Shown: positions 1 through 64,000 of the stretch, piece by piece
Layout of the letters: each line of letters opens with the position of its first letter
How positions within the stretch are numbered: position 1 is the first letter of the stretch
Assembly: GCA_050953835.1 (NCBI GenBank)
Contig: JBMNNH010000009.1
Span: forward strand, 12,944-76,943
DNA: 64,000 nucleotides
Origin: Acetivibrionales bacterium
Lineage (GTDB): Bacteria; Bacillota; Clostridia; Acetivibrionales; JBMNNH01
Reading direction: 5' to 3'
Notes under the pieces: model-generated
What the model was told of the DNA's origin: nothing
What the model saw: the letters and a program-made list of their open reading frames with translations, nothing else
The model's database searches: none
Program-made: the position numbers and the translations under genes

Positions 1-348
1 TGTATCCTCGTTGATTGGGCAAATAGCGAGACCATCATACCCCTGCGCTACATAGGTATTGATCAGCTCAAGTTCCTTGGTGGTATCCCCGTTTGTGTTG
101 TTCAGCGCTACTTCCACGCCAGCATCCTTGGCGGCTGCTTCATAACCCAGCTGCACCAAACGCATGAACTGGTCTTCCTGAAAAACTACGCCAGCCACTT
201 TTAACTTCTTGGTCTTTGCAGGTGTTTCTTCTTTAGATACTTTGCCATTTTCCTCAGGTGACGGAGAAGGTTTTGCCTGGTTGGCACAGCTAATCAATAA
301 TGATGCCACCAGTACCATGATAAGCATAATAATTAGCAGTTTTTTCAT
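1..348 (-). CDS. Sugar ABC transporter substrate-binding lipoprotein (RbsB-like), 3' part outside the window
   Basis: Read by hand: ATG at 348 with AAGGAGG RBS; MKKLLIIMLIMVLVASLLISC lipobox, then VAGVVFQEDQFMRLVQLGYEAAAKDAGVEV...AQGYDGLAICP, a periplasmic binding protein type 1 pattern; frame open to the window edge. Confidence 0.85.
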   Translation of the reverse strand, partial: MKKLLIIMLIMVLVASLLISCANQAKPSPSPEENGKVSKEETPAKTKKLKVAGVVFQEDQFMRLVQLGYEAAAKDAGVEVALNNTNGDTTKELELINTYVAQGYDGLAICPINEDT

Positions 349-438
349 CGCTCATTTTCCTCCTTTATTAATTTTCCTATGCATAACGCCGAAGCGTTCG
401 CACCTAAAGTAAATGTCATTGCGTAACACACTCAGGTA

Positions 439-1491
439 TTACATTTTCGGAGCTGCTGTTGAGTCTCTGATGATTAGCTTTGTAGGTAGCAATATAGATT
501 GTTTTACAGGATGACTCCCCTCAGTTATATTTTGGATTAAAAGTTTTGCTGCAATTTCACCCATAGTAGTAATTGGCTGAGCAACAGTAGTTAATCTGGG
601 TGTTATAAGCTTTGAAGTTATTGTATTGTCAAACCCGGAGATCGAAATATCTTCAGGAACTCTTATATTATTTTCCGTTAATGCTGTATAGGCACCTATT
701 GCAACACTATCATTTAAACAATGAATAGCAGTGGGTCTGTCTTCTAACCCTAAAAGCTTCAATGTAGCAGAATATCCTGGATTAACAAAACTTTCAGTTT
801 TAATAATATAATCGTCTCTTATTGGTATGCCATGCTTTTCAAGTGTTCTTTTATAACCCAAAAAACGATTACGTAGCACAGAAATATCATATTTGAGACC
901 AATAAAAGCAATTTTTCTATGACCTAGTTCTATTAAATGTTCTATTACCGATGACGTGCCCTGCTCATCTGTAGTATCTATCCTATCTACTCCATCGATA
1001 TCAGCCTGAATTGACACTATATGCATTGATTTTTTTGCTTTGTCCAATAACTCTTTATTTGTTATGCTTGTACTTATAATCATCAATCCGTCAGTACGCC
1101 TTTCAAGCATTTCATTAATGTAGTATTCTTCCTTTTTGCTTTCTTGATTGGTATTACATAGCAACATAAAGTACTTATGCTTGCTCATAACATCTTCCAC
1201 GCTTTTAATAAACTCAATAAAATATGAGTTGGTTATATCAGGTATCATTAGTCCTATAGTCTTACTAGTCTTCTTTACAAGACTGCGGGCTATCGCATTG
1301 GGTGTAAAATTAAGCTCATCTATTATTCTCTGAACTTTTTTTCTTGTATTCTTGTTTACAAGTCCGCTATTATTAATCACCCTTGAAACAGTGCTAATAG
1401 ATACCCCAGCAGCCTTTGCAATATCATTTATGTTAAGCTTTTTCTTTTCCTGTAATTTCTTCTCAATAGATTCCACTATGATCTCCCTCAT
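439..1491 (-). CDS. LacI-family transcriptional regulator
   Basis: N-terminal INDIAKAAGVSISTVSRVIN HTH; C-terminal VPEDISISGFD and PRLTTVAQP sugar-binding domain motifs. Confidence 0.95.
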   Translation of the reverse strand: MREIIVESIEKKLQEKKKLNINDIAKAAGVSISTVSRVINNSGLVNKNTRKKVQRIIDELNFTPNAIARSLVKKTSKTIGLMIPDITNSYFIEFIKSVEDVMSKHKYFMLLCNTNQESKKEEYYINEMLERRTDGLMIISTSITNKELLDKAKKSMHIVSIQADIDGVDRIDTTDEQGTSSVIEHLIELGHRKIAFIGLKYDISVLRNRFLGYKRTLEKHGIPIRDDYIIKTESFVNPGYSATLKLLGLEDRPTAIHCLNDSVAIGAYTALTENNIRVPEDISISGFDNTITSKLITPRLTTVAQPITTMGEIAAKLLIQNITEGSHPVKQSILLPTKLIIRDSTAAPKM

Positions 1492-1579
1492 TAAACCATT
1501 ATTGAAAACACTTTATGTATCTGTAATTATCTATTTTAAGTAACTTAATACATTCCTTCTGGAACAATACAACAAATTT

Positions 1580-1597
1580 AATGAAAAGCTTTTCATT
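1580..1597. promoter_or_regulatory. Palindromic LacI-type operator candidate (AATGAAAAGCTTTTCATT)
   Basis: Perfect 18-bp palindrome resembling TGAAAnnnnTTTCA LacI/cre boxes, about 90 bp upstream of the LacI gene. Confidence 0.6.
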
Positions 1598-2041
1598 TAT
1601 TATATATATTCTACACAAAAATAAAAATTCCTTCTTTTCTTATAAATTTTTTTATTATTTTTTTTTTTTGAATATAAAATTAAAAATGAAGTCAGATAAG
1701 AGCATGTTATTGACTTGACAAAATACTGAATTACAGCGCTTCTGAGGTGTTTGCCTTATTTTGTAAGACTTATCCTTTGAGAAAATTATACGATTCAACG
1801 TTGAAAGAAAAAATACTATTAATAATGTAAATATTATGGTAACGTTTCTAATATATTCCTACATACCTTGGTATAACCTATTTCACGGCTCCACGAAAGA
1901 AGATGCAATAAATATTAATGCTATTCCAGAATTCTTTCTGTGTATGGATAAACCAGTAGTCAGAATCATAGCTGCCACCGATGCTGCGTTCTGGATGGCA
2001 GGAAGCCTGAAAAAAACCACCAGGTTGCCTGCCATTCAGTT

Positions 2042-2467
2042 CTACTGAATATCAATTTTTCTTCTCTTTGTTTTTGAAGGCTCTACCTTCGGTACTGTGA
2101 TTGAAAGGATACCATCCCTATATTCTGCTTTTGCTTGGTCGGACTTTACCTCAACAGGCAGCGGGATTGTCCTTGAAAAGCTACCGTAATACCGTTCTGT
2201 TCTGTAAGCGTTTTCATCCTTCAGTTCCTTTTCCCTCTTTGTCTGACCTGTAAGCCTTATAGTTTCCCCATCGATATATAAGTTCAGATCTTCCTTTGAA
2301 ACACCAGGTATTTCTGCTTTTACAATTACATCGTCTTCTGTCTGGTACACATCTACGCGGGGAGAAGAGAAGCCCCCAAATATTTTTGAGGGAAAGTCAA
2401 AAAAACTGCTCACTTCCCTGCCGATATTGTCCATATCCCTAAAAGGATTCCACGGTACAAGAGCCAT
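2042..2467 (-). CDS. Hsp20/alpha-crystallin small heat shock protein
   Basis: PRVDVYQTEDDVIVKAEIPGV, ERYYGSFSRTIPLP and AEYRDGILSITVPK motifs; ATG 2467 follows GGAGG. Confidence 0.95.
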   Translation of the reverse strand: MALVPWNPFRDMDNIGREVSSFFDFPSKIFGGFSSPRVDVYQTEDDVIVKAEIPGVSKEDLNLYIDGETIRLTGQTKREKELKDENAYRTERYYGSFSRTIPLPVEVKSDQAKAEYRDGILSITVPKVEPSKTKRRKIDIQ

Positions 2468-2598
2468 ATTAAACTCCTCCTTCATATTTTTTCAGTAATA
2501 GTTTTTCCTCTTAAATAATTTTTATAAAAAATATGAAGAAGATAGAATAAGAACTGGTGAAAATACTACTGTTAAATCAAAAGAAAAATCTTTTTTCA

Positions 2599-2648
2599 CT
2601 ATCCATATCCTCACTCTCTTGCTTTAAAATTGTAGATGGGCTTTATAA
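2599..2648. repeat. Exact 50-bp duplicate of 2901-2950 (rtcB 3' end and stop codon)
   Basis: ctatccatatcctcactctcttgctttaaaattgtagatgggctttataa is identical at both positions and flanks the REP-like element. Confidence 0.95.
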
Positions 2649-2650
2649 AA

Positions 2651-2885
2651 TATGACAGGGGACGGTTCTGTGTCCTATTACTCACATCTCTCTACAATCC
2701 CCTTGCTTACCCCTGTCAAACTACTGATTTGCTCTACTGAGATACCTTCTTCCCGCAATTTCTTAATACAACTGTTCCTCAATTGATTTCGAGATGCTTG
2801 AAACTCCGATAAGTTTTTATATTTAGAGACTTTCCTTAGCATACCAACCTATCTCAGTCGAGACACGGAACCGTCCCCTGTCTTG
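2651..2885 (-). mobile_element. MITE-like element: inverted REP-like 21-mers enclosing a 54-aa C-terminal remnant of a putative REP-associated tyrosine transposase
   Basis: GACAGGGGACGGTTCTGTGTC (2654-2674) and GACACGGAACCGTCCCCTGTC (2862-2882); internal ORF 2842-2678 MLRKVSKYKNLSEFQ...RNSCIKKLREEGISVEQISSLTGVSKGIVERCE. Family assignment is from recall of clostridial RAYT C-termini. Confidence 0.7.
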
Positions 2886-2912
2886 TTTCCCTTTTCCCTG
2901 CTATCCATATCC

Positions 2913-4102
2913 TCACTCTCTTGCTTTAAAATTGTAGATGGGCTTTATAATATCAACTATTTCAACAGTATCTTGAATATTATTAATGATTTCATCCATA
3001 GGCTTGTAGGCCAGAGCACATTCATCCAGTGTTGACCTGTTGACAGTGGTGGTATATATTCCTTCCATTGTTTTTTTAAACTCTTCAAGACTGATGGTTT
3101 TCTTAGCCTTTCTCCTGCTCATTATCCTTCCTGCCCCATGAGGCGCAGAATAATTCCAGTCTTTATTGCCTTTGCCAATGCAAATAAGACTTCCGTCCCT
3201 CATGTTTATCGGGATTAATACCCTTTCGCCTTTTCGGGCGGAAATTGCACCTTTTCTTAAAATCATGCTGTCCAAATCAATATAGTTGTGTATGGTTGTA
3301 AACTGTTCTTCTATTTCAAACCCCATTCTGTTTATAATCTCGTCAACAATGGCTTTGCGGTTATATACGGCATACTGCTGGACTATTTTCATATCATGCA
3401 GGTAATTGTTATAGCTTTTCCCCTGTACATAGGCTAATTGTTTGCTGATTTTGACAGGACTGATTTTCTTAATTTCATCCTGGATTTCTTTTTCGCGTCC
3501 TTCAGCCTTCAGTTTTTTACTATTTCAGCCTTCAGTCTGTTTTATCCGTAAGCTCCTTATAAGCCAGTTCCTGATAGTATTCTGCAACCTGCTTTCCCAA
3601 ATGCCTGCTCCCGGAATGGACAACCAGGTATAATGTCCCATTACTGTCTTTGTTGACTTCTATAAAGTGGTTTCCGCCTCCCAAAGTGCCAATACTCAAT
3701 CTTGCTCTTTCAAGATTAACATGTTTTTTACAGGCTAAACTATTAAAGTCATATGCTCTCAGTATATTTATGCTGTTTTTTCCTAATATTAAACCCTGAA
3801 GGAATATAATCATAGATAACATTATCCAGTTTTTCAAAGTCAATCTCTTTCTGCTTTAGTTTTATGGTTTCCATGCCGCAGCCTATATCCACACCAACAA
3901 GATTAGGCACAATCTTATCAGATATTGTCATAGTTGTGCCAATGGTACAACCCGCACCGGCATGGGCGTCAGGCATAATCCTGATAATACTGTCCTTCAC
4001 GAACTCCTGATTGCATAGTTCCATGATTTGGGCTATTGCTTCACTTTCTACATTATCAGTGAATACTTTGGCAGTATTATATTTTCCTTCAATCTTAATC
4101 AT
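2913..4102 (-). pseudogene. rtcB: RtcB-family RNA ligase, split by frameshifts (possibly assembly indels)
   Basis: MPDAHAG, VGVDIGCG, GTLGGGNHFIE, HSGSR, IHNY, RKGA and SAPHGAGR motifs spread over ORFs 3749-4102, 3532-3843 and 2913-3392. Confidence 0.9.
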
Positions 4103-4355
4103 ACTTTCACCTAATTCACGTCCATAATTTTTCCAAGCTTAAACAAAATATTGAAACAGACACTCCTAGCAAGAGGAGCAAGTATGCTTATCATGTTCAT
4201 AATTCAAATGATAAACCATACCTCATTTTAAGCAATTAAGAGTAATTTCCACTTCCTCTTACTTTCTTTTGCCTAATGGTATGAAAGTGGTATATATCCA
4301 CTTTCACTGTAAGGTTAAAAAACTAAACAAAGTTAACCAAATATGAAGTTTATTA

Positions 4356-5678
4356 TCACGGTCCCGTACCTACACCGTCAATCCTCCAGCCGCTTTTTTC
4401 AGATTCTTTCTTCAATATAACAAATCTTGGTTGGATTCCATCATCTGAGGTTATTGGTTTTACGAAGTCAAAGTCAACTTCAACCATATACTCCAACACC
4501 TCTGGCTCATTCTGAATTCCTTTAAATTCTTTTGTCTCCAGCAACTTTGCACTCTTAATATTATAGTCTATTTTATTCTCATCCCTATTAAAAAGGTACT
4601 GGTTGTTCATATTGGATGATAACTGCTGCGATAGGCTTTTTCTTGTCATACATGCCCATACCATTTTTATGTCATGCCTATCTAATGCCTTGAAATACTC
4701 TCTGATTATATCCTTTGGTTCCATTTTGGACAGCTTGATTTCCAATTCATCCTCATAATCAATATAATGTGCAATCCATCCATCCCATTCCTTGCCCGTA
4801 ATATCTTTTAAACTCTTTCTATCAAGAGAGCATGCGAAAGAATTGTGCCTTCCGGCATCGTTATATGCCCCAATAATCTCATCATTATGCTTAAGAATAA
4901 TGCCTCTCGCGTCTCTTCTTGGCTTCATAAACTCGGGAAGCGTTTCCCTAAGCCTATAAATTTCTGCTGTAACAACCTTTCCGAGGTAACCAGTATAATC
5001 AAAACCTATTTGCTTGGAAAGTTCATTGTTATAAGCCCAATATATTTTTACCGGGTATTCTCCTGCCCTATGTTTAAGGCTTTTAGGTAATTTTTCTTTT
5101 AAGGTACTTATTCTATAGTCAACAGTCCAGTTATATTTGCCAAATAGTCGCAACACTCGCTGCTCAATATTAGTATCAGGATTTGTATACTCATTTAAAT
5201 CGGCAATGTATCTAAAGAAACTATAATCTGGCTCAACCTTTCTCCCACCTTTATCTATGTACCCTATTTCATAAAGAGTATCATATGTAAAACTAATATC
5301 CTTTTTGCTCCCATCTTTTCCATTAATAATTAACTGATTGTTTTTACGGGCCATTCCACTCATCTTGCTTATTTTGGATTCATCTGTCAATGGTTTGCTT
5401 TCCTCTATCATGGACATAATGTCATTTATCATCTTAGAGTCTTTAATTAATATAGGTTTTACCTTATTCCAGTAAGTCCCATTCGCATCGAGGATAAGTT
5501 CAATTGTTGTAATATCCTTAGTCCTGTCAGTAGTTTCATGCTCCTCATCCCCAACCTTATCTTTTTGTGTCTCCTGCTTTAAAGAGATTTGACCTTTTTG
5601 CACCGTATTACAGCCTGCTGAAAAAACTATTATTGTTATCAATAAAAGCATCAAACATCTTCTGTACAACTTATACAC
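4356..5678 (-). CDS. Lipoprotein, probably with DUF4830/DUF4829-like domains
   Basis: Lipobox FSAGC; C-terminal PKDIIREYFKAL...FVILKKESEKSGWRIDGVGTG pattern. Confidence 0.7.
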   Translation of the reverse strand: MYKLYRRCLMLLLITIIVFSAGCNTVQKGQISLKQETQKDKVGDEEHETTDRTKDITTIELILDANGTYWNKVKPILIKDSKMINDIMSMIEESKPLTDESKISKMSGMARKNNQLIINGKDGSKKDISFTYDTLYEIGYIDKGGRKVEPDYSFFRYIADLNEYTNPDTNIEQRVLRLFGKYNWTVDYRISTLKEKLPKSLKHRAGEYPVKIYWAYNNELSKQIGFDYTGYLGKVVTAEIYRLRETLPEFMKPRRDARGIILKHNDEIIGAYNDAGRHNSFACSLDRKSLKDITGKEWDGWIAHYIDYEDELEIKLSKMEPKDIIREYFKALDRHDIKMVWACMTRKSLSQQLSSNMNNQYLFNRDENKIDYNIKSAKLLETKEFKGIQNEPEVLEYMVEVDFDFVKPITSDDGIQPRFVILKKESEKSGWRIDGVGTGP

Positions 5679-6013
5679 CTCCCTATTTCAATGAATCCAT
5701 AGAATTTCTTCATGCTTCTTCCGGAATTCTTCTTCAATAATCAGACCATCTTCCTTCAGCCTCTCGCTTCTCGTTTTTCTTACCTACACCCTTTAATCAC
5801 GGAGATTGTTTTTTTGATTATGATTTTCCTTGTCCCATGTTTTCACCATCACCTGTCACCTATTGCCCATCACCTGAATAATGCGCGGCTTGCTGCGCAT
5901 ATTCTACTAATACATCATAAGTCATAATCTATAATGCAGCCTAATTTTTATATTATTATATCAATTTTCATCATTAATGGAAAATAAGAACTCGCCAAAG
6001 GAAGTAATTCAAT

Positions 6014-6186
6014 TCTGAGTTTCAACGATTAGAAATCAAAGTAAGAAACAGCTGCATTAAAAAACTACGGAAGAAAGGACTTTCAGTAAGATAGATTAAT
6101 AGGTTAACAGGGGTAAGCTAGAGAATTGTTGAGAGATGTGAAAAACAGGACATAGAACCGTGCCCCGTCCTATGTCCCCAGTCTTA
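6014..6186 (+). mobile_element. Degenerate RAYT-like C-terminal remnant plus REP-like end, opposite orientation to the other copies
   Basis: Translates SEFQRLEIKVRNSCIKKLRKKGLSVR*INRLTGVS; followed by GACATAGAACCGTGCCCCGTCCTA and a second partial copy TGTCCCCAGTCTTA. Confidence 0.75.
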
Positions 6187-6191
6187 CCGTT

Positions 6192-6773
6192 TTATTCTTC
6201 CTTTTCCCATTGGTCCATCTGCCTCATAACCTCATCGTATGTTTTTTTACAGATATCAGGAAGTTCTCCTCCCAGGGCTTCTTCCGCTGCTTTGAAGCCT
6301 TTTTCAATTGCATCTTTCAATTCAGCAATTTTACTCTTATCGCCGCCCGAAAGCGACTTTGCGAAATCGACAATTCTTGAGCTTACCGCTGCAACACCCC
6401 ATTCTCCATCGTCAGAAATCATCTTTTCCGCTTCAGCCCTGGTTTTACTGTCTATCAACAGGATTTCCTTTCCGTCATGAACACTCCCGGCCTTTTTCCC
6501 CTGATTGACAATCAGGTTCTCCACAAGCTCTCTCAAGGACGCAGTCGCCTTATCGACTTCCTCCCAGAGCCTGTCAATATCTTCAACACTCATGGCTGAC
6601 GGTCTGGAAACAGGATTGCTGTAAGTGACGCTCTTGTTTTCGGTTTTACCGATCTCCACAATTACGCCGTTTTCTTCACCGGTATTTATTCTCTGATCTT
6701 CCTTGACATTCCTCTTATCATTGGTTTTATAGGCTTGTGCCGTGTTTGAAACAAGCTGAACAGAATTAACCAT
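6192..6773 (-). CDS. Conserved hypothetical protein, probably in the flagellar (sigma28) regulon
   Basis: ATG 6773 with GGAGG; clostridial motif WGVAAVSSRIVDFAKSLSGGD...GFKAAE..LGGELPDI; sigma28 promoter upstream. Confidence 0.75.
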   Translation of the reverse strand: MVNSVQLVSNTAQAYKTNDKRNVKEDQRINTGEENGVIVEIGKTENKSVTYSNPVSRPSAMSVEDIDRLWEEVDKATASLRELVENLIVNQGKKAGSVHDGKEILLIDSKTRAEAEKMISDDGEWGVAAVSSRIVDFAKSLSGGDKSKIAELKDAIEKGFKAAEEALGGELPDICKKTYDEVMRQMDQWEKEE

Positions 6774-6822
6774 TATAATCCCTCCATCCATGGACAATAT
6801 GTTGAAATCCTTATATTAATAG

Positions 6823-6851
6823 TTATATCGGCATAAAATGAAATAACTTAA
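6823..6851 (-). promoter_or_regulatory. sigma28 (FliA/SigD) promoter
   Basis: TTAA-N15-GCCGATATAA on the minus strand. Confidence 0.75.
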
Positions 6852-6884
6852 CAAAAGCATATGCTATACGTATGAATTTTAATG

Positions 6885-6999
6885 TTGAAACTCCCATAAG
6901 TTTTTACATTTTGAGACTTCCTCAGTACACCAACCCGTCTCAGTCAAGACACAGAACTGTCTCCTTTAGGGCTTGACTTTTTATAGTTAGTCTGTCTTA
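6885..6999 (-). mobile_element. Truncated copy of the 2651-2885 element
   Basis: 6885-6965 aligns by eye with about 2798-2879 (degenerate GACACAGAACTGTCTCCT); TAAGACAG at 6999-6992 directly follows the corrected csaA stop. Confidence 0.75.
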
Positions 7000-7328
7000 C
7001 TATCCCAGCCTGTCTCCTTTTTTACCTTCTGTTCAGGCTCAATCAATACTACTCCCTGTTGGGCATATACACCTAATACCAGTACTTCTGACATAAAACC
7101 GGCAATTCGTTTTGGGGGAAAGTTTACAACGCCTAAAACTTGCCTGCCAATAAGCTCTTCCGGTTTGTAACATTCAGTAATTTGAGCGCTCGATTTCTTT
7201 ATGCCGATTTCTTCACCAAAATCTACTAATAGTTTATATGCGGGCTTTCTTGCCTTTTGAAAAACTTCCGCCTGAATAATTTCTCCAACCCGAATATCCA
7301 GTTTCATAAAATCATCAAAAGTAGCCAT
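7000..7328 (-). CDS. csaA: CsaA/Trbp111-family tRNA-binding protein or chaperone (1-nt indel near the 3' end)
   Basis: [40 protein letters not shown]; restoring one G gives the canonical KGDRLG* ending at 7000. Confidence 0.9.
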
Positions 7329-8028
7329 TATCAGACCCTCCTGTGGAATACTTAAGTTTTCTCGACTCTACCGTGCAGAGAAAGTCGTATATGGGTTTCA
7401 GCTTCCTGAAACCCTTTTTTAGTATATCAGGAAGCTCCTTTGAAAACGCAAGCTTGAAATCATTTTGGACAGATTCGAAGTATATGTTTTTTCTGTCCAG
7501 CCATAATCTTAAGCTCTCCGGCTGACCGGGAAACTTGCTTCTTTTGTACATTTCGCCCCCGATAACAAACTCATTTTGGGATTCATAGCACTTAAGCGCG
7601 CTTAAAAATGCAGGATGTCTGTTTATTATCATTTCCCGCATAATAGCCATTGATTCTGTTGGTGCGCCGTAATAGCCAACACCGTAGCTTGAGCCTTTCT
7701 GGTTTATTTCAAACCAGAAGCAAGGAGAAGTTGACATCTTGGATTTATCCCGCAGGAATACAAGCCAGGCATTATCCCTGTAAAGGCTCTTATCTTTTGA
7801 AAAACGGGTATCCCTGCGGACTCTGGAAATCAATTTCGATGGGATAGTTATAATCATATGGTCTATTTCCGTCATAGTAGGCACCAATTCCATAATAAGC
7901 TCTACAAATGGGTGGTATACGTATTTTTTATATTGGCTTTTATGGCTTTCATACCAATCTTTGCTATTATTTATTTTGTTTTCAAAAAGGAATTTCAGTG
8001 CTTCTTGGGTAAATCCACTAAAACTCAT
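7315..8028 (-). CDS. DUF2461-family protein
   Basis: [22 protein letters not shown] and [17 protein letters not shown] motifs. Confidence 0.85.
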
Positions 8029-8163
8029 ATCAGTAACCTCCGTATTATTACATAAAAACAAGGTGCAATATCTTTTTTAAATATTTTGACAGAAATCTAC
8101 AGTTCTATCAAGTAAGGCTAGAGATTATGATACAGTTTTTCGGGAATATGATCAACTTAATTG

Positions 8164-8432
8164 TATGACAGTATGACAGGGGACGGTTCGTATGACAGGG
8201 GACTATGACAGGGGACGGTTCTGTGTCCTATTCATCACATTATATGACAGGGGACGGTTCTGCGTCCTATTCATCACATTACTCTACAATACCCTTGTAT
8301 GCCCTTGTCAAACTGCTGATTTGCTCTACTGAGATACCTTCTTTCCGCAATTTCTTAATACAACTGTTCCTCATTTTGATTTTCAAATATTGAAACTCCG
8401 ATAAGTTTTTATATTTTGAGACTTTCCTTAGC
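8164..8432 (+). repeat. Five nested, 5'-anchored copies of the REP-like end; the last runs into a RAYT-like remnant encoded on the minus strand
   Basis: Copies start with TATGACAG at 8164, 8172, 8191, 8204 and 8243, with lengths of about 8, 19, 13, 39 and 190 nt; ORF 8279-8467 ends LRKVSKYKNLSEFQ...GISVEQISSLT. Confidence 0.9.
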
Positions 8433-8688
8433 ACAGCAACTGAAACCACAGTTTTAAAAAATACCATATGCTTTATGCTCTCAACAAAATACTCTATTGG
8501 TGAAGCGAATAGTTTATTCCTAAGGCTTGGGCAAATAATAGAGTATTAAATATGTAGCCAGAAACACAAAAACAAAAGTAATTAAATATGTAAAACCTTT
8601 TTCATTGGTACTTTTCCCTGTAGAATATAAACACTTTTAATACACATATTTTTAAAAATCGAAACAATTAGCCTAAAGATTTTATGAA

Positions 8689-9225
8689 TTAGTTTATTGT
8701 AAACTCCGATGCTAAATAGTAAGTGTCATAATCACCTGTACCTCTAAAATCCAGTATATCTTTTATAATGCGGTATTTTCCTGATTCTAAATTCCCATAG
8801 AGCCAGTTCCAATCGACTTTCCATTCTCTACAATCACCAGGCGATAAATCATAACCAATGCTATTAAATCCGTAGTCGCCATCTATAGTAACAGGAACTC
8901 TATACCAAATTCCATTGATTTTCTTTTCTAATCCAAAGTATTCGCCATAGATGCATTGACTGCTAGAATTATTCTCGATTACTACAGTCAATCCAGTTGA
9001 GGTCGCTGTTTCTTTCTTTACAGTCATAGTAACGCCATCAAAGTTGTTGGTAGTTTCGTATGTTGATGGATTCCAGTCAGTTACATCAGTAGACTGGCTT
9101 AAAGTCTTTTCTATTTCGGTGCTTTCTATATCTACAACCGATATCCTGTTATCATTGACCTTACACCCTGCAAGTAGAGCTAAAAAAGTGGCCATACAAA
9201 TGAATAAGCATATATACTTTCGCAT
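8689..9225 (-). CDS. Lipoprotein with bacterial Ig-like domain
   Basis: Lipobox LLAGC; GVTMTVK, YGEYFGLEKK and WNWLYGNLESGKYRIIK motifs. Confidence 0.8.
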   Translation of the reverse strand: MRKYICLFICMATFLALLAGCKVNDNRISVVDIESTEIEKTLSQSTDVTDWNPSTYETTNNFDGVTMTVKKETATSTGLTVVIENNSSSQCIYGEYFGLEKKINGIWYRVPVTIDGDYGFNSIGYDLSPGDCREWKVDWNWLYGNLESGKYRIIKDILDFRGTGDYDTYYLASEFTIN

Positions 9226-9249
9226 AAAAAGTCTCCTTTTTAATACTAT

Positions 9250-10600
9250 TGTTCTGTTAACTTAATAATAAAATGAGACCTGAAACGCCTCTGGTATAAT
9301 GGAATCGTCAAAAAACACATTATCTCCCAGAAAGGAGCGTTCAAGTCTCATGACTATTATACCATCTAACGTAGTATGTCCAAGGTGTTTTTCAAAAGTT
9401 CTTAACCGTTTTGGTAAGGACAAGGAGGGTTACCAAAAATATCAGTGTCAACATTGTAAGCGTCAGTTCGCTCCAGATAACCCTACTTCCAATTCACAAT
9501 CGAGAAAAAGAAAATATCCTGATTGCCCGATTTGCGGTAAAGCAACTTTTCTTCACCATGACTATACTTATTACTCAAACTTCCGGTGTGGTGATAAAAA
9601 AATGTAACCATTCCTTTAGAGTTCCGAAGCTTATTAACGTGGAACCACCTTCTTCTGAATTGAACCCACAAAGCTTTTCTTTTAAAGGAATGCGTCATTC
9701 TCTCCACATTGTTCTTTGTGCCCTTAATTACTACTTTTGCGGTAATTCAACCACCCGCAAGGTTTCCCAGATCTTATACATGGTTCATCAGATTAAAGTC
9801 TCACATGTTACCATCTCGAAATGGATTAAGCGCTTTGCCCCGGTATTTAAAAAGATCGCCACAGATCGGCTTTTGGGGATTAAGCTCTGCGATTCGGATG
9901 AATGGCATTTCGATGAAACCTATATCAAAATTTCTGGGAAAGATTATTATCTCTGGCTTGCCATTGATTCCGAAACCAGATTAGTTCTTGATTTTCATCT
10001 TTCTCCTAACCGTGATTCATCCGCTGCTCATACCCTTTTATCAAGCTGTAAAAGAAATTTCGGACAACCTCAATCCGCTGTAATTTCTGATCGATATTAT
10101 GCCTATCAACAGCCTGCTTCTCTGTTCTTCCCAGAGGCCAAACATATTTGTGTGGAAGACTTTGATGATTTAATCAACAACAATGTTATAGAGGCTTTTA
10201 ACGGGCAATTCAAAGCGTGGTACAAACCTAAAAGAGGCTTTAATTCATTCGAATCTGCCAACCGGCTCATTGCTACATACATTTTCTTTTACAACTTCGT
10301 TCGTCCTCATTTGAGTCTCAATGGTTTAACACCGGCTCAAGTTGCCGGAGTTAAATACTCAAAACGCGAACGGCTCTTCTGGTTATTGGTAGCTTGAGTA
10401 ATATTCAGATTTCAAGGTTCATTCCGTCCTGCGCTGTGCCAGGACTATTTGTGCTACCTTAATTAGAACTTTTAAGGGTTGCACATCACTTTTTTTCATG
10501 TTACTTTGTTCTTAGTCGTTTCCATTAGTAGGCTTTTTTCTTTTTAAGCTCTACCAAAGGTCTTTCAGGTCTCATTTCTTCATACTTAGTTAACAGAACC
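9250..10600 (+). mobile_element. IS6-family insertion sequence
   Basis: Terminal IRs (T/G)GTTCTGTTAACT...AAATGAGACCTGAAA; 8-bp target duplication AATACTAT at 9242-9249 and 10601-10608. Confidence 0.92.
9350..10397 (+). CDS. IS6-family DDE transposase with N-terminal Zn fingers (one extra A in the run at 9596-9602)
   Basis: CPRC, CQHC and CPIC motifs; WHFDETYIKI, ISDRY and NNVIEAFN DDE motifs. Confidence 0.9.
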
Positions 10601-10616
10601 AATACTATTATTATTA

Positions 10617-10642
10617 GACGTTTAATATCAATATAAGTTACA
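10617..10642 (-). promoter_or_regulatory. ECF sigma (SigX/M/W/V-type) promoter of the Ig-like lipoprotein gene, now separated from it by IS6
   Basis: TGTAAC-N16-CGTC on the minus strand. Confidence 0.65.
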
Positions 10643-10693
10643 AAATTATATAAAATCTTGTATCAAGAAATAGGGTAAGTCGAAAGGAAAAAT

Positions 10694-10742
10694 AAAATCC
10701 CGTAGCAAATGAAGATTTCTCCTGCATTTGCTACGGGATTTT
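10694..10742 (-). terminator. Rho-independent terminator downstream of glmS
   Basis: 18-bp inverted repeat AAAATCCCGTAGCAAATG...CATTTGCTACGGGATTTT. Confidence 0.85.
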
Positions 10743-10811
10743 GAAGCGAACTTTATTTTTATAGAGCGAAGTCTATTTTTATGGAGCGGAGTTTGTTTGA
10801 GTTATACGCAA

Positions 10812-10861
10812 GACATAGAACCGTCCCCTGTCTTACCCGTCCCCTGTCTTACACTGTCTTA
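10812..10861 (-). repeat. Three nested REP-like copies starting at the glmS stop codon
   Basis: Minus strand: TAAGACAGTG / TAAGACAGGGGACGGG / TAAGACAGGGGACGGTTCTATGTC; the first TAA is the glmS stop. Confidence 0.9.
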
Positions 10862-12685
10862 TTCCACCGTCACACTCTTGGCCAGGTTCCTTGGTTTATC
10901 TACATCACAGCCTTTGAGGACAGCCATGTAATACGCAAACAACTGCAAAGGAGTAATGGCTGCTATGGGGGCAACTACAGGGTCTACATCCGGTATAGTT
11001 ATTATTGTATCCGCTACTTCTTCAACCCTCTTTTTATTGTATTGCTGTGTTATAGCAAGGACTACAGCTCCACGAGCCTTTACTTCCTTGACATTGCTCA
11101 CCATTTTATCCAGCAGGTGATCCTGTGTCATAGGGCATACAACAAGGGTTCCTTCTTCAATAAGGGCTATCGTACCATGTTTCAGTTCCCCTCCCGCATA
11201 GGCCTCAGAATGGATATAGGATATTTCCTTGAGTTTTAATGAACCTTCCATGGACAAAGCGAAGTCAAGTCCTCTTCCAATAAAAAATATACTGTTTGCA
11301 TTGTAATGCTGTGAAGCAAATTTCTGTATATCTTCCCCATCCGAAAGTACACTTTCTATTGCAGCCGGAATATCTTTCAATCCCTGGATAACCCTATTGT
11401 ATGTTTCATAGTCAATATTGCCCTTTTTATAAGCCAGATCCATTGCAATAAGATACAGGGCAGAAAGCTGGGTGTTGTATGCCTTTGTAGACGCAACAGC
11501 AATTTCAGGCCCTGCCCATGTATAAAGAACATCATCAGACTCCCTTGCAATTGAGCTTCCTACCACATTAACAATTGACAGTATCCTTGCTCCTTTGCGC
11601 TTCGCTTCTCTTAATGCAAACAGAGTGTCAATGGTTTCGCCTGACTGGCTAATTATTATTACCAGAGTTCTTTGATTTACTATGGGGTCACGGTACCTGA
11701 ATTCAGAAGCTATATCTACTTCAGACGGGATTCTGGCAAACTGTTCTATCAGGTATTTTCCTATAACACCTGCATGGGATGCAGTACCGCATGCAACTAT
11801 AAAAATCTTATCAATGTTCTCCAGGTCTTGTGCAGTGATGTTTATATTATCCAATTTGATTTTCCCATCCAGCAGTCTAGGATTAATAGTATCTCTGACA
11901 ACATTTGGCTCTTCACATATCTCCTTCATCATAAAATGTTTATATCCTGATTTTTCAGCAGCCGAAACATCCCAGTCAACATGAAAAATCTCTTTCTGTA
12001 TTTTCAAACCATAGTTGTTGAAAATTTTAACTTCATTTCTGCTTAAGGATACCACTTCCTTGTCCTCAAGGATATAAATATTCCTCGTATACTCAAGAAT
12101 GGCTGGAATGTCCGATGCTATATAGTTTTCTCCTTCACCCAGCCCAACAATAAGAGGGCTATCCTTCCTTGCAGCAACAATCTCATCCTTGCAGTCCTTG
12201 CACAATACCCCCAAGGCATAAGAGCCTTCAAGCTCATTGATTGAGTCAATAACAGCCTGTACAAGGTCACCGTTGTAGTGATATTCCACAAGGTGGGCGA
12301 TTACTTCAGTATCTGTATCCGATACAAACTTATATCCCTGGGATTGCAAAAACCCCTTTAGCTTTAAATAATTCTCAATTATTCCATTGTGTACAACAGC
12401 AATTTTCCCTGACCAGCTTATATGAGGATGTGAATTTACATCATTAGGTTCACCATGGGTTGCCCATCTTGTATGCCCTATGCCTGCACTTCCTTCCAAA
12501 ACCTCTTTACCGGCTTTTTCCTCAAGACAGCTAAGCCTCCCCTTGCATTTTACAACCTTTAAACTATCATCATTGTAAATTGCAATGCCCGCGGAGTCAT
12601 AGCCCCTGTATTCCAGTTTTTTTAAACCGTTTATAAGAATAGGCGCAGCTTTCTTTACGCCAATATACCCAACTATTCCACACAT
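10859..12685 (-). CDS. glmS: Glutamine--fructose-6-phosphate aminotransferase
   Basis: MCGIVG start with AGGAGG RBS, LEYRGYDSAG, GHTRWATHG and PRNLAKSVTVE end. Confidence 0.99.
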   Translation of the reverse strand: MCGIVGYIGVKKAAPILINGLKKLEYRGYDSAGIAIYNDDSLKVVKCKGRLSCLEEKAGKEVLEGSAGIGHTRWATHGEPNDVNSHPHISWSGKIAVVHNGIIENYLKLKGFLQSQGYKFVSDTDTEVIAHLVEYHYNGDLVQAVIDSINELEGSYALGVLCKDCKDEIVAARKDSPLIVGLGEGENYIASDIPAILEYTRNIYILEDKEVVSLSRNEVKIFNNYGLKIQKEIFHVDWDVSAAEKSGYKHFMMKEICEEPNVVRDTINPRLLDGKIKLDNINITAQDLENIDKIFIVACGTASHAGVIGKYLIEQFARIPSEVDIASEFRYRDPIVNQRTLVIIISQSGETIDTLFALREAKRKGARILSIVNVVGSSIARESDDVLYTWAGPEIAVASTKAYNTQLSALYLIAMDLAYKKGNIDYETYNRVIQGLKDIPAAIESVLSDGEDIQKFASQHYNANSIFFIGRGLDFALSMEGSLKLKEISYIHSEAYAGGELKHGTIALIEEGTLVVCPMTQDHLLDKMVSNVKEVKARGAVVLAITQQYNKKRVEEVADTIITIPDVDPVVAPIAAITPLQLFAYYMAVLKGCDVDKPRNLAKSVTVE

Positions 12686-12890
12686 AGTAATTGACCTCCT
12701 GGATTCAAATTTTTGATGTAGGGACATGCGTTTATTGGCTTTGGACAAAAGTCCTCCCCGGCCGCTTATTACCGCGATATCCCCAAACTGAGCAATATGC
12801 CCAAACGCCATTTCACACAATTCAATTGCATAGAAATAGCTTTCTCAGATGTTTCAAAACATAATGGAATTATAATTTGAATAGAACAGG

Positions 12891-13076
12891 ATTGCCAATC
12901 CAGCTCACTTTGTACCACAGTTGCCTGTAGTCTTTGTAGAGCCTTAACGGCCTTGGCAAGCCGGAAGGTTTCCGCCGAAAACTCGATAACTCACATTACA
13001 TCTGATAACCAACACTATATAATGTGACCTCCTTCCCCTCGTCAACAGGAATAATATCTCCTGTCCAGGCGCTTAT
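12891..13076 (-). ncRNA. glmS ribozyme (GlcN6P-activated), with an atypical hairpin insertion
   Basis: AGCGCC-P1-UGACGAGG...UUAUCGAG..UCGGCGG core; P2 GGAAGG/CCUUCC; P4 ACUACAG-GCAA-CUGUGGU; pseudoknot UUGCCAA/UUGGCAA. Confidence 0.93.
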
Positions 13077-13139
13077 AATACTCACTATCCTCCTTTCAAT
13101 TTCTCGCATAATCCTGTTATTTAGCATCACCTCCTTCAT

Positions 13140-14489
13140 TCATGCCAATCTTTCTTCAATAATCCTTGTAAGCTCAGATGCTTTTCTTGTTATGTACTCA
13201 AGATCCTTACCCTCAATCATTACCCTTACAAGCGGTTCTGTACCCGAAGGCCTTATAAGAACCCTTCCTTCCCCATTAAACTCCTCTTCAAGTTCTGAAC
13301 ACATCCTTGCCACTATTTCATCCTCAAGGAATTTGTTTTTATTACTGTTCTTTACCTTTGCGTTTTTTAATACCTGAGGGAAAACATCCATGACTCCCGC
13401 AAGTTCAGAAATCTTCCTTCCGGACTTTTTAAAGACACTCAATAGCTGGATTGCAGTTATAAGCCCATCACCAGTAGTATTATAATCGAGGAATATTATA
13501 TGCCCGGACTGCTCTCCACCAAGCGTATAACCACCTCTAAGCATTTCTTCAAGTACATATCTGTCTCCGACTTTGGTTTTTACTATTTTGAGGTTTTTCC
13601 TTCTCGCCATAACATCCAGTCCCAGATTGCTCATCACTGTGGCCACAATAGTATTGTCTTTCAGCCTGCCTTCCTTGTATAGCTCCATCCCAATAATAGC
13701 CATTATCTTATCTCCGTCAAGAACCTGACCGTTTTCATCAACAGCAAGTACCCTGTCAGCATCTCCGTCAAATGCAAGGCCAATATCCGCTCTGCATTGT
13801 TTTACAAATTCCTGCAGCTGTTCTATGTGAGTTGAACCACAGTTCTTATTAATATTTAAACCGTTAGGCTGATTGTTAATAACATAAACGCAAGCCCCCA
13901 GTTCTTCCAGTGCAGCTGGCGCAACTCTATATGATGCTCCGTTTGCACAATCAACAGCAATTTTAATGCCTTTCAAATCACCGTCTATGGTGCTTTTAAC
14001 AAAAGATATGTAATCCTTCTCAGCTGAGTCCATAGTCTTCCTCATGCCAATGCTCTTTCCTGTTGGCTTCGGAATCTTACCACTGTTATCCATCAGCACG
14101 GCCTCAATCTTTTCCTCTATAGCATCAGGTAGTTTGTAGCCCTTGTTGTCAAAAAACTTTATGCCGTTGAACTCATATGGATTGTGGGAGGCAGAAATTA
14201 CAACACCAGCATCCGCTTTATACTTCCTGGTAAGATATGCGACAGCAGGCGTAGGTATTACTCCCAGGCACACCGCCTGTGCGCCTACAGAACATATTCC
14301 GGCAACAAGAGCCGACTCCAGCATGCTGCCTGAAACTCTTGTATCCATTCCCACCAGTATTTTGGGTGAATGTTTTGTCTCAGCATTCAAAACAAAAGCC
14401 CCTGCCTGGCCGAGTTTATATGCCAATTCAGCAGTTAACTCCTCATTTGCCACTCCTCTGACACCGTCTGTCCCAAAAAATTGCCCCAT
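13140..14489 (-). CDS. glmM: Phosphoglucosamine mutase
   Basis: [23 protein letters not shown] and GGEQSGH motifs. Confidence 0.98.
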
Positions 14490-14682
14490 CGCAGTACCCC
14501 CTCTATGTGCTTAAACAGAATTTCACTATAGGCTTTTCTATACTTCTAATTCATTTTTATTATCAATGATTTTTATTATATCTTTTTGAGTTTCTTTCCA
14601 CAAGCACAATTATATTACAAAATGGTTAAAGCATATAACAACACGCATAGTATTATATTAAATATTTAACAATATTGTTACT

Positions 14683-16271
14683 TCAAATCGGTTTAAATGT
14701 CCTGACAATCTGCTCTGCAATCCTTATGCCATCCACGGCGGCACTAACTATCCCTCCTGCATATCCCGCACCTTCCCCAGCGGGATATAATCCCTTTATC
14801 CCCTCTGCTTCAAAGGTTTCTCCCCTTGGTATCCTTACAGGAGATGAAGTTCTCGTTTCCACACCTGTCAGTACGGCGTCATTCATTCCAAAGCCCTTAA
14901 CTTTCATATCAAAATATGGTATACTCTCTTTCATTGCGTTTGTTATAAAACCCGGAAGGCATCTGTTTTATGTCATAAACTCTTGTATTTCCAGTATAGC
15001 TTGGCTTAACATCCCCAAGCATTCCCGGTCCAATCCCGTCAATGAAATCTTTCAGCCTTTGTACGGGTGCACAATTCCCGCCTCCACCAGCTCTATAGGC
15101 AAGTCTTTCCCATTTCCTTTGAAACTCAATTCCGGCCAAAGGATGGGTTCCTTCAAAGTCATCCGGGCTTACTGACACAACCAAAGCACTGTTTGCATTA
15201 TCCCCTGTTCCGTGCAAATTCACTCATACCATTAGTGACTATAGACTTATACTCAGAGGCCGAAGCCACCACAATACCTCCAGGGCACATACAAAATGAA
15301 TAAACAGTGCGGTTTCCAGTTTTGTAGAATAGCTGGTAATCTGCCGGCCCAAGCTTATAATGTCCTGCAGCGCCCCCGTATTGGGCTTTATCAATAACCT
15401 CCTGGGGATGTTCTATCCTGACTCCAATAGAAAAAGCTTTCTGGATGAATTTGATACCTTCATTAAAAAGTTCCTCATATGTATCCCTGGCGCTATGGCC
15501 TATGGCAAGTACAACTACCTCTGCATCAATTGCTTCATTCCCATTCACCATAACGCCTTTTACTTTTCCATTCTTAGTAATTAATGATGTGAGTTTTGAA
15601 TTGAACCTGAATTCTCCTCCATAGCTCTCTATCTTTCTCCGCATATTGGCCACAACAGTTTTTAGAACATCAGAGCCAATATGAGGCCTAGCTTTGTACA
15701 GGATTTCCTCATGGCCACCGCATTTATAAAACTCTTCAAGAACTATGCCGCATCTGCGGTCATTTATCCTGGTTGTCAGCTTGCCGTCAGAAAATGTACC
15801 CGCTCCGCCTTCCCCGAACTGTACATTTGTATCAGTATCAAGATAGCCTTTTTCCCAATACCTGTTTACTATCTCAGTCCTTTTTTCTACACATTCACCA
15901 CGCTCCAGTATAATGGGTTTATATCCGTTCCTGGACAAAACAAGGCCGGCAAATAATCCTGCCGGACCGCTTCCCACTACAACCGGTCTTGTGTTTAACT
16001 GAGTACTACCAGGAATCAATTCCTCTGTGGCTTCCTCTTTAATCACTTTTATATCATTATTATCAGGTATTTTTGTACTGCCTTCAATCTCAACAACTAC
16101 AGAATAGACAATACATATGTTGGATTTTTTTCTGGCATCTATAGACTCTTTAGCTATTTTAAATCTCAAAAACTCGCTCTCATCAATTCCCAGCCTTTTA
16201 GCAGCCTTTTTCTTTAACACCCCGCTGCTGTCATCAAGTCCTAACCTTATGCCGTTTATAATAATTTTCAT
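14683..16271 (-). CDS. FAD-dependent oxidoreductase (COG2509-like), split by two homopolymer indels
   Basis: VVGSGPAGLF, QFGEGGAGTFSDGKL, SFCMCPGG and GEGAGYAGGI motifs; removing one G (15202-15205) and one A (14966-14969) restores a single frame. Confidence 0.88.
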
Positions 16272-17488
16272 GGCTCAATTTGTGTTCTTCCAACTCTGAC
16301 CTGAATATCTATATTTTGTACCATTTCAACCCCGTAAGGCACTTGAACAGCCAAAGGCAGTACATGGGTTCCCTCATCCAGCCCGTCTACATTTACATAT
16401 GGCCTGATGTTTTCCAGATCCAGGTTGTGAAGCACTTGTTCCCTTCCTTTGACCTCGAATGTAACTGTCGGACTCACAATATCATAATTATATATATTAT
16501 TAGAGTCTGTATTTCTTAAACTAATATTCTCTTTTGATACTGTAAATTCCTTCTTTACAATCCTGTCTACATCTATGGAAACCGAAACCTCTTTAGGCGA
16601 GTTTACAAGCCACACTCCTTCGGGCAGGGAAATCAAACTGTTCACATTCACATCTTCAGTTGCTCCGCTTATATCAATTACTTCAGTTTCCAACCTGTTA
16701 ACACCTTCCAGCAAACTATACTGACCGGAAATCAGTACCCTTTTGGGATTCATATCCCGTGATACTTCGATATAGTCCTGGGCAGGACTGCCTTTTAATA
16801 CAAGTTCCACAGTAACTTCTTTAGCAAGCTCCACACTCACATCCACATTGAGATTCCTGCTAAGTGAAGGAATTTCATCACCATTCTTATTGTATACCTT
16901 TAATTCCTTATTAACTGTAAGACCTTCATTCACGTTATTTATATCCACAACCAGTTTAACCGATCCGATACTGCTAACCAGAGACTCAACATCCCTGAAT
17001 TTAAAGCTGTCAGGTGAATGGGTAACATTCAATACTCTGTAGTTTTCCTTCAGTTTGCTGTTTACTATAGCTTCTACAGGGAATGTCGCTTCTACCACCT
17101 TTTCAAGCTGCACCTCAATGGTTCGCGGACTGACACTTACAATACTAATATCCCTGATATCATAGTAAGGGCCTTCAATCCTTATACGATTGTCTTTTTC
17201 AGTCTTTACATTGGAAAAGTCCAGGACAGCAAAAAAATCACTCGGCCTTACACTGTCTATTACTTCCTTCCGTCCCCTGACTGTTATATCTATACTGTTC
17301 TCAAAGTTCTCATTTTTCAATACAAGGCCCTTGTCCTCAAGGGATTCCACATTTTCTATGTTCAGTTTTACCGATAGTGTCTTGGTATCATAGGGGTTTT
17401 CAACATTCAGTACATAAATCCAGAGTAAAATAGCTAAAACCACGGAAACTATTTTTATTGAGATGTCCTTTTTCAGTAGTTCATTCAT
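16268..17488 (-). CDS. cdaR: CdaR/YbbR-domain regulator of diadenylate cyclase
   Basis: N-terminal TM segment (IVSVVLAILLWIYV), repeated beta-rich YbbR domains, overlaps cdaA. Confidence 0.93.
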   Translation of the reverse strand: MNELLKKDISIKIVSVVLAILLWIYVLNVENPYDTKTLSVKLNIENVESLEDKGLVLKNENFENSIDITVRGRKEVIDSVRPSDFFAVLDFSNVKTEKDNRIRIEGPYYDIRDISIVSVSPRTIEVQLEKVVEATFPVEAIVNSKLKENYRVLNVTHSPDSFKFRDVESLVSSIGSVKLVVDINNVNEGLTVNKELKVYNKNGDEIPSLSRNLNVDVSVELAKEVTVELVLKGSPAQDYIEVSRDMNPKRVLISGQYSLLEGVNRLETEVIDISGATEDVNVNSLISLPEGVWLVNSPKEVSVSIDVDRIVKKEFTVSKENISLRNTDSNNIYNYDIVSPTVTFEVKGREQVLHNLDLENIRPYVNVDGLDEGTHVLPLAVQVPYGVEMVQNIDIQVRVGRTQIEP

Positions 17489-18363
17489 TTAGGCTTCACC
17501 TTCCATAAAGACAACCTTTTTGCAGGATTATTCTTATCCAGTAAATTCTTGCTAAGTGCCTTCCTTAATGTATCTGCTGTCAGATTCCTTGTCAGACCGC
17601 CGTTCAATGCAAAGGAGATTTTCCCTGACTCTTCTGAAACAACAATGGCAATAGAATCAGATATCTCAGTAATTCCCAATGCTGCCCTATGCCTTGTCCC
17701 AAGCTCCTTGCTCAGGTCCAGGTTATCCGTAAGTGGCAAAAAGCAGGCCGCAGCTTTAATTTTATTATCCCTTATAATCACAGCTCCGTCATGCAGTGGC
17801 GTATTGGGAGAAAAAATATTTACCAGCAACTCCGCAGATATATTTGAATCTAACAGAACTCCGGTTTTGATGATTTCTCCTACTTTTGTATCCTTCTCAA
17901 TAACAATCAGTCCGCCTGTATATGTTTTGGACAGTTGCACGCAGGCTTTAATCAATTCATCTATAACCGCACTGGTTTGAACGCGCCTGCTTACCTCATC
18001 AAAACTGAACAAATCCCTGAACCTGCTTCTTCCTATCTGTTCAAGCCCTCTTCTTAGCTCCGGCTGAAAGAGTATAACAAAGGAAATTGCAGCAATGGAT
18101 ATTGTGTTGCTTAAAATATATGATATGGTTTTAAGGCCTAACAGTTTGCTTAATTCCGAAGCAATAAGTATAACCAGTATGCCTTTTATCAACTGCCATG
18201 CCCTCGTTTCTTTGACAAGCACTATAACCTTATATATTGCATAGGAAACTATTCCAATATCAATGATAGATTGGACCACTGATAAAGGGCTCTTATTAAA
18301 ACCCAAATATCCGGCAAAATTATTGATCAGGTCATTAAAATTTATATTGTTGAAAAAGTCCAA
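17485..18363 (-). CDS. cdaA: Diadenylate cyclase CdaA
   Basis: Three TM segments, FQPELRRGLE, PLHDGAVII and GTRHRAA motifs. Confidence 0.98.
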   Translation of the reverse strand: MDFFNNINFNDLINNFAGYLGFNKSPLSVVQSIIDIGIVSYAIYKVIVLVKETRAWQLIKGILVILIASELSKLLGLKTISYILSNTISIAAISFVILFQPELRRGLEQIGRSRFRDLFSFDEVSRRVQTSAVIDELIKACVQLSKTYTGGLIVIEKDTKVGEIIKTGVLLDSNISAELLVNIFSPNTPLHDGAVIIRDNKIKAAACFLPLTDNLDLSKELGTRHRAALGITEISDSIAIVVSEESGKISFALNGGLTRNLTADTLRKALSKNLLDKNNPAKRLSLWKVKPK

Positions 18364-18528
18364 TACACCTCACACCTCTTTATGCAAAAATAAAATAGCG
18401 CTTATCCATTATACACATACAAAACTTTAGCAAACGTGATAAAAGTTACTTACTGCTACTTTAAATTATACATTAAATTATACATACTTTCATTCCAATA
18501 TAAAAATTTTTTTATTTTTCATAAAAAA

Positions 18529-19395
18529 CTATACATTCCCCAGGTATACGTATTTAAGATGTTCCAAAGCCTTTTCCTTTGCCCTGGCTAATGTCGCTAC
18601 CGGTGTCGGATGCCTGTCTGTCATTTTGTAGTTTGGGAAAAACCTGGACAAATGCAGTGGAATATCAGGCGATATTCGGGCAATCCATCTGGCTATACGA
18701 TCTATTTGTTCCATATCATCGTTTAAGTCCGGAATTATTAATGTTGTCACTTCAACATGACACCTTTTTGCTGCAATTTCAACAGTCTTTTTTACATTAT
18801 CAAGTGATGCCTTGCATATTCCCTTATAAAAAGAAGTTGTGAAAGCCTTAACATCAATATTCATAGCATCTATAAAAGGCAGCAAATTAATAAGGGGTTC
18901 TTCATTGATAAAACCATTTGTGACAAGTACATTTACAAGGCCATAACCTTTCACCAGCTTTGAAGTTTCATAAACAAATTCGTACCATATAGCAGGCTCA
19001 TTATAAGTATACGCCAAGCCAATATTTCCAATACTACGGGTTTCCAGTACCTTGTCTGCAAGGCTGTGGGGAGAAGTGCGTATTAAATGAGGATTTTCAT
19101 GAGCAATACTCCAGTTTTGACAAAAAGAACACTTCATATTGCACCCAAAGCTTCCTGCCGACAGTATTAATGACCCTGGCCTAAACCTGTTCAAAGGCTT
19201 CTTTTCTATTGGATCCAGTGAAATCGATGATATCTTTCCATAGTTTAATGAGCAAAGGCTTCCAGCATTGTTTTTCCGTGCACGACAAGCCCCTAAATCC
19301 CCATCCCTGATTACACAGTTATGGGGGCAGAGACTACAATGAACCTTATTACCTTCAATTCTATCATAATACATGGCTTCCTTGCCCATATCCAT
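18529..19395 (-). CDS. amrS: AmmeMemoRadiSam system radical SAM enzyme
   Basis: CxLCPHxC N-terminus, DPIEKKPL, GCNMKCSFCQNWSI and YTYNEP motifs. Confidence 0.93.
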   Translation of the reverse strand: MDMGKEAMYYDRIEGNKVHCSLCPHNCVIRDGDLGACRARKNNAGSLCSLNYGKISSISLDPIEKKPLNRFRPGSLILSAGSFGCNMKCSFCQNWSIAHENPHLIRTSPHSLADKVLETRSIGNIGLAYTYNEPAIWYEFVYETSKLVKGYGLVNVLVTNGFINEEPLINLLPFIDAMNIDVKAFTTSFYKGICKASLDNVKKTVEIAAKRCHVEVTTLIIPDLNDDMEQIDRIARWIARISPDIPLHLSRFFPNYKMTDRHPTPVATLARAKEKALEHLKYVYLGNV

Positions 19396-19427
19396 ACTCC
19401 CTCTTAAATATTACTTATTCAGCTTCA

Positions 19428-20837
19428 TTATTTATGCCTGACAACCTCAAAGCGTTCCATTCTGTATTTTTCTCCTGGCCTTATTCCAGCCTTTCGGAGT
19501 GCTATCCTGACTTGTTCTTCGACTGTATCCACTCCTTCAAGATCCGGAAGCAGGAGGCCTGACTTAAAACCCGATCTCACAATGACGCCATATTTTTTTA
19601 TATCAAGCTGTTCCATTGATTCTATGGGTTCAGGCTCTTTAAGTATATCAACCGAATATACCAATTCATCAAGTTCATTTTCCTCCACAGGTTCAAACCT
19701 TGGATCCTGAGTGCCTGCACTAATAGCATTGTATATTATTTCGTGTGCAACATTCTCCCTGGTTGGAGCTGTGGTTCCTATGCAGCCGCGCAGCCGGCCA
19801 TATTTCTTTATCGTAACAAAAGCACCGGCTTTATTATCCACCATTTCATCTGGCAAATCCTCAGGCAGCTTCATTATACCTTTCCCTTTTACATAGTTTT
19901 CAAGGCTGCTCCTTGCAAGTTTAACATAGATATCCTCATTTGCTCTGGCCTTTTCCATCATTTTTGCATTTGCTTCTTCAACCTCTTTTAACACATCTCC
20001 ACCAGTCTTTCTGTTTAATACATTGAATCTTGCTACCGCATAACCTACTCCAAAAGGCCCTTCATATGAATACACTTCAGGCTCTACATTATAACAGTCC
20101 ATTGCTCCAAACATAATAATAAAGGATCTTAGTCCGCATTCTCCAGCACTCTCACACATATTTTCGTCAATTTGCATTAACTGCTTTACATTAAATTCCT
20201 TTAAACTCTCTACAACCAATTTATCATACATACTGCCCTGTTCACTGAAACCATAAGGTGCATCATGGGTAAGTCTGTGGGAAAGGTCTCCACTTGCAAT
20301 AAACACAACCCTCTCCCCGCTTTTGTCTACGGCCTTTGAAATACACATTCCAAACCTGTATAATTCATTAAAAGGTAATCCTGCGACAGAAATACGCACC
20401 AGTTTAAAGTTCTTCAGAACTTTGCTGACAAAATACATTGGCACAAGGACACCATGATCAAGTTCGCCGGAGATTTTATATTTCTTCGCAATAGTATCAT
20501 CCAACCCTCCGGCGTAGATACCCTCTTCCCTGGCATATAAACATATATCCCTTGCCATATCAGTATTGTTGGCAAATTCCATATTTACATTTCCTGCTCT
20601 AAACCCTGAAAAATCACCTTTTAGCCTCTCTGAAAACGGAATATATATGTAGTCCTGGAACAACGGTCCATGAGGTGTGGTAATAATTATTGTGGTCGGT
20701 TTTTCTTCACCTATCAGCCCTGCAGCTCTCTTCATGGCCTCCAAAGTACCAACCGCTTCCCTTTCCCCGCCTTTTCCTACTTCCGGAACAATAATGGGCG
20801 GATGGGGGAAAACATAAGAGCTTATTACACTGCCCAT
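19428..20837 (-). CDS. amrA: AmmeMemoRadiSam protein A: LigB/Memo-like domain fused to an AMMECR1 domain
   Basis: PHPP, DHG, SGDLSH, ECG and YEGPFGVGY; then GAFVTI..LRGCIGT, DPRF and [10 protein letters not shown]. Confidence 0.92.
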
Positions 20838-20842
20838 CAATA

Positions 20843-20947
20843 TCACTTCCTTCCTAAGAAAATTGAGAAACCAATAATTCCTACTGAAGTTATTAGAAAT
20901 GCAATTATAGTAATTAAAGCCGTCATCCTAATAACCCTTTTTTTCAT
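20843..20947 (-). CDS. 34-aa single-pass membrane protein, not in the ORF track
   Basis: [34 protein letters not shown]; RBS-like AGGATGTG; stop lies 5 nt before the amrA ATG. Confidence 0.65.
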
Positions 20948-21140
20948 GCCTGGTATCACATCCTGCCTTTACTATTTTTATTTATTCTTTCAATATTATT
21001 ATATAATACAAAATAACTTTTTTGTATTAATATTGATTTTCCATAAATTTCAGCGAATTAAGAGGAAGGAATTTTGAAACGCATGTAGAATAATATATAT
21101 AATACACAGCAATACCAAATCTTAATACTGTTCCCGTCTT

Positions 21141-21190
21141 AAAAAACACTAGTATGGAACGTTTCTTCCCTGTTGCATAGTAGTGTTTTT
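21141..21190 (-). terminator. Terminator after the histidine kinase gene
   Basis: AAAAACACTAGTATG...CATAGTAGTGTTTTT inverted repeat. Confidence 0.6.
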
Positions 21191-22521
21191 CTTGTTCAAT
21201 AATACGTCATTCATCAGTGGAGGTAAGGTAAATATCTGAAAACTCCAATGCGATAGCGGGTACCAGCTTTTCATATATATTACCTGCCCTGTCTTGTGTT
21301 TCCTCTTGGTCCGAAACTGTAGTATCAGGTAGAATAATAGTAAAAATACTACCCTTCCCTTTATTGCTTTCCACAGTAACTTCTCCGCCTAATGCATCAA
21401 CCAGCAGTTTAACCAGATACAGCCCAATACCTGTACCTTCCTGATTTTTCGCCAGGCCACTGCTAACCTGTCCGAAACGCTCAAATATTATTTTTTGTTT
21501 TTGTTCTGGTATACCTATACCATTGTCAGCAACCTGAATATAAACCATATTATTCTTTTCGGAAACTATTACCTTTATAGTCTGTCCCTCTGATGAAAAC
21601 TTTATTGCGTTTGATAAAAGATTTAAAAGTATTCTCTCATACTTTTCATCATCAATGGCCATAACCTTCTTAGAAAGTGAAGATTTAAACACCAGTTTTT
21701 CGCCCTTTTCCTTCGCATACAGTGAAACCGACTCAGTAATGGCCTTTGTTACCGATACAATATCCATGTTTCTTCTGTGCAACTTCATATATCCACTTTC
21801 AGCCCTTGTTATGTCCAGTATATTATTTACCAGCCGCAGCTGCCTCAATGAGTTCTGCTTTATTTGCCTCATGTACTTTTTTACTTTATAGGGAATTTCA
21901 TCCCCACAAATATGCTCCATTGTCTGAACAGCTGCATTTACAAGAGTTATCGGCGTTTTGAATTCGTGAGACAGGTAGTAGAACACATCGTCCTTGATAT
22001 GCAGTTTCTCTTCAATATCGTTTATCCGGCTTTCCATTTCCTTTCTGGCCATTACCCTTTCAGTAACATCTACTGCAATAACTACTATGTATTTGACCTT
22101 GTTACCGTCCATCAACGGGATAAAGTCGCTATCCCAATAAGTAACTCCCCTTTTAAACCCACCGAAGGCACTTTCTTTTAGGCATGCAGGATTACAGGTT
22201 TCCTCGACCTTCTTCCATATGATATCCTGGGAACTGCTTTCCCATCCGGAAGCTATTTCATTTATTCTTTTTCCAATGCAATTATCAATTATATTATATG
22301 GTTCATCCAGATAACTTAAATATTGATTATTTGCTTTTACTAATATACGATCAGGTGCACTATAAACAGCAATTCCTTTGTGCGGAAGGGATAGCAAACT
22401 TTCTAAAAAAGGAAAACGACACTCCAGCCTTGAACCAGGAATTTCGTAAAAAACCACAAGCATCTCATCCTTAGTCATTCCTTGATGTATTAATACTTTT
22501 ACATGCCTTGCCCTAAAATCC

Positions 22522-24047
22522 GATCGTGTCAATTTACTGTAGGAAAACTATTCAGAGACTACACCCTAGCTGCTCTTCCTCTAAATAGCTTTTAGAGCCT
22601 TATAAAGCCCTGTCAACTTTCCTATTTTAAAGACCTCAAGATTACAAACTTTCGTCATTAATTCTAGATTTCAAACCTTGTGATGTTTCCTTCATTATCT
22701 TTTTCGTTATTGTATAGAGTTTTTCCTCTTTTTTCTTTGCTCTAATATATTCAATCACTCTGCCTTTGTTTGCCTTAAATGCTCTTAGTCTGGCCATTTT
22801 GTCAGCTCCGTCCCTGCTCCAGCCCATTGGTCGGCTACTCATCCTAGATGCAAGAATATGGCTATTATGTCCTTCTGCGCTGCATCCAACTATATGTTTG
22901 CTTTCTTCTTCCTGTACTTTTATTCCATCCCAATTGTTTTTGAAATATGTCCAGCTTTCTTTTATTTCATTCCGTTTTGATTCACTTTCAGTTGCCATGT
23001 ACAGCTCATTGAAAACAAGCCCCAGTTCGTCTAATTCTACTTCTTTAAGGCATTCCCATACTTTGCTTGCATATCCCCGCATATGCGCCGTTGCTTTCGT
23101 TACATACTTGTTCATATGGTATTTGTCTAATACAAATCTCGCCCTTGGCAGATAATTAAGCCCTTGCTTGATCCATGAAGCCCCATCTCCCGATAGGTAT
23201 ATTTGCTGAATTTTATCTATTACATAATTGTCTTCTATGTATTCATAAACTTCCTGCCACAGTTCCCCTGGGCTTCCTCTCAAACACGCCAGATAATATG
23301 GTGACTTTAGGCTCCTCCTTTTGCCTTGTTCCTCAATTCCTTCATGCACATAGATAAGGCGGGGCATTGCACTTTTCCCTGATTGAAGAGCTATATGGTC
23401 TTCATCTGCTTCTACATACAATGTTTCAACTTCTTTTTTCTCCACCGGTAACTTCTCAAGCTTTATTTTCTCTAAGTTCCTTACACTCTTCATGACAGTT
23501 TGTCCACTGATTTCTAGCTCACAGGCCATTTTCCCACTCTTTCGATAGGACATTTCTGCTCCAGCTTCCGCAAGCTCTGCATAAACTTCCTCATCAATCC
23601 GTTCATGAATCCCTACCCCAAGTATTTCATCTACAAGATGTCTGTATCGTTTCTTATCCTTAGAACAGTAATATGTTCTTCTGTAGGTTATTTCCCCTAA
23701 TTTTGTGATGATTGTTTTTTCATCTTCCCTGCGCTCGACATGCCAATCCTTTTTTCTTCCCGAGTCTTTCCTAATTGCTTCATCCAGGGCTTCTATCATT
23801 TCTACACAAATCCCTCGTCCTAAAGCATCAGTTTCTTTCTTGATTTCTGCAACGACTTCCGATAAACCCTCCCCATTTTTTATAATTTCCAATACTTTTT
23901 CTTGAAGTTTTCTGATACATACTTCTGCAAAATGTTGTATAATGTTATTCATAAGAGACCCCCTTCTTTTTTGTTTTTCTCTCAAAAAACATTTTATCAG
24001 AAAGGTGTGGTCTCTTATCATTTTTCCTACAGTAATTTTACACTAAC
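22522..24047 (-). mobile_element. ISLre2-family insertion sequence
   Basis: IRs GATCGTGTCAATTTACTGTAGGAAAA and GTTAGTGTAAAATTACTGTAGGAAAA; 9-bp target duplication CTAAAATCC at 22513-22521 and 24048-24056. Confidence 0.93.
22581..23952 (-). CDS. ISLre2-family transposase (UPF0236); probable indel near 22645 shortens the C-terminus
   Basis: LYVEADEDH, GDGASWIK, LDKYH, GCSAEGHNSH and RMSSRPMGWS motifs; tail NLEVFKIGKLTGLYKALKAI* lies in an adjacent frame. Confidence 0.9.
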
Positions 24048-24461
24048 CTAAAATCCTTAGTAAATAAAAACAATGCCTGTTCACCCATTTTTTTTAATTC
24101 GAAGATTGTTATATCCCTTTTGAATATTTTTAAAAAAATACGGTCAGCATTATGTCCGAGAGCTTCTTCCTTCGATAATCCGGTCAAATCCAAGAATGGG
24201 TAGTTGACATCAGTTATTTCTATGTTATTTATTTTTAAGTATGGTAAGAACCGATAAGACGCAAGGAAATAGTCATTTATTATAACATACACCTCCTATG
24301 TCCAACTAAAGAGTATTATGTCAATAACATCTGTATATAAATATATCATATATTTCCATGGATTTCTATGGTTTTTTAAACATTTATCAACATTTTGCGA
24401 CAATGAGTGTTATAATAAGAATTATTACCCAGTAATTACATATAATTACATAAAAAGTCCT

Positions 24462-24485
24462 GTTACAATACAACAGGACTTTTTA
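24462..24485 (-). terminator. Terminator after tRNA-Leu
   Basis: AAAAAGTCCTGTT...AACAGGACTTTTT inverted repeat. Confidence 0.7.
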
Positions 24486-24495
24486 TATAATGTAA

Positions 24496-24580
24496 TGGTG
24501 CGGACAAAGGGACTTGAACCCCCACGCCTCACGGCACTAGATCCTAAATCTAGCGCGTCTGCCAATTCCGCCATGTCCGC
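24496..24580 (-). tRNA. tRNA-Leu(TAG)
   Basis: 85-nt cloverleaf with long variable arm, anticodon loop TTTAGGA, GTTCAAGTC T-arm and encoded CCA. Confidence 0.97.
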
Positions 24581-24603
24581 ATGACTTTTTCGCAACATCA
24601 CTT

Positions 24604-24632
24604 ATTATAAAGAGATTTTGCACTTTTGTCAA
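24604..24632 (-). promoter_or_regulatory. sigmaA promoter of tRNA-Leu
   Basis: TTGACA-N17-TATAAT, a perfect consensus. Confidence 0.9.
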
Positions 24633-24720
24633 CATCATTTTAGCATGGCATGAAATGGCTTAGCAGGCGTATTTTTTATGTATGAGGATCATTATTTTCA
24701 AATGTCTTCATTGTCTCAAT

Positions 24721-25662
24721 TTATTTTCTCTGCGTTTTTAAGATGTTTCTGACTTTTTGAGCAATATTTGCATCATTTAGTCTGTAATAATCCAGGAGCT
24801 CATTATGGCTTTCAGCCGATTGCCCGAAAGCGTCTTCAACAGCTACCACCTCTATTGGAACCGGAGTTTTTCTCAATGCATAGGTGATTGCACATGCTAA
24901 TCCTCCTATGTAGGTATGTTCTTCTGCTGTTACAACTCCTTTCATTCCTTTAACCAGATCAATAACAGAGTTTTCATCCAGGGGCTTCAAGGTGCTCACA
25001 TTTATAACTTTTACTGAAACGCCTTCTTTCTCCATTTGTTTCGCAGCTTTAATCGCTGCAGATACCATCGTTCCCATGGCAAAAACAGCAACCTCAGTTC
25101 CGTCTCTTAATACCGTAGGTTTCCCTATTCTAAACTCCAGTTCTTCCGGGAATATGTCCTCCATGTCATTTCTGCTTATTCTCATATATACTGGACCATC
25201 ATAATCTGTAATTGCCCTAACCGCCTTTTTGGTTTCAATCCCATCACAGGGAACTATCACCATCATATTCGGTATAGCTCTCATTATGGCAACGTCCTCA
25301 ATTGACTGATGCGTTGCCCCATCTCCGAAATCAGAAAATCCTGCACTTGACCCAATAATCTTAACATTCAATTTACCTATGCAAACACCCTGTCGAATCT
25401 GGTCAAAGGGACGGCCCGATGCAAAAACAGCAAAAGAGTTTACGAATGCAATCTTGTCAGTTAGTGAAAGTCCTGCACCAAAGGAGATCATATTAGCCTC
25501 TGCAATACCCATTTCGAAGTATCTTTCAGGAAATTCCTGCTGGAATTGATAGGTCATTGTAGATTTACCAAGGTCAGCTTCAAGTACAACTATTTTCTTA
25601 TTTTCCCTGCCTAATTCAAGCAGCGTTTGCCCATATACCACTCTTTGATTGTGCATACCCAT
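24721..25662 (-). CDS. Transketolase, C-terminal (pyrimidine-binding) subunit
   Basis: EMGIAEANM, DGATHQSIED and VTAEEH motifs. Confidence 0.95.
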   Translation of the reverse strand: MGMHNQRVVYGQTLLELGRENKKIVVLEADLGKSTMTYQFQQEFPERYFEMGIAEANMISFGAGLSLTDKIAFVNSFAVFASGRPFDQIRQGVCIGKLNVKIIGSSAGFSDFGDGATHQSIEDVAIMRAIPNMMVIVPCDGIETKKAVRAITDYDGPVYMRISRNDMEDIFPEELEFRIGKPTVLRDGTEVAVFAMGTMVSAAIKAAKQMEKEGVSVKVINVSTLKPLDENSVIDLVKGMKGVVTAEEHTYIGGLACAITYALRKTPVPIEVVAVEDAFGQSAESHNELLDYYRLNDANIAQKVRNILKTQRK

Positions 25663-25675
25663 TATTATTCCCTCC

Positions 25676-26497
25676 TTAATCCATCAAGTCCTGGTAGGCT
25701 AATTCATATTGCTCTTGGGTCATAATACCGTTATGAAATGCTGCTGTGTTCTCAGCAAAACAGATACCCTTTCCTTTGACGGTATGTGCAATGATCATTG
25801 TCGGTTTCCCATTAGTTTCGTCTGTCTGATCCAGTGCGGTTATTATCTGCTCGATATCATGTCCATCAATTTCAATGACATTCCATCCAAAAGATATCCA
25901 CTTTTCCCTAAGCGGATTCGTGTCAAACCGTTCTGAAATGGGGCCTGTAGCTTGAATTTTATTGCAGTCCAGGATTCCAACAAGATTATCAAGCTTATAG
26001 AATGAGGCTGCCATAGCTGCTTCCCATATTTGTCCCTCAGCAAGCTCTCCATCACCAATTACACAATATATTTTGTAATCCTTTTTATCAAGCTTTGCTC
26101 CGGCAGCTATTCCGCAGGATATGGACAGACCTTGCCCGAGAGAGCCGGTGTTTGCTTCAATACCTGGAGTTTTCATCATGTCCGGATGCCCCTGAAGAAT
26201 TGAGCCAAGCTTCTTCAGGTTCCATAATTCATCCATAGGAAAGTAACCGCACATAGCCAGGGCAGCATACTGTACTATCGCCGCATGTCCCTTACTTAGA
26301 ATCAGTCTGTCCCTGTCCTCCCACTTTGGGTTATCGGGGCGGTGCTTCATCTTTCTAAAGTAAAGCACAGCCACAATATCCGCTATTGAGCACGAACCTC
26401 CAAAATGACCAGCTTTTCCTGGTCCAACCATTTTTACGATGTTAAGTCGGATAGATTTAGCTTTTTTCTTCAATTCTTCGACTGTACAACCCATCAA
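25676..26497 (-). CDS. Transketolase, N-terminal (ThDP-binding) subunit
   Basis: GHFGGS, DRLILSKGHA, LQGHP, GSLGQG and GDGELAEG motifs. Confidence 0.95.
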   Translation of the reverse strand: MMGCTVEELKKKAKSIRLNIVKMVGPGKAGHFGGSCSIADIVAVLYFRKMKHRPDNPKWEDRDRLILSKGHAAIVQYAALAMCGYFPMDELWNLKKLGSILQGHPDMMKTPGIEANTGSLGQGLSISCGIAAGAKLDKKDYKIYCVIGDGELAEGQIWEAAMAASFYKLDNLVGILDCNKIQATGPISERFDTNPLREKWISFGWNVIEIDGHDIEQIITALDQTDETNGKPTMIIAHTVKGKGICFAENTAAFHNGIMTQEQYELAYQDLMD

Positions 26498-26540
26498 ATC
26501 ATCCCCTTTAAGAAATAATGTTTTCTACAATTGAACTGGA

Positions 26541-26585
26541 TGTATGTTGTATTACATGTCAAGCTAGTTGTATGTTGTATTACAT
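26541..26585. promoter_or_regulatory. Tandem FadR-type operator pair upstream of the transketolase genes
   Basis: TGTATGTTGTATTACAT at 26541-26557 and 26569-26585; shares the TGTAATACA core with the garR-side boxes. Confidence 0.7.
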
Positions 26586-26664
26586 TTATTGTGACAAAGA
26601 TGTTTTGATAATTTTGTCGATTATGCTTGTAAGGAATATTTGCATGACTAATAAGGTATACTTG

Positions 26665-27363
26665 TCAGATAAAGTTTCTAGCATTCTTTACATCGATTAT
26701 TGCAGTTTCAATGTGTTCCCTCATAATTTTAGCGGCTGCTTCAGCATCTCTATTTATTACTGCATTGAGGATCTTTCTGTGATAATGCATTCCAGCCTGG
26801 AAACCTCTAAGTTTGACAATTTCCTCCATTGAGTTTTTCAGCATATCGTGCATTATTGCAGTTACCTTTACTACAACGCTGTTATGTGTGGCTAATGCAA
26901 GAGCTGTATGAAAATTCAAGTCCTCGTAAGCAAATTTTTTATAGTCTCCCTTACTTTTATCCATGTTTGAAAGGATTTCCTTCATTCTGCCTATATCCTC
27001 TTCATTAGCTCTGAGTGCGGCAAATCTGGCACTTTCAATTTCAATTACGGAACGAAATTCCAGCATTTCAATCAGGCTTGTCGTTTCAATCATAAGTACA
27101 GGCAAAAGAGTATTAAAATAGTCTTTCGGAAGTATTTCCGAAACAAAAGTTCCCTCCCCCCTTCGTATAGTTAGTACTCCCATACCTACCATACGGTGAA
27201 TGGCCTGTCTGATTGAAACCCTACTCACACCAAACATTCTTGCTAAATCATTTTCTCCAGGAATCTTGGTACCAGGAGCCCACTCGCCAGAAATTATATT
27301 ATCTTTGATTTGTTCCAGAACCTCATCGCTAACTTTTTTTTGTTTTATTGGCTTAATATTCAT
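26665..27363 (-). CDS. FadR/GntR-family transcriptional regulator
   Basis: PGTKIPGENDLARMFGVSRVSIRQA winged HTH; FCD domain with DLNFHTAL. Confidence 0.95.
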   Translation of the reverse strand: MNIKPIKQKKVSDEVLEQIKDNIISGEWAPGTKIPGENDLARMFGVSRVSIRQAIHRMVGMGVLTIRRGEGTFVSEILPKDYFNTLLPVLMIETTSLIEMLEFRSVIEIESARFAALRANEEDIGRMKEILSNMDKSKGDYKKFAYEDLNFHTALALATHNSVVVKVTAIMHDMLKNSMEEIVKLRGFQAGMHYHRKILNAVINRDAEAAAKIMREHIETAIIDVKNARNFI

Positions 27364-27632
27364 TTTGCATCCCTTTTATATGTATTATGTATTACCTCTA
27401 TATTTTTTTTTATTATATATGATTTCATTTATTATTGCAAGAAATATTTGATGGTGATGTAGTATGGTCATTATGGTCAATACATACCCTTTCACTGCAT
27501 AATACTAATGATGAATCCTCTCCCTGTGATAATAATTTTTGTGCATTCTATACATTATTTTTATCATTGTTTTGTCTATTTTAACTATTGACTTTTCAGG
27601 TCTATCAAAATAACATAAACTTAATCAATCAG

Positions 27633-27678
27633 TTGTAATACATCTCATGCTGGACAGTTACTTGTAATACATCTCATG
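27633..27678. promoter_or_regulatory. Tandem FadR-type operator pair upstream of garR
   Basis: TTGTAATACATCTCATG at 27633-27649 and 27662-27678, just downstream of TTGACT-N17-TAACAT. Confidence 0.7.
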
Positions 27679-27720
27679 TATTATATTATACTATGTAGAA
27701 TATGGAGGGGGGTTTGTATA

Positions 27721-28608
27721 ATGAAACGTATTGGATTCATAGGGCTTGGGATTATGGGTAAACCAATGGCATTAAATCTAATTCGTGCTGGGTATTCGTT
27801 AACAGTCTATGATATAAACCCAAAGCCGCTTAAAGAACTCGAACAGGCTGGGGCTGAAATTGCTGCCAACGGAAAAGAAGTAGCGGAAAAGAATACAATT
27901 ATTATCACCATGCTGCCTAATTCACCGCAAGTAAAGGAGGCTGTTTTTGGAGAAAACGGGATTATTGAAGGTATTCAGAAGGATTCCATACTTATTGACA
28001 TGAGTTCGATTTCCCCCGCTGCGTCCAAAGAAATTTCGGAAGGTATCAGCAATAAGTGTGCCTTTATGCTGGATGCTCCTGTCAGTGGTGGAGAACCCAA
28101 GGCAATTGACGGAAGCCTGTCCATCATGGTTGGCGGCAAAAAAGAAATATTTGACAAAGTATATGATATTCTAATGGTCATGGGCAGTTCTGCTGTGCTG
28201 TGCGGGGATATTGGCGCAGGGAATACCACTAAGCTTGCAAATCAAATAATTGTCGCCGCTAACATTGCGGCACTTTCAGAGGCGCTGGTGCTTGGCAAAA
28301 AGGCCGGAGTCAACCCCGAAGTAATATTCAACGCTATACGGGGAGGTCTTGCCGGCAGTGCAGTTATGGATGCGAAGGCACCAATGATGATTAAAGGCAA
28401 TTTTTCACCCGGATTCCGTATAGCTCTACATATAAAAGACTTGAACAACGTCCTTGAGACCGGTCACGAATATGGTTCGCCACTGCCACTAACTTCTGCG
28501 GTAATGGAGATGATGCAGTGGCTGAAAGCCAATAATTTCGAAGCAGAGGATCACAGTGCACTTGCTAAATATTACGAGAATTTGGCTGGAACCTTTATAC
28601 ACGATTAA
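27721..28608 (+). CDS. garR: 2-hydroxy-3-oxopropionate (tartronate semialdehyde) reductase
   Basis: IGFIGLGIMGKPM, DAPVSGGEPKA, KLANQIIVA and PGFRIALHIKDL motifs. Confidence 0.88.
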   Translation: MKRIGFIGLGIMGKPMALNLIRAGYSLTVYDINPKPLKELEQAGAEIAANGKEVAEKNTIIITMLPNSPQVKEAVFGENGIIEGIQKDSILIDMSSISPAASKEISEGISNKCAFMLDAPVSGGEPKAIDGSLSIMVGGKKEIFDKVYDILMVMGSSAVLCGDIGAGNTTKLANQIIVAANIAALSEALVLGKKAGVNPEVIFNAIRGGLAGSAVMDAKAPMMIKGNFSPGFRIALHIKDLNNVLETGHEYGSPLPLTSAVMEMMQWLKANNFEAEDHSALAKYYENLAGTFIHD

Positions 28609-28720
28609 TTATGAATGATACGTTGTGTTAACGTATCATTTTATTATTCCATACTTCAGTGTAAATTTCCATCTAAAGCCTTGCAGAACTATAATACAAT
28701 ATTTAGGAGGGAGTACCATT

Positions 28721-29927
28721 ATGAAAAAAGACAATCTCTGTGATTCTTGCACTGTTGTTAGTAGCTATGCTGGTTGGCTGTGGCTCCACTGGAACAACGA
28801 AGAGTGCAGGCGCAACTACCGCAACTGGCTCCAGCGACAAATCTTCGAGCAGTGAATCTGCTGACAAACCTTCGAGCAGTGAATCCAATGACAAACCTTC
28901 GAGCAGTGAATCCAATGACAAACCTTCGGGAGACGGAAAAGTTTGGCCGAATGGCACACCTACCGTGACAGTTGGCTTCGGTGCAGGTGGTGGAACCGAC
29001 ACCGCAGTTCGTCCAGTGATTGCAGAAATGGAAAAATATCTGGGTGAAACAATCAATGTATTAAATCAGGATGGTGCAGCTTCTGCTGTCGCCGCAACCA
29101 ATGTTCTTAACAAACCCCATGACGGATATAGCATGTTTGCAACCGGTTCCGGTGCTTTTGCAGGCTTTGGCGTGAACGACACAAGCGACAGTGATTGGAC
29201 TGACTGGGCATCTTTCCATGCTTTTACAGGTCCTGCCGCCATTGTTGTTAATCCTAACGGCAACATCAAGTCTTTGGACGACTTAAAGAACTATTTGTCT
29301 CAGGGTACTCAAAATTTTGCCATAGGTTCATTCGGAAATGGACCTCATGTCCAGATTGAAGCAATTCTTCAACTTCTGGGTATTGATTCCGTCAACTACA
29401 TGACGTTGGGATCTTGCCGGGATGCGGGTGTTTCCGTAGTCTCCGGAGATGCCGAAGTTGCAATCGGTTCTTTCTCCGCACTGATTGATTTCGTAAATGC
29501 CGAGCAGCTCAATGCGCTGTGCGTTACAACTGCTGACGGATGGACATTAAGCAGTGGTGGAAAAGTTGGTGAGACTATTCCATCAATCACAACCTTGATT
29601 GAAGGAGCCGATGCAATTCCCCAGTTGTGTGAAACCTGGCCGATTATGATTCCACGTGATGCACCTCAGAATATTATTGACAAAGTGGAAGAGGCATTTA
29701 AGTATGCGTTAACAACCGATGCTATCAAGGAATTTGCAAAAGAAAAAGGTTATATTGTTGTCGGCTATACCGGAGAAGAAGCGGATAGATTCCAGGCTAT
29801 GCAAACCTGTGCATACAGTTGGGTGCAGTACGATTCGGGACTAGTCAGCATTTCTCCTGAAAGCTTGAATCTTCCCCGCCTTGAAGACTTTGACTGGGAA
29901 GTTGAAAAGGCCAAACTGAACAAATAA
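28721..29927 (+). CDS. tctC: Tripartite tricarboxylate transporter substrate-binding lipoprotein (one extra A after the ATG)
   Basis: AGGAGG plus ATG 28721 gives MKKTISVILALLLVAMLVGC after removing one A; GFGAGGGTD motif; precedes tctB and tctA. Confidence 0.85.
28836..28927 (+). repeat. 27-bp coding tandem repeat (about 3.4 copies) forming a Ser-rich linker
   Basis: GACAAAYCTTCGAGCAGTGAATC... encoding DKSSSSESA/DKPSSSESN/DKPSSSESN/DKPS. Confidence 0.9.
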
Positions 29928-30011
29928 AGTAAAGTATTGCTCTGCCTTAAGATGGGCCATTTCACAAATGGCCCGCCTTAAGAGACCAACCCGGAAACTG
30001 GAGGGGATATC

Positions 30012-30506
30012 ATGAGCCAGCAAAATAAAGAGCAAAAGAAAACTGTTGGTGATTTCATAATTGGGCTTTTGCTTGTAATCGGCGGCATCTTCGTTATGAT
30101 TGTATCTTTGAACATGAAAATTTTTAGGAACTTTAATGATGCCCCGGGTTTTTTTCCGTTATTTCTTGGCGGTATTCTGGCATTGCTGGGCGCTGTTCTC
30201 GCCTTACAGTCAATTAAAAAAGGCGCTTTGCCTACAACGAAAGTTGTTTTCTCAAAAGAAAACCTCAAAAGCTTTGTAAAAGACGATAAAACATTGCGTA
30301 CTGTTATATTAATTGCAATTCTGATCGTCTATATTTATATTCTCATCGGCCGGATGCATTTTGCAATCGCCACTATGCTGTATCTTACTTCGACTATGCT
30401 TTATCTAAAATCAGCAAAATGGTGGAAAACCCTGATTATTTCAGCAATATCAACTTTGTTCATCTGTATAGCGTTTCAGTATGGTTTTCGTATCCCGCTG
30501 CCGTAA
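30012..30506 (+). CDS. tctB: TTT small membrane subunit
   Basis: Four to five TM segments, APGFFP motif and C-terminal FRIPLP. Confidence 0.9.
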   Translation: MSQQNKEQKKTVGDFIIGLLLVIGGIFVMIVSLNMKIFRNFNDAPGFFPLFLGGILALLGAVLALQSIKKGALPTTKVVFSKENLKSFVKDDKTLRTVILIAILIVYIYILIGRMHFAIATMLYLTSTMLYLKSAKWWKTLIISAISTLFICIAFQYGFRIPLP

Positions 30507-30524
30507 GAAAGGAGAAATTGTTTT

Positions 30525-32066
30525 ATGACTTCATTCGTAACACAAATGGAGCTTCTCTTATCAGCATTTGAAGCAGTTTTTACACCTGAAATAATCTTAC
30601 TCATTTTTGCCGCTACAACGATGGGCATTGTCGTTGGAGCAATTCCTGGGCTCACCGGCACAATGGCCTTAGCCCTTTTAATTAATGTAACATATAAAAT
30701 GCAGTTGGAGCATGCAGTAGCCTTTTTACTTAGCGTATATGTTGGTGCCATAATGGGTGGGTGTTATTCCGCAATTATGATTAATATTCCCGGCACCCCT
30801 GCGGCTGCTGCTACAGCACTTGACGGCTTTCCCCTTGCCAAGCAGGGCAAAGGCGGCAAAGCAATTACCATAGGTATTATCTCAAGTTTCTTCGGTTCAT
30901 TGGTTTCCTGCCTAATACTGATTTTTGCCACTCCGTATATTTATACTGTAGCATTGAAGTTTAGCCAGTGGGAATATTTTTTGCTGGCGCTGTTTGGAAT
31001 TACAATATGCGGTAGCCTGGCCGGCGACAAAGCACCGGTTAAAGGCTGGATTGTTGGATTCCTAGGATTTCTGGCGGCAATGATCGGATTGGATCCGATT
31101 TATTCATTTCCCCGGTTTACTTTCGGGAGCAGAGATTTGATGGCTGGTATTCAGTTGATACCCGCTCTCATTGGTGTGTTTGGTATTTCAGAAGTCCTTA
31201 TTGTGCTGTCGGAAAAGGTCCCGTATATGATCGAACAAAAAATTGGATCCGTATTCCCTGAAAAAGGGACAATAAGAAAGATAATTATGCCTGCTTTGCG
31301 CTCTGGCTTTATTGGGGCAGGGATTGGTGCAGTGCCAGGAGCAGGTGAGGATATTGCCGCTTGGGTATCTTACGATACCGGACGCAGAAGAAGCAAAGAT
31401 GGTAAAAAGTTCGGCACCGGAAGTTATGAGGGATTAGCCTGCGCCGAAACCGCAAACAATGCATGTATTCCGGGTGCGATGATCCCGCTGCTAACATTGT
31501 CGATACCTGGAAGCCCGCAGGCTGCAATGTTCATGGCCGCAATTATCCTGCATGGAGTAAAACCCGGTCCTATGCTTTCTATAGAGCAGCCTGAATTTCT
31601 CTACACCACCGGTGTAACGCTTTTAATGGCTGGGGTTTGTATGCTGATTATGGGGATTGCATTGACTAGACCCATGGTTCATGTACTGAAGCTCAACCGT
31701 AAAATCCTGATGCCGATTGTGGTTCCCATGACGGTAATCGGTGCATACGCTACCAATATTACCGTATTCGATATTAAGGTGATGTTTATATTCGGCATTT
31801 TAGGCTTTATCCTGCGAAAAATGGATTTCCCAATGGCTCCACTAGTGCTCGGTTTAATTTTGGGTAATACTGCCGACAAAGGCTTTCGTCAAGCGTTAAT
31901 GCAGGGACAGGGGTCTGTCATTCCGCTGCTCGGCCGTCCCATGGGCCTTATTCTGATCGCTGTCATTCTTCTGAGTCTTATCTCTGGCATACGAAAGTAC
32001 GCCAAAGACAAGGCGGCGTCCCAGCGTGAAGCTTCCACTGTAACAGAAGGGCCAGCAGGCGACTAA
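30525..32066 (+). CDS. tctA: TTT large permease subunit
   Basis: GAIPGLTG, INIPGTPAAAATALDGFP, AETANNA and IPLLTLSIPGS motifs. Confidence 0.96.
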   Translation: MTSFVTQMELLLSAFEAVFTPEIILLIFAATTMGIVVGAIPGLTGTMALALLINVTYKMQLEHAVAFLLSVYVGAIMGGCYSAIMINIPGTPAAAATALDGFPLAKQGKGGKAITIGIISSFFGSLVSCLILIFATPYIYTVALKFSQWEYFLLALFGITICGSLAGDKAPVKGWIVGFLGFLAAMIGLDPIYSFPRFTFGSRDLMAGIQLIPALIGVFGISEVLIVLSEKVPYMIEQKIGSVFPEKGTIRKIIMPALRSGFIGAGIGAVPGAGEDIAAWVSYDTGRRRSKDGKKFGTGSYEGLACAETANNACIPGAMIPLLTLSIPGSPQAAMFMAAIILHGVKPGPMLSIEQPEFLYTTGVTLLMAGVCMLIMGIALTRPMVHVLKLNRKILMPIVVPMTVIGAYATNITVFDIKVMFIFGILGFILRKMDFPMAPLVLGLILGNTADKGFRQALMQGQGSVIPLLGRPMGLILIAVILLSLISGIRKYAKDKAASQREASTVTEGPAGD

Positions 32067-32080
32067 AAAATCAATATGAG

Positions 32081-32842
32081 GTGAGACCAGTGAATGTAAA
32101 GGACAAAGTGATTATTATTACTGGCGGTGCAGGAGGTCTGGGTTCCGCAATAGCGAAGCTCTTATCTGAAAAAGGTGCTAAGGTTTATCTTCTTGATCTG
32201 GACGAACAGCGCGGCAATGAAATCACAGAAAAGCTTATAAAAAACGGAGGTAATACACACTTTTATAAAATTGACCTTACGAGCGAAAGTGAATGGAAAG
32301 CCGTTGTCAATGATATTGTAGCAACAGCCGGCAGAATAGACGTGCTTATAAACAATGCTGGGATCAATATCCGCAAACCGATAGAGGAAATGTCCATAGA
32401 TGAATGGCAGAAAATGATGCTTGTAAACACAGGCAGTATTTTTCTCGGATGTAAGTACACAATTCCTGTAATGCGTGGACAGGGCGGCGGTACGATCATC
32501 AATACATCGTCAGTCTGCGGACTGATCGGACATAAATATACCCCTGAGGCTTACACTGCAAGCAAGGGCGCGGTCACCTTATTTACAAAAGCTGTCGCCT
32601 CGCGTTACGCAAAGGACGGAATCCGCTGCAACTCCATTCATCCGAGCACAATCCTTACGCCGTATGCAGAAGTGTTCCTGCAAGATCCGCAGAAAAGAAG
32701 CGAGCGTCTCGGCGAGGTACCCCTTGGAAGGCTCGCAACCGTTGACGATGTTACAAATGCGGTTTTGTATCTTGCAAGCGACGAAGCGTCTTTTATAAAC
32801 GGTGTAAGCCTGCCTATTGACGGAGGTACTACTTGCTATTAA
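32081..32842 (+). CDS. Short-chain dehydrogenase/reductase (probably NAD-dependent)
   Basis: TGGAGGLG, NNAGI and YTASK motifs; Asp at the end of beta-2 (LLDLD). Confidence 0.93.
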   Translation: MRPVNVKDKVIIITGGAGGLGSAIAKLLSEKGAKVYLLDLDEQRGNEITEKLIKNGGNTHFYKIDLTSESEWKAVVNDIVATAGRIDVLINNAGINIRKPIEEMSIDEWQKMMLVNTGSIFLGCKYTIPVMRGQGGGTIINTSSVCGLIGHKYTPEAYTASKGAVTLFTKAVASRYAKDGIRCNSIHPSTILTPYAEVFLQDPQKRSERLGEVPLGRLATVDDVTNAVLYLASDEASFINGVSLPIDGGTTCY

Positions 32843-33038
32843 TTATAAGGTTTCTGTGGGCAGATATCATGTAGAACATACTCTTTATGAGTGAAAGAAA
32901 ATTGTTAACTGTTTGCATGCCGAAACATAATATAATTCGGCATGTGAGCAATTTTCTCTTAAAACTGTTATATCACTCTAACCACCGTGTGGAACAATCA
33001 AACTGTAAGGAGAAGCTGTTCTTCATCGTTAAAAAACG

Positions 33039-33068
33039 AAAACCTGGCAGAATATCCGCCAGGCTTTT
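33039..33068. terminator. Terminator between the convergent SDR and MCP genes
   Basis: AAAACCTGGC...GCCAGGCTTTT inverted repeat. Confidence 0.65.
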
Positions 33069-33085
33069 AGTATCTTTATTAATTA

Positions 33086-34825
33086 TCACAGTGTAAACTT
33101 ATTAATCATCATCTGTAGCTCATCCGCTAAATTAGAAAGCATGGATGCAAGGGATGAAAATTCCTGCTGGCTTGCTGTCTGCTCCTCAACTGAAGCAGCA
33201 ACCTCTTCACTCACTGTCAGCGACTGTTTTGATATTTCGGAAATTTTCTTGCTCATTTCTTCAACTCTGGTAATTTCATCAACCATTTTCTCTATCTCGC
33301 TTGTTATCTCCTTTACCTGAATATCAACATCATCACTAGTCTTTACGATATTCCTAAAGGAAGAACGGGCTTCCTGAGCCATTTGTGTTCCTTCCTTAAC
33401 TTCCTGGACACCAGCCGTCATGCTCTCAGCAACGTTCTCAGACTGTATCTGAATCTCCTTAAGCATTTCTGTTATTTCCTTGGCTGCATCAGCAGAGCCC
33501 ACTGCAAGTTTCCGGATTTCTTCAGCAACAACTGCAAAACCCTTGCCGTGTTCTCCCGCTCTTGCTGCTTCTATAGCTGCATTCAGAGAAAGCAAATTGG
33601 TCTGTGAAGCAATACTGGTAATACTATCAAGTATCTTCCTTATTTCACCCGTTTTTTGCTTTAGGGTTTCTGTAGTTGACTGAGTATTCAAAATCTTGTC
33701 TTGTATAACACTGATTTGTTCTAATAAAAGTCTCATCTTCTCATTTCCTGCAGCAGCAGCTTCACTTGCTTTAATGGAAGCAGACAAAACACTGTTTGAA
33801 TTGTTATGTATTTTTCTGTTTCTTTCTATGAGGTAGTTAATAACCTCCACTGTTTTTTCCGAGTGCTCGGACTGTTCAGTAGCCCCTTGAAAAACCTGCT
33901 GTGACGATGATGCTATCTGTTCAATTGCTTTTGTACTCTGTTCAGCACCCAACTTCAATGTATCAGCTGATTGTGCCACACTTCTGCTTGTCTCGGATAT
34001 GTTCCCTATCAGCTCACGCAGGTTTTCAACCATCTTATTGAAGGACTGGGCTAACAAAGCTATATCGTCCTTGGATTTGCTGCTCACCTTTTCTATACTC
34101 AAATCTCCATTTGAGATGCTCTTGGCAGATTTGGCAATCTTTGCAATCATGTCTCCAATCCTGCTGGAAAATATGCCTGCAAAGAATATGCTAAAAACAC
34201 ATACCGCAAGAATAACCACGATTATAATAATACCTGTAAGTGTAGTATTTGCATTTAACTCTGCCTTTTTTTGCTCTTGATAACTCAGTTCTATTGTAAT
34301 CAACTGCTCCACATTTTCCTCAATAAATTCCATAATTTTCTTTGCTTCGCTTAAGGTGTCTATTGCATCTGATAATCTTCCATCATTATTGATTTGGTCG
34401 ATGCACTGCTCCACCTTTTCAACAAATGCGTTATTGAGCCTCTCAACACCATCCAGTGTTTTTAAACCTTTTTCATCTACTATGTTGGACTTAAGCATCT
34501 CAATATCCATTTTTGATTTATCTACTAATGCCCACACTTCATCTTTATATTTCTGGTCTTTTTCAAGAATATACTTTGAAATATTTTCTGTAGTCGCTTT
34601 GGCTGATTTAGTCACGTCATTCGCAAACACTGTAGTATCTACCATCTTGTCAAACCTGGAAATAAAACTGCTTAATATCAGATATGATACTATGCTTACA
34701 GTCCCCATAATCAATACAATAGCTGTAAATGCCAGGATTAGCTTTCCCTTAAGGGTTGATATGGCTCCAATCCTGGTAAAACCGCTAAATAGATTTTTTA
34801 CCTTTGAAAGATTAAGTTTTGCCAT
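33086..34825 (-). CDS. Methyl-accepting chemotaxis protein
   Basis: Two TM segments, HAMP domain and [37 protein letters not shown]. Confidence 0.97.
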
Positions 34826-34918
34826 TACACTTTCCTCCTCAAGAAAGAATACATATGATAAGTACAAAAAAACAGTTTAATACATCATTCACTTAGCATT
34901 CTTTTAACACCATATTAA

Positions 34919-34945
34919 ATATCGGTTACTTATAAAATATTTAAA
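34919..34945 (-). promoter_or_regulatory. sigma28-like promoter of the MCP gene
   Basis: TTTAAA...ACCGATAT on the minus strand. Confidence 0.55.
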
Positions 34946-35016
34946 TAACATATAATATTTACTTTCTATTTGATTTATGTTTAAAATTGTAGCATATTTT
35001 GACAAAAATGTCACTC

Positions 35017-35391
35017 TCATTTGAAAAAATGCGTATGATTTACATGCTCCATACCCTGGTTGAAGAGCTGAAGTATGTGGTCATCATCTAGGGAGTATAT
35101 GGCAGACTTTCCTTCCTTCCTATATTTTACAAGATTCAGGTTTCTTAAAAGACGAAGTTGATGTGAAATTGCTGACTGTGATATGTCCAATGCTGAGGCA
35201 ATATCACATACACACATTTCACATTTTGAAAGTAAATAAATAATCCTTATCCTCGTAGGGTCTCCAAGCACCTTGAATATTTCCGACAGCCTTTCAATAT
35301 TCGAATCCTTATTCATAAAACGCTTCATTTCACCAATAATATCAGCATTCATTTTACTTTCTCCGCAGTTACAATTAGGGTTATCTGCCAT
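35017..35391 (-). CDS. ArsR/SmtB (CadC/CzrA-like) metal-responsive repressor
   Basis: FKVLGDPTRIRI, EMCVCDIA, SAISHQLRLL and YSLDDDHI motifs. Confidence 0.93.
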   Translation of the reverse strand: MADNPNCNCGESKMNADIIGEMKRFMNKDSNIERLSEIFKVLGDPTRIRIIYLLSKCEMCVCDIASALDISQSAISHQLRLLRNLNLVKYRKEGKSAIYSLDDDHILQLFNQGMEHVNHTHFFK

Positions 35392-35660
35392 AATGCTTAT
35401 TCTCTCCTATGCTTATACTAAGAACTTTATTTAAGAGTTAAATTGTTAATAATCACTGATTTAATTATATTTTTGTTGTGTAAATAAGTCAAATGTACAG
35501 CATCTAAGACTCGGAATACTAGTCCATAGAATAATATGGGGTATACAAAGAAAATCGCCCATTGGTATCTAATATTTCTTAGTATTGTTATACAGTTAAC
35601 AATTGACAATATTTATGGCATAGCAGATAATATGAATTAACGTGTACATAACAAACTGAA

Positions 35661-36476
35661 TTGAGGTATGTAATGATTTACTTATATATTTTTTTGTCCG
35701 CAGTTATCCTTTTGTTATTATATATGCGTTTTGAAGCAAGATCTCTGGAAGTAAATAGAATACCATTTTCAAAGGGAATTAAAAGCTTGAAAATAGCCCA
35801 TCTTTCCGATATTCATATTAACAGGCTTAAAGTACCTTTGCCTGATATCATAAAAGCTATTGACAGGGAGCAGCCCGATATAATTATCATTACCGGCGAC
35901 TATATTGAAAAACCATGCCATGCGGAAGCCTTTTTGTCTTTTCTTGACCAGATAAAAAAAAATTATACAATATTGCTGTGCCTGGGCAACCATGATTACA
36001 AAGCATTCAGAAATGATAAAAAAGAGCTTGAAAATTTCATTAATTCCATAAGATACAGAGGGATTACAGTACTGCATAATAATTCCATATGCTTTGAAAA
36101 GAACTCCAGGAAATATAATATAATTGGGCTGGAGGATTTGCGTATGGGAAAGCCTGATATAGACAGAGCTATCTGTAAATCCTGTAAAGACCAGTATACC
36201 AATATAGCTATTTCACACAATCCGGATGTTGTTTTTAAGATACCTAAGGGGACAGTTGATTACCTGTTCTGCGGACACTTCCATGGCGGACAAATATGGG
36301 CTCCCTTTAATTTGGAGTTTAAAATACTGCGCAAAGACAAGCTTTGCAGAATGGGTATTAAAGAAGGGCTACACAGAATTAATGGAATTACACTTTATAT
36401 AAATAAAGGTCTGGGAAATGTTGTGGTGCCATTAAGATTTTTATCCAGGCCGGAAATCTCAGTATACTATATATAG
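35661..36476 (+). CDS. Metallophosphoesterase (YkuE/YaeI-like)
   Basis: SDIH, TGD, LGNHD, SHNPD and GHFHGGQ motifs; TTGACA-N17-GATAAT upstream. Confidence 0.92.
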   Translation: MRYVMIYLYIFLSAVILLLLYMRFEARSLEVNRIPFSKGIKSLKIAHLSDIHINRLKVPLPDIIKAIDREQPDIIIITGDYIEKPCHAEAFLSFLDQIKKNYTILLCLGNHDYKAFRNDKKELENFINSIRYRGITVLHNNSICFEKNSRKYNIIGLEDLRMGKPDIDRAICKSCKDQYTNIAISHNPDVVFKIPKGTVDYLFCGHFHGGQIWAPFNLEFKILRKDKLCRMGIKEGLHRINGITLYINKGLGNVVVPLRFLSRPEISVYYI

Positions 36477-36491
36477 GAGGAGACTAATTAC

Positions 36492-36947
36492 ATGGATTTA
36501 TTAAAAATATTCATAATTTCTGCCATACCTTTAATAGAACAAAGGGGTGCAATACCGGTAGGAATACTAACTTATCATATAGACCCGCTCACGGTTTTCA
36601 TAGTAAGTTTTTTAGGAAGCTTTTTCCCCGTTCCTTTTATACTGCTGCTGTTCAACAGTATTTTCAAATGGATGAAAAGGTTTAAGGTATTCACATTAAT
36701 AAATAATTACATTGAAAGGAAGCTGGATAAGGGAACAAAAAAAGTTGAAAGGTACAAAGAGTTGGGTTTGTTGATATTCGTGGCAATTCCTCTGCCAACT
36801 ACAGGTCTTTGGACTGGTAGTGCAATTGCTGCATTTTTAAAAATGGATTTCAAAAAGTCGATTATATATATCGCTTTAGGTGGCATAATCTCTGCAGCTA
36901 TTATTACAATATTATCCGTTTTATTTCCCAAAGCGTTAGGATATTAG
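36492..36947 (+). CDS. Small multidrug export family membrane protein (COG2426)
   Basis: PLIEQRGAIP and FVAIPLPTTGLWTG motifs. Confidence 0.88.
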   Translation: MDLLKIFIISAIPLIEQRGAIPVGILTYHIDPLTVFIVSFLGSFFPVPFILLLFNSIFKWMKRFKVFTLINNYIERKLDKGTKKVERYKELGLLIFVAIPLPTTGLWTGSAIAAFLKMDFKKSIIYIALGGIISAAIITILSVLFPKALGY

Positions 36948-36976
36948 AGCAAAGGACGACCTTAAGCTTCATTTTT

Positions 36977-38338
36977 TCATTTATTCCGTCCTTTGAGCCT
37001 CTTTTCCAGTTCATCTTTTCTTGCTTCAAATCCGGGTTTTCCTAAAAGGGCAAACATGTTTTTCTTATATGCCTCTACACCCGGCTGATCAAAAGGATTA
37101 ACCCCGAGCAGGTATCCACTTATGCCGCATGCCTTCTCAAAAAAGTAAACAAGGTTTCCAAAATAGTAAGGTGACAATTCGGGAATATCAAGCAGCAGAT
37201 TAGGCACCCCGCCATCTATATGAGCAAGGATTGTACCATCAAGGGCCTTTTTGTTTACAAAATCCATATCCCTTCCTGCCAGGTAATTCAATCCGTCAAT
37301 ATCCTCTTTTTCTTCCTTGATTTTTATAGCCCTGGCAGTTTTTTCGACATTAAGCACCGTTTCAAATATATTCCTCAATCCGTCCTGAATATACTGACCC
37401 ATTGAGTGGAGATCGGTCGTAAAATCAACCCCGGCTGGGAATATACCTTTCCTGTCCTTTCCTTCACTTTCTCCATACAACTGTTTCCACCATTCGGTAA
37501 AATAATGAAGCGAAGGTTCATAATTGACCATTATTTCTATAACCCTGTTCTTTCTGTACAATATATTCCTGACAGCAGCGTACTGGTAGCATTCATTTAA
37601 TTCCAGACTGGCTGCAGAGTACGTATCGTGTGCTGCTGTAGCACCTTCCATCATTTTATCAATATCCACCCCGCTAACAGCAATTGGAAGAAGTCCCACT
37701 GCAGTCAGTACAGAATACCTTCCTCCCACATCATCAGGAATAACAAAGGTTTCATACTTCTCCTTATCAGCAAGTCCTTTCAATGCACCTCTGGATCTGT
37801 CGGTTGTTGCGTATATCCTTCGTGATGCACCTTCCTTGCCGTATTTTTTCTCCATAAGTTCTTTAAAAATTCTGAATGCAATAGCAGGCTCTGTTGTGGT
37901 ACCCGATTTGGATATTACATTTACAGATATATCTTTATCTTTTACAATATCAAGCAAATCAGAGAGATAAACCTGGCTTACGTTATTGCCTGCGAAAAAA
38001 ATCTGAGGAGTTTTTCTTTCTGAAGCAGGCAGAAGGTTGTAAAATGAATGCGATAGAGCTTCAATAGCAGCTTTTGCACCTAAATATGAACCCCCAATAC
38101 CTATTACTACAAAGATATCAGAGTTGGATTTTATTCTTTCTGCAGCTTCTTTAATCCTTTTATATTCATCTTTATCATATTCAAGAGGTAAATCTACCCA
38201 TCCCGTATAATCGCTTCCCTGCCCTGTCTTGCCATGAAGCATATCATGTGCCGTTTTGATAAAGCTGCGTAAATAGTCAATCTCATATTGATTTATAAAA
38301 TTTAATGCATTTGAATGGTCAAATCTGATTCTTCCCAT
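36977..38338 (-). CDS. pgi: Glucose-6-phosphate isomerase
   Basis: [30 protein letters not shown] and [12 protein letters not shown] motifs. Confidence 0.98.
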
Positions 38339-38607
38339 GTATGTATTCTCCTTTATTATATATTATTAACCACAATTGGTATTGTTTTTCATTGTTTCCA
38401 TTTTAGCAAAATGAATACATCAAATCAATAATGGAATAATATGGACCATACAGAAAATATGCATTCATTAATTAATTAAATTATTTCTATTATATGAATT
38501 ATTTAATAGGTAATAAATTTTCATTATTGCAAAAACTATAACAGAAAAACCATTGCAATCTAAAAGTGCTGAATGCGGATAAAACTATTTGAAAGGTGGT
38601 GGATTCA

Positions 38608-38829
38608 ATGTCAAGGCGAAAGACTCCATTGGTTCCTGAAAGCAGAGAAGCCCTTACAAGGTTTAAGCTGGAATGTGCAAAAGAAATAGGGCATTTGACT
38701 TACTGCAAAGAGTACAATGACCACTATAAGGGAGACGTGCCAGCTAAGATAAACGGTGCCCAGGGTGGGCCAATAGGCGGCCAGATGGTTAAAAAAATGA
38801 TAGCTATGGCAGAAAGCCAATTGAAATAG
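38608..38829 (+). CDS. Alpha/beta-type small acid-soluble spore protein
   Basis: LVPESREALTRFKLECAKEIG...GGQMVKKMI. Confidence 0.9.
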   Translation: MSRRKTPLVPESREALTRFKLECAKEIGHLTYCKEYNDHYKGDVPAKINGAQGGPIGGQMVKKMIAMAESQLK

Positions 38830-38843
38830 TTAAATATGATAAT

Positions 38844-38888
38844 AAAAAAACGGCACTTCACCGCTTTTATGGTAATGCGCCGTTTTTT
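38844..38888. terminator. Bidirectional terminator between the SASP gene and pheT
   Basis: AAAAAAACGGC...GCCGTTTTTT inverted repeat. Confidence 0.7.
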
Positions 38889-38893
38889 GTTTT

Positions 38894-41287
38894 TTATTCT
38901 CGCAACTGAACATCCAGTTTTTCTTTTAAGTCTTTAATTATTTTATCCATAACCTTGTTTACTTCTTCATCCCTTAGAGTCCTATCCAAAGCTCTGAACC
39001 TTATGGAATAGGCTACACTTTTCATTCCTTCAGGAACCTGCTTTCCCTTATATACGTCAAAAAGTTCTATTTCTTCCAGTATACTGCCTGAATTCTGTTT
39101 AATAATATCTTGTATCTGCTTAACCATTATTTCATCTCTTACAAGCATTGCAATATCCCTTGTTACAGCAGGAAACTTTGGCAAAGGCTTATACTCAGAG
39201 AGCAGGGAAGCATTTTCTACCAGCGGCTTAACCTCTATCACACCCACATAAGTCCTTTCAGGGCACTCAAACTCCTGGACAAGCTCAGGATGGATTTCAC
39301 CTATGACACCTATTTCTATGTCTCCAACAATTACTTTTGCAGTTCTTCCCGGATGAAAAGAAGGATTGTTTTTCTCAGGCAAAAACTCGTAGTCTATTAT
39401 TCCCAACCTGTCAAGCAGTTCTTCAACTACTCCTTTCAAATGATAGAAATCCGTTTTTCCATACATTCCAATTGTTAAAACCATTTTTTCATCAGGTAAT
39501 TCCTTTACCGGAAGGCCTTTTGGCTGATAAACATAAGAGAGTTCAAACAACCTTGCCTCTTCAATCCGCCTGTTGTAATTGGTGCTCAGCACATCCAATA
39601 TATTAGGAATGGTGGTTGTCCTCATTATACTGTAATCCTCCCCAAGTGGATTAGATATTACAACCGCCTTCCTGTTTTCGCTATCCTTCGGAAGTCTTAT
39701 CCTGTCAAATACCCTGGGACTGGAAAAAGAGTATGTGTAGGCTTCATAAAGTCCTGAGGCTATCATTGTATCCTTTATTATATCTTCTATTTTCTGCTTA
39801 AATGTTTTTCTGCCCAGGCTTGCTGTCTTACCTGAAAGCAGAGTTGCTTGAATTCTATTGTACCCATAAAACCTTGCTACCTCTTCAGCCAGATCCGCCT
39901 CCCCTTCCACATCACCTCTGAAACTTGGAACCTTTACGGACAGTGATGCCTCATCAACTTCAAACCCAAGTGCTTTGAGGGTAGCAACCATAAAGCTCTT
40001 ATCAATGGAAGTCCCCAGTAAAGCGTTTATCCTGTCCGGGCAGAAACTAATAATCCTTTGCTGCTGTTTCTGAGGATAACAATCTATCACACCCTTGCAA
40101 ACCACACCTGCACCAAGCATTTCTACAAGTTGTACCGCCCTGTTTACCGCTCTTTCTGCATTCTCCGAATTGAGCCCCTTTTCAAACCGGGCAGAAGCTT
40201 CCGTCCTGAGCCCAAGCTTTTTCGCAGTCTGCCTTATGGATGTTCCATTAAATGTAGCGGATTCAAACAGTATGATTTTTGTTTTGCTGGTTATTTCTGA
40301 GTTTGCTCCACCCATTACCCCTGCTATACCAACAGCCTTATTTGAATCAGCAATTACCAGCATTGACGGATCCAGTTTTCTGTCCTGCCCGTCAAGGGTC
40401 TTCATTGTTTCACCATCCTTAGCTCTCCTTACAATAATACTGTTTCCCTCAATATATTCAAGGTCAAATGCATGCATGGGCTGCCCCAGTTCAAGCATTA
40501 CATAATTTGTTATATCAACAATGTTGTTTATTGGCCTTACGCCCGCTGACCTCAGTCTTTCTCTCATCCATTTCGGTGACGTTCCGATTTTAACATCCTT
40601 TATTATCCTTGCTGCGTACCTTGAACATAGATCTGGGTCATGTATCTCAACGCTTGCATATGAAGATGCCGCCTCATCGGCCTCCTCCTTCACCTGAATG
40701 ACAGGCTCATTAAAGCCAGCTTTCAAAGCTACGGCAGCCTCCCTTGCTATTCCCTCCATACACAGGCAATCCGGCCTGTTTGAAGTAATTTCAAATTCAA
40801 CAACAGTATCATTCAGGTTAAGCACTTCTTTGATATCCCTGCCCGGCGTCAGTTCTTCCTGAAGAATAAATATCCCATCCTCTGCAGCCTCCGGGAAATC
40901 ATCCTTTGTGAGATTGAGTTCCTGTATGGAACACATCATTCCATTGGACTCCACACCTCTTAGTTTACTTTTCTTAATCTTTATTCCTCCTGGCAGTGTA
41001 GAACCCGGAAGGGCAATTGGTACATAATCACCCAGGCTTATATTGCTTGCTCCTGTTACTATCTGAAGAACTTCATTCCCTACATCAACTTTTGATACCT
41101 GCAGCCTGTCTGCATTAGGATGCGGCTCTATTGAAACTATTTTGCCCACAACAACATTTGAAATTTCTTCACCAAGCTTCTCAACTGATTCAACCTTTGA
41201 GCCTGACATGGTCATGGCGTTTATGAATTCTTCCGTAGTAACATTTATATCAACGTATTCCTTAAGCCAATTCATTGGTACTTTCAT
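38894..41287 (-). CDS. pheT: Phenylalanine--tRNA ligase beta subunit
   Basis: HPNADRL, TSNRPDC, INNIVDITNYVMLELGQPMHAFD and C-terminal FDX-ACB domain. Confidence 0.98.
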   Translation of the reverse strand: MKVPMNWLKEYVDINVTTEEFINAMTMSGSKVESVEKLGEEISNVVVGKIVSIEPHPNADRLQVSKVDVGNEVLQIVTGASNISLGDYVPIALPGSTLPGGIKIKKSKLRGVESNGMMCSIQELNLTKDDFPEAAEDGIFILQEELTPGRDIKEVLNLNDTVVEFEITSNRPDCLCMEGIAREAAVALKAGFNEPVIQVKEEADEAASSYASVEIHDPDLCSRYAARIIKDVKIGTSPKWMRERLRSAGVRPINNIVDITNYVMLELGQPMHAFDLEYIEGNSIIVRRAKDGETMKTLDGQDRKLDPSMLVIADSNKAVGIAGVMGGANSEITSKTKIILFESATFNGTSIRQTAKKLGLRTEASARFEKGLNSENAERAVNRAVQLVEMLGAGVVCKGVIDCYPQKQQQRIISFCPDRINALLGTSIDKSFMVATLKALGFEVDEASLSVKVPSFRGDVEGEADLAEEVARFYGYNRIQATLLSGKTASLGRKTFKQKIEDIIKDTMIASGLYEAYTYSFSSPRVFDRIRLPKDSENRKAVVISNPLGEDYSIMRTTTIPNILDVLSTNYNRRIEEARLFELSYVYQPKGLPVKELPDEKMVLTIGMYGKTDFYHLKGVVEELLDRLGIIDYEFLPEKNNPSFHPGRTAKVIVGDIEIGVIGEIHPELVQEFECPERTYVGVIEVKPLVENASLLSEYKPLPKFPAVTRDIAMLVRDEIMVKQIQDIIKQNSGSILEEIELFDVYKGKQVPEGMKSVAYSIRFRALDRTLRDEEVNKVMDKIIKDLKEKLDVQLRE

Positions 41288-41331
41288 TAATATCTCTCCT
41301 TTCCATATTTTGTCTATTACATGTATCACTA

Positions 41332-42351
41332 TTAAAACTGTTTCAAAAACCTGACATCGTTCTCATACAGCAATCTCATATCATCCAGGTTGAACCTCCC
41401 CATGGCAGTCCTTTCAAGACCAAGGCCAAAAGCAAAGCCACTGTATTTGGTTGGATCTATTCCCCCGTTTTCGAGTACTTTCGGATGAACCATTCCTGCG
41501 CCAAGAATCTCTATCCATCCTTCATTCTTGCACACCCTGCAGCCTTTTCCACCACAGCTCCAGCATGATACATCCACCTCTGAGCTTGGTTCCGTAAACG
41601 GGAAATGATGCGGTCTAAGACGTATTTCGGTATCCTCTCCGAAAAGGCTTTTTGCAAAAACCTGAAGAGTACCGATGAGATCTCCCATTGTAATCCCTTT
41701 GTCCACAACCAGCCCTTCAACTTGATGGAATATGGGAGAATGGGTAGCATCAACAGCGTCAGAACGGTATACCCTACCCGGGCATATAATCTTTATTGGT
41801 AGTTCCCTGCTTTCCATTGCCCGTATCTGCACAGGAGAAGTCTGGGTTCTTAAAACAATATTCTCATTAATATAAAAAGTGTCCTGTTCATCTCTTGCAG
41901 GGTGGCCTTTGGGTATATTGAGGGCTTCGAAATTATAATAGTCAAACTCAACCTCTGGCCCTTCCGCAATTTCATACCCCATTCCAATGAATACTGTCTT
42001 TATCTCATCAAGCACCATGCTAAGAGGATGCCTTTTTCCCAGCCTTTTTCTTTTTCCTGGCATGGTTACATCAATTATTTCCTTCTCAAGCCTGTTGGCT
42101 CTTTCCTTATTAATCAGTACGGTTTTTACTTCCTCTATACGATTTTCAATAAATGCTCTTGCCTCATTTGCCATCTGTCCAACCAGAGGCCTCTCTTCGG
42201 GGCTTAAAGAACCCATCCCTCTAAGAACCGTAGTGAGTTCTCCTTTTTTTCCGAGATATTTAATCCTTATATTATCAAGCTCTTGAATTGTCTGTACGGA
42301 AGACAGCTCTTTTTCTGCCCGGGACTTAATATTATTCAGCTGTTCTTTCAC
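41332..42351 (-). CDS. pheS: Phenylalanine--tRNA ligase alpha subunit
   Basis: [23 protein letters not shown] and [10 protein letters not shown] motifs. Confidence 0.99.
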
Positions 42352-42422
42352 AAAAACCTTCTCCTTTCATTTTTTGTTTTAATACCGTATTATTCGTATT
42401 ATTAATAATATTTTTTCAAATA

Positions 42423-42697
42423 ATAAAGCCTTCATCCCCTTTTCAACATATAAAGGGACGAAGGCATATTTCTCCGCGGTACCACCCGATTTCATACCTG
42501 CCGCTCCAATAACTGAAAGCAGATAAGCTCTTCATTCTTTAACGGGATATTCCCCGGCATTACCTAATTAGCAGTATGCTGTTCAATAATGCAGCTCCGG
42601 AGCGAACTTCAACGCTTTGTACATTAAGGAAACTCTCAGCCTGTGATTTCCCTTCTCTTATAAAGACTACACGTTTACTTTTCTCCTTCATAGCTTT
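42423..42697 (-). promoter_or_regulatory. Phe T-box riboswitch
   Basis: AGAGA and GCTGAG stem I motifs, specifier TTC at 42606-42604, T-box AATCGGGTGGTACCGCG at 42491-42475, terminator GCCTTCGTCCC...GGGATGAAGGC. Confidence 0.93.
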
Positions 42698-43028
42698 TAT
42701 ACTATACTTTTTCGGATAATTATACCACACTATATTCTTATATACAATGATATTTTAAGTATGGGCGTATTTTTTACTTATAATCCATATAATGGAATGT
42801 ACATTGAAGAGAAGCTATAGAGACTGTTTGTGGTTTAATATTTAAATCAAGAAGGATTTCCCAGACTTCATGTAGAATATCATACCAAAACATTTGTATA
42901 AGCAAAACAGCCGGAATTCTTCTAAATATAATTGATACCAGTAGTAATTCAAATTGCGTATATTTCACGGTACTATTAAGCCGAAAGTAATAAGGATAAA
43001 CTCTGTATGAATAGAAAGGCGGAGGAAA

Positions 43029-43727
43029 ATGTTAAACAAACTGAAGAAGGAAGTACTGGAAGCCAATCTGGAACTCCCCAAGCACAACCTGGTAACCTTC
43101 ACTTGGGGGAATGTAAGCGGCATAGACAGGGGAAAAGGATTGATTGTAATCAAACCCAGCGGAGTGCCTTACGAGGAATTGAAACTTGAGCATCTTGTTG
43201 TTCTGGATCTTGATGGCAACAAAATAGAGGGGGATTTAAACCCGTCTTCAGATACCCCAACTCATATTGTGCTATATAAACAATTCCCCTTGATAGGAGG
43301 GGTAGTGCATACCCATTCCAAATGGGCTACAAGCTGGGCGCAGGCAGGAAGAGGAATACCTGCACTGGGGACTACACACAGTGACTATTTTTATGGAGAA
43401 ATCCCCTGTACACGTAAAATGACAATTGAAGAAATCCAGGGAGATTATGAAAAAGAAACAGGCAACATAATAGTTGAAGCCTTTAAAGATAAAGACCCCG
43501 GACAGATACCCGGAGTCCTTGTAAATAATCACGGACCATTTTCATGGGGAAAAAGCCCTTTAGATGCCGTACATAATGCAGTAGTACTGGAAAACATAGC
43601 TGAGATGGCATATCATACAATCGCTCTCTCACCCGAAATTCAAAAAATTGATCAGGCTTTGCTTGACAAGCATTTCCTGAGAAAACACGGTGAAAATGCA
43701 TACTATGGACAGAAAACCATTACTTGA
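43029..43727 (+). CDS. araD: L-ribulose-5-phosphate 4-epimerase
   Basis: [19 protein letters not shown] and [14 protein letters not shown] motifs. Confidence 0.96.
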
Positions 43728-43872
43728 TATAAGAAAATTTTCTAGCATCCCAGTAAAATGATATAATAGTATTAACCGGTTTTACTGGTATAATTAATAA
43801 AGGATTTCATAATATCTTTTATTGTATTAGTATTGGATTAATTCATAATATATTAACGAGAGGTGAGTTTTA

Positions 43873-45546
43873 ATGGCAGGTAAAAAATATAGCTTGGGAG
43901 TGGACTTCGGCACACAATCAGGGAGGGCAGTACTGGCAGAGGTTGATACAGGCAACATAGTTGCCACAGCAGTAAAAGAATATTCCCATGGAGTAATGGA
44001 TGAATATCTCCCTGATGGAGAGACCAGACTTGAACATGACTGGGCACTTCAACATCCGGCAGACTACCTGGAAGTTCTTAAAGTGACAATACCTGAAGTG
44101 CTTAAGGAATCAGGTGTGAGTCCCGAAGATGTAATAGGTATGGCGATAGACTTTACTTCATGCACAATACTTCCTGTTGATAAGGAAGGCATGCCTCTAT
44201 GCTTCAAGGAAGAATACAAAAAGAATCCCCATGCCTATGTAAAACTATGGAAGCATCATGCAGCCCAGCCCGAAGCAAACAAACTCAACGAAATAGCTGA
44301 AAAAAGAGGCGAAAGTTTTCTTAAAAGATATGGTGGAAAAATATCATCCGAATGGCTTTTCCCCAAAGTGATGCAAATACTTGATGAAGCACCTGGAATA
44401 TATGAAGCCACAGACAGGTTTATGGAAGCCACCGACTGGATTTCTCTCATGCTTACAGGCAATGAGAGAAGGAATAGTTGTACCGCAGGATATAAAGCAA
44501 TTTGGAGTAAAAAGGAAGGATACCCTTCCAATGATTTCTTCAAGGCTCTTGACCCAAGGCTCGAGAATGTGGTGGACGAGAAACTCTCAAGGGACATATA
44601 CCCCTTAGGTGGAAAGGCAGGAGAGCTGACAGAAGAAATGGCAAAGCTTACGGGACTGCTTCCTGGAACTGCGGTAGGTATTTCAAATGTTGATGCCCAT
44701 GTTGCAGTGCCTGCGGTTGGAATAGTAGAGCCTGGAAAGATGCTTATGATAATGGGGACATCCACCTGTCATATGGTACTTAGTGACGAAGAGAAGATAG
44801 TCCCCGGTATGTGCGGAGTGGTTGAAGATGGAATAATACCAGGCCTTTTCGGTTATGAGGCGGGTCAGTCCTGTGTAGGCGACCACTTTGACTGGTTTGT
44901 AAAAAATTGTGTTCCATCTCATTACCAGAAGGAAGCAAAGGACAAGGGAATAAATATACACAAGCTTTTAAGGGAAAAGGCTAAAAAACTCAAGGTTGGA
45001 GAAAGCGGACTTCTTGCACTTGACTGGTGGAACGGAAACAGGTCGGTACTTGTTGATGTAGACCTTACAGGGCTCTTAATTGGATGTACCCTGGCAACAA
45101 AACCTGAGGAAATATACAGAGCACTTATAGAGGCTACCGCTTTTGGGACTAATATGATTATTGAAACATTTGAACAAAGTGGTGTAGCTATTAAAGAGCT
45201 GTATGCCTGCGGTGGTATAGCCGAAAAGGATGAATTAATGATGCAGATATATGCAGATGTAACAAACAGAGAAATAAGGATATCAGCATCACCACAGGCA
45301 GTAGCTTTAGGCTCAGCCATGTTCGGAGCAGTTGCAGCAGGCAAAGATAAAGGCGGTTATGACTCCATATTCGATGCTGCAAAAAAAATGTCAAAAGTCA
45401 AAGAAGAATACTATAAACCTATACCGGAAAATGTAGAAGCCTATAAAAAGCTTTATGCAGAATATAAGCTGCTGCACGACTACTTTGGCAGAGGTGCGAA
45501 TGATGTAATGAAGAGACTTAAAAAAATAAAAGCAGAAGCCAGATAA
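43873..45546 (+). CDS. araB: L-ribulokinase
   Basis: [27 protein letters not shown] and LDWWNGNRS motifs. Confidence 0.95.
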
Positions 45547-45549
45547 ATA

Positions 45550-45591
45550 TACAAAAGGCTGCCGGCAATGAATTGCCTGCAGCCTTTTGTA
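45550..45591. terminator. Terminator after araB
   Basis: TACAAAAGGCTGC...GCAGCCTTTTGTA inverted repeat. Confidence 0.8.
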
Positions 45592-45719
45592 CTTATATAT
45601 TGTCTTTTTTAGGCATCTAAACATCGGCATTTGATTTCCCTGCCAAGTACGCAGCAATAGTTTTTACTTTGCAATACGCCTTACAGACAGCTTGCCTGAA
45701 AATAGACAAACGCAATAAT

Positions 45720-46448
45720 TCAGAACAAACCAGTAAAAAGGTTCCATGGATATGTGTCCGGCGGAAGGCTTCTGAATATCATTCTTTCCTTCAAGGTTGG
45801 ATGGGAACAGGTTATCACACTGGACCACAGTGCAATCTGCCAACCTGCTTTATTCAAAGATTTACCATACCTCTGGTCGCCAAACAAGGGGGTGCCTGCA
45901 GCGGAAAATTGCACCCGTATCTGATGGGGCCGTCCTGTAAGTAAATCTATACTTACAAGGCTCAGGTTCTCCTTGCTTGCGAGTGTTTTATACTCAAGAA
46001 TTGCTATTTTAGCTGCTTTGTTTGTTTCCTTCACAGCACGCACCATATTAGTTTTTGTATCCTTCAGCAAATAGTGCTCCATTCGTCCGCTTTTCTTTTG
46101 AAGTGCACCATGCACAACCGCAAGATAAGTCTTTTTGAACTCTCCCCTTCTTATCTCATCAGACAGTCGTGAAGCCGCTTTTGAAGTCTTTGCAAAAACC
46201 ATCGTACCGCCGACAGGCCTGTCCAACCTGTGTACCAGCCCCAGATATACATTACCCGGTTTGTTATACTTATTTTTAATATAATCCTTCAGAATTCCAA
46301 GCATATCCGCATCACCTGTACTATCACCCTGTGATAGTATATTTACAGGTTTTTCAACCACCAGAAGATGGTTATCCTCGTAGATAATATTAACAGCAGC
46401 TTTCTCCATTCCTACTTTTTTCTCCTCTATTCCATTATCTTTCCCCAT
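45720..46448 (-). CDS. RluA-family pseudouridine synthase
   Basis: VHRLDRPVGG and TGRPHQIRVQ motifs. Confidence 0.95.
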   Translation of the reverse strand: MGKDNGIEEKKVGMEKAAVNIIYEDNHLLVVEKPVNILSQGDSTGDADMLGILKDYIKNKYNKPGNVYLGLVHRLDRPVGGTMVFAKTSKAASRLSDEIRRGEFKKTYLAVVHGALQKKSGRMEHYLLKDTKTNMVRAVKETNKAAKIAILEYKTLASKENLSLVSIDLLTGRPHQIRVQFSAAGTPLFGDQRYGKSLNKAGWQIALWSSVITCSHPTLKERMIFRSLPPDTYPWNLFTGLF

Positions 46449-46463
46449 ACTTCCTGTTCCCGG

Positions 46464-47342
46464 CTAATTCTTCTTAACCGCTGCTTCCCATCTTCCGCTT
46501 GCCCCGCAGGGCAGTATTATTCCTGTTCCTGAAACCGGAATCCCAACTTCATCTGAGCTAGCATGCCCACCGAACCTTTTTGCCACTGTCAGGCACAGTA
46601 AATTTTTAAGAACAGATGGAGCAAGGCCTGTTGTGTAGGAATTAATAAGGAAAAAAACCGGACTTTCGGATAAAACCCCCATGCAAAGCTCTATTAACCC
46701 GTACAGCTCATCTTCTATCTTCCACATCTCACCTTTTGGGCCTCTTCCGTAGGAAGGCGGATCCATAATAACTGCTTCGTACTTACGGCCGCGCCGTATC
46801 TCCCTTTGGACAAACTTGACAACGTCATCAGTAATAAACCTGACTGTCCTGTCGCCCAGCCCCGAGAGTTCAAGATTCTCCTTCGCCCTTGAAACCATTC
46901 CCTTTGCTGCGTCAACATGGCATACTTCTGCCCCGCCGAATGCTGCAGCAATGGTTGCTCCCCCGGTATATGCAAAAAGATTGAGCACTCTTACCGGACT
47001 GCCGGCTGATTTTATCCTGTCAATAATCCAATCCCAGTTTACCGCCTGCTCCGGGAATAGTCCGGTGTGCTTAAAACCTGTAGGCTCCACATAAAACTTC
47101 AGCTTTTCATATGTAACAATCCATCTGTCGGGCAGCTTCCTTGCATACTCCCATCTGCCCCCTCCGCTGCTGCTTCTGTGATAATGTGCATCGGCTTTTG
47201 CCCATAACCCGTCCTTATCAGTAAAGGGCCATATAACCTGGGGATCAGGGCGCCTCAATATATATTTTCCCCACCTTTCAAGCTTTTCCCCATTGCCGGT
47301 ATCAATTAACTCATAATCCTTCCATTTATTCGCAGCAAGCAT
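46464..47342 (-). CDS. Class I SAM-dependent methyltransferase (RlmI/RlmK-like)
   Basis: HTGLFPEQ, VLNLFAYTGG and MDPPSYGRG motifs. Confidence 0.9.
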   Translation of the reverse strand: MLAANKWKDYELIDTGNGEKLERWGKYILRRPDPQVIWPFTDKDGLWAKADAHYHRSSSGGGRWEYARKLPDRWIVTYEKLKFYVEPTGFKHTGLFPEQAVNWDWIIDRIKSAGSPVRVLNLFAYTGGATIAAAFGGAEVCHVDAAKGMVSRAKENLELSGLGDRTVRFITDDVVKFVQREIRRGRKYEAVIMDPPSYGRGPKGEMWKIEDELYGLIELCMGVLSESPVFFLINSYTTGLAPSVLKNLLCLTVAKRFGGHASSDEVGIPVSGTGIILPCGASGRWEAAVKKN

Positions 47343-47529
47343 AATAAAAGCATTCCTCCATAAAAGCATTTCTCTGAGTTTTCCATATTCGGGCACTATT
47401 CTAACATAGTAATGAATAAAAAAAAAGGTGGATACTTTAATATTTTAGTACTGCTATTGATGTATTCCTATAGGGCCAGTGGAAATTACCGTCAAGAAAT
47501 TGGTTATTATTACAAATTGACAAATAGTA

Positions 47530-48523
47530 TTAAACCATCTTTTTAAAACCATATGGGTTGCTTTTATGCCAGTTCCAGGCTGTTTGAATAATTGTCTGCA
47601 AATCATTGTATTTCGGTTCCCACTTCAGTTCCCTTTTTATCTTTATCTGAGGACGCTACTAATACTGCCGGGTCCCCCAGTCTTCTTCCAGTAATTTCCT
47701 CTTTTATTATTCTGCCTGTTACTTCCCTGGCAGCCTGAATAACCTCTTTTACAGAAAATCCTTTTCCGTTGCCAAGATTGTAAACCGTACTTTCTCCACA
47801 GTTTCTTAATCTATTTAAAGCAAGTATGTGTGCATGTGCCAGATCGGTTACATGAATGTAATCCCTTATACAGCTTCCGTCAGGCGTATTATAATCGTCT
47901 CCGTAGATTCTTATGCATTCCCTTATACCCGCTGCAACCTGCAGGACAATTGGAATAAGGTGTGTTTCAGGGGTGTGGTCTTCACCAATAATCCCGCTTT
48001 TATGTGCGCCTGCCACATTAAAATACCTTAAGGATATATATTTGATGCCATAAGCATTATCTGCCCACTTTAAAATTTTCTCAACAGCCAGCTTTGTTTC
48101 TCCGTAAGGATTTTTCGGTTCAGTCCTGTCAGTCTCCAATATGGGGGTATTGTCAGGTTCTCCGTATATTGCAGCGGTAGAGGAGAATACTATTTTATTA
48201 ACACCGGATTCCTTCATTGTATTTATAAGCACCAGTGATGAGACTACATTATTGTTATAGTATTTTAAAGGGTCTTGAACGCTTTCACCCACCAGCGAAT
48301 CAGCCGCAAAATGTATTACAGCTTCAATATCGTTTTCCTTAAACACTTTCCGGAGAAAACCCTCATCTCTTAAATCTCCTTTATAAAACCTTCCTCCAAG
48401 GATCGCGTTTTCATGACCTTTTTGAAGGTTATCTACTACAAGCACATCTTCTCCTGAATTTATCAGCTCAACTACCGTGTGACTGCCTATATAACCTGCT
48501 CCGCCAGTAATCAGTACCGCCAT
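47530..48523 (-). CDS. galE: UDP-glucose 4-epimerase (1-nt insertion at about 47643)
   Basis: [15 protein letters not shown] and RDYIHV motifs; removing one base restores [15 protein letters not shown]...[12 protein letters not shown]. Confidence 0.95.
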
Positions 48524-48537
48524 CCTATACACCCCCG

Positions 48538-49722
48538 TTAAATAATTTCCCGTCCTCCGTCCCCTGCTTCTGAAATGTAGAAGGAAGCCTTAAGCCCAAT
48601 CTGTTTACAATAATTATCCCCTACCTGTTTAATAAACCTATCAACCGAATCTTCCCTGACAATGCTCACAGTACATCCACCAAAACCTGCACCTGTCATT
48701 CTTGAGCCAATTGTCCCCTTGACTTTAAGTGCCTCTTCCACAAGAGTATCCAGCTCAACCCCCGTCACTTCATATAAATCCCTCAATGAATTATGGGACT
48801 GTACCATTAACCTTCCAAACTCCTGTATATCCCCATCATTAAGTGCCTGAATTGATTTTAGTACCCTGTCGTTCTCAGAAATCACGTGCTCCACTCTTTT
48901 TCTTATTATATCATCTTCTATCATATGCCGGTAACTCTTATACTGCTTATATGTTATGTCTCCAAGGCAAGAAATACCGGGAAGAGCCTTCTGAAATACT
49001 TTCAATCCTCTTTCACATTGGCTTCTCCTTTCGTTGTACTTTGATTGTGCAAGGCTTCTCTTTTTATTGGTATTGGATATTACTATTTTATATCCCTTCA
49101 AATTAAGAGGAACGTACGTATAGCTTAAATCCCTACAATCAAGGAAAATAGCATGGTTTGACTTTCCCATAGCCGATGCGAACTGATCCATTATTCCACA
49201 GTTGACACCCACATAATTATTTTCTGCTTTTTGGGAAATCTTAGCTAATTCAAGCATATCAATATGCTTACCTGCCTGTTTTTCTGCATTTGACAGAGCA
49301 ACCAGCGCTATTGCGGTTGCAACTTCAATGGCTGCCGAGGAAGATAGCCCTGCCCCAAGAGGCACAGTGTCATGGAACATCATATCACATCCAATGAGTT
49401 CATATCCTGCCTTTTGCAATTCATCTGCCACACCCAGCTGGTAATTGCCCCATTTTAAATCCCTGTATTTTTCCAGCCGGTCCAGGTTCCCATTCACCAT
49501 TATATTTAAATCAGTGGCAATAAGGTTAATTTCCCTGTCATGCCTGGGTCTGGCAACAACTGTGGAGCTAAGAGTTAATGCGATGGGAAAAACATATCCA
49601 CCATTATAATCCGTATGTTCCCCAATCAGATTCACTCTTCCGGGTGACGAAAAAACTCTGAGTCCCTTTGTGGAACCCCCAAAAATCTCTGTAAACCTGC
49701 TTTTTAAGCCATTAATATCCAT
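48538..49722 (-). CDS. galK: Galactokinase
   Basis: PGRVNLIGEHTDYN, PLGAGLSSSAA, CGIMDQ and RMTGAGFGGC motifs. Confidence 0.97.
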   Translation of the reverse strand: MDINGLKSRFTEIFGGSTKGLRVFSSPGRVNLIGEHTDYNGGYVFPIALTLSSTVVARPRHDREINLIATDLNIMVNGNLDRLEKYRDLKWGNYQLGVADELQKAGYELIGCDMMFHDTVPLGAGLSSSAAIEVATAIALVALSNAEKQAGKHIDMLELAKISQKAENNYVGVNCGIMDQFASAMGKSNHAIFLDCRDLSYTYVPLNLKGYKIVISNTNKKRSLAQSKYNERRSQCERGLKVFQKALPGISCLGDITYKQYKSYRHMIEDDIIRKRVEHVISENDRVLKSIQALNDGDIQEFGRLMVQSHNSLRDLYEVTGVELDTLVEEALKVKGTIGSRMTGAGFGGCTVSIVREDSVDRFIKQVGDNYCKQIGLKASFYISEAGDGGREII

Positions 49723-49793
49723 GGCTGAACCTCCTGATTTGTTCACATTAATATTTTCTTCCTTAAACAACTATCTGTCAACAAAGTAGTGTC

Positions 49794-50765
49794 TCAAACC
49801 CTTTCAATATACTTTTGATGTGCTTTTCTGAGTTCTTCCGCTTTGTCCTCAGGTGATGTTGGGTTGCAGTGAGCCCAGGCACCCGTTTCACTGGAAGCGT
49901 TGAACTTCTGTTTATCAGCTGAACGCATCGGCGGAAAGAACTCTATGTGAAAATGGTAGTAGTCACTAAAGTCGCCACAATTCACCGGATCCTGGTGCAT
50001 GCACATCATATACGGAAACCGGTAGTCAAAAAGCGCATCCAAAGTACCTGTAGTTTCCTTCAATACCTTTGCCATGTCTTTCTTCTCCTGTTCGCTCATT
50101 TGAGCCAGATTCTGCTTGTGGTCTTTACTAGCAATATATACCCCATATGGGTATTCAGTAAAAAAGGGGAGGAAAACAATAAAGTGTTTATTTTCAAATA
50201 TTACACGCTTTTTGAATATTTTCTCTTCCTTAATTATATCACATATAAGGCATGACTTGTTTTCCCTATAATGCTGCCTACATGATTCAAGCTCAAGTTC
50301 CAGCTTCTTTGGTATAAACGGATATCCGTAAATCTGTCCGTGAGGATGAGGCATGGTAACCCCCACAGCATCTCCCCTGTTTTCAAAAATAAAAACATAC
50401 TTTATCCTTTTATCCTTTTTCATCTCAACAAACCTTTCTGTCCACAAGCCTATAAGTTTTTCTATATGGCTTTCGGGAAGTTCCGGTAGTGTAGTAGTAT
50501 GCTCTGGAGAATAGAGGATAACCTCACATTTTCCATAAGCTTCACCGGTCTTATATACTCCGCCTCCTACCCTGTCCGGGACGGGAGGATTCTGGCTTAA
50601 GACAGGAAAATCATTATCATATTTGTAAACATCATAATGGTCAGGCACCCTTCCCGAACCCGGGCAAAACGGGCACCAATCCCTGGGCATGTGCGGCCGG
50701 TTCTGGCGGCTGGAGGCTATCATAACCCAATCTCTAATCAAAGGATGCCAGCGCAATTCTGCCAT
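49794..50765 (-). CDS. galT: Galactose-1-phosphate uridylyltransferase (type I)
   Basis: CPFCPG, NDFP and FENRG..VGVTMPHPHGQ motifs. Confidence 0.96.
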   Translation of the reverse strand: MAELRWHPLIRDWVMIASSRQNRPHMPRDWCPFCPGSGRVPDHYDVYKYDNDFPVLSQNPPVPDRVGGGVYKTGEAYGKCEVILYSPEHTTTLPELPESHIEKLIGLWTERFVEMKKDKRIKYVFIFENRGDAVGVTMPHPHGQIYGYPFIPKKLELELESCRQHYRENKSCLICDIIKEEKIFKKRVIFENKHFIVFLPFFTEYPYGVYIASKDHKQNLAQMSEQEKKDMAKVLKETTGTLDALFDYRFPYMMCMHQDPVNCGDFSDYYHFHIEFFPPMRSADKQKFNASSETGAWAHCNPTSPEDKAEELRKAHQKYIERV

Positions 50766-50976
50766 TTGAAACACCTTCTTTGTGAGTTTTCTTTACTGCA
50801 TGATAACATGTTATTTTGTTATATTCATATTTCAATTCTAAATTGTTGGGCTGCAAAGTAAATAGCACAATGTTATAAAAATATGGTATAATGTTGCATA
50901 AGTTGCAGGCAATGATGAGTGGCAGACAGTCTGTTAGTTTAAAGATGATAGAAAAGGCTGATAGCTGACGGAAGGG

Positions 50977-51807
50977 GTGTGGTTTTTGATGCTGGAGAAG
51001 TTTTATTTTAAAAAACCTAGCCATACAGACATGAATATTTACAGATGCGGGATAGAGGACTGCAAACCAGGACATTCCTGGGGGCCGGCAATAAGGGATC
51101 ATTATATTATCCACTATATCCTTGATGGCAAAGGAGTATTCAGGATTAATAACACCACTTATCCTCTTCAAAAAAATGACGGCTTTTTAATACCGCCTGA
51201 TACCATAGTATACTATGAGGCAGACGTAAAAAAACCATGGAGTTATTCCTGGGTAGGCTTCCATGGTTTAAAGGCTGGTTCATACCTTAAACGTGCCGGT
51301 CTTACGCTTGAAAACCCTGTCTTCAGTTATGTCTACAATGACTCAATAAAGAAATGCCTGCATAATATGATAGCTGCGAATAAGCTTAGAAACAGCAGGG
51401 AGATTTGTATGTTAGGCTATCTGTACATTCTCCTTTCCCATATTATAGAAGCCCATGGAAAATTGAAATCATATGACAATACACTTGAAAGAAAGGAGGC
51501 TTACATCAAAAAGGCAGTAGAATTTATCTCCATGAATTATTCCAGAAAAATTTCAGTATCTGAAATAGCAAGCCACATAGGGCTTAACAGAAGCTATCTG
51601 TATACCCTGTTCAACAATTATCTTAAAAGCTCGCCACAGGAATTCCTGATAAATACCAGAATAAGCAAAGCTTGTGAGCTTATAAAGAACACAAGCTTAT
51701 CAATATGCGATATTTCCAGGTCGGTGGGCTATGAAGACCCACTGTTGTTTTCAAAAATGTTCAGGAAAGTCAAGGGAATACCCCCCAGAGATTACAGGAA
51801 ACATTAA
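50977..51807 (+). CDS. AraC-family regulator (MsmR-like), divergent from galTKE
   Basis: GPAIRDHYIIHYILDGKG cupin; C-terminal SVGYEDPLLFSKMFRK. Confidence 0.93.
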   Translation: MWFLMLEKFYFKKPSHTDMNIYRCGIEDCKPGHSWGPAIRDHYIIHYILDGKGVFRINNTTYPLQKNDGFLIPPDTIVYYEADVKKPWSYSWVGFHGLKAGSYLKRAGLTLENPVFSYVYNDSIKKCLHNMIAANKLRNSREICMLGYLYILLSHIIEAHGKLKSYDNTLERKEAYIKKAVEFISMNYSRKISVSEIASHIGLNRSYLYTLFNNYLKSSPQEFLINTRISKACELIKNTSLSICDISRSVGYEDPLLFSKMFRKVKGIPPRDYRKH

Positions 51808-51868
51808 ATTGAACTGCTGTGGCAGCCCATTCCGATTGCTGATATTCCAAGGTAAAGATTTCTAGCCC

Positions 51869-51897
51869 TTGACAGTTTATCATATTAGTTTTAAAAT
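51869..51897 (+). promoter_or_regulatory. sigmaA promoter of tRNA-Val
   Basis: TTGACA-N17-TAAAAT. Confidence 0.8.
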
Positions 51898-51916
51898 GAT
51901 AATACAAATTAAATAT

Positions 51917-51992
51917 GGGCGATTAACTCAGCTGGCAGAGTGTCATCTTGACGTGGTGAAAGTCACAGGTTCGAGCCCTGTATCGCCCACCA
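51917..51992 (+). tRNA. tRNA-Val(GAC)
   Basis: 76-nt cloverleaf, anticodon loop TTGACGT, GTTCGAG T-loop and CCA; followed by terminator AAAAACCTGGC...GCCAGGTTTTT. Confidence 0.97.
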
Positions 51993-52095
51993 AAAAACCT
52001 GGCAAAATATTAAACCGGCCAGGTTTTTCGTTTAGTACAGCTTTAATACCTAAACGTTCTTCAGGTATTAAAGCATCAGGTAATTCAATACCAGC

Positions 52096-52242
52096 TTACT
52101 TAACACTGCAGCAATTTTTTTCACAGTTTTTACTGCAGCCGGAGCAGCATATATTTTCTCCTTTTACTATACGCTTTACAAACCTTATAATAAAATATAA
52201 TGTCAGGCCAATAATTATTCCGCCAATAATCCAGTTAATCAT
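52096..52242 (-). CDS. FeoB-associated Cys-rich membrane protein
   Basis: MINWIIGGIII TM segment followed by CCSGCSKNC; directly after feoB. Confidence 0.88.
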   Translation of the reverse strand: MINWIIGGIIIGLTLYFIIRFVKRIVKGENICCSGCSKNCEKNCCSVK

Positions 52243-52259
52243 TCTTCCACCTCTCTTAT

Positions 52260-54302
52260 TTACTCCAGTCCAAGAAGCATTCCCAGCTGGAAAATCAGAA
52301 ATGACACTACCCAGGCAATTCCGGTCTGGTATCCCACAGCAAAAAGCGTCCATTTCCATGAATTCATTTCCCTTTTTATTGCTCCTAATGCTGCCACACA
52401 TGGCAAATAAAGCAGAGTAAAGGCCATAAACGCATATGCCCTCAGAGGTGTGAAATATTCCTTAAGTGTAAGTGCCAATTCCACCGAATCCTCTCCAACT
52501 TCTCCAATACCGTGAAGAATACCCATTGTTGTTACAACTACTTCCTTTGCAACAAACCCTGTAAGCAAAGCCACTGATGACTTCCAGTCGCCAAAACCCA
52601 ACGGAGCAAAGAAAGGGGCAATAGACCTTCCGATAATACCAAGTATACTGTCACCTGCATCCTCCACCATCTGCAGTGAAAAGCTGAAAGACTGAAGGAA
52701 CCATATTACTACCGATGCAGCAAATATAATAGTACCTGCCTTTTTAATAAATCCCTTAACCCTGTCCCACATATGGATCAGCAGCCCTTTTATGGTAGGA
52801 ATTCTGTATGGAGGCAGTTCCATAACAAAAGGAGCCGCTTCTCCTTTCAAAACTGTATTTTTAAGAATAATACCGGACAGTATTGCAATAACAATACCCA
52901 AAAGGTATATTGAAAATATTACTAAACTTTGGTTCCGTGCAAAGAATGCTGCGGTGAAGAGAGCATATACAGGTAATCTTGCACCACATGACATGAAAGG
53001 TGTAAGTATTATAGTCATCCTTCTGTCCTTCTCATTCTCCAATGTCCTTGCCGCCATCACAGCCGGAACGCTGCAGCCAAATCCCATTAGCATTGGTATA
53101 AAAGATTTACCGCTCAGGCCAAGCTTCCTTAGAAGTCTGTCCATAACAAACGCTGCCCTCGCCATGTAGCCACTGTCCTCAAGAATAGAAAGGAAGAAAA
53201 ACAGAATCATAATCTGGGGAACAAAAACAAGCATACTTCCAAGGCCCCCGATAATACCGTCTATAATCAGAGCATGCAGCCATTCGGCCGCGCCCCCTTG
53301 CTCCAACAGCCTTGAAATAAAACCTGCAGCAGTATCATTGATAAAAACATCAACCCATCCAATAGTAAATGACCCTATTGCCCCAAAAGTAATCTGGAAT
53401 ACTGCAAACATAACTACTAAAAACAGGGGTAGGGCCAGTATCCTGTTGGTCACCACTTTATCTATTTTATCTGAAATAGTAAGTCCGCTGTCACTGGATT
53501 TCTTTTTAACAGTTTTGCTGACAATACTGGAGATAAACCTGTACCTGTTGTCAGCAATAATAGTTTCAGTATCATTGTCATACTCCTCTTCCAGTTCTTT
53601 CCTGAGGCGGTTTATTTCTTCAATTTTTGTTCCCTGTATATCTAACTTTTCTCTTGCTTTATCATCATTTTCCAAAAGTTTTATTGCAAGCCACCTGGGA
53701 TTAAAGTGTTTTTTGTCGGAATCATCTAAAATCCCTATTATTCTTTCAATACTCTTTTCCACACTTTCATCATAAACAGACAAGCTTCTTTTTGTTTCCG
53801 GAGCCCCAATATCCCGCGCTATACTAACAGCCTTTTCCACCACTTCATGAACACCCTTGCCTTTGCTTGCACAGGTAGGTAAAACAGCAACACCCAAGGC
53901 TTTCTCAATCCCTATTAAGTCAATGCTGTCACCACGGTTTTGCACGGAATCCATCATATTCAGCGCCACAATAACCGGTATCCCAAGCTCTATTAGCTGT
54001 GTTGTAAGATACAGGTTTCTCTCAATATTGGTTGCATCCACTATATTTATTATTACATCCGGCTTTTCGTCCAGAATATAATCCCTTGCAATAATTTCCT
54101 CTGTTGTGTATGGCGAAAGTGAGTAAATGCCGGGAAGGTCTACTATTTTAATTTCTTCCTTAAACCTTCTGGCTTTTCCCACTTTTTTTTCAACTGTAAC
54201 TCCCGGCCAGTTTCCCACATACTGCGTACTCCCCGTAATTTCATTAAACATAGTGGTCTTCCCACAGTTGGGATTGCCTGCAAGTGCAAAAGTATAAGAC
54301 AT
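52260..54302 (-). CDS. feoB: Ferrous iron transporter B
   Basis: [34 protein letters not shown] and FVMELPPY motifs. Confidence 0.98.
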
Positions 54303-54324
54303 ATCACACCTCCATTTGTGATAT

Positions 54325-54339
54325 TGATTATCATTATCA
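54325..54339. promoter_or_regulatory. Fur box between feoA and feoB
   Basis: TGATTATCATTATCA, one mismatch to TGATAATnATTATCA. Confidence 0.75.
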
Positions 54340-54389
54340 TTATTGCCTTTTAAAAAAACTACTTTAATTTAAAATTCAAGTAGAAAACA

Positions 54390-54629
54390 TTATTCCACTA
54401 TTATGTTTTCCGCTTCCGATTTTCTGAAAGTCAGTTCATATCCGCGAATGTTTACTTCAATAGGGTCTCCCAGAGGTGCTACCTTACGGATTAGTACTTC
54501 TGCCCCGCGTGTTACTCCCATGTCCATAAGCCTTCTTTTTACTGGGCCTTCTCCTGTTATCCTTGTAATTGTTGCCCTATCACCTGGTTTTAATTCCTTT
54601 AAACACCTTTCCAAACTATTCTCCCCCAT
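54390..54629 (-). CDS. feoA: Ferrous iron transport protein A
   Basis: RRLMDMGVTRG and APLGDPIE motifs. Confidence 0.95.
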   Translation of the reverse strand: MGENSLERCLKELKPGDRATITRITGEGPVKRRLMDMGVTRGAEVLIRKVAPLGDPIEVNIRGYELTFRKSEAENIIVE

Positions 54630-54632
54630 CTA

Positions 54633-54848
54633 TTACATTATTACTGAAAGCTGCTGAGCAAGACCTTTGTTCAGTGCTAATCTTGTTCCCTTAATATTAA
54701 TAATGATATTTCCATTTATCTCAGATACCACAGATATGGCAGTACCCGGTATAAGACCCAAACCTTCCAGGAACCTCTTTGTGGAATCCTTAGCCCTGCA
54801 ATCATTTATAACTGCTTCAGCCCCTATAGGCAACATCGTTAATGGCAT
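54633..54848 (-). CDS. feoA: Ferrous iron transport protein A (second paralogue)
   Basis: RFLEGLGLIPG...IKGTRLAL SH3-like pattern. Confidence 0.9.
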   Translation of the reverse strand: MPLTMLPIGAEAVINDCRAKDSTKRFLEGLGLIPGTAISVVSEINGNIIINIKGTRLALNKGLAQQLSVIM

Positions 54849-54888
54849 ATAAACCCTCCTCACATGTTTTAACAATTCTAAATATTAT

Positions 54889-54947
54889 TGAGAATCATTA
54901 TCATAATATTTTGATAATATTTTAGCAGCAGTGCTATATGTTGTCAA
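54889..54947 (-). promoter_or_regulatory. sigmaA promoter plus Fur box of the feo operon
   Basis: TTGACA-N17-TAAAAT (54947-54919); TGAGAATCATTATCA at 54889-54903. Confidence 0.85.
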
Positions 54948-55096
54948 TAAGAAAATTAATATGGAATAATATGGTTCATGCATAGAAAATACGACCATAT
55001 ATTATATACAAATATAACAATAATGGATTATTTAATGAATGGCAAAGCTAAGTAACTATAGCAATATAAACTCTCCCATATCCTTTATACACCATT

Positions 55097-56254
55097 TTAT
55101 TTGAAAATTGACTGCAGGAACTCCCCTATGGCACGAAACAGCAATTCAAAAAAGCCTGCCTTGGATACATCTCCAGCAGTGGATATATCAGCGGATGCTA
55201 GTGTTTCGCCATCCAGCCTGACTTCCAGTTTCCCGACATTGGTTCCTGCGGATACAGGTGCTTCCAATGAGTCCACACTCTTTAACGTAACAATCTCCAA
55301 ATCGTCTTTTTTTATAGAAGGTATCAGTATGGATATGCTATCATCCAGTTTAACGGCCACTTCCTGTTCCTTTCCCTTCCGGACTTTCAAATAATCAACA
55401 ATGTCCCCTTTACTCTTAACATCAACTATTTCAAAATTCTTAAAGCCATAATCCAATAATTCCTGAGATACTGACAGGCGCTCGCTTTCATCCTTTGTAT
55501 TCAGAACAACCGAAATCATCCTAATACCATTTTGCTGAGCCGTACCTACGAGGCAATATCCGGCTTCTTCGGTCCAGCCTGTTTTTAATCCGTCTGCTCC
55601 CGGGAATACGCCCAGCAAAGGGTTGCGATTATTTTGGGAAATATTATTATAGGTATATTCTCTCATCGATTCAATTTTTAGTATCTGAGGGTATTTTTGT
55701 ATCAAATAGCGAGCCAGGACAGCAATGTCTCTTGCACTCATACGGTGGCCTTCTGCTGGCAAACCATTGGAGTTGGCAAAATGTGTATTGGCCAATCCAA
55801 TCTCTTGTGCGCGTCTGTTCATAACCTGCACAAAGGCATTCTCACTGCCATACAGGTATTCAGCCAACGCTACGCATCCATCATTAGCTGAAACAACTGA
55901 AATCCCAGTAATAATATCCTCATACCTAACCTTAGAACCCACTTCAAGAAACATTCTTGAGCCCTCTACCTTCCATGCTTTTTCAGATACAGGAACAAGG
56001 TCATCCCATTTTGCTTTGCCCTGGTCAATTGCTTCAAATCCCAGTAACAGTGTCATTAGCTTTGTTATACTTGCAGGAGGCACGGGAACATCCGCATTTT
56101 TTTCATAAAGCACATTGCCAGTGGAAGCCTCCATAAGAACAGCAGATCTGGCTTGTATATCCACCTGTGCGAACACGTACATATTAGAATTTAGTATGAA
56201 AAATACTAAGATAAATACTGTAACTGCCAACCTGATCCTCTTTATTATATACAT
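55097..56254 (-). CDS. D-alanyl-D-alanine carboxypeptidase (DacA/DacF family)
   Basis: PASITK (SxxK), SAND (SxN) and KTG motifs; PBP5 C-terminal domain. Confidence 0.95.
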   Translation of the reverse strand: MYIIKRIRLAVTVFILVFFILNSNMYVFAQVDIQARSAVLMEASTGNVLYEKNADVPVPPASITKLMTLLLGFEAIDQGKAKWDDLVPVSEKAWKVEGSRMFLEVGSKVRYEDIITGISVVSANDGCVALAEYLYGSENAFVQVMNRRAQEIGLANTHFANSNGLPAEGHRMSARDIAVLARYLIQKYPQILKIESMREYTYNNISQNNRNPLLGVFPGADGLKTGWTEEAGYCLVGTAQQNGIRMISVVLNTKDESERLSVSQELLDYGFKNFEIVDVKSKGDIVDYLKVRKGKEQEVAVKLDDSISILIPSIKKDDLEIVTLKSVDSLEAPVSAGTNVGKLEVRLDGETLASADISTAGDVSKAGFFELLFRAIGEFLQSIFK

Positions 56255-56512
56255 ATGACTCACCCACATTTTGCATGATTAATAATAATATATAATTATG
56301 TTAACATCAAAACACTTCTTAAACAAATACAATATTTGTATGAAGCGCATATTTTCTGTATGCTCCATATTATTTCATGGACTGGTGTTCCAAATCTAAG
56401 AGGCCATAAATAAAACCCTTGTGTCAAATAAACTCATTAAACGGGCGCATGCTACATATGTGAAGAAAACGCCCCCATTTACATAGGATCTAAACAGCAT
56501 CAGAGCCTTAAA

Positions 56513-57568
56513 CTATTTTACTGCTTCTAATATTTGATTAATCCTGCCGTTTCCTTCAATTATCTCAATTTCGAGGTTGAACTCCCTCTTTTCACCCGGT
56601 TTAATGAACTCAAGAGTACCATTCTTTCTTTCTTTTGCCCTTCCTTCAACATGGCAGTTGCAGGGTTCAATTCCAACCACATATTCTCCTTCCCCCATCT
56701 GTTTCCACTGGGTAAGCCTCCCAAGCTGTTTTTTATTGAACCATATGGCTACTCCAAGTTCCTGTATCGGATTTATTAGAGCCGCAAAGGTTCTTCCGTT
56801 TTCATCAGCCCTTAATTCATGGTAGAATACCTGTTCATTGTAGCCAGGTGTAGGTACCTGCATCTTGGAATAGTCATCCAAACCTATTGCCGCATCTTCA
56901 TCCCTGGGGACAACCTTGATGCTAGGCGATACAAAGTAAGACTTGCTGGAAAGGAGAGGATACCCAAGATTGAAATGATAAAGCATCATTAAGGGCTCTT
57001 CCCTGAATCCCTGGTTTTCTACAATATCGTTGATGTATATCTTGTTTTCTCCATACTTGCAAGTAATTTCCCTATCAAGCACAACGTGTTCCGCAAAAAC
57101 GCCGGCCTCACGCATTTTACCCTTAACTTTCATAACGGGCTGGCCGCTTGTCCACTCTGTTCCAGCGTATACTTCTTCGGCAGGCGTGTTTGAAATACGG
57201 CCGTGGAGTCCCAGCTCCTCACCTTCATCATTGCAGGGTGAACCATTATAAGTCAAGCCGCATGTTGTTAAAAATCCTGCAAAAAAACTTCTCAGGAAAC
57301 CCTTGCCCGATTGCTGGAAATATTCTGGTGCAACTATTCCTGTTTTTGATATGTAGCTGAAATTAACACATTTATATGATAGATATGCCATATCCAGGCC
57401 TCTGTCAGGCAACACAGTGAATTCCAGGCCTGATCCGTTCTTAATATCCACTGCCCTTACTCCATCCGCTTTGCCTCCATTGATTCTGTAATCCTTGACT
57501 CCAAAAAGCTGTGATAAATCTCCTACATACTTCATTAAATCTCTTTTGTCGGTTTCAACTTTGCTCAT
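56513..57568 (-). CDS. Aldose-1-epimerase-like protein (DUF4432)
   Basis: LPDRGLDM, GFLTTCGL, GLHGRI, LYHFNLG and GIEPCN motifs. Confidence 0.88.
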   Translation of the reverse strand: MSKVETDKRDLMKYVGDLSQLFGVKDYRINGGKADGVRAVDIKNGSGLEFTVLPDRGLDMAYLSYKCVNFSYISKTGIVAPEYFQQSGKGFLRSFFAGFLTTCGLTYNGSPCNDEGEELGLHGRISNTPAEEVYAGTEWTSGQPVMKVKGKMREAGVFAEHVVLDREITCKYGENKIYINDIVENQGFREEPLMMLYHFNLGYPLLSSKSYFVSPSIKVVPRDEDAAIGLDDYSKMQVPTPGYNEQVFYHELRADENGRTFAALINPIQELGVAIWFNKKQLGRLTQWKQMGEGEYVVGIEPCNCHVEGRAKERKNGTLEFIKPGEKREFNLEIEIIEGNGRINQILEAVK

Positions 57569-57775
57569 AATACCAGCAACCTCCTTTTTTGCAGCACATT
57601 TGACTAAATACTACTACGTGTAATTGGAAAACAATGTCTTACTTGATAATTATCAATTCCAATTATAACATATAATTCCTTCACATTGAATCATATACCT
57701 ATTGAGGAGATATGTTTTTTATATATGACCTATATTATTCCACAATACGGGGTATACAGAAAATATGTACTTCTA

Positions 57776-58003
57776 TTAAGGTTTTTTCTCCTTCACTTCA
57801 TAACCCTGATCTTCTATTACATCCTTTATAGTATTCAGTGATAACTTTTCATTATCAAATTCAACTGAAACCTTTCTGGAATTCAAATCCACATTTACAC
57901 CTGAAACTCCATTCAAACTCCCAACAGCCTTTTCAATATTGCTGACACATTGTCTGCAGGACATGCCGGATACTGTTAAAATAATATTTTTGTCTTTCAT
58001 CAT
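57776..58003 (-). CDS. copZ: Copper chaperone (HMA domain)
   Basis: GMSCRQC and IEDQGYEV motifs. Confidence 0.88.
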   Translation of the reverse strand: MMKDKNIILTVSGMSCRQCVSNIEKAVGSLNGVSGVNVDLNSRKVSVEFDNEKLSLNTIKDVIEDQGYEVKEKKP

Positions 58004-58259
58004 ATCATCTCCCTGTTAACATCATTTTCTGAGTCTCTTTCTGAGTCATAGTATTCTCTATTATCGGTATATAATATCCATATCCATCAAGGAAATTCAA
58101 CACCTGTTATATCAGCAATCGCGATAAATTGTCACAATGAACTAGGATAGTAAACAGACTTAAAATCCTTTTATACGTATAATTAATTAGTTAAATGAAT
58201 ATGGGCCATACAGAAAATTTGGCCCCTATGAAAACAAATTATGCTGGGAGGATAATCCA

Positions 58260-59192
58260 ATGTTTTTAAATATGAGCATCAAAAAGATAATTGTAGTGAC
58301 CATAATACTGTTAGTTACTGCACTTACATTAGGTATAGCAGTGTTGTCAACAATAACAAGGTCTTTAATAAACAACAGTATTAATACTCCAGATAGTTTG
58401 GTAGTAAATAGTGAAAAATCATTTAATTCTGGAGGTATAAAAAAAATAAATATTCGTACAGTAAGTGAGAATGTAAATATCATTGCTACAAACAGTCCGG
58501 AAATCAGCGTGGCCTTTTATGGCGATGCATCAAACAGTCATTCCGCACCAAAAATGTCAGCTGTTCAGTTAGGAAATAACATTGAAATCAAGGTAGAGCA
58601 TGGGAAACCTTACTTCAACTTATTTAGTTTCAACCGGAGTTTTAAACTTGATATCCACATCCCGCAGGACTATTCGGAAAGCATCGAAATTAGTGCCGTA
58701 TCTTCAGATATAAATATTTCAGGGATTGAACCAGAAAACCTGTACTGTAAAACAGTGTCGGGGAACCTAACTATTAACAGTAAATGCGGTAGTCTTAACT
58801 TCAGTTCAGTTTCTGGAAACCTTATTGCCGCTTCACTTCATACAGAGAATACACATTTTGATACAACATCCGGAAAAATGAAGGTTGAAAGTTTTACCGG
58901 AAACATGGAATTCAGTTCTGTTTCCGGAGATGTTGCAGTATCATATGAGAAATTTGATAATGACATATATATTAAAACTACCTCTGGAGATGCAAGAATA
59001 AAACTGCCAGAAAACTCTGAGTTTTATCTGGACTTTAAATCAACATCTGGTAACATAGAATCTGACTTTGCGGTTACAGTAACAGAAAGCAAAAGAAATA
59101 GCCTTAAGGGGACGGTTGGAAGTAACAAAAATAAGATAACCGTAAAAAGTGTTTCCGGAGATATGAATTTATATATGGATTCATATAAGTAA
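58260..59192 (+). CDS. DUF4097/adhesin-like beta-strand repeat membrane protein
   Basis: N-terminal TM segment; repeated (T/S)VSG(N/D) and TTSG units. Confidence 0.85.
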   Translation: MFLNMSIKKIIVVTIILLVTALTLGIAVLSTITRSLINNSINTPDSLVVNSEKSFNSGGIKKINIRTVSENVNIIATNSPEISVAFYGDASNSHSAPKMSAVQLGNNIEIKVEHGKPYFNLFSFNRSFKLDIHIPQDYSESIEISAVSSDINISGIEPENLYCKTVSGNLTINSKCGSLNFSSVSGNLIAASLHTENTHFDTTSGKMKVESFTGNMEFSSVSGDVAVSYEKFDNDIYIKTTSGDARIKLPENSEFYLDFKSTSGNIESDFAVTVTESKRNSLKGTVGSNKNKITVKSVSGDMNLYMDSYK

Positions 59193-59217
59193 AAGGCTGT
59201 GTCAGTACTCCAAAAAC

Positions 59218-59574
59218 TCAGGCAGTGCTCCCACTAAAAAATATTATCTCCACAAGCCTTACTATACCCTTTGCAATCAGTGCGTAAAAAATTGCTGCAA
59301 TAATGGCTGCAGGCTCAAGGACCAAACTCACATCCTCTCCGCCAGCCATTATTGTTCTGAATATCCCTGCAAATGGGGCTACTAATATGCCGGTTATCCC
59401 GTAGAGGAATGAAACAATGGGGCTTGCAGGGTTAGCGCCCAGCAATTTGAATATAAGTCTGAAGGCCAAAAGAACTTCAACTACACTTAGAATATAGTAA
59501 ACCACATTGCGTGACCTGTTAAACCTCTCATCCATCTCCACTACTTTTTTATTATTACTGTTTGATTCTTCCAT
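59218..59574 (-). CDS. YggT-family membrane protein
   Basis: LLAFRLIFKLLGANP and LVAPFAGIF motifs. Confidence 0.85.
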   Translation of the reverse strand: MEESNSNNKKVVEMDERFNRSRNVVYYILSVVEVLLAFRLIFKLLGANPASPIVSFLYGITGILVAPFAGIFRTIMAGGEDVSLVLEPAAIIAAIFYALIAKGIVRLVEIIFFSGSTA

Positions 59575-59734
59575 TCTACCCTCCTGAAAAAATTAATGCT
59601 GTTAATTTATTATTCGATAAACAAGCAAATATTATTACCATATGTGTCAAATCAAGCTCATAGGCATTTTGAATTAACCAGTCTTTCCACAACATAGACC
59701 ATGCAGAAAATATTTATCAGTTAAATATTCCCCC

Positions 59735-59763
59735 TTGAATACAAAATATTTCCATGTTATAAT
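59735..59763 (+). promoter_or_regulatory. sigmaA promoter (extended -10) of the zinc-ribbon protein gene
   Basis: TTGAAT-N17-TATAAT with TGn extension. Confidence 0.75.
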
Positions 59764-59881
59764 AAAGTTCGTACAAATAGATTTAATTTGTTTTTGAGTC
59801 TTATCCTCCTTAATAATAATAGTTTGGAGTGAAGAAAGCCAAAAATCAGTTAAATCCAAAATTATTAAGGAGGTATATTAT

Positions 59882-60082
59882 ATGCCGGATAAAACATTAA
59901 CATGCAAGGACTGCGGAAACGACTTCATCTTTTCCGAAGGTGAGCAGGAATTCTACAAGGAAAAAGGATTTGAAAATGAGCCTCAAAGATGTCCCGACTG
60001 CAGAAAAGCAAGAAAACAATCAAGAAGGAACAGGGATTTTGGCGGAGGCGGAAACCGGAGATTCAGCGGAAGCAAGTGGTAA
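59882..60082 (+). CDS. Zinc-ribbon domain protein (zf-trcl-like) with basic Arg/Gly tail
   Basis: DKTLTCKDCG..F.FSEGEQEFYKEKGFENEPQRCPDCR. Confidence 0.92.
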   Translation: MPDKTLTCKDCGNDFIFSEGEQEFYKEKGFENEPQRCPDCRKARKQSRRNRDFGGGGNRRFSGSKW

Positions 60083-60166
60083 TAAGGAAAGAGTTATTTG
60101 AAGGAGAGTTGTTACTCTCCTTCATTTATTATATAATAAAAAAAAACTTTGTGAGGTGTTTCATAT

Positions 60167-61885
60167 ATGAAAAATATCCCTCTGTATGAGGTTAGGCATA
60201 TCAATAGTTTAAAGGGAATGCTTGAATCCAGTGTGAAACTGTTCTCTAATAAAGCCGCCTTTCTGGTGAAAAACAATGAAACCGATACATATGAGCCCAT
60301 AACATATAAACAATTTTACCAAGAGGTTGAATGGTTGGGTACTGCATTTATAGACATGGGGCTTGGCAGCAAGAGAATAGCCCTTATTGCCGAAAACAGG
60401 TACGAGTGGGCAGTATCCTACCTGGCTGCAGTCAACGGCACCCCGATTATTGTACCTATAGATAAGGAACTGCCTCAAAACGAAATTGAAAACCTTATCA
60501 GGAAATCACAGGCCAGTGCAGTAATATTCTCAGGAAATAAAAGGGATGATATTTTAAATATTTCTCCAAACCTGGATTTTGTTGACTTCTATATTGATAT
60601 GGATGCTGATGAAAGCAAAGATAACTTTTTATCTTTTAGGGAGTTATTAGAAAAAGGCCGTAGGTTGGTTCAAACAGGCGACTCCAGATTTAAGGATGTT
60701 GAGATAGATGTTGAGGCAATGAGAATCCTTCTTTTCACTTCCGCCACAACCGATAAGTCCAAAGCAGTAATGCTGTGCCACAGGAATATCTGTTCAAACC
60801 TTATGGATATGGTTTCAATGACATATATAGGCCCGGATGATATTTTCCTTTCGGTACTGCCGCTTCACCATACCTATGAGTGCACTTGCGGCTTTCTATG
60901 CCCTTTATACTGTGGGTCAGCAGTCGCCTTCTGTGAAGGTTTAAGGCATATTCCAAAAAACCTTCAACAATCCAAGGCTACTGTAATGCTGGGTGTACCT
61001 CTGATTTTTGAAGCCATGTACCGAAGGATATGGAACCAGGCTTCAAAAAAGCCGGGTATGTCAAGGAAATTGCGTGTTGCTGTTATTTTAAGCAATTTTC
61101 TTCGCATGTTTAATATTAATATAACAAAAAAGGTATTCTCTCCAATCCATGATACCTTTGGAGGCAATATCAGACTGTTCGTGAGTGGAGCAGCAGGTAT
61201 TGACCCACAAGTTGCAAAAGGCTTCCGTGATTTCGGCATAGCTTTTATCCAGGGTTACGGACTTACAGAATGTTCACCCATAGTAGCGCTTAACCGTGAT
61301 GTGGATTTTAAAGACAGTTCTGCTGGACTTCCCTTGCCCAACATTCAAATTAAAATTGATAAGCCTGACTCCGAAGGAGTAGGCGAAATTCTGGTAAAGG
61401 GACCAAGCATAATGCTGGGATACTATGATAGTTCTGTGGATAATAAAAAGGCTTTTGAAGGCGGGTGGTTCCATACAGGGGACCTCGGGTATATGGATAA
61501 GGAAAAATTTGTGTATATTACGGGAAGGAAAAAGAATGTAATAGTGACCAAAAACGGAAAGAATATCTATCCTGAAGAAATTGAGACTCTATTGAACAGA
61601 AGCCCATACATAAAAGAGTGCCTTGTATACGGTGATAAAGATCCCAACTCAGGAGATGTTGCGGTTTCAGCTGAAATTTTGCCGGATATGGATTATATTG
61701 AGGAAAAGTTCAAGGAAAACATACCTTCACAGCAGGAAATCCACATCATGATACAAAATGAAATCAAAGCGGTTAATAAGAGCCTGGTAATCTATAAACA
61801 CATCAAGCACTTTAACCTCCGTGAGGATGAATTCGCCAAAACGACAACCAAAAAAATCAAAAGATATCTTGAAATAAATAAGTGA
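60167..61885 (+). CDS. Long-chain acyl-CoA synthetase-like AMP-binding protein
   Basis: LPLHHTYE, QGYGLTECSP, WFHTGDLG and GKNIYPEEIE motifs. Confidence 0.92.
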   Translation: MKNIPLYEVRHINSLKGMLESSVKLFSNKAAFLVKNNETDTYEPITYKQFYQEVEWLGTAFIDMGLGSKRIALIAENRYEWAVSYLAAVNGTPIIVPIDKELPQNEIENLIRKSQASAVIFSGNKRDDILNISPNLDFVDFYIDMDADESKDNFLSFRELLEKGRRLVQTGDSRFKDVEIDVEAMRILLFTSATTDKSKAVMLCHRNICSNLMDMVSMTYIGPDDIFLSVLPLHHTYECTCGFLCPLYCGSAVAFCEGLRHIPKNLQQSKATVMLGVPLIFEAMYRRIWNQASKKPGMSRKLRVAVILSNFLRMFNINITKKVFSPIHDTFGGNIRLFVSGAAGIDPQVAKGFRDFGIAFIQGYGLTECSPIVALNRDVDFKDSSAGLPLPNIQIKIDKPDSEGVGEILVKGPSIMLGYYDSSVDNKKAFEGGWFHTGDLGYMDKEKFVYITGRKKNVIVTKNGKNIYPEEIETLLNRSPYIKECLVYGDKDPNSGDVAVSAEILPDMDYIEEKFKENIPSQQEIHIMIQNEIKAVNKSLVIYKHIKHFNLREDEFAKTTTKKIKRYLEINK

Positions 61886-61934
61886 TAGGGTGCTGCATAA
61901 CTGCAGCACTATCATTATAATTACTGCTGCAACC

Positions 61935-61963
61935 GTATATCTTTAATCCATATGGAAATATTA
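61935..61963 (+). promoter_or_regulatory. Possible forespore (sigmaG/F) promoter of the ger operon
   Basis: GTATA-N17-AATATTA. Confidence 0.45.
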
Positions 61964-61997
61964 TTCTTATAATATTTTTAAATGGATGATGTAGTAA

Positions 61998-63581
61998 ATG
62001 TACAAATCAGGTAAAAACAAACCCAAAAATATTAATATCAAAATGAAAGCCGCAGTAAATGCTGAAGAACAGCAGCAGTTTACTATGTCAAAAAACCTTG
62101 AAGAAAACCTGTCAAAAATAAAAAAATTTCTGAACAACAGCTTTGATATAAGTGTCAGAAGGTTCAGAATTGCTGGTTCTCATGTTGAAGCCGCAATTGT
62201 ATTCATAGATAGCCTTTCAAAAGAGGATACCATACTTGAATACATAATGAAACCTCTTATGAGGGGTTGTTTGTCTATTACTGATAAACCAGACAAGGAA
62301 ATTGACATACAGATGATTAAGGATACTCTTGTAACATCAGGCCAGATAGGGGAATGGGACAGCTTTGATAAGACCATACTTGAGGTTTTATCCGGAAATA
62401 CTTTATTAGTGATTAATGGACTGGACAAAGGCATTACCATAAACACAAGGGAAGCTCCTGGAAGAAGTATTGATGAGCCGAAGGCCGAGCAATCGGTTAA
62501 AGGACCAAGGGAGGCATTTGTAGAAAATCTCAAGGACAACATCGGACTGCTCAGGAAAAGGCTTAAAGACCCAAATTTCACCTTTGAAATGAGAAAAATA
62601 GGAAGACGTGCGAAGGCTGATGTAATTATAGCATATATTAAGGGTATTGCTGATGAGGATATAGTAAAAGAGGTAAGAAAAAGGCTCAGTTCAGTCGATA
62701 TTGATGATGGAGTGGCGGCTGGACAAATTGAACATCTTATAAGCGACCACCCCAATTCCATATTTCCTTTGATTCAATCTACAGAACGGCCTGATAAGGC
62801 TATAGCAGGTGTTCTCGAAGGAAGGGTTGCCATTATTATAGACGGTACATGCAGTGTACTTATAGTTCCTGCCACATTCGCGATACTCATGCAAAGTGTG
62901 GATGACTACAATGAAAAATGGATAATAGGCTCTGTTATCCGACTGGGAAGGTATGCTGCATTTTTTACTTCCGCCCTCTTGCCTGGGCTCTATATTGCTG
63001 CTACATCCTTCCACCCCGGAATTCTGCCAACAAACATTATGCTTTCCATCGCCGGCACCCGCCAGGGTATCCCTTTTCCTGCATTTATTGAAGCTTTTCT
63101 GATGATTGCAGTCCTTGAACTTCTATTAGAAGCAGGAATCCGCCTTCCAAAAGCGGTTGGACAGACTGTATCGATAGTAGGCGGCCTGGTAATTGGGCAG
63201 GCAGCTGTAGAGGCAGGTATAATAAGCCCTGTCTTGCTGATAGTTGTTTCAGTTACTGCTATCTCATCCTTTGTGATACCCAATTATAGCCTTGGGCTTA
63301 CTTCAAGAATAGTAAGAGTTCCTTTTATGATCATTGCCACCATACTTGGGGCAGTAGGAACATCATTAGTTCTATTAGCCCTGCTGGGGTATACCGCTTC
63401 CCTTAAGAGCTTCGGAGTAGGATACCTTGAGCCGATTGCGCCATATCATTTAAGGGACTGGAAAGATACTTTAATACGCGGCCCTCAAAAAGTATTCGAC
63501 AAGCGCCCTGAGTTCCTTTCTCCTGAGGATACTCAAAGACAGAATGTGCGTAAAGGCGGTGGCAGCCGTGAGAGCAAATAA
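61998..63581 (+). CDS. Spore germination receptor A subunit (GerA/GerKA family)
   Basis: KGPREAFVE, TERPD, LLEAGIRLPKAVGQTVSIVGGLVIGQAAVEAG and SFGVGYLEP motifs. Confidence 0.96.
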   Translation: MYKSGKNKPKNINIKMKAAVNAEEQQQFTMSKNLEENLSKIKKFLNNSFDISVRRFRIAGSHVEAAIVFIDSLSKEDTILEYIMKPLMRGCLSITDKPDKEIDIQMIKDTLVTSGQIGEWDSFDKTILEVLSGNTLLVINGLDKGITINTREAPGRSIDEPKAEQSVKGPREAFVENLKDNIGLLRKRLKDPNFTFEMRKIGRRAKADVIIAYIKGIADEDIVKEVRKRLSSVDIDDGVAAGQIEHLISDHPNSIFPLIQSTERPDKAIAGVLEGRVAIIIDGTCSVLIVPATFAILMQSVDDYNEKWIIGSVIRLGRYAAFFTSALLPGLYIAATSFHPGILPTNIMLSIAGTRQGIPFPAFIEAFLMIAVLELLLEAGIRLPKAVGQTVSIVGGLVIGQAAVEAGIISPVLLIVVSVTAISSFVIPNYSLGLTSRIVRVPFMIIATILGAVGTSLVLLALLGYTASLKSFGVGYLEPIAPYHLRDWKDTLIRGPQKVFDKRPEFLSPEDTQRQNVRKGGGSRESK

Positions 63582-64000
63582 GCTCGCTCCTGTCCAGATT
63601 CTTACAATAACTGTTTCATCTGCATTTGGTGTAAGAGTTCTCACAGCACAGTATGACACCGTATCAGTTGCAGGCAGGGACGGATGGATATCTATGGGGC
63701 TTGGAGGCCTGTTTATTCTACTGTCTGCTGTTTTAGTTTTTTTCCCCCTTGCAAGAATCCATCCTGATATGGATCTTCCAATGATAATAATTGATGTATT
63801 CGGGAAAATTATAGGAAGAATATTCCTTATTCCCCTTACACTATATTTCTTGTTATGTATAAGCTTTTCATTAAGGATATTTGTGCATGCAATAGAGCTC
63901 TTCCTGCTTAGCGAAACCCCTATTTCCTTTATTGTGATTGTCAGCACCCTGTGCGTAGTATATGTTGTCAGTCTGGGAATAAATGTAATAGGAACGTCTG
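63568..64000 (+). CDS. Spore germination receptor B subunit, truncated by the window end
   Basis: GTG start overlapping the A-subunit end; AGRDGWIS and FLLSETP motifs; frame open to the edge. Confidence 0.85.
   Translation, partial: MRANKLAPVQILTITVSSAFGVRVLTAQYDTVSVAGRDGWISMGLGGLFILLSAVLVFFPLARIHPDMDLPMIIIDVFGKIIGRIFLIPLTLYFLLCISFSLRIFVHAIELFLLSETPISFIVIVSTLCVVYVVSLGINVIGTS

Follow-up and report, generated by a model that had tools for sequence, protein, structure and literature searches.

Hairpin repeats behind glmS in an Acetivibrionales genome are probably decayed remnants of a RAYT/IS200-like single-strand transposon

The closest described systems are the REP/REPIN-RAYT systems, such as E. 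coli TnpA-REP (PDB 4ER8) and the Pseudomonas REPINs. RAYT Group 1 is described as the most IS-like group and as present in Clostridia (Bertels et al. 2017, PMC5581495). Single-strand transposition by a Y1 enzyme also underlies the IS200/IS605 family, whose hairpins are subterminal. Palindrome-associated transposable elements (PATEs) are MITE-like deletion derivatives of this family. Integrons with their attC-bounded cassettes, and Tn7 at attTn7, offer two further comparisons.

The locus analysed here lies behind glmS in a 64-kb window, which is the whole stretch of DNA examined. It resembles REP/REPIN-RAYT in that a Y1 HUH gene lies, in relatives, between inverted, short, imperfect hairpins, the hairpin being scattered intergenically as singlets and inverted doublets, often just after stop codons, and in that 4ER8 is the best solved relative of the protein. 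In contrast to those systems, the protein has an extra C-terminal helix-turn-helix (HTH) of about 100 aa and falls under the cut-off of NCBIfam REP_Tyr_transpos (73 vs 80 bits), and the genome of the window lacks a RAYT and carries just 17 motif copies. With IS200/IS605 elements and PATEs it shares the Y1 transposase, the subterminal hairpins, a short non-autonomous derivative with both ends (copy A, Table 1) and copies oriented as the local genes. However, no tnpB was present, no conserved target of 4-5 nt could be seen 5' of six copies in the related genome G021, a 53-bp direct repeat surrounds copy A, and the element's two ends mirror each other as near-perfect inverted repeats, whereas the left and right ends of IS608 are distinct. 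A resemblance to integrons is that imperfect single-strand hairpins follow some of the co-oriented genes at their 3' ends, but there was no integrase, attI or common promoter, the hairpin was absent after three of seven genes, and the hairpins are transposon ends with a transposase tail. As with Tn7, foreign DNA directly follows the glmS stop; it is a 50-nt REP within the 3' UTR that leaves the native terminator in place, without TnsABCD genes or Tn7 ends. The sole Pfam match to TnsD was sub-threshold and lay in the HTH of a LacI regulator.

When the window was searched with GACAGGGGACGGTTC (a 15-mer, up to 3 mismatches), 8 matches were found, with none outside 2654-10848. Shuffled windows gave a mean of 0.67 matches and none of 100 shuffles reached 8, confirming that the repeat is clustered in the 8 kb behind glmS, as the initial annotation had noted. 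A further, more degenerate copy was located at 6948-6965. Extending the search to all 27 contigs of the assembly (2.86 Mb, 93.6% complete) gave 19 matches with up to 2 mismatches, of which 17 were credible and fell into 3 loci: 8 in the window (contig C9), 5 on C19 and 4 on C23. The C19 and C23 loci are paralogous segments, 91-93% identical, with REPs at equivalent places. Only one of six window stretches (6140-6192, z -3.7) folded significantly better than its shuffles, the other five giving z values from +0.15 to -1.2. The repeats are real; most of the hairpins in the window are weak.

Table 1. Coordinates of repeats, mobile elements and genes in the window.
Feature	Position	Strand	Remarks
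GACAGGGGACGGTTC matches	2654, 2868, 6155, 8175, 8207, 8246, 10818, 10834		
53-bp direct repeat	2599-2651 and 2901-2953		98% identical; flanks copy A plus 15 nt
Copy A, complete	2651..2885	-	left hairpin 2860-2885, deletion joint, HTH tail ORF, right hairpin 2651-2674
rtcB	2913..4102	-	three frame pieces
DUF4830/DUF4829 lipoprotein gene	4356..5678	-	lipobox FSAGC read by eye
Copy C, tail and right hairpin	6014..6187	+	inverted relative to left part; stop codons; begins at GAGTTTCAAC
DUF5610-like hypothetical protein gene	6192..6797	-	homologues named hypothetical or DUF5610
Copy C, left part	6876..6965	-	degenerate left hairpin, subterminal sequence, shared deletion joint; ends at GAGTTTCAAC
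csaA, tRNA-binding chaperone gene	6987..7328	-	PF01588, TIGR02222
DUF2461 gene	7315..8061	-	TIGR02453; overlaps csaA by 14 nt
Copy B	8164..8455	-	right-end hairpins, HTH tail, shared deletion joint, short left-subterminal remnant
Big_14 (bacterial Ig-like) lipoprotein gene	8689..9225	-	PF20251, 7e-27; lipobox LLAGC in translation
IS6/IS240-family insertion sequence	9251..10599	+	PF13610, PF03811; terminal inverted repeats
Native glmS intrinsic terminator	10694..10742	-	21-nt-arm hairpin, then T-run (minus strand)
Solo REP stutter	10812..10861	-	one full hairpin unit, one near-full, one partial
glmS	10859..12820	-	Pfam SIS and GATase domains; last gene of conserved upstream block
glmS ribozyme	12892-13084	-	Rfam RF00234, 66 bits

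As had been reported, no intact transposase was found in the window, and no Y1 gene was detected in the whole assembly either; as the assembly is 93.6% complete, such a gene could sit in a gap. Full-length copies of the element were found in two genomes of the same order, G021 and G009, where they consist of a hairpin, a Y1+HTH gene (251-276 aa) and a second hairpin. The gene at G021:C64 encodes 276 aa and matches PF01797 at E 7e-15. At G009:C71 a protein of 251 aa is encoded that ends in ...RKVSKCKNASEFQLLEIKERNSYIRKLRKEGLSIRQISRLTGISKGIVERCGK; its last 54 residues align with the tails in the window, and its best PDB match was 4ER8 TnpA-REP from E. coli (E 5e-4). The window repeats are therefore hairpin ends of a RAYT/IS200-like element, and the short ORFs at 2678-2842 and 8279-8467 are, in support of the initial annotation, C-terminal HTH tails of its HUH/Y1 transposase. 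The gene in G021 is multi-copy and near-identical, thus behaving as an IS would, unlike a domesticated gene. GACAGGGGACGGTTC itself was found in 22 of 40 same-order genomes, with up to 103 copies, mostly as inverted doublets over many contigs, while a reversed-pattern control gave 0-2.

We consider it probable, at about 0.78, that the repeats are decayed, non-autonomous remnants and solo hairpins of this known kind of single-strand DNA transposon. The REP is the terminal hairpin of an element which, when intact, measures about 0.9 kb and encodes a Y1 HUH transposase that has an HTH at its C-terminus, the transposase having presumably gone from this genome or been left unassembled. Behind glmS there are three old copies of one internally deleted, MITE/PATE-like derivative of ~235 bp, plus a solo REP stutter that lies, as an insertion, after the glmS stop codon and ahead of the native terminator. 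Like REPs generally, the elements may have landed or survived where they would do least harm, in the short interval that separates a stop codon from the following terminator or promoter, and at least one of them now resembles a terminator. The genes between the repeats would be unexceptional chromosomal genes, little conserved and lying on the coding strand of the region, and would not have been brought by the repeats. It is suggested that a Y1 enzyme, now missing, mobilised the elements in trans.

Copy A has a tail ORF of 54 codons (2678-2842) and matches the 3' portion of the full-length G009 element at 77% identity over 186 nt. Between copies A and B the identity is 89% over 200 nt; the right end of copy B (8164-8266) carries three full and some partial hairpin units in tandem, its tail corresponds to ORF 8279-8467, and a left hairpin is lacking. 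The hairpin of copy C folds at -8.6 kcal/mol (z -3.7) and, with a T-run on the minus strand, forms a terminator-like site (6178-6147) just after the 6192 gene. Alignment showed one common internal deletion joint in copies A, B and C, indicating a single mini-element lineage and not the replacement of transposases by cargo that had been proposed. The mini-element on C19 has a different deletion joint and keeps N-terminal codons. Mutual identities of 70-89% indicate that copies A to C are old, and the mixed orientation of the ends follows from the splitting and inversion of copy C.

Peel-and-paste Y1 transposition makes no target duplication. Copy A, however, is surrounded by a 53-bp direct repeat that comprises the last 13 rtcB codons, the rtcB stop and about 13 nt more. 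This repeat is unlike the prediction and counts against the remnant reading; the homology of relatives' contigs ended exactly at 2900 in 4 runs. The presence of all three mini-element copies and 8 of the 17 motif copies within 8 kb also counts against it. This extreme clustering may result from local insertion near existing copies, from tolerance of the stretch, or from both.

At glmS, the stop codon TAA forms the first three bases of the partial repeat unit, and no element-internal sequence follows the stutter. Window positions 10680-10805 are homologous to the glmS 3' UTR and terminator of G009, in which the homologous terminator hairpin lies at the same place and no REP is present, indicating that the glmS REP is a plain 3'-UTR insertion. 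Since native UTR continues beyond it, this REP does not terminate a cargo-carrying element; the native terminator in fact falls within the segment formerly described as bracketed by repeats. No REP was found at the glmS loci of five REP-rich relatives, two of which had only 84 and 257 nt of sequence downstream of glmS up to the end of the contig. The gene order upstream of glmS was conserved at the loci L021, L022 and L024.

In addition to the overlap at glmS, a partial repeat unit starts 5 nt past the TAA of the 6192 gene and a repeat lies about 28 nt past the rtcB stop, so that the reported proximity to stop codons largely stands. The exception is csaA, for which 0 nt had been given: the degenerate left end begins roughly 23 nt past its TAA, and what lies at 0 nt is TAAGACAGAC within the last csaA codons. 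No repeat followed the stop of the Big_14, DUF2461 and DUF4829 genes. REPs in E. coli have been described as close to stop codons (PMC12306157). In G009, the core lay within 32 nt after a stop in 15 of 25 sampled REP clusters (ORFs of at least 100 aa) and that near a start in none; these clusters showed the same partial-unit stutter and, in one case, a TAA-motif fusion as at glmS. Stop-codon adjacency is thus a habit of the whole family. The scatter of an ordinary REP/MITE was likewise seen in the family, with the repeat on many contigs in G009, but not within this genome.

Between 439 and 27363, every ORF of 150 aa or longer was on the minus strand, with two exceptions: the IS and a shadow ORF within glmS. 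The statement that the modules share the glmS strand is accordingly true, but this co-orientation is regional over 27 kb and not specific to them. In the nearest relatives found (glmS identity 69-78%) there was no synteny downstream of the 3' end of glmS. For the DUF2461 gene, 33 metagenome relatives at 67-82% identity and one more locus at 44% were found, all in different surroundings: csaA was never adjacent and no REP lay nearby. Among the five REP-rich relatives, the Big_14 gene (one query) was found in none and the 6192 gene in one (43% identity). A second copy of any module was not found elsewhere in the genome. Given the patchy genes and the stop in synteny, the stretch may be variable and acquired, which counts against the remnant reading.

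An import of the 8 kb and the C19/C23 loci from a REP-rich donor, with the repeats as passengers, would explain a transposase-less genome with repeats in three places only, and the patchy gene content and the paralogous C19/C23 segments fit it. We regard it as unlikely, since the GC of the region (0.374) is unremarkable, ranking at the 19th percentile among 8-kb windows of the genome, the REP closest to glmS lies within a native, conserved 3' UTR, the mini-element copies, with their mutual identity of 70-89%, are old, and no integrase, att-like junction or tRNA was found at the borders. It is also unlikely that a Y1 enzyme, with no dedicated platform, occasionally moved or inverted at least one segment, such as the 6192 gene, by using the ends of two copies. 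The halves of copy C flank that gene in opposite orientation with GAGTTTCAAC at both inner breaks, and G021 has three direct-orientation pairs of full-length copies, 97-99% identical and 1.8-5.4 kb apart, which bracket accessory-type genes as expected of a cargo-moving composite and so speak against the remnant reading; however, ordinary inversion accounts for copy C, local hopping or insertion near existing hairpins explains the pairs equally well, and no second copy of the bracketed segments was found. The integron-like safe-harbour platform of the initial annotation, on which a HUH/Y1 enzyme in trans adds cassettes at hairpins behind glmS, is very improbable: repeat clusters do separate patchily distributed gene groups, three of them at most 28 nt after stop codons, beyond the point where synteny stops, and the G021 pairs also bracket accessory genes, but the native UTR and terminator directly beyond the first REP, the shared deletion joint, the three of seven genes without a repeat, the family-wide stop-codon habit, the five REP-rich relatives without a REP at glmS, the unduplicated modules, the regional co-orientation, the irregular boundaries without ordered left-right pairs per module (copy C inverted, copy B without a left hairpin) and the absence of an integrase-like or Y1 gene from the assembly all argue against it.

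Some neighbouring features were also re-assigned. The 'sigma28' label of the 6192 gene was not borne out, Pfam giving just a sub-threshold PEP-utilisers_N match. The breaks in rtcB coincide with single-base indels in the contigs of other runs (3518, 3542 and 3751) and may therefore be assembly errors. The IS6/IS240 element, which had been overlooked, has a target duplication of 8-9 bp (AATACTATT), a frame break between its zinc-ribbon ORF and its DDE ORF, and six genome copies of 99.5-100% identity. Empty-site joints were found at 9230>10608 and 9243>10612 (runs X2 and X3), and the insertion is recent and unrelated to the REPs.

The 15-mer GACAGGGGACGGTTC was found eight times in the window when at most 3 mismatches were allowed, and all eight matches lay between 2654 and 10848. 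The shuffled window gave a mean of 0.67 matches and 0 of 100 shuffles reached eight, confirming that the repeat is clustered downstream of glmS as described in the initial annotation. When the whole source assembly was searched (27 contigs, 2.86 Mb, completeness 93.6%), 17 credible copies were recovered at three loci only, with eight in the window, five on contig C19 and four on contig C23. Two lone matches with 2 mismatches elsewhere in the assembly are probably due to chance. Terminator-like hairpins having AGGGACGGTTC in the stem and followed by T runs were also present (C10:42434-42488, C10:43136-43187 and C15:1876-1921). These doublets were considered as family members but left out of the counts, as they look like ordinary terminators with 10 nt in common with the core of the terminal imperfect hairpin (REP).

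Features of the stretch behind glmS, in the order in which they follow from the ribozyme
Feature	Position	Strand	Repeat after stop codon
glmS ribozyme (upstream of glmS)	12892-13084		
glmS	10859-12820	-	TAA fused to motif
50-nt repeat stutter	10812-10861		
glmS terminator	10694-10742		
IS6/IS240-family IS	9251-10599	+	
Big_14 lipoprotein gene	8689-9225	-	none
Repeat-bounded tail segment (copy B)	8164-8455		
DUF2461 + csaA	6987-8061	-	csaA: degenerate end, ~23 nt; DUF2461: none
Repeat fragment (left part of copy C)	6876-6965		
DUF5610-like gene (6192 gene)	6192-6797	-	partial unit, 5 nt
Inverted repeat fragment (other part of copy C)	6014-6187		
DUF4830/4829 lipoprotein gene	4356-5678	-	none
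rtcB, three frame pieces	2913-4102	-	~28 nt
Complete 235-bp repeat-bounded element (copy A)	2651-2885		
hsp20 (after copy A, last in order from glmS)			

The same 15-mer was detected in 22 of 40 same-order genomes. There were 103 copies in G021, 47 in G009, 42 in G004 and 33 in G037. Most of them form inverted doublets with a spacing of 25-45 nt, spread over many contigs, and a reversed-pattern control gave 0-2 matches per genome. All of the five genomes richest in the 15-mer had Y1 genes. Parent elements were identified in two of these relatives, showing that the attribution of the repeats to an HUH/Y1 enzyme in the initial annotation was right. At G021:C64 and G009:C71 (genome:contig), genes of 276 and 251 codons, respectively, have the motif on both sides in inverted orientation. 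The G021 protein matched PF01797 (E 7e-15), had a weak C-terminal HTH and scored 73 bits on NCBIfam NF047646 (REP-associated tyrosine transposase), below the cut-off of 80. NHLHL and RYIHQNP motifs were seen by eye in the G009 protein, whose only PDB match was E. coli TnpA-REP (4ER8, E 5e-4).

Only the last ~54 codons of the transposase, the HTH tail, survive in the window. Short ORFs related to each other adjoin the repeats at 2678-2842 and 8279-8467, and a third tail copy at 6014-6173 is on the opposite strand and stop-ridden. The window tails aligned with the C-terminal 54 residues of the G009 protein, and at the DNA level window 2645-2895 matched the 3' part of the G009 element with 77% identity over 186 nt. 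Imperfect hairpins occurred at both ends of the full-length copies of G021 and G009 and of copy A; the right-end hairpin of G021 folded with a z of -3.4, the window hairpins being weaker. The statement that the window holds no intact transposase was borne out by the lack of a PF01797 match there, and a search of the whole 93.6% complete assembly for such a gene was also empty. The window copies are therefore derivatives, not enzyme-encoding members, of the RAYT/IS200-like class.

Elements of this class encode a Y1_Tnp protein (PF01797) with an HUH motif and a catalytic tyrosine, which was not found in the source assembly but is present in the parents found in relatives. A domesticated RAYT is a single-copy gene whose flanking hairpin is also dispersed in extragenic DNA. 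The hairpins of the relatives were dispersed, mostly as inverted doublets, and G021 carries at least six copies of the element at 97-99% identity. IS200/IS605 elements insert 3' of a fixed 4-5-nt target. Six G021 copies had no common 5' flank. Aspects of IS200/IS605 and RAYT enzymes are covered in part in PMC5027513. Assignment to the CGTC-tagged REP super-family (PMC3733652) was rejected, CGTC being located here in the loop and not in an unpaired end tag, and that paper lists no Firmicutes. A 37-nt repeat beside a G021 element was considered as a target duplication and proved to be a different palindromic repeat.

When aligned with the G009 element, copies A and B and the left part of copy C all had ~45 nt of left end joined at the same position to the final ~165 nt of the gene. 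This common deletion joint shows that A, B and C go back to one non-autonomous derivative of the MITE/PATE-like kind and are not three transposases that each had the body replaced by cargo; copy A, with 235 bp, both ends and no transposase, has the make-up of such an element. A fourth mini-element, on C19, has a different deletion, in which the first ~24 codons are kept (MPRRVRQLSSTGIYHI...). Copies A and B were 89% identical and either was 70-75% identical to C, indicating that the copies are old. The left hairpin of copy B has been lost. Copy C consists of two parts, one on either side of the 6192 gene and in opposite orientation. They have GAGTTTCAAC in common at their inner breaks, which fits a putative split by inversion. 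The tail ORFs were rejected as functional small HTH proteins: A and B had 89% DNA identity (over 200 nt) against ~76% at the protein level, and with the stops in C these values gave no sign of selection on the tail ORFs.

A 53-bp direct repeat (2599-2651 and 2901-2953, 98% identical) lies on either side of copy A plus 15 nt and is made up of the last 13 codons of rtcB, the stop codon and ~13 nt. In four public runs, the homology between contigs of relatives and the window breaks off at precisely 2900, the edge of this repeat. Target duplication is not expected from Y1 transposition, and IS200/IS605 elements make none. In this family, short stutters of flank and the first 8-16 nt of the motif are common. 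The 53-bp repeat around copy A does not readily fit peel-and-paste transposition.

No element-internal sequence was found beyond the REP stutter at 10812-10861. Window 10680-10805 was homologous to the glmS 3' sequence of G009, comprising a short tandem A/T-rich repeat and a terminator hairpin; in G009 this place is free of REPs. Since the native 3' UTR thus continues beyond the REP in homology with a REP-free relative, the glmS REP has simply been inserted behind the stop codon and ahead of the native terminator. With the native UTR and terminator directly following the REP, the proposal of a single cargo-carrying element ending at 10861 and 8164 falls. Three tandem A/T-rich units of ~19 nt (10746-10800) lie between the REP and the terminator and are kept in the glmS 3' UTR of G009. 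In two of the five REP-rich relatives the contigs stop 84 nt (L132, G037:C57) and 257 nt (L133, G009:C86) after glmS, which hints at repeated DNA just downstream there too.

The IS is a recent event separate from the REPs. Six copies were found at 99.5-100% identity (the window, C18, C19, two on C23, and C27); the window copy has an 8-9-bp target duplication, and empty-site joints were recovered from two other runs. Counting also its very high depth in four runs from bioreactors or digesters, the IS is active-looking. The four public runs were compared as Logan contigs, which are short and broken at repeats. Of the joints in them, only those of the IS empty sites were usable, and stretches left uncovered prove nothing. 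Run-contig joints linking repeat positions were discarded, as their sides of 20-29 nt match repeats located elsewhere or in other organisms.

The position of repeats at or right after stop codons held as described for glmS, the 6192 gene and rtcB, but not for csaA, where a distance of 0 nt had been claimed. Three further genes have no repeat after the stop (see table). To place this habit, 20 regions of G009 around listed motif matches and one more were sampled regardless of genes; ORFs of at least 100 aa were used, and the cluster count omits both ends of the full-length element. In 15 of the 25 repeat clusters of this sample the 15-mer was at most 32 nt after a stop codon, while none of the 25 was as near to a start codon, the closest start being 81 nt away. 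The contexts were window-like, with partial duplications of some flank bases and the first 8-16 nt of the motif, and in one case a TAA fused directly to GACAGG. Closeness to stop codons is also described for E. coli REPs (PMC12306157). The habit is one of the family as a whole, not a property of a platform at glmS.

REP copies were often preceded by a stutter, in which 2-4 flank bases and the first 5-12 nt of the motif are duplicated, as observed in L140-L160 (G009 loci) and at window 8164-8210 and 10836-10861. The duplicated flank bases differ between loci, which places the origin of the stutter at insertion or later, and it may mark the site where ends are cleaved and rejoined. In most sampled cases the hairpins lie within ~30 nt after stops and show this characteristic stutter, which may record how ends are cut and rejoined.

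Y1 enzymes bind imperfect hairpins on one strand, cut beside them and excise a single-strand circle, which is inserted where the replication fork exposes single-stranded DNA; this produces strand and orientation bias. In the source genome, a Y1-HTH enzyme now missing or unassembled would have moved its own ~0.9-kb element and, in trans, the 235-bp derivative. Insertions between a stop codon and a terminator would have survived. Nearby re-insertion and later rearrangement, including inversion (copy C), end loss (copy B) and IS insertion, could then have given the present cluster. At least the hairpin at 6147-6178 now resembles a terminator. The locus is a worked example in which a puzzling repeat cluster of an uncultured Clostridia genome is placed in a REP/RAYT-type family and the reading as a new integron is removed. 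The Y1 plus C-terminal HTH architecture, in a family that is IS-like in one relative, may be of interest for single-strand transposition, as may the stop-codon habit with its stutter and a mini-element flanked by a 53-bp duplication of a gene 3' end.

It is very improbable, in our estimate, that the left end of one Y1-HTH copy pairs with the right end of its neighbour and moves the genes between them, so that the glmS stretch and the three pairs of copies bracketing surface-protein genes in G021 would reflect hairpin-guided single-strand gene shuffling preferring the first bases after stops. If true, this would add a gene-moving mode for HUH transposons. Several observations nevertheless point to something beyond plain insertion. 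The clustering of repeats within the source genome is extreme, and among the REP-rich relatives the genes are patchy (Big_14 in 0/5, the 6192 gene in 1/5). Three G021 loci (L137 on C64, L138 on C35 and L139 on C98) each had two full-length copies, 97-99% identical, in direct orientation and 1.8-5.4 kb apart, bracketing ankyrin-repeat, Cu_amine_oxidN1 and PD-(D/E)XK genes. Such pairs could result either from local hopping or insertion beside existing hairpins, or from pairs moving what lies between. Duplicated cargo, looked for as a sign of pair-driven gene movement, was not found.

In the nearest relatives (glmS 69-78% identical), gene order is shared on the upstream side and the synteny breaks off at the glmS 3' end. 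As evidence this is weak, because glmS closes a conserved operon and the relatives are distant. Among 67 related glmS loci in genome contigs, glmS was at least 69% identical in only four, and only one of these (L021) extended 10 kb beyond glmS. In that 10 kb, neither the genes nor the REPs that follow glmS in the window were present, and none of the downstream genes of L021 was near glmS in the source assembly. Relatives of DUF2461 were found at 34 metagenome loci (44-82% identity) in several contexts, none window-like and never beside csaA; as the loci may come from different taxa, this carries little weight.

An integron-like accretion platform anchored at the glmS stop, as first proposed, is not supported in view of the native glmS UTR, the common deletion joint, the family-wide stop habit and a regional strand bias. 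An integron has an IntI tyrosine recombinase with attI and Pc beside its array, and every cassette ends in attC, whereas no repeat follows the Big_14, DUF2461 and DUF4829 stops, and Pfam scans of 16 ORFs (439-12820) gave no integrase. A Tn7-like element is not supported, as no tnsABC(D) genes were found among the ORFs scanned and the native glmS terminator is kept.

Read downward from glmS, the minus strand carries all genes of the stretch and the plus strand only the IS. The genes are therefore co-oriented with glmS as annotated, but the bias is regional: between 439 and 27363, all ORFs that reach 150 aa are on the minus strand, save for the IS and a shadow ORF lying in glmS. The GC content of the region was 0.374 compared to a genome mean of 0.391 in 8-kb windows (19th percentile). 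The label "sigma28" for the 6192 gene was dropped, as it has no sigma domain in Pfam and its homologues carry the names hypothetical or DUF5610. Homologues of its protein at 84-99% identity exist.

A ~4.5-kb thiamine-gene segment (thiE, HAD, thiC, PTPS-like) occurs twice in the source assembly (C19:23864-28349 and C23:70744-76576). The two are 91-93% identical with REP doublets at equivalent places, and the C23 segment was struck by the IS and has no long ORFs. This duplication could be a true paralogue or a strain mixture in the bin. The rtcB frame breaks coincide with single-base indels in contigs of other runs (at 3518, 3542 and 3751, with two inside T runs) and thus may be assembly errors, not signs of a pseudogene; the frame break of the IS, also matching such an indel, may be one as well. 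Several thi genes on C19 and C23 likewise look fragmented.

Follow-up and report, generated by a model that had tools for sequence, protein, structure and literature searches.

How can a row of short repeats come to start, each time, at one and the same base and to stop at a different one? The question is raised by a stretch of 64,000 nucleotides from an Acetivibrionales bacterium (the whole stretch analysed is referred to as the window), for which a preliminary description had proposed nested repeats of this kind. Base-for-base reading confirmed repeats with a fixed start and variable ends at 8164-8282, at 10809-10861 and, in degenerate form, at 6146-6186 (Table 1). On the plus strand, the first array runs through units of 8, 19, 13 and 39 nt into a full copy, and all of them begin with TATGACAG. 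Its second unit consists of 18 templated letters, up to GGTTC, plus one G that is absent at that place in the full copy; its fourth unit shows one mismatch (97% identity) against the first 39 nt of the full copy that starts at 8243. In the mirror array, the first three letters of the outermost unit, TAA, are at the same time the stop codon of glmS. The suggestion that the 8164 array is no ordinary VNTR also held: Tandem Repeats Finder split it into three periods (8, 13 and 39) and added a further fragment of period 16 at 10836-10851, a fragmentary output, as units of unequal length lead one to expect. With up to three mismatches, the 15-nt core GACAGGGGACGGTTC has 8 matches in the window against 0.67 expected, a count reached by 0 of 100 shuffles; likewise, TAWGACAG matches 13 times where 4.0 would be expected, and none of 100 shuffles gets that far. 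The excess of motif matches in the window is more than chance.

Table 1. Element copies and repeat units in the window, in order of position.
Feature	Coordinates	Strand	Remarks
Copy A, complete 235-bp miniature element	2651..2885	+	inverted repeats 2651-2674 and 2862-2885
Copy B, left element part, inverted orientation	6014..6172	-	73% to copy A; diverged repeat 6146-6172
Degenerate partial unit outside copy B	6173..6186	-	TAAGACTGGGGACA; then diverged full repeat 6172-6146
Copy C, right-hand fragment	6885..6965	+	decayed repeat without GGGGACGG core
Partial unit 1, outermost	8164..8171	+	8 nt, TATGACAG
Partial unit 2	8172..8190	+	19 nt, TATGACAGGGGACGGTTCG
Partial unit 3	8191..8203	+	13 nt, TATGACAGGGGAC, stops after GGGGAC
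Unit 4	8204..8242	+	39 nt, complete repeat hairpin and 12 nt from the interior
Copy D, left element part	8243..8440	+	full left repeat 8243-8269 plus interior
Full repeat, inverted orientation, mirror array	10809..10835	-	TAAGACAGGGGACGGTTCTATGTCTTG
Second partial unit, mirror array	10836..10851	-	16 nt, TAAGACAGGGGACGGG
Outermost partial unit, mirror array	10852..10861	-	10861-10852 reads TAAGACAGTG

The repeated motif, whose core is GGGGACGGTTC, makes up the terminal inverted repeats of a miniature element of about 235 bp, which is complete in copy A (arms 89% complementary over the reported 27 nt). The likeness of copy D to copy A ends at 8440. On its minus strand, the interior of copy A codes for a remnant of 53 aa, which shares 65% identity with residues 197-248 of an intact transposase from a relative of the same order (G009, described below). 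C-terminal remnants corresponding to residues 197-251 of this protein lie in copies A, B and D, at 2684-2842, 6014-6145 and 8276-8434 (the last, on the minus strand, with approximate limits), and a fourth on contig C19 completes the set for the whole assembly. The Y1_Tnp catalytic domain found no match at cut-off anywhere in this assembly (27 contigs, 93.6% complete). The four decayed and gene-less window copies are most probably non-autonomous derivatives of a TIRtron, a class of element introduced below. Copy A is also surrounded by a 53-bp direct repeat, which a scheme of nicking and re-joining does not fit.

Twelve selected neighbouring ORFs gave Pfam matches to Hsp20, RtcB (in pieces), DUF4829/4830, tRNA_bind, DUF2461, a Big_14 lipoprotein, an IS240-type DDE transposase, GlmS and GlmM. 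A Tn7-like remnant at attTn7 downstream of glmS was considered and rejected. Such an element would bring tnsABC-type genes and several spaced transposase-binding sites of constant length, but tns genes are missing between 8164 and 10861, where there are only the Big_14 lipoprotein gene and the IS240-type insertion sequence. Nor are the repeats tied to glmS, for many other loci carry them. The DDE transposase in this interval was likewise discarded as a cause, for it belongs to the IS240-type element, which has inverted repeats of its own that are unrelated to the stutter repeat. A second copy of this insertion sequence is found on contig C23. Sites of the integron attC or Xer kind were also considered, but neither a recombinase gene nor a core that matches them was seen.

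An intact relative of the miniature element was found in G009, where a copy of about 900 bp (locus L004, 1501-2401) carries a 251-aa ORF between the same inverted repeats, the gene running from 1530 to 2285 on the minus strand of the locus. The preliminary description had attributed the arrays to an HUH enzyme, and this proved right in kind: the G009 protein matches Pfam Y1_Tnp (2e-14) and passes the NCBIfam model REP_Tyr_transpos (NF047646) with 86.2 bits against a cut-off of 80. It also matches PDB entry 4er8, the structure of E. coli TnpAREP, with an E value of 5e-4. At its C-terminus, the matches to HTH_38 (0.0017), HTH_7 (0.0028) and HTH_23 (0.011) are all below cut-off and indicate a weakly HTH-like tail. 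The translation contains the motifs NHLH, FQ and YIHQNP, which fit TnpAY1 subclass 2.1 in part and subclass 2.6 at two of three. At L004 and L039, a 22-nt inverted repeat occurs in copies 878 nt apart. Among 20 Y1_Tnp loci from five relatives, at least nine genes have flanking inverted repeats carrying the GGGGACGG core, eight of them with the full GGGGACGGTTC. The stutter repeat belongs to an element whose intact relatives encode a single-tyrosine Y1 HUH enzyme of the RAYT/TIRYT type.

Several known systems share parts of this pattern. IS200/IS605 elements such as IS608 and ISDra2 resemble it in their Y1 HUH transposase, hairpin recognition and single-strand action, and their transposition is known as peel-and-paste. 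However, their ends are not inverted repeats and they have one active strand only, and the G009 protein falls well below the cut-off of the IS200 model NF033573 (17.4 bits against 55). In IS91/ISCR elements, Helitrons and rolling-circle plasmid Rep systems, a nick is followed by strand-displacing synthesis from the 3'-OH and by re-joining to the enzyme-bound 5' end, and bypass of the end in rolling-circle copying yields one fixed and one variable end. The preliminary description had drawn its analogy from IS91 and Helitrons and had pictured an element with one end of each sort. Neither point is borne out. Those elements use a two-tyrosine Rep, often with a helicase, and copy whole elements, whereas the enzyme here is a single-tyrosine Y1_Tnp, no Rep or helicase family appears among the Pfam matches of the 12 selected neighbouring ORFs, and both element ends stutter, in mirror fashion.

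The TIRtrons are among the closest counterparts. According to the accessible text of Di Nocera 2013 (PMC3733652), these are RAYT-like genes between long inverted repeats, with enzymes called TIRYT and a repeat motif GGGGWSAS; GGGGACGG agrees with this published consensus at 7 of 8 positions. The accessible part of Quentin 2018 (PMC6006769) equates TIRYT with TnpAY1 subclass 2.1, whose proteins have an HTH-like tail and are 238 aa long at the median, and states that no REP-like structure was found. The elements described here share with TIRtrons a RAYT-like Y1 HUH gene for about 240-250 aa, perhaps the HTH-like tail, long inverted repeats with a GGGG-rich motif, and repeat copies dispersed as singles, dimers and clusters. 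The class of element is already known. There are also differences: the window copies have lost the catalytic domain, and the repeat forms a hairpin with covarying stem pairs, in contrast to subclass 2.1 as described in the accessible text of Quentin 2018 (PMC6006769).

Analysis of the repeat unit revealed a stem of 7 bp that encloses a conserved loop of 13 nt, GGGGACGGTTCNN. To score the stem, the triplet that precedes GACA was paired with the triplet that follows TGTC in 148 distinct full sites among the matches listed. Positions -1/+1, -2/+2 and -3/+3 are Watson-Crick pairs in 76, 80 and 57% of these sites, against 43, 47 and 27% after shuffling of partners, and none of 1000 shuffles, which ignore kinship between sites, reached the observed stem pairing. 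The pairs change together, as the stem types TAA/TTA, GGA/TCC, GGT/ACC, AAA/TTT, GAT/ATC, TGG/CCA and GGC/GCC illustrate. Single repeats fold weakly (-2.5 to -5 kcal/mol, z -1.6 to -2.5), and inverted doublets with short spacers, resembling REPINs, are frequent among the listed sites. E. coli REPs carry a 5' GTAG guide, as far as the accessible descriptions go; the repeat here is without it, for GTAG is absent from the 25 commonest lead/tail types, and the stem is preceded instead by TAT, TAA, GGA, GGT, AAA and others. The point at which the units restart coincides with the foot of the hairpin or lies 1-3 nt outside it.

The stutter extends well beyond the window. It flanks the intact gene copy of G009 on either side and is present at three other Y1_Tnp loci of relatives (L032, L034 and L026), and on contigs C19 and C23 of the same assembly as the window. 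A scan of one genome per species recovered the exact 15-mer in at least 131 stretches, mostly from Clostridia (Lachnospiraceae, Oscillospiraceae, Acutalibacteraceae and others), and 15 of 131 public loci among the matches listed stutter, in 14 assemblies that include one isolate genome (L076). The best case is a doublet (L059) that has five partial units to one side of it and four to the other; left/right mirror symmetry of the arrays, as folded-doublet events would give, was not seen there, the two sides reading 15, 15, 15, 12, 12 and 15, 9, 12, 11. Across the family the stutter is one-sided. On the outer side, 22 of 149 full repeats among the matches listed have partial copies beginning GACAGGG within 60 nt; their density is 3.2 per kb there and 0.4 elsewhere. 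On the inner side, such a partial copy accompanies 10 of these 149 repeats, and a stricter inner listing holds six cases, four of which are the arm of an inverted partner and two direct copies.

Thirty-five units were classed as clear, having at least 7 letters that match from GACAG and lying at most 9 letters from the next unit; the 39-nt unit of the window, with its one mismatch, is left out by these rules. At least three lead letters 5' of GACAG are common with the next unit in 29 of the 35, against 8% of control pairs from different loci, and fewer than three in the remaining 6. Junctions are fully explained, head to tail with no extra letter, in 21 units; 4 have one extra letter, and 10 have two or more unexplained junction letters. 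The units end at 12 positions (7, 8, 9, 10, 11, 12, 14, 15, 16, 17, 21 and 34 letters), with modest peaks at 7, 12 and 15, and among all 35 there is no common end dinucleotide such as the CT of E. coli. The restart point is constant within an array to within a letter; between families it lies anywhere from 1 to 8 nt 5' of GACAG, a spread that is not obviously predicted by one enzyme geometry. The earlier claim that the units restart at one base and stop at different ones holds within an array. Of the 9 multi-unit arrays, 4 (L065, L066, L087 and L095) are degenerate, and their junctions vary in length as much as their units do. The lead letters are those of the adjoining full copy: TAT at 8164, TAA at 10861, TAGCGT on C19 and GAGGA in L059. 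Since each array carries the lead letters of its own neighbour, the copying was local. The extra G after GGTTC occurs once in the window and four times in L059.

For E. coli BIMEs, the accessible text of Ton-Hoang 2012 (PMC3333891, Fig. 7B) proposes that a first cut leaves a 3'-OH, which host polymerase extends; a 3'-OH of the new strand then attacks the Tyr-5'P, and a unit is added in this way. The monomeric enzyme described in the accessible text of Messing 2012 (PMC3479197) could have its 5'-phosphotyrosine resolved, after cleavage, by any single-stranded 3'-OH. As set out in these two sources (PMC3333891, PMC3479197), the E. coli REPtron and its TnpAREP resemble the mechanism proposed here in that a single-tyrosine HUH nuclease acting on a hairpin cuts single-stranded DNA and retains the 5' end, in that re-joining of an extended 3'-OH can add repeat material, and in that the monomer may accept any 3'-OH. 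The joining of a fixed, enzyme-bound 5' end to a variable 3'-OH, as the preliminary description had supposed, fits this published chemistry, to the extent that the accessible text of both papers sets it out. The BIMEs differ in that, by the same accessible accounts, whole units are added and a second, specific CT cut is invoked, whereas the partial units found here have many lengths and no common end dinucleotide.

On balance, we think it probable, though by no means firmly so, that the arrays arose by a transposase nick at the repeat boundary, followed by re-joining of a 3'-OH that had copied x nt to the enzyme-bound 5' end, time and again. In this putative cycle, the transposase, supplied in trans or formerly active, would make a single-strand nick at the hairpin's outer foot and would be held by a 5'-phosphotyrosine on the first base of the repeat. 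Host polymerase would then extend the free 3'-OH of the flank by a few to a few dozen nt into the repeat; alternatively, the donor may be a nearby growing 3' end that had already copied that far. Attack of this 3'-OH on the phosphotyrosine would re-seal the strand, giving flank, repeat letters 1 to x and the whole repeat. Each round would thereby gain one partial copy on the outside, whose start marks the nick and whose end marks where synthesis stood, and the two ends of an element would stutter independently, each on its own strand. The arrays would then resemble the BIME amplification of Ton-Hoang, aborted after 5-40 nt. A fixed 5' letter joined to varied 3' letters, on the outer side, templated by the neighbour and independent at the two ends, would be the expected trace of HUH chemistry, and the stray junction letters, such as the G after GGTTC, fit a polymerase end. 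For the family in the window, it is reasonable to place the putative nick where the units restart, at no universal distance from the core. The preliminary description had put it immediately 5' of TA(T/A)GAC, where the units in the window do restart, but the restart point of other families is 1 to 8 nt 5' of GACAG. The peaks at 7, 12 and 15 letters could reflect preferred second cuts rather than free-running synthesis. Further points that weigh against this reading are the lack of a catalytic domain in this genome, where the process may not be active, the shift of the restart point between families, the units with few common lead letters or with unexplained junction letters, the degenerate arrays and the weak folding of single repeats.

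A process with two cuts by the same enzyme, one at the fixed outer site and others at relaxed secondary sites in the loop, would through sister-strand exchange yield a duplication of letters 1 to x together with a reciprocal deletion; in the accessible text of PMC3333891 it corresponds to the excision/recombination model and to model 7B with a second cut. The enzymology lends it some appeal, for E. coli TnpAREP, as the accessible text of PMC3333891 and PMC3479197 has it, needs nothing more than a CT dinucleotide and has several cutting positions to both sides of the hairpin. The modest end peaks point the same way, and the end after GGTTC precedes a template T, which makes it a C/T step. However, 12 end positions falling on G/G, G/T, C/T and C/G steps have no dinucleotide in common, and the reciprocal product, a repeat without its first x letters, is rare, being seen at L146 and perhaps L105 among the 43 multi-match loci listed. 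The untemplated G that follows GGTTC, once in the window and in L059 four times, is also better explained by a polymerase end. We therefore regard two cuts as an unlikely source of the arrays.

Could the same pattern arise with no enzyme at all? A polymerase stalling in the hairpin might release a nascent end that re-primes at the foot, by template switching or slippage. The repeat is able to form a hairpin, 33 of the 35 unit ends fall within the first 17 letters, that is, the 5' arm and the loop, and the genome that holds the window has no catalytic gene. Against this, re-priming at a fixed base requires homology, and the first units have only 0-2 letters (once 4) beyond the lead in common with the flank; slippage would give units of constant length; and the stutter is one-sided although the hairpin is nearly symmetric. 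It is found, moreover, at the repeats of this transposase family, whose hairpins are the ones compared. Stalling by itself is thus, in our judgement, an improbable origin.

Nested insertions into a resident end repeat, after which recombination deletes the duplicated interior and leaves the first x old letters outside, would also predict a fixed outer start and a variable inner stop, and some mobile elements do target their own ends. The far-side remainder that such events predict, from letter x+1 onward, was not seen beside any listed array; each unit would require an insertion and a precise deletion, for up to five units per side in L059; and, as the lead letters of the units are those of their own neighbour, no copy but the local one could ever have come in. 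All this makes nested insertion very improbable. No better placed is the idea that the partial copies are selected binding sites, or iterons, for the HTH tail of the transposase or for a host protein. The units do retain the conserved GACAGGGGAC part, and the C-terminus of the enzyme is weakly HTH-like by matches that are all below cut-off, but every locus, and each of the two ends of an element, has its own number of units with their own lengths and order, many units (5-8 letters) are too short to retain the motif, and 127 of 149 repeats among the matches listed have no partial copies; selection for binding is accordingly a highly doubtful explanation.

An assembly or sequencing artefact at the hairpin is extremely unlikely: single-base frameshifts in rtcB, thiM and the insertion-sequence transposase suggest residual homopolymer errors, but such errors cannot make templated units of 8-39 nt, the same type of array recurs in 14 other public assemblies from different studies, one of them an isolate genome, and k-mer based contigs repeat both arrays. 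Among the Logan contigs, one of 1189 nt from run X2 agrees with 7147-8335 at every letter, as do contigs of X2 and X4 with 10757-11200. As X2 is possibly the source sample of the assembly, this agreement supports the accuracy of the letters without being independent proof. Over 10732-11200, a contig of X3 differs at 12 letters and has gaps at 17 more, and X4 holds a joint of 10836 to 10812 at a depth of 2.4; each could be a copy-number variant or come from another locus or organism. Contig joints such as 2674 to 10811 or 8266 to 10814 are other inverted doublets elsewhere and not deletions.

We return to the preferred reading, a nick at the repeat boundary with re-joining of a partly extended 3' end, and to what is new in it. 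In the literature searched, which took in the accessible text of the TIRtron and subclass 2.1 papers, with subscription journals and supplements outside its scope, we found no description of the nested partial copies, and none of the hairpin nature of the repeats of this clade. How REP-type repeats multiply has been open since the discovery of RAYTs, and the published models, in their accessible form, are built on what a single E. coli enzyme cleaves in vitro. If the reaction aborts early, scars of the present sort, with partial copies stacked on one side and restarting at one base, are what these models predict. More tentatively, and with somewhat less than even confidence, we suggest that the arrays may be natural footprints, at base resolution, of the HUH catalytic cycle in those TIRYTs of Clostridia whose hairpin loop carries GGGGACGGTTC: the arrays would locate the nick, at the hairpin's outer foot, and would indicate that the phosphotyrosine is resolved in vivo by any 3'-OH at hand, and longer runs would amplify repeats and possibly flanking DNA.

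In summary, this analysis assigns the stutter repeat to a family of single-tyrosine HUH elements and links its partial copies to a putative catalytic cycle. The arrays have practical consequences, as they adjoin gene ends directly, to the point of providing the stop codon at glmS, and can mislead repeat finders and assemblers. If the link to the transposase holds, they would provide in-vivo evidence for nick-primed copying and promiscuous re-joining, would place the cut site for a large clade, and would mean that the 'TIRs' of subclass 2.1 are really REP-like hairpins. If the reading as footprints is true, cut sites and strand polarity would become readable from genomes alone for hundreds of RAYT/TIRYT families.

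The stutter repeats, that is, nested partial copies of the end repeat with a fixed start and a variable end, are positioned hard against gene 3′ ends. The outermost partial unit opens with the TAA at window 10859-10861 that is also the stop codon of glmS, and the ORF at 6192-6797 has its stop 5 nt away from the array at 6186. In the tRNA_bind ORF (6987-7328), TAAGACAG at 6992-6999 is read in frame within the final codons.

The complete miniature element (2651-2885), together with 15 more letters (2886-2900), separates the two copies of a direct repeat that resembles a very long target duplication (see the table). This repeat takes in the end of the C-terminal ORF of rtcB, namely its stop and the 13 codons before it. 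We could not derive the direct repeat from the proposed scheme of HUH nicking and re-joining. The rtcB gene itself is split into three ORFs (window 2913-4102), and thiM into two (1896-2724 of locus L174); related contigs from four runs have one-base indels at 3518, 3542 and 3751. Either the split genes are pseudogenes, or the breaks are homopolymer errors left in the assembly.

Features of the window and of contigs C19 and C23 of the same genome assembly
Feature	First location	Second location	Remark
53-bp direct repeat	window 2599-2651	window 2901-2953	copies 98% identical
IS240-type (IS6-like) insertion sequence	window about 9248-10603	C23 about 71510-72840	second copy on C23
Its own inverted repeats	window 9271-9296	window 10552-10577	
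Its zinc-ribbon ORF	window 9299-9607		frame differs from DDE ORF
Its DDE ORF	window 9411-10397		frame differs from zinc-ribbon ORF
Cassette (PTPS-family gene and flanking repeats)	C19 27150-28349 (L174)	C23 70680-73300 (L175)	

The two copies of the IS240-type insertion sequence differ by single-base indels. Given its very high contig depth, up to about 5800, in run X2, a public run with contigs matching the window, this element is abundant in the sampled communities. Between it and the right-hand repeat array, a 20-nt tandem repeat (10745-10788; 2.2 copies, 87%) adjoins a 21-bp terminator-like hairpin (10694-10742). The top-scoring array of the window is a 27-nt tandem repeat at 28836-28928 (3.4 copies, 93% matches).

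Downstream of thiC, a small PTPS-family gene (Pfam 5e-10) is flanked by two sets of the window's end repeats, with the stutter on the outer sides. The entire cassette occurs twice in the genome, the C23 copy being interrupted by the IS240-type insertion sequence. Its presence in duplicate suggests that the DNA between two such repeats can be duplicated or moved.
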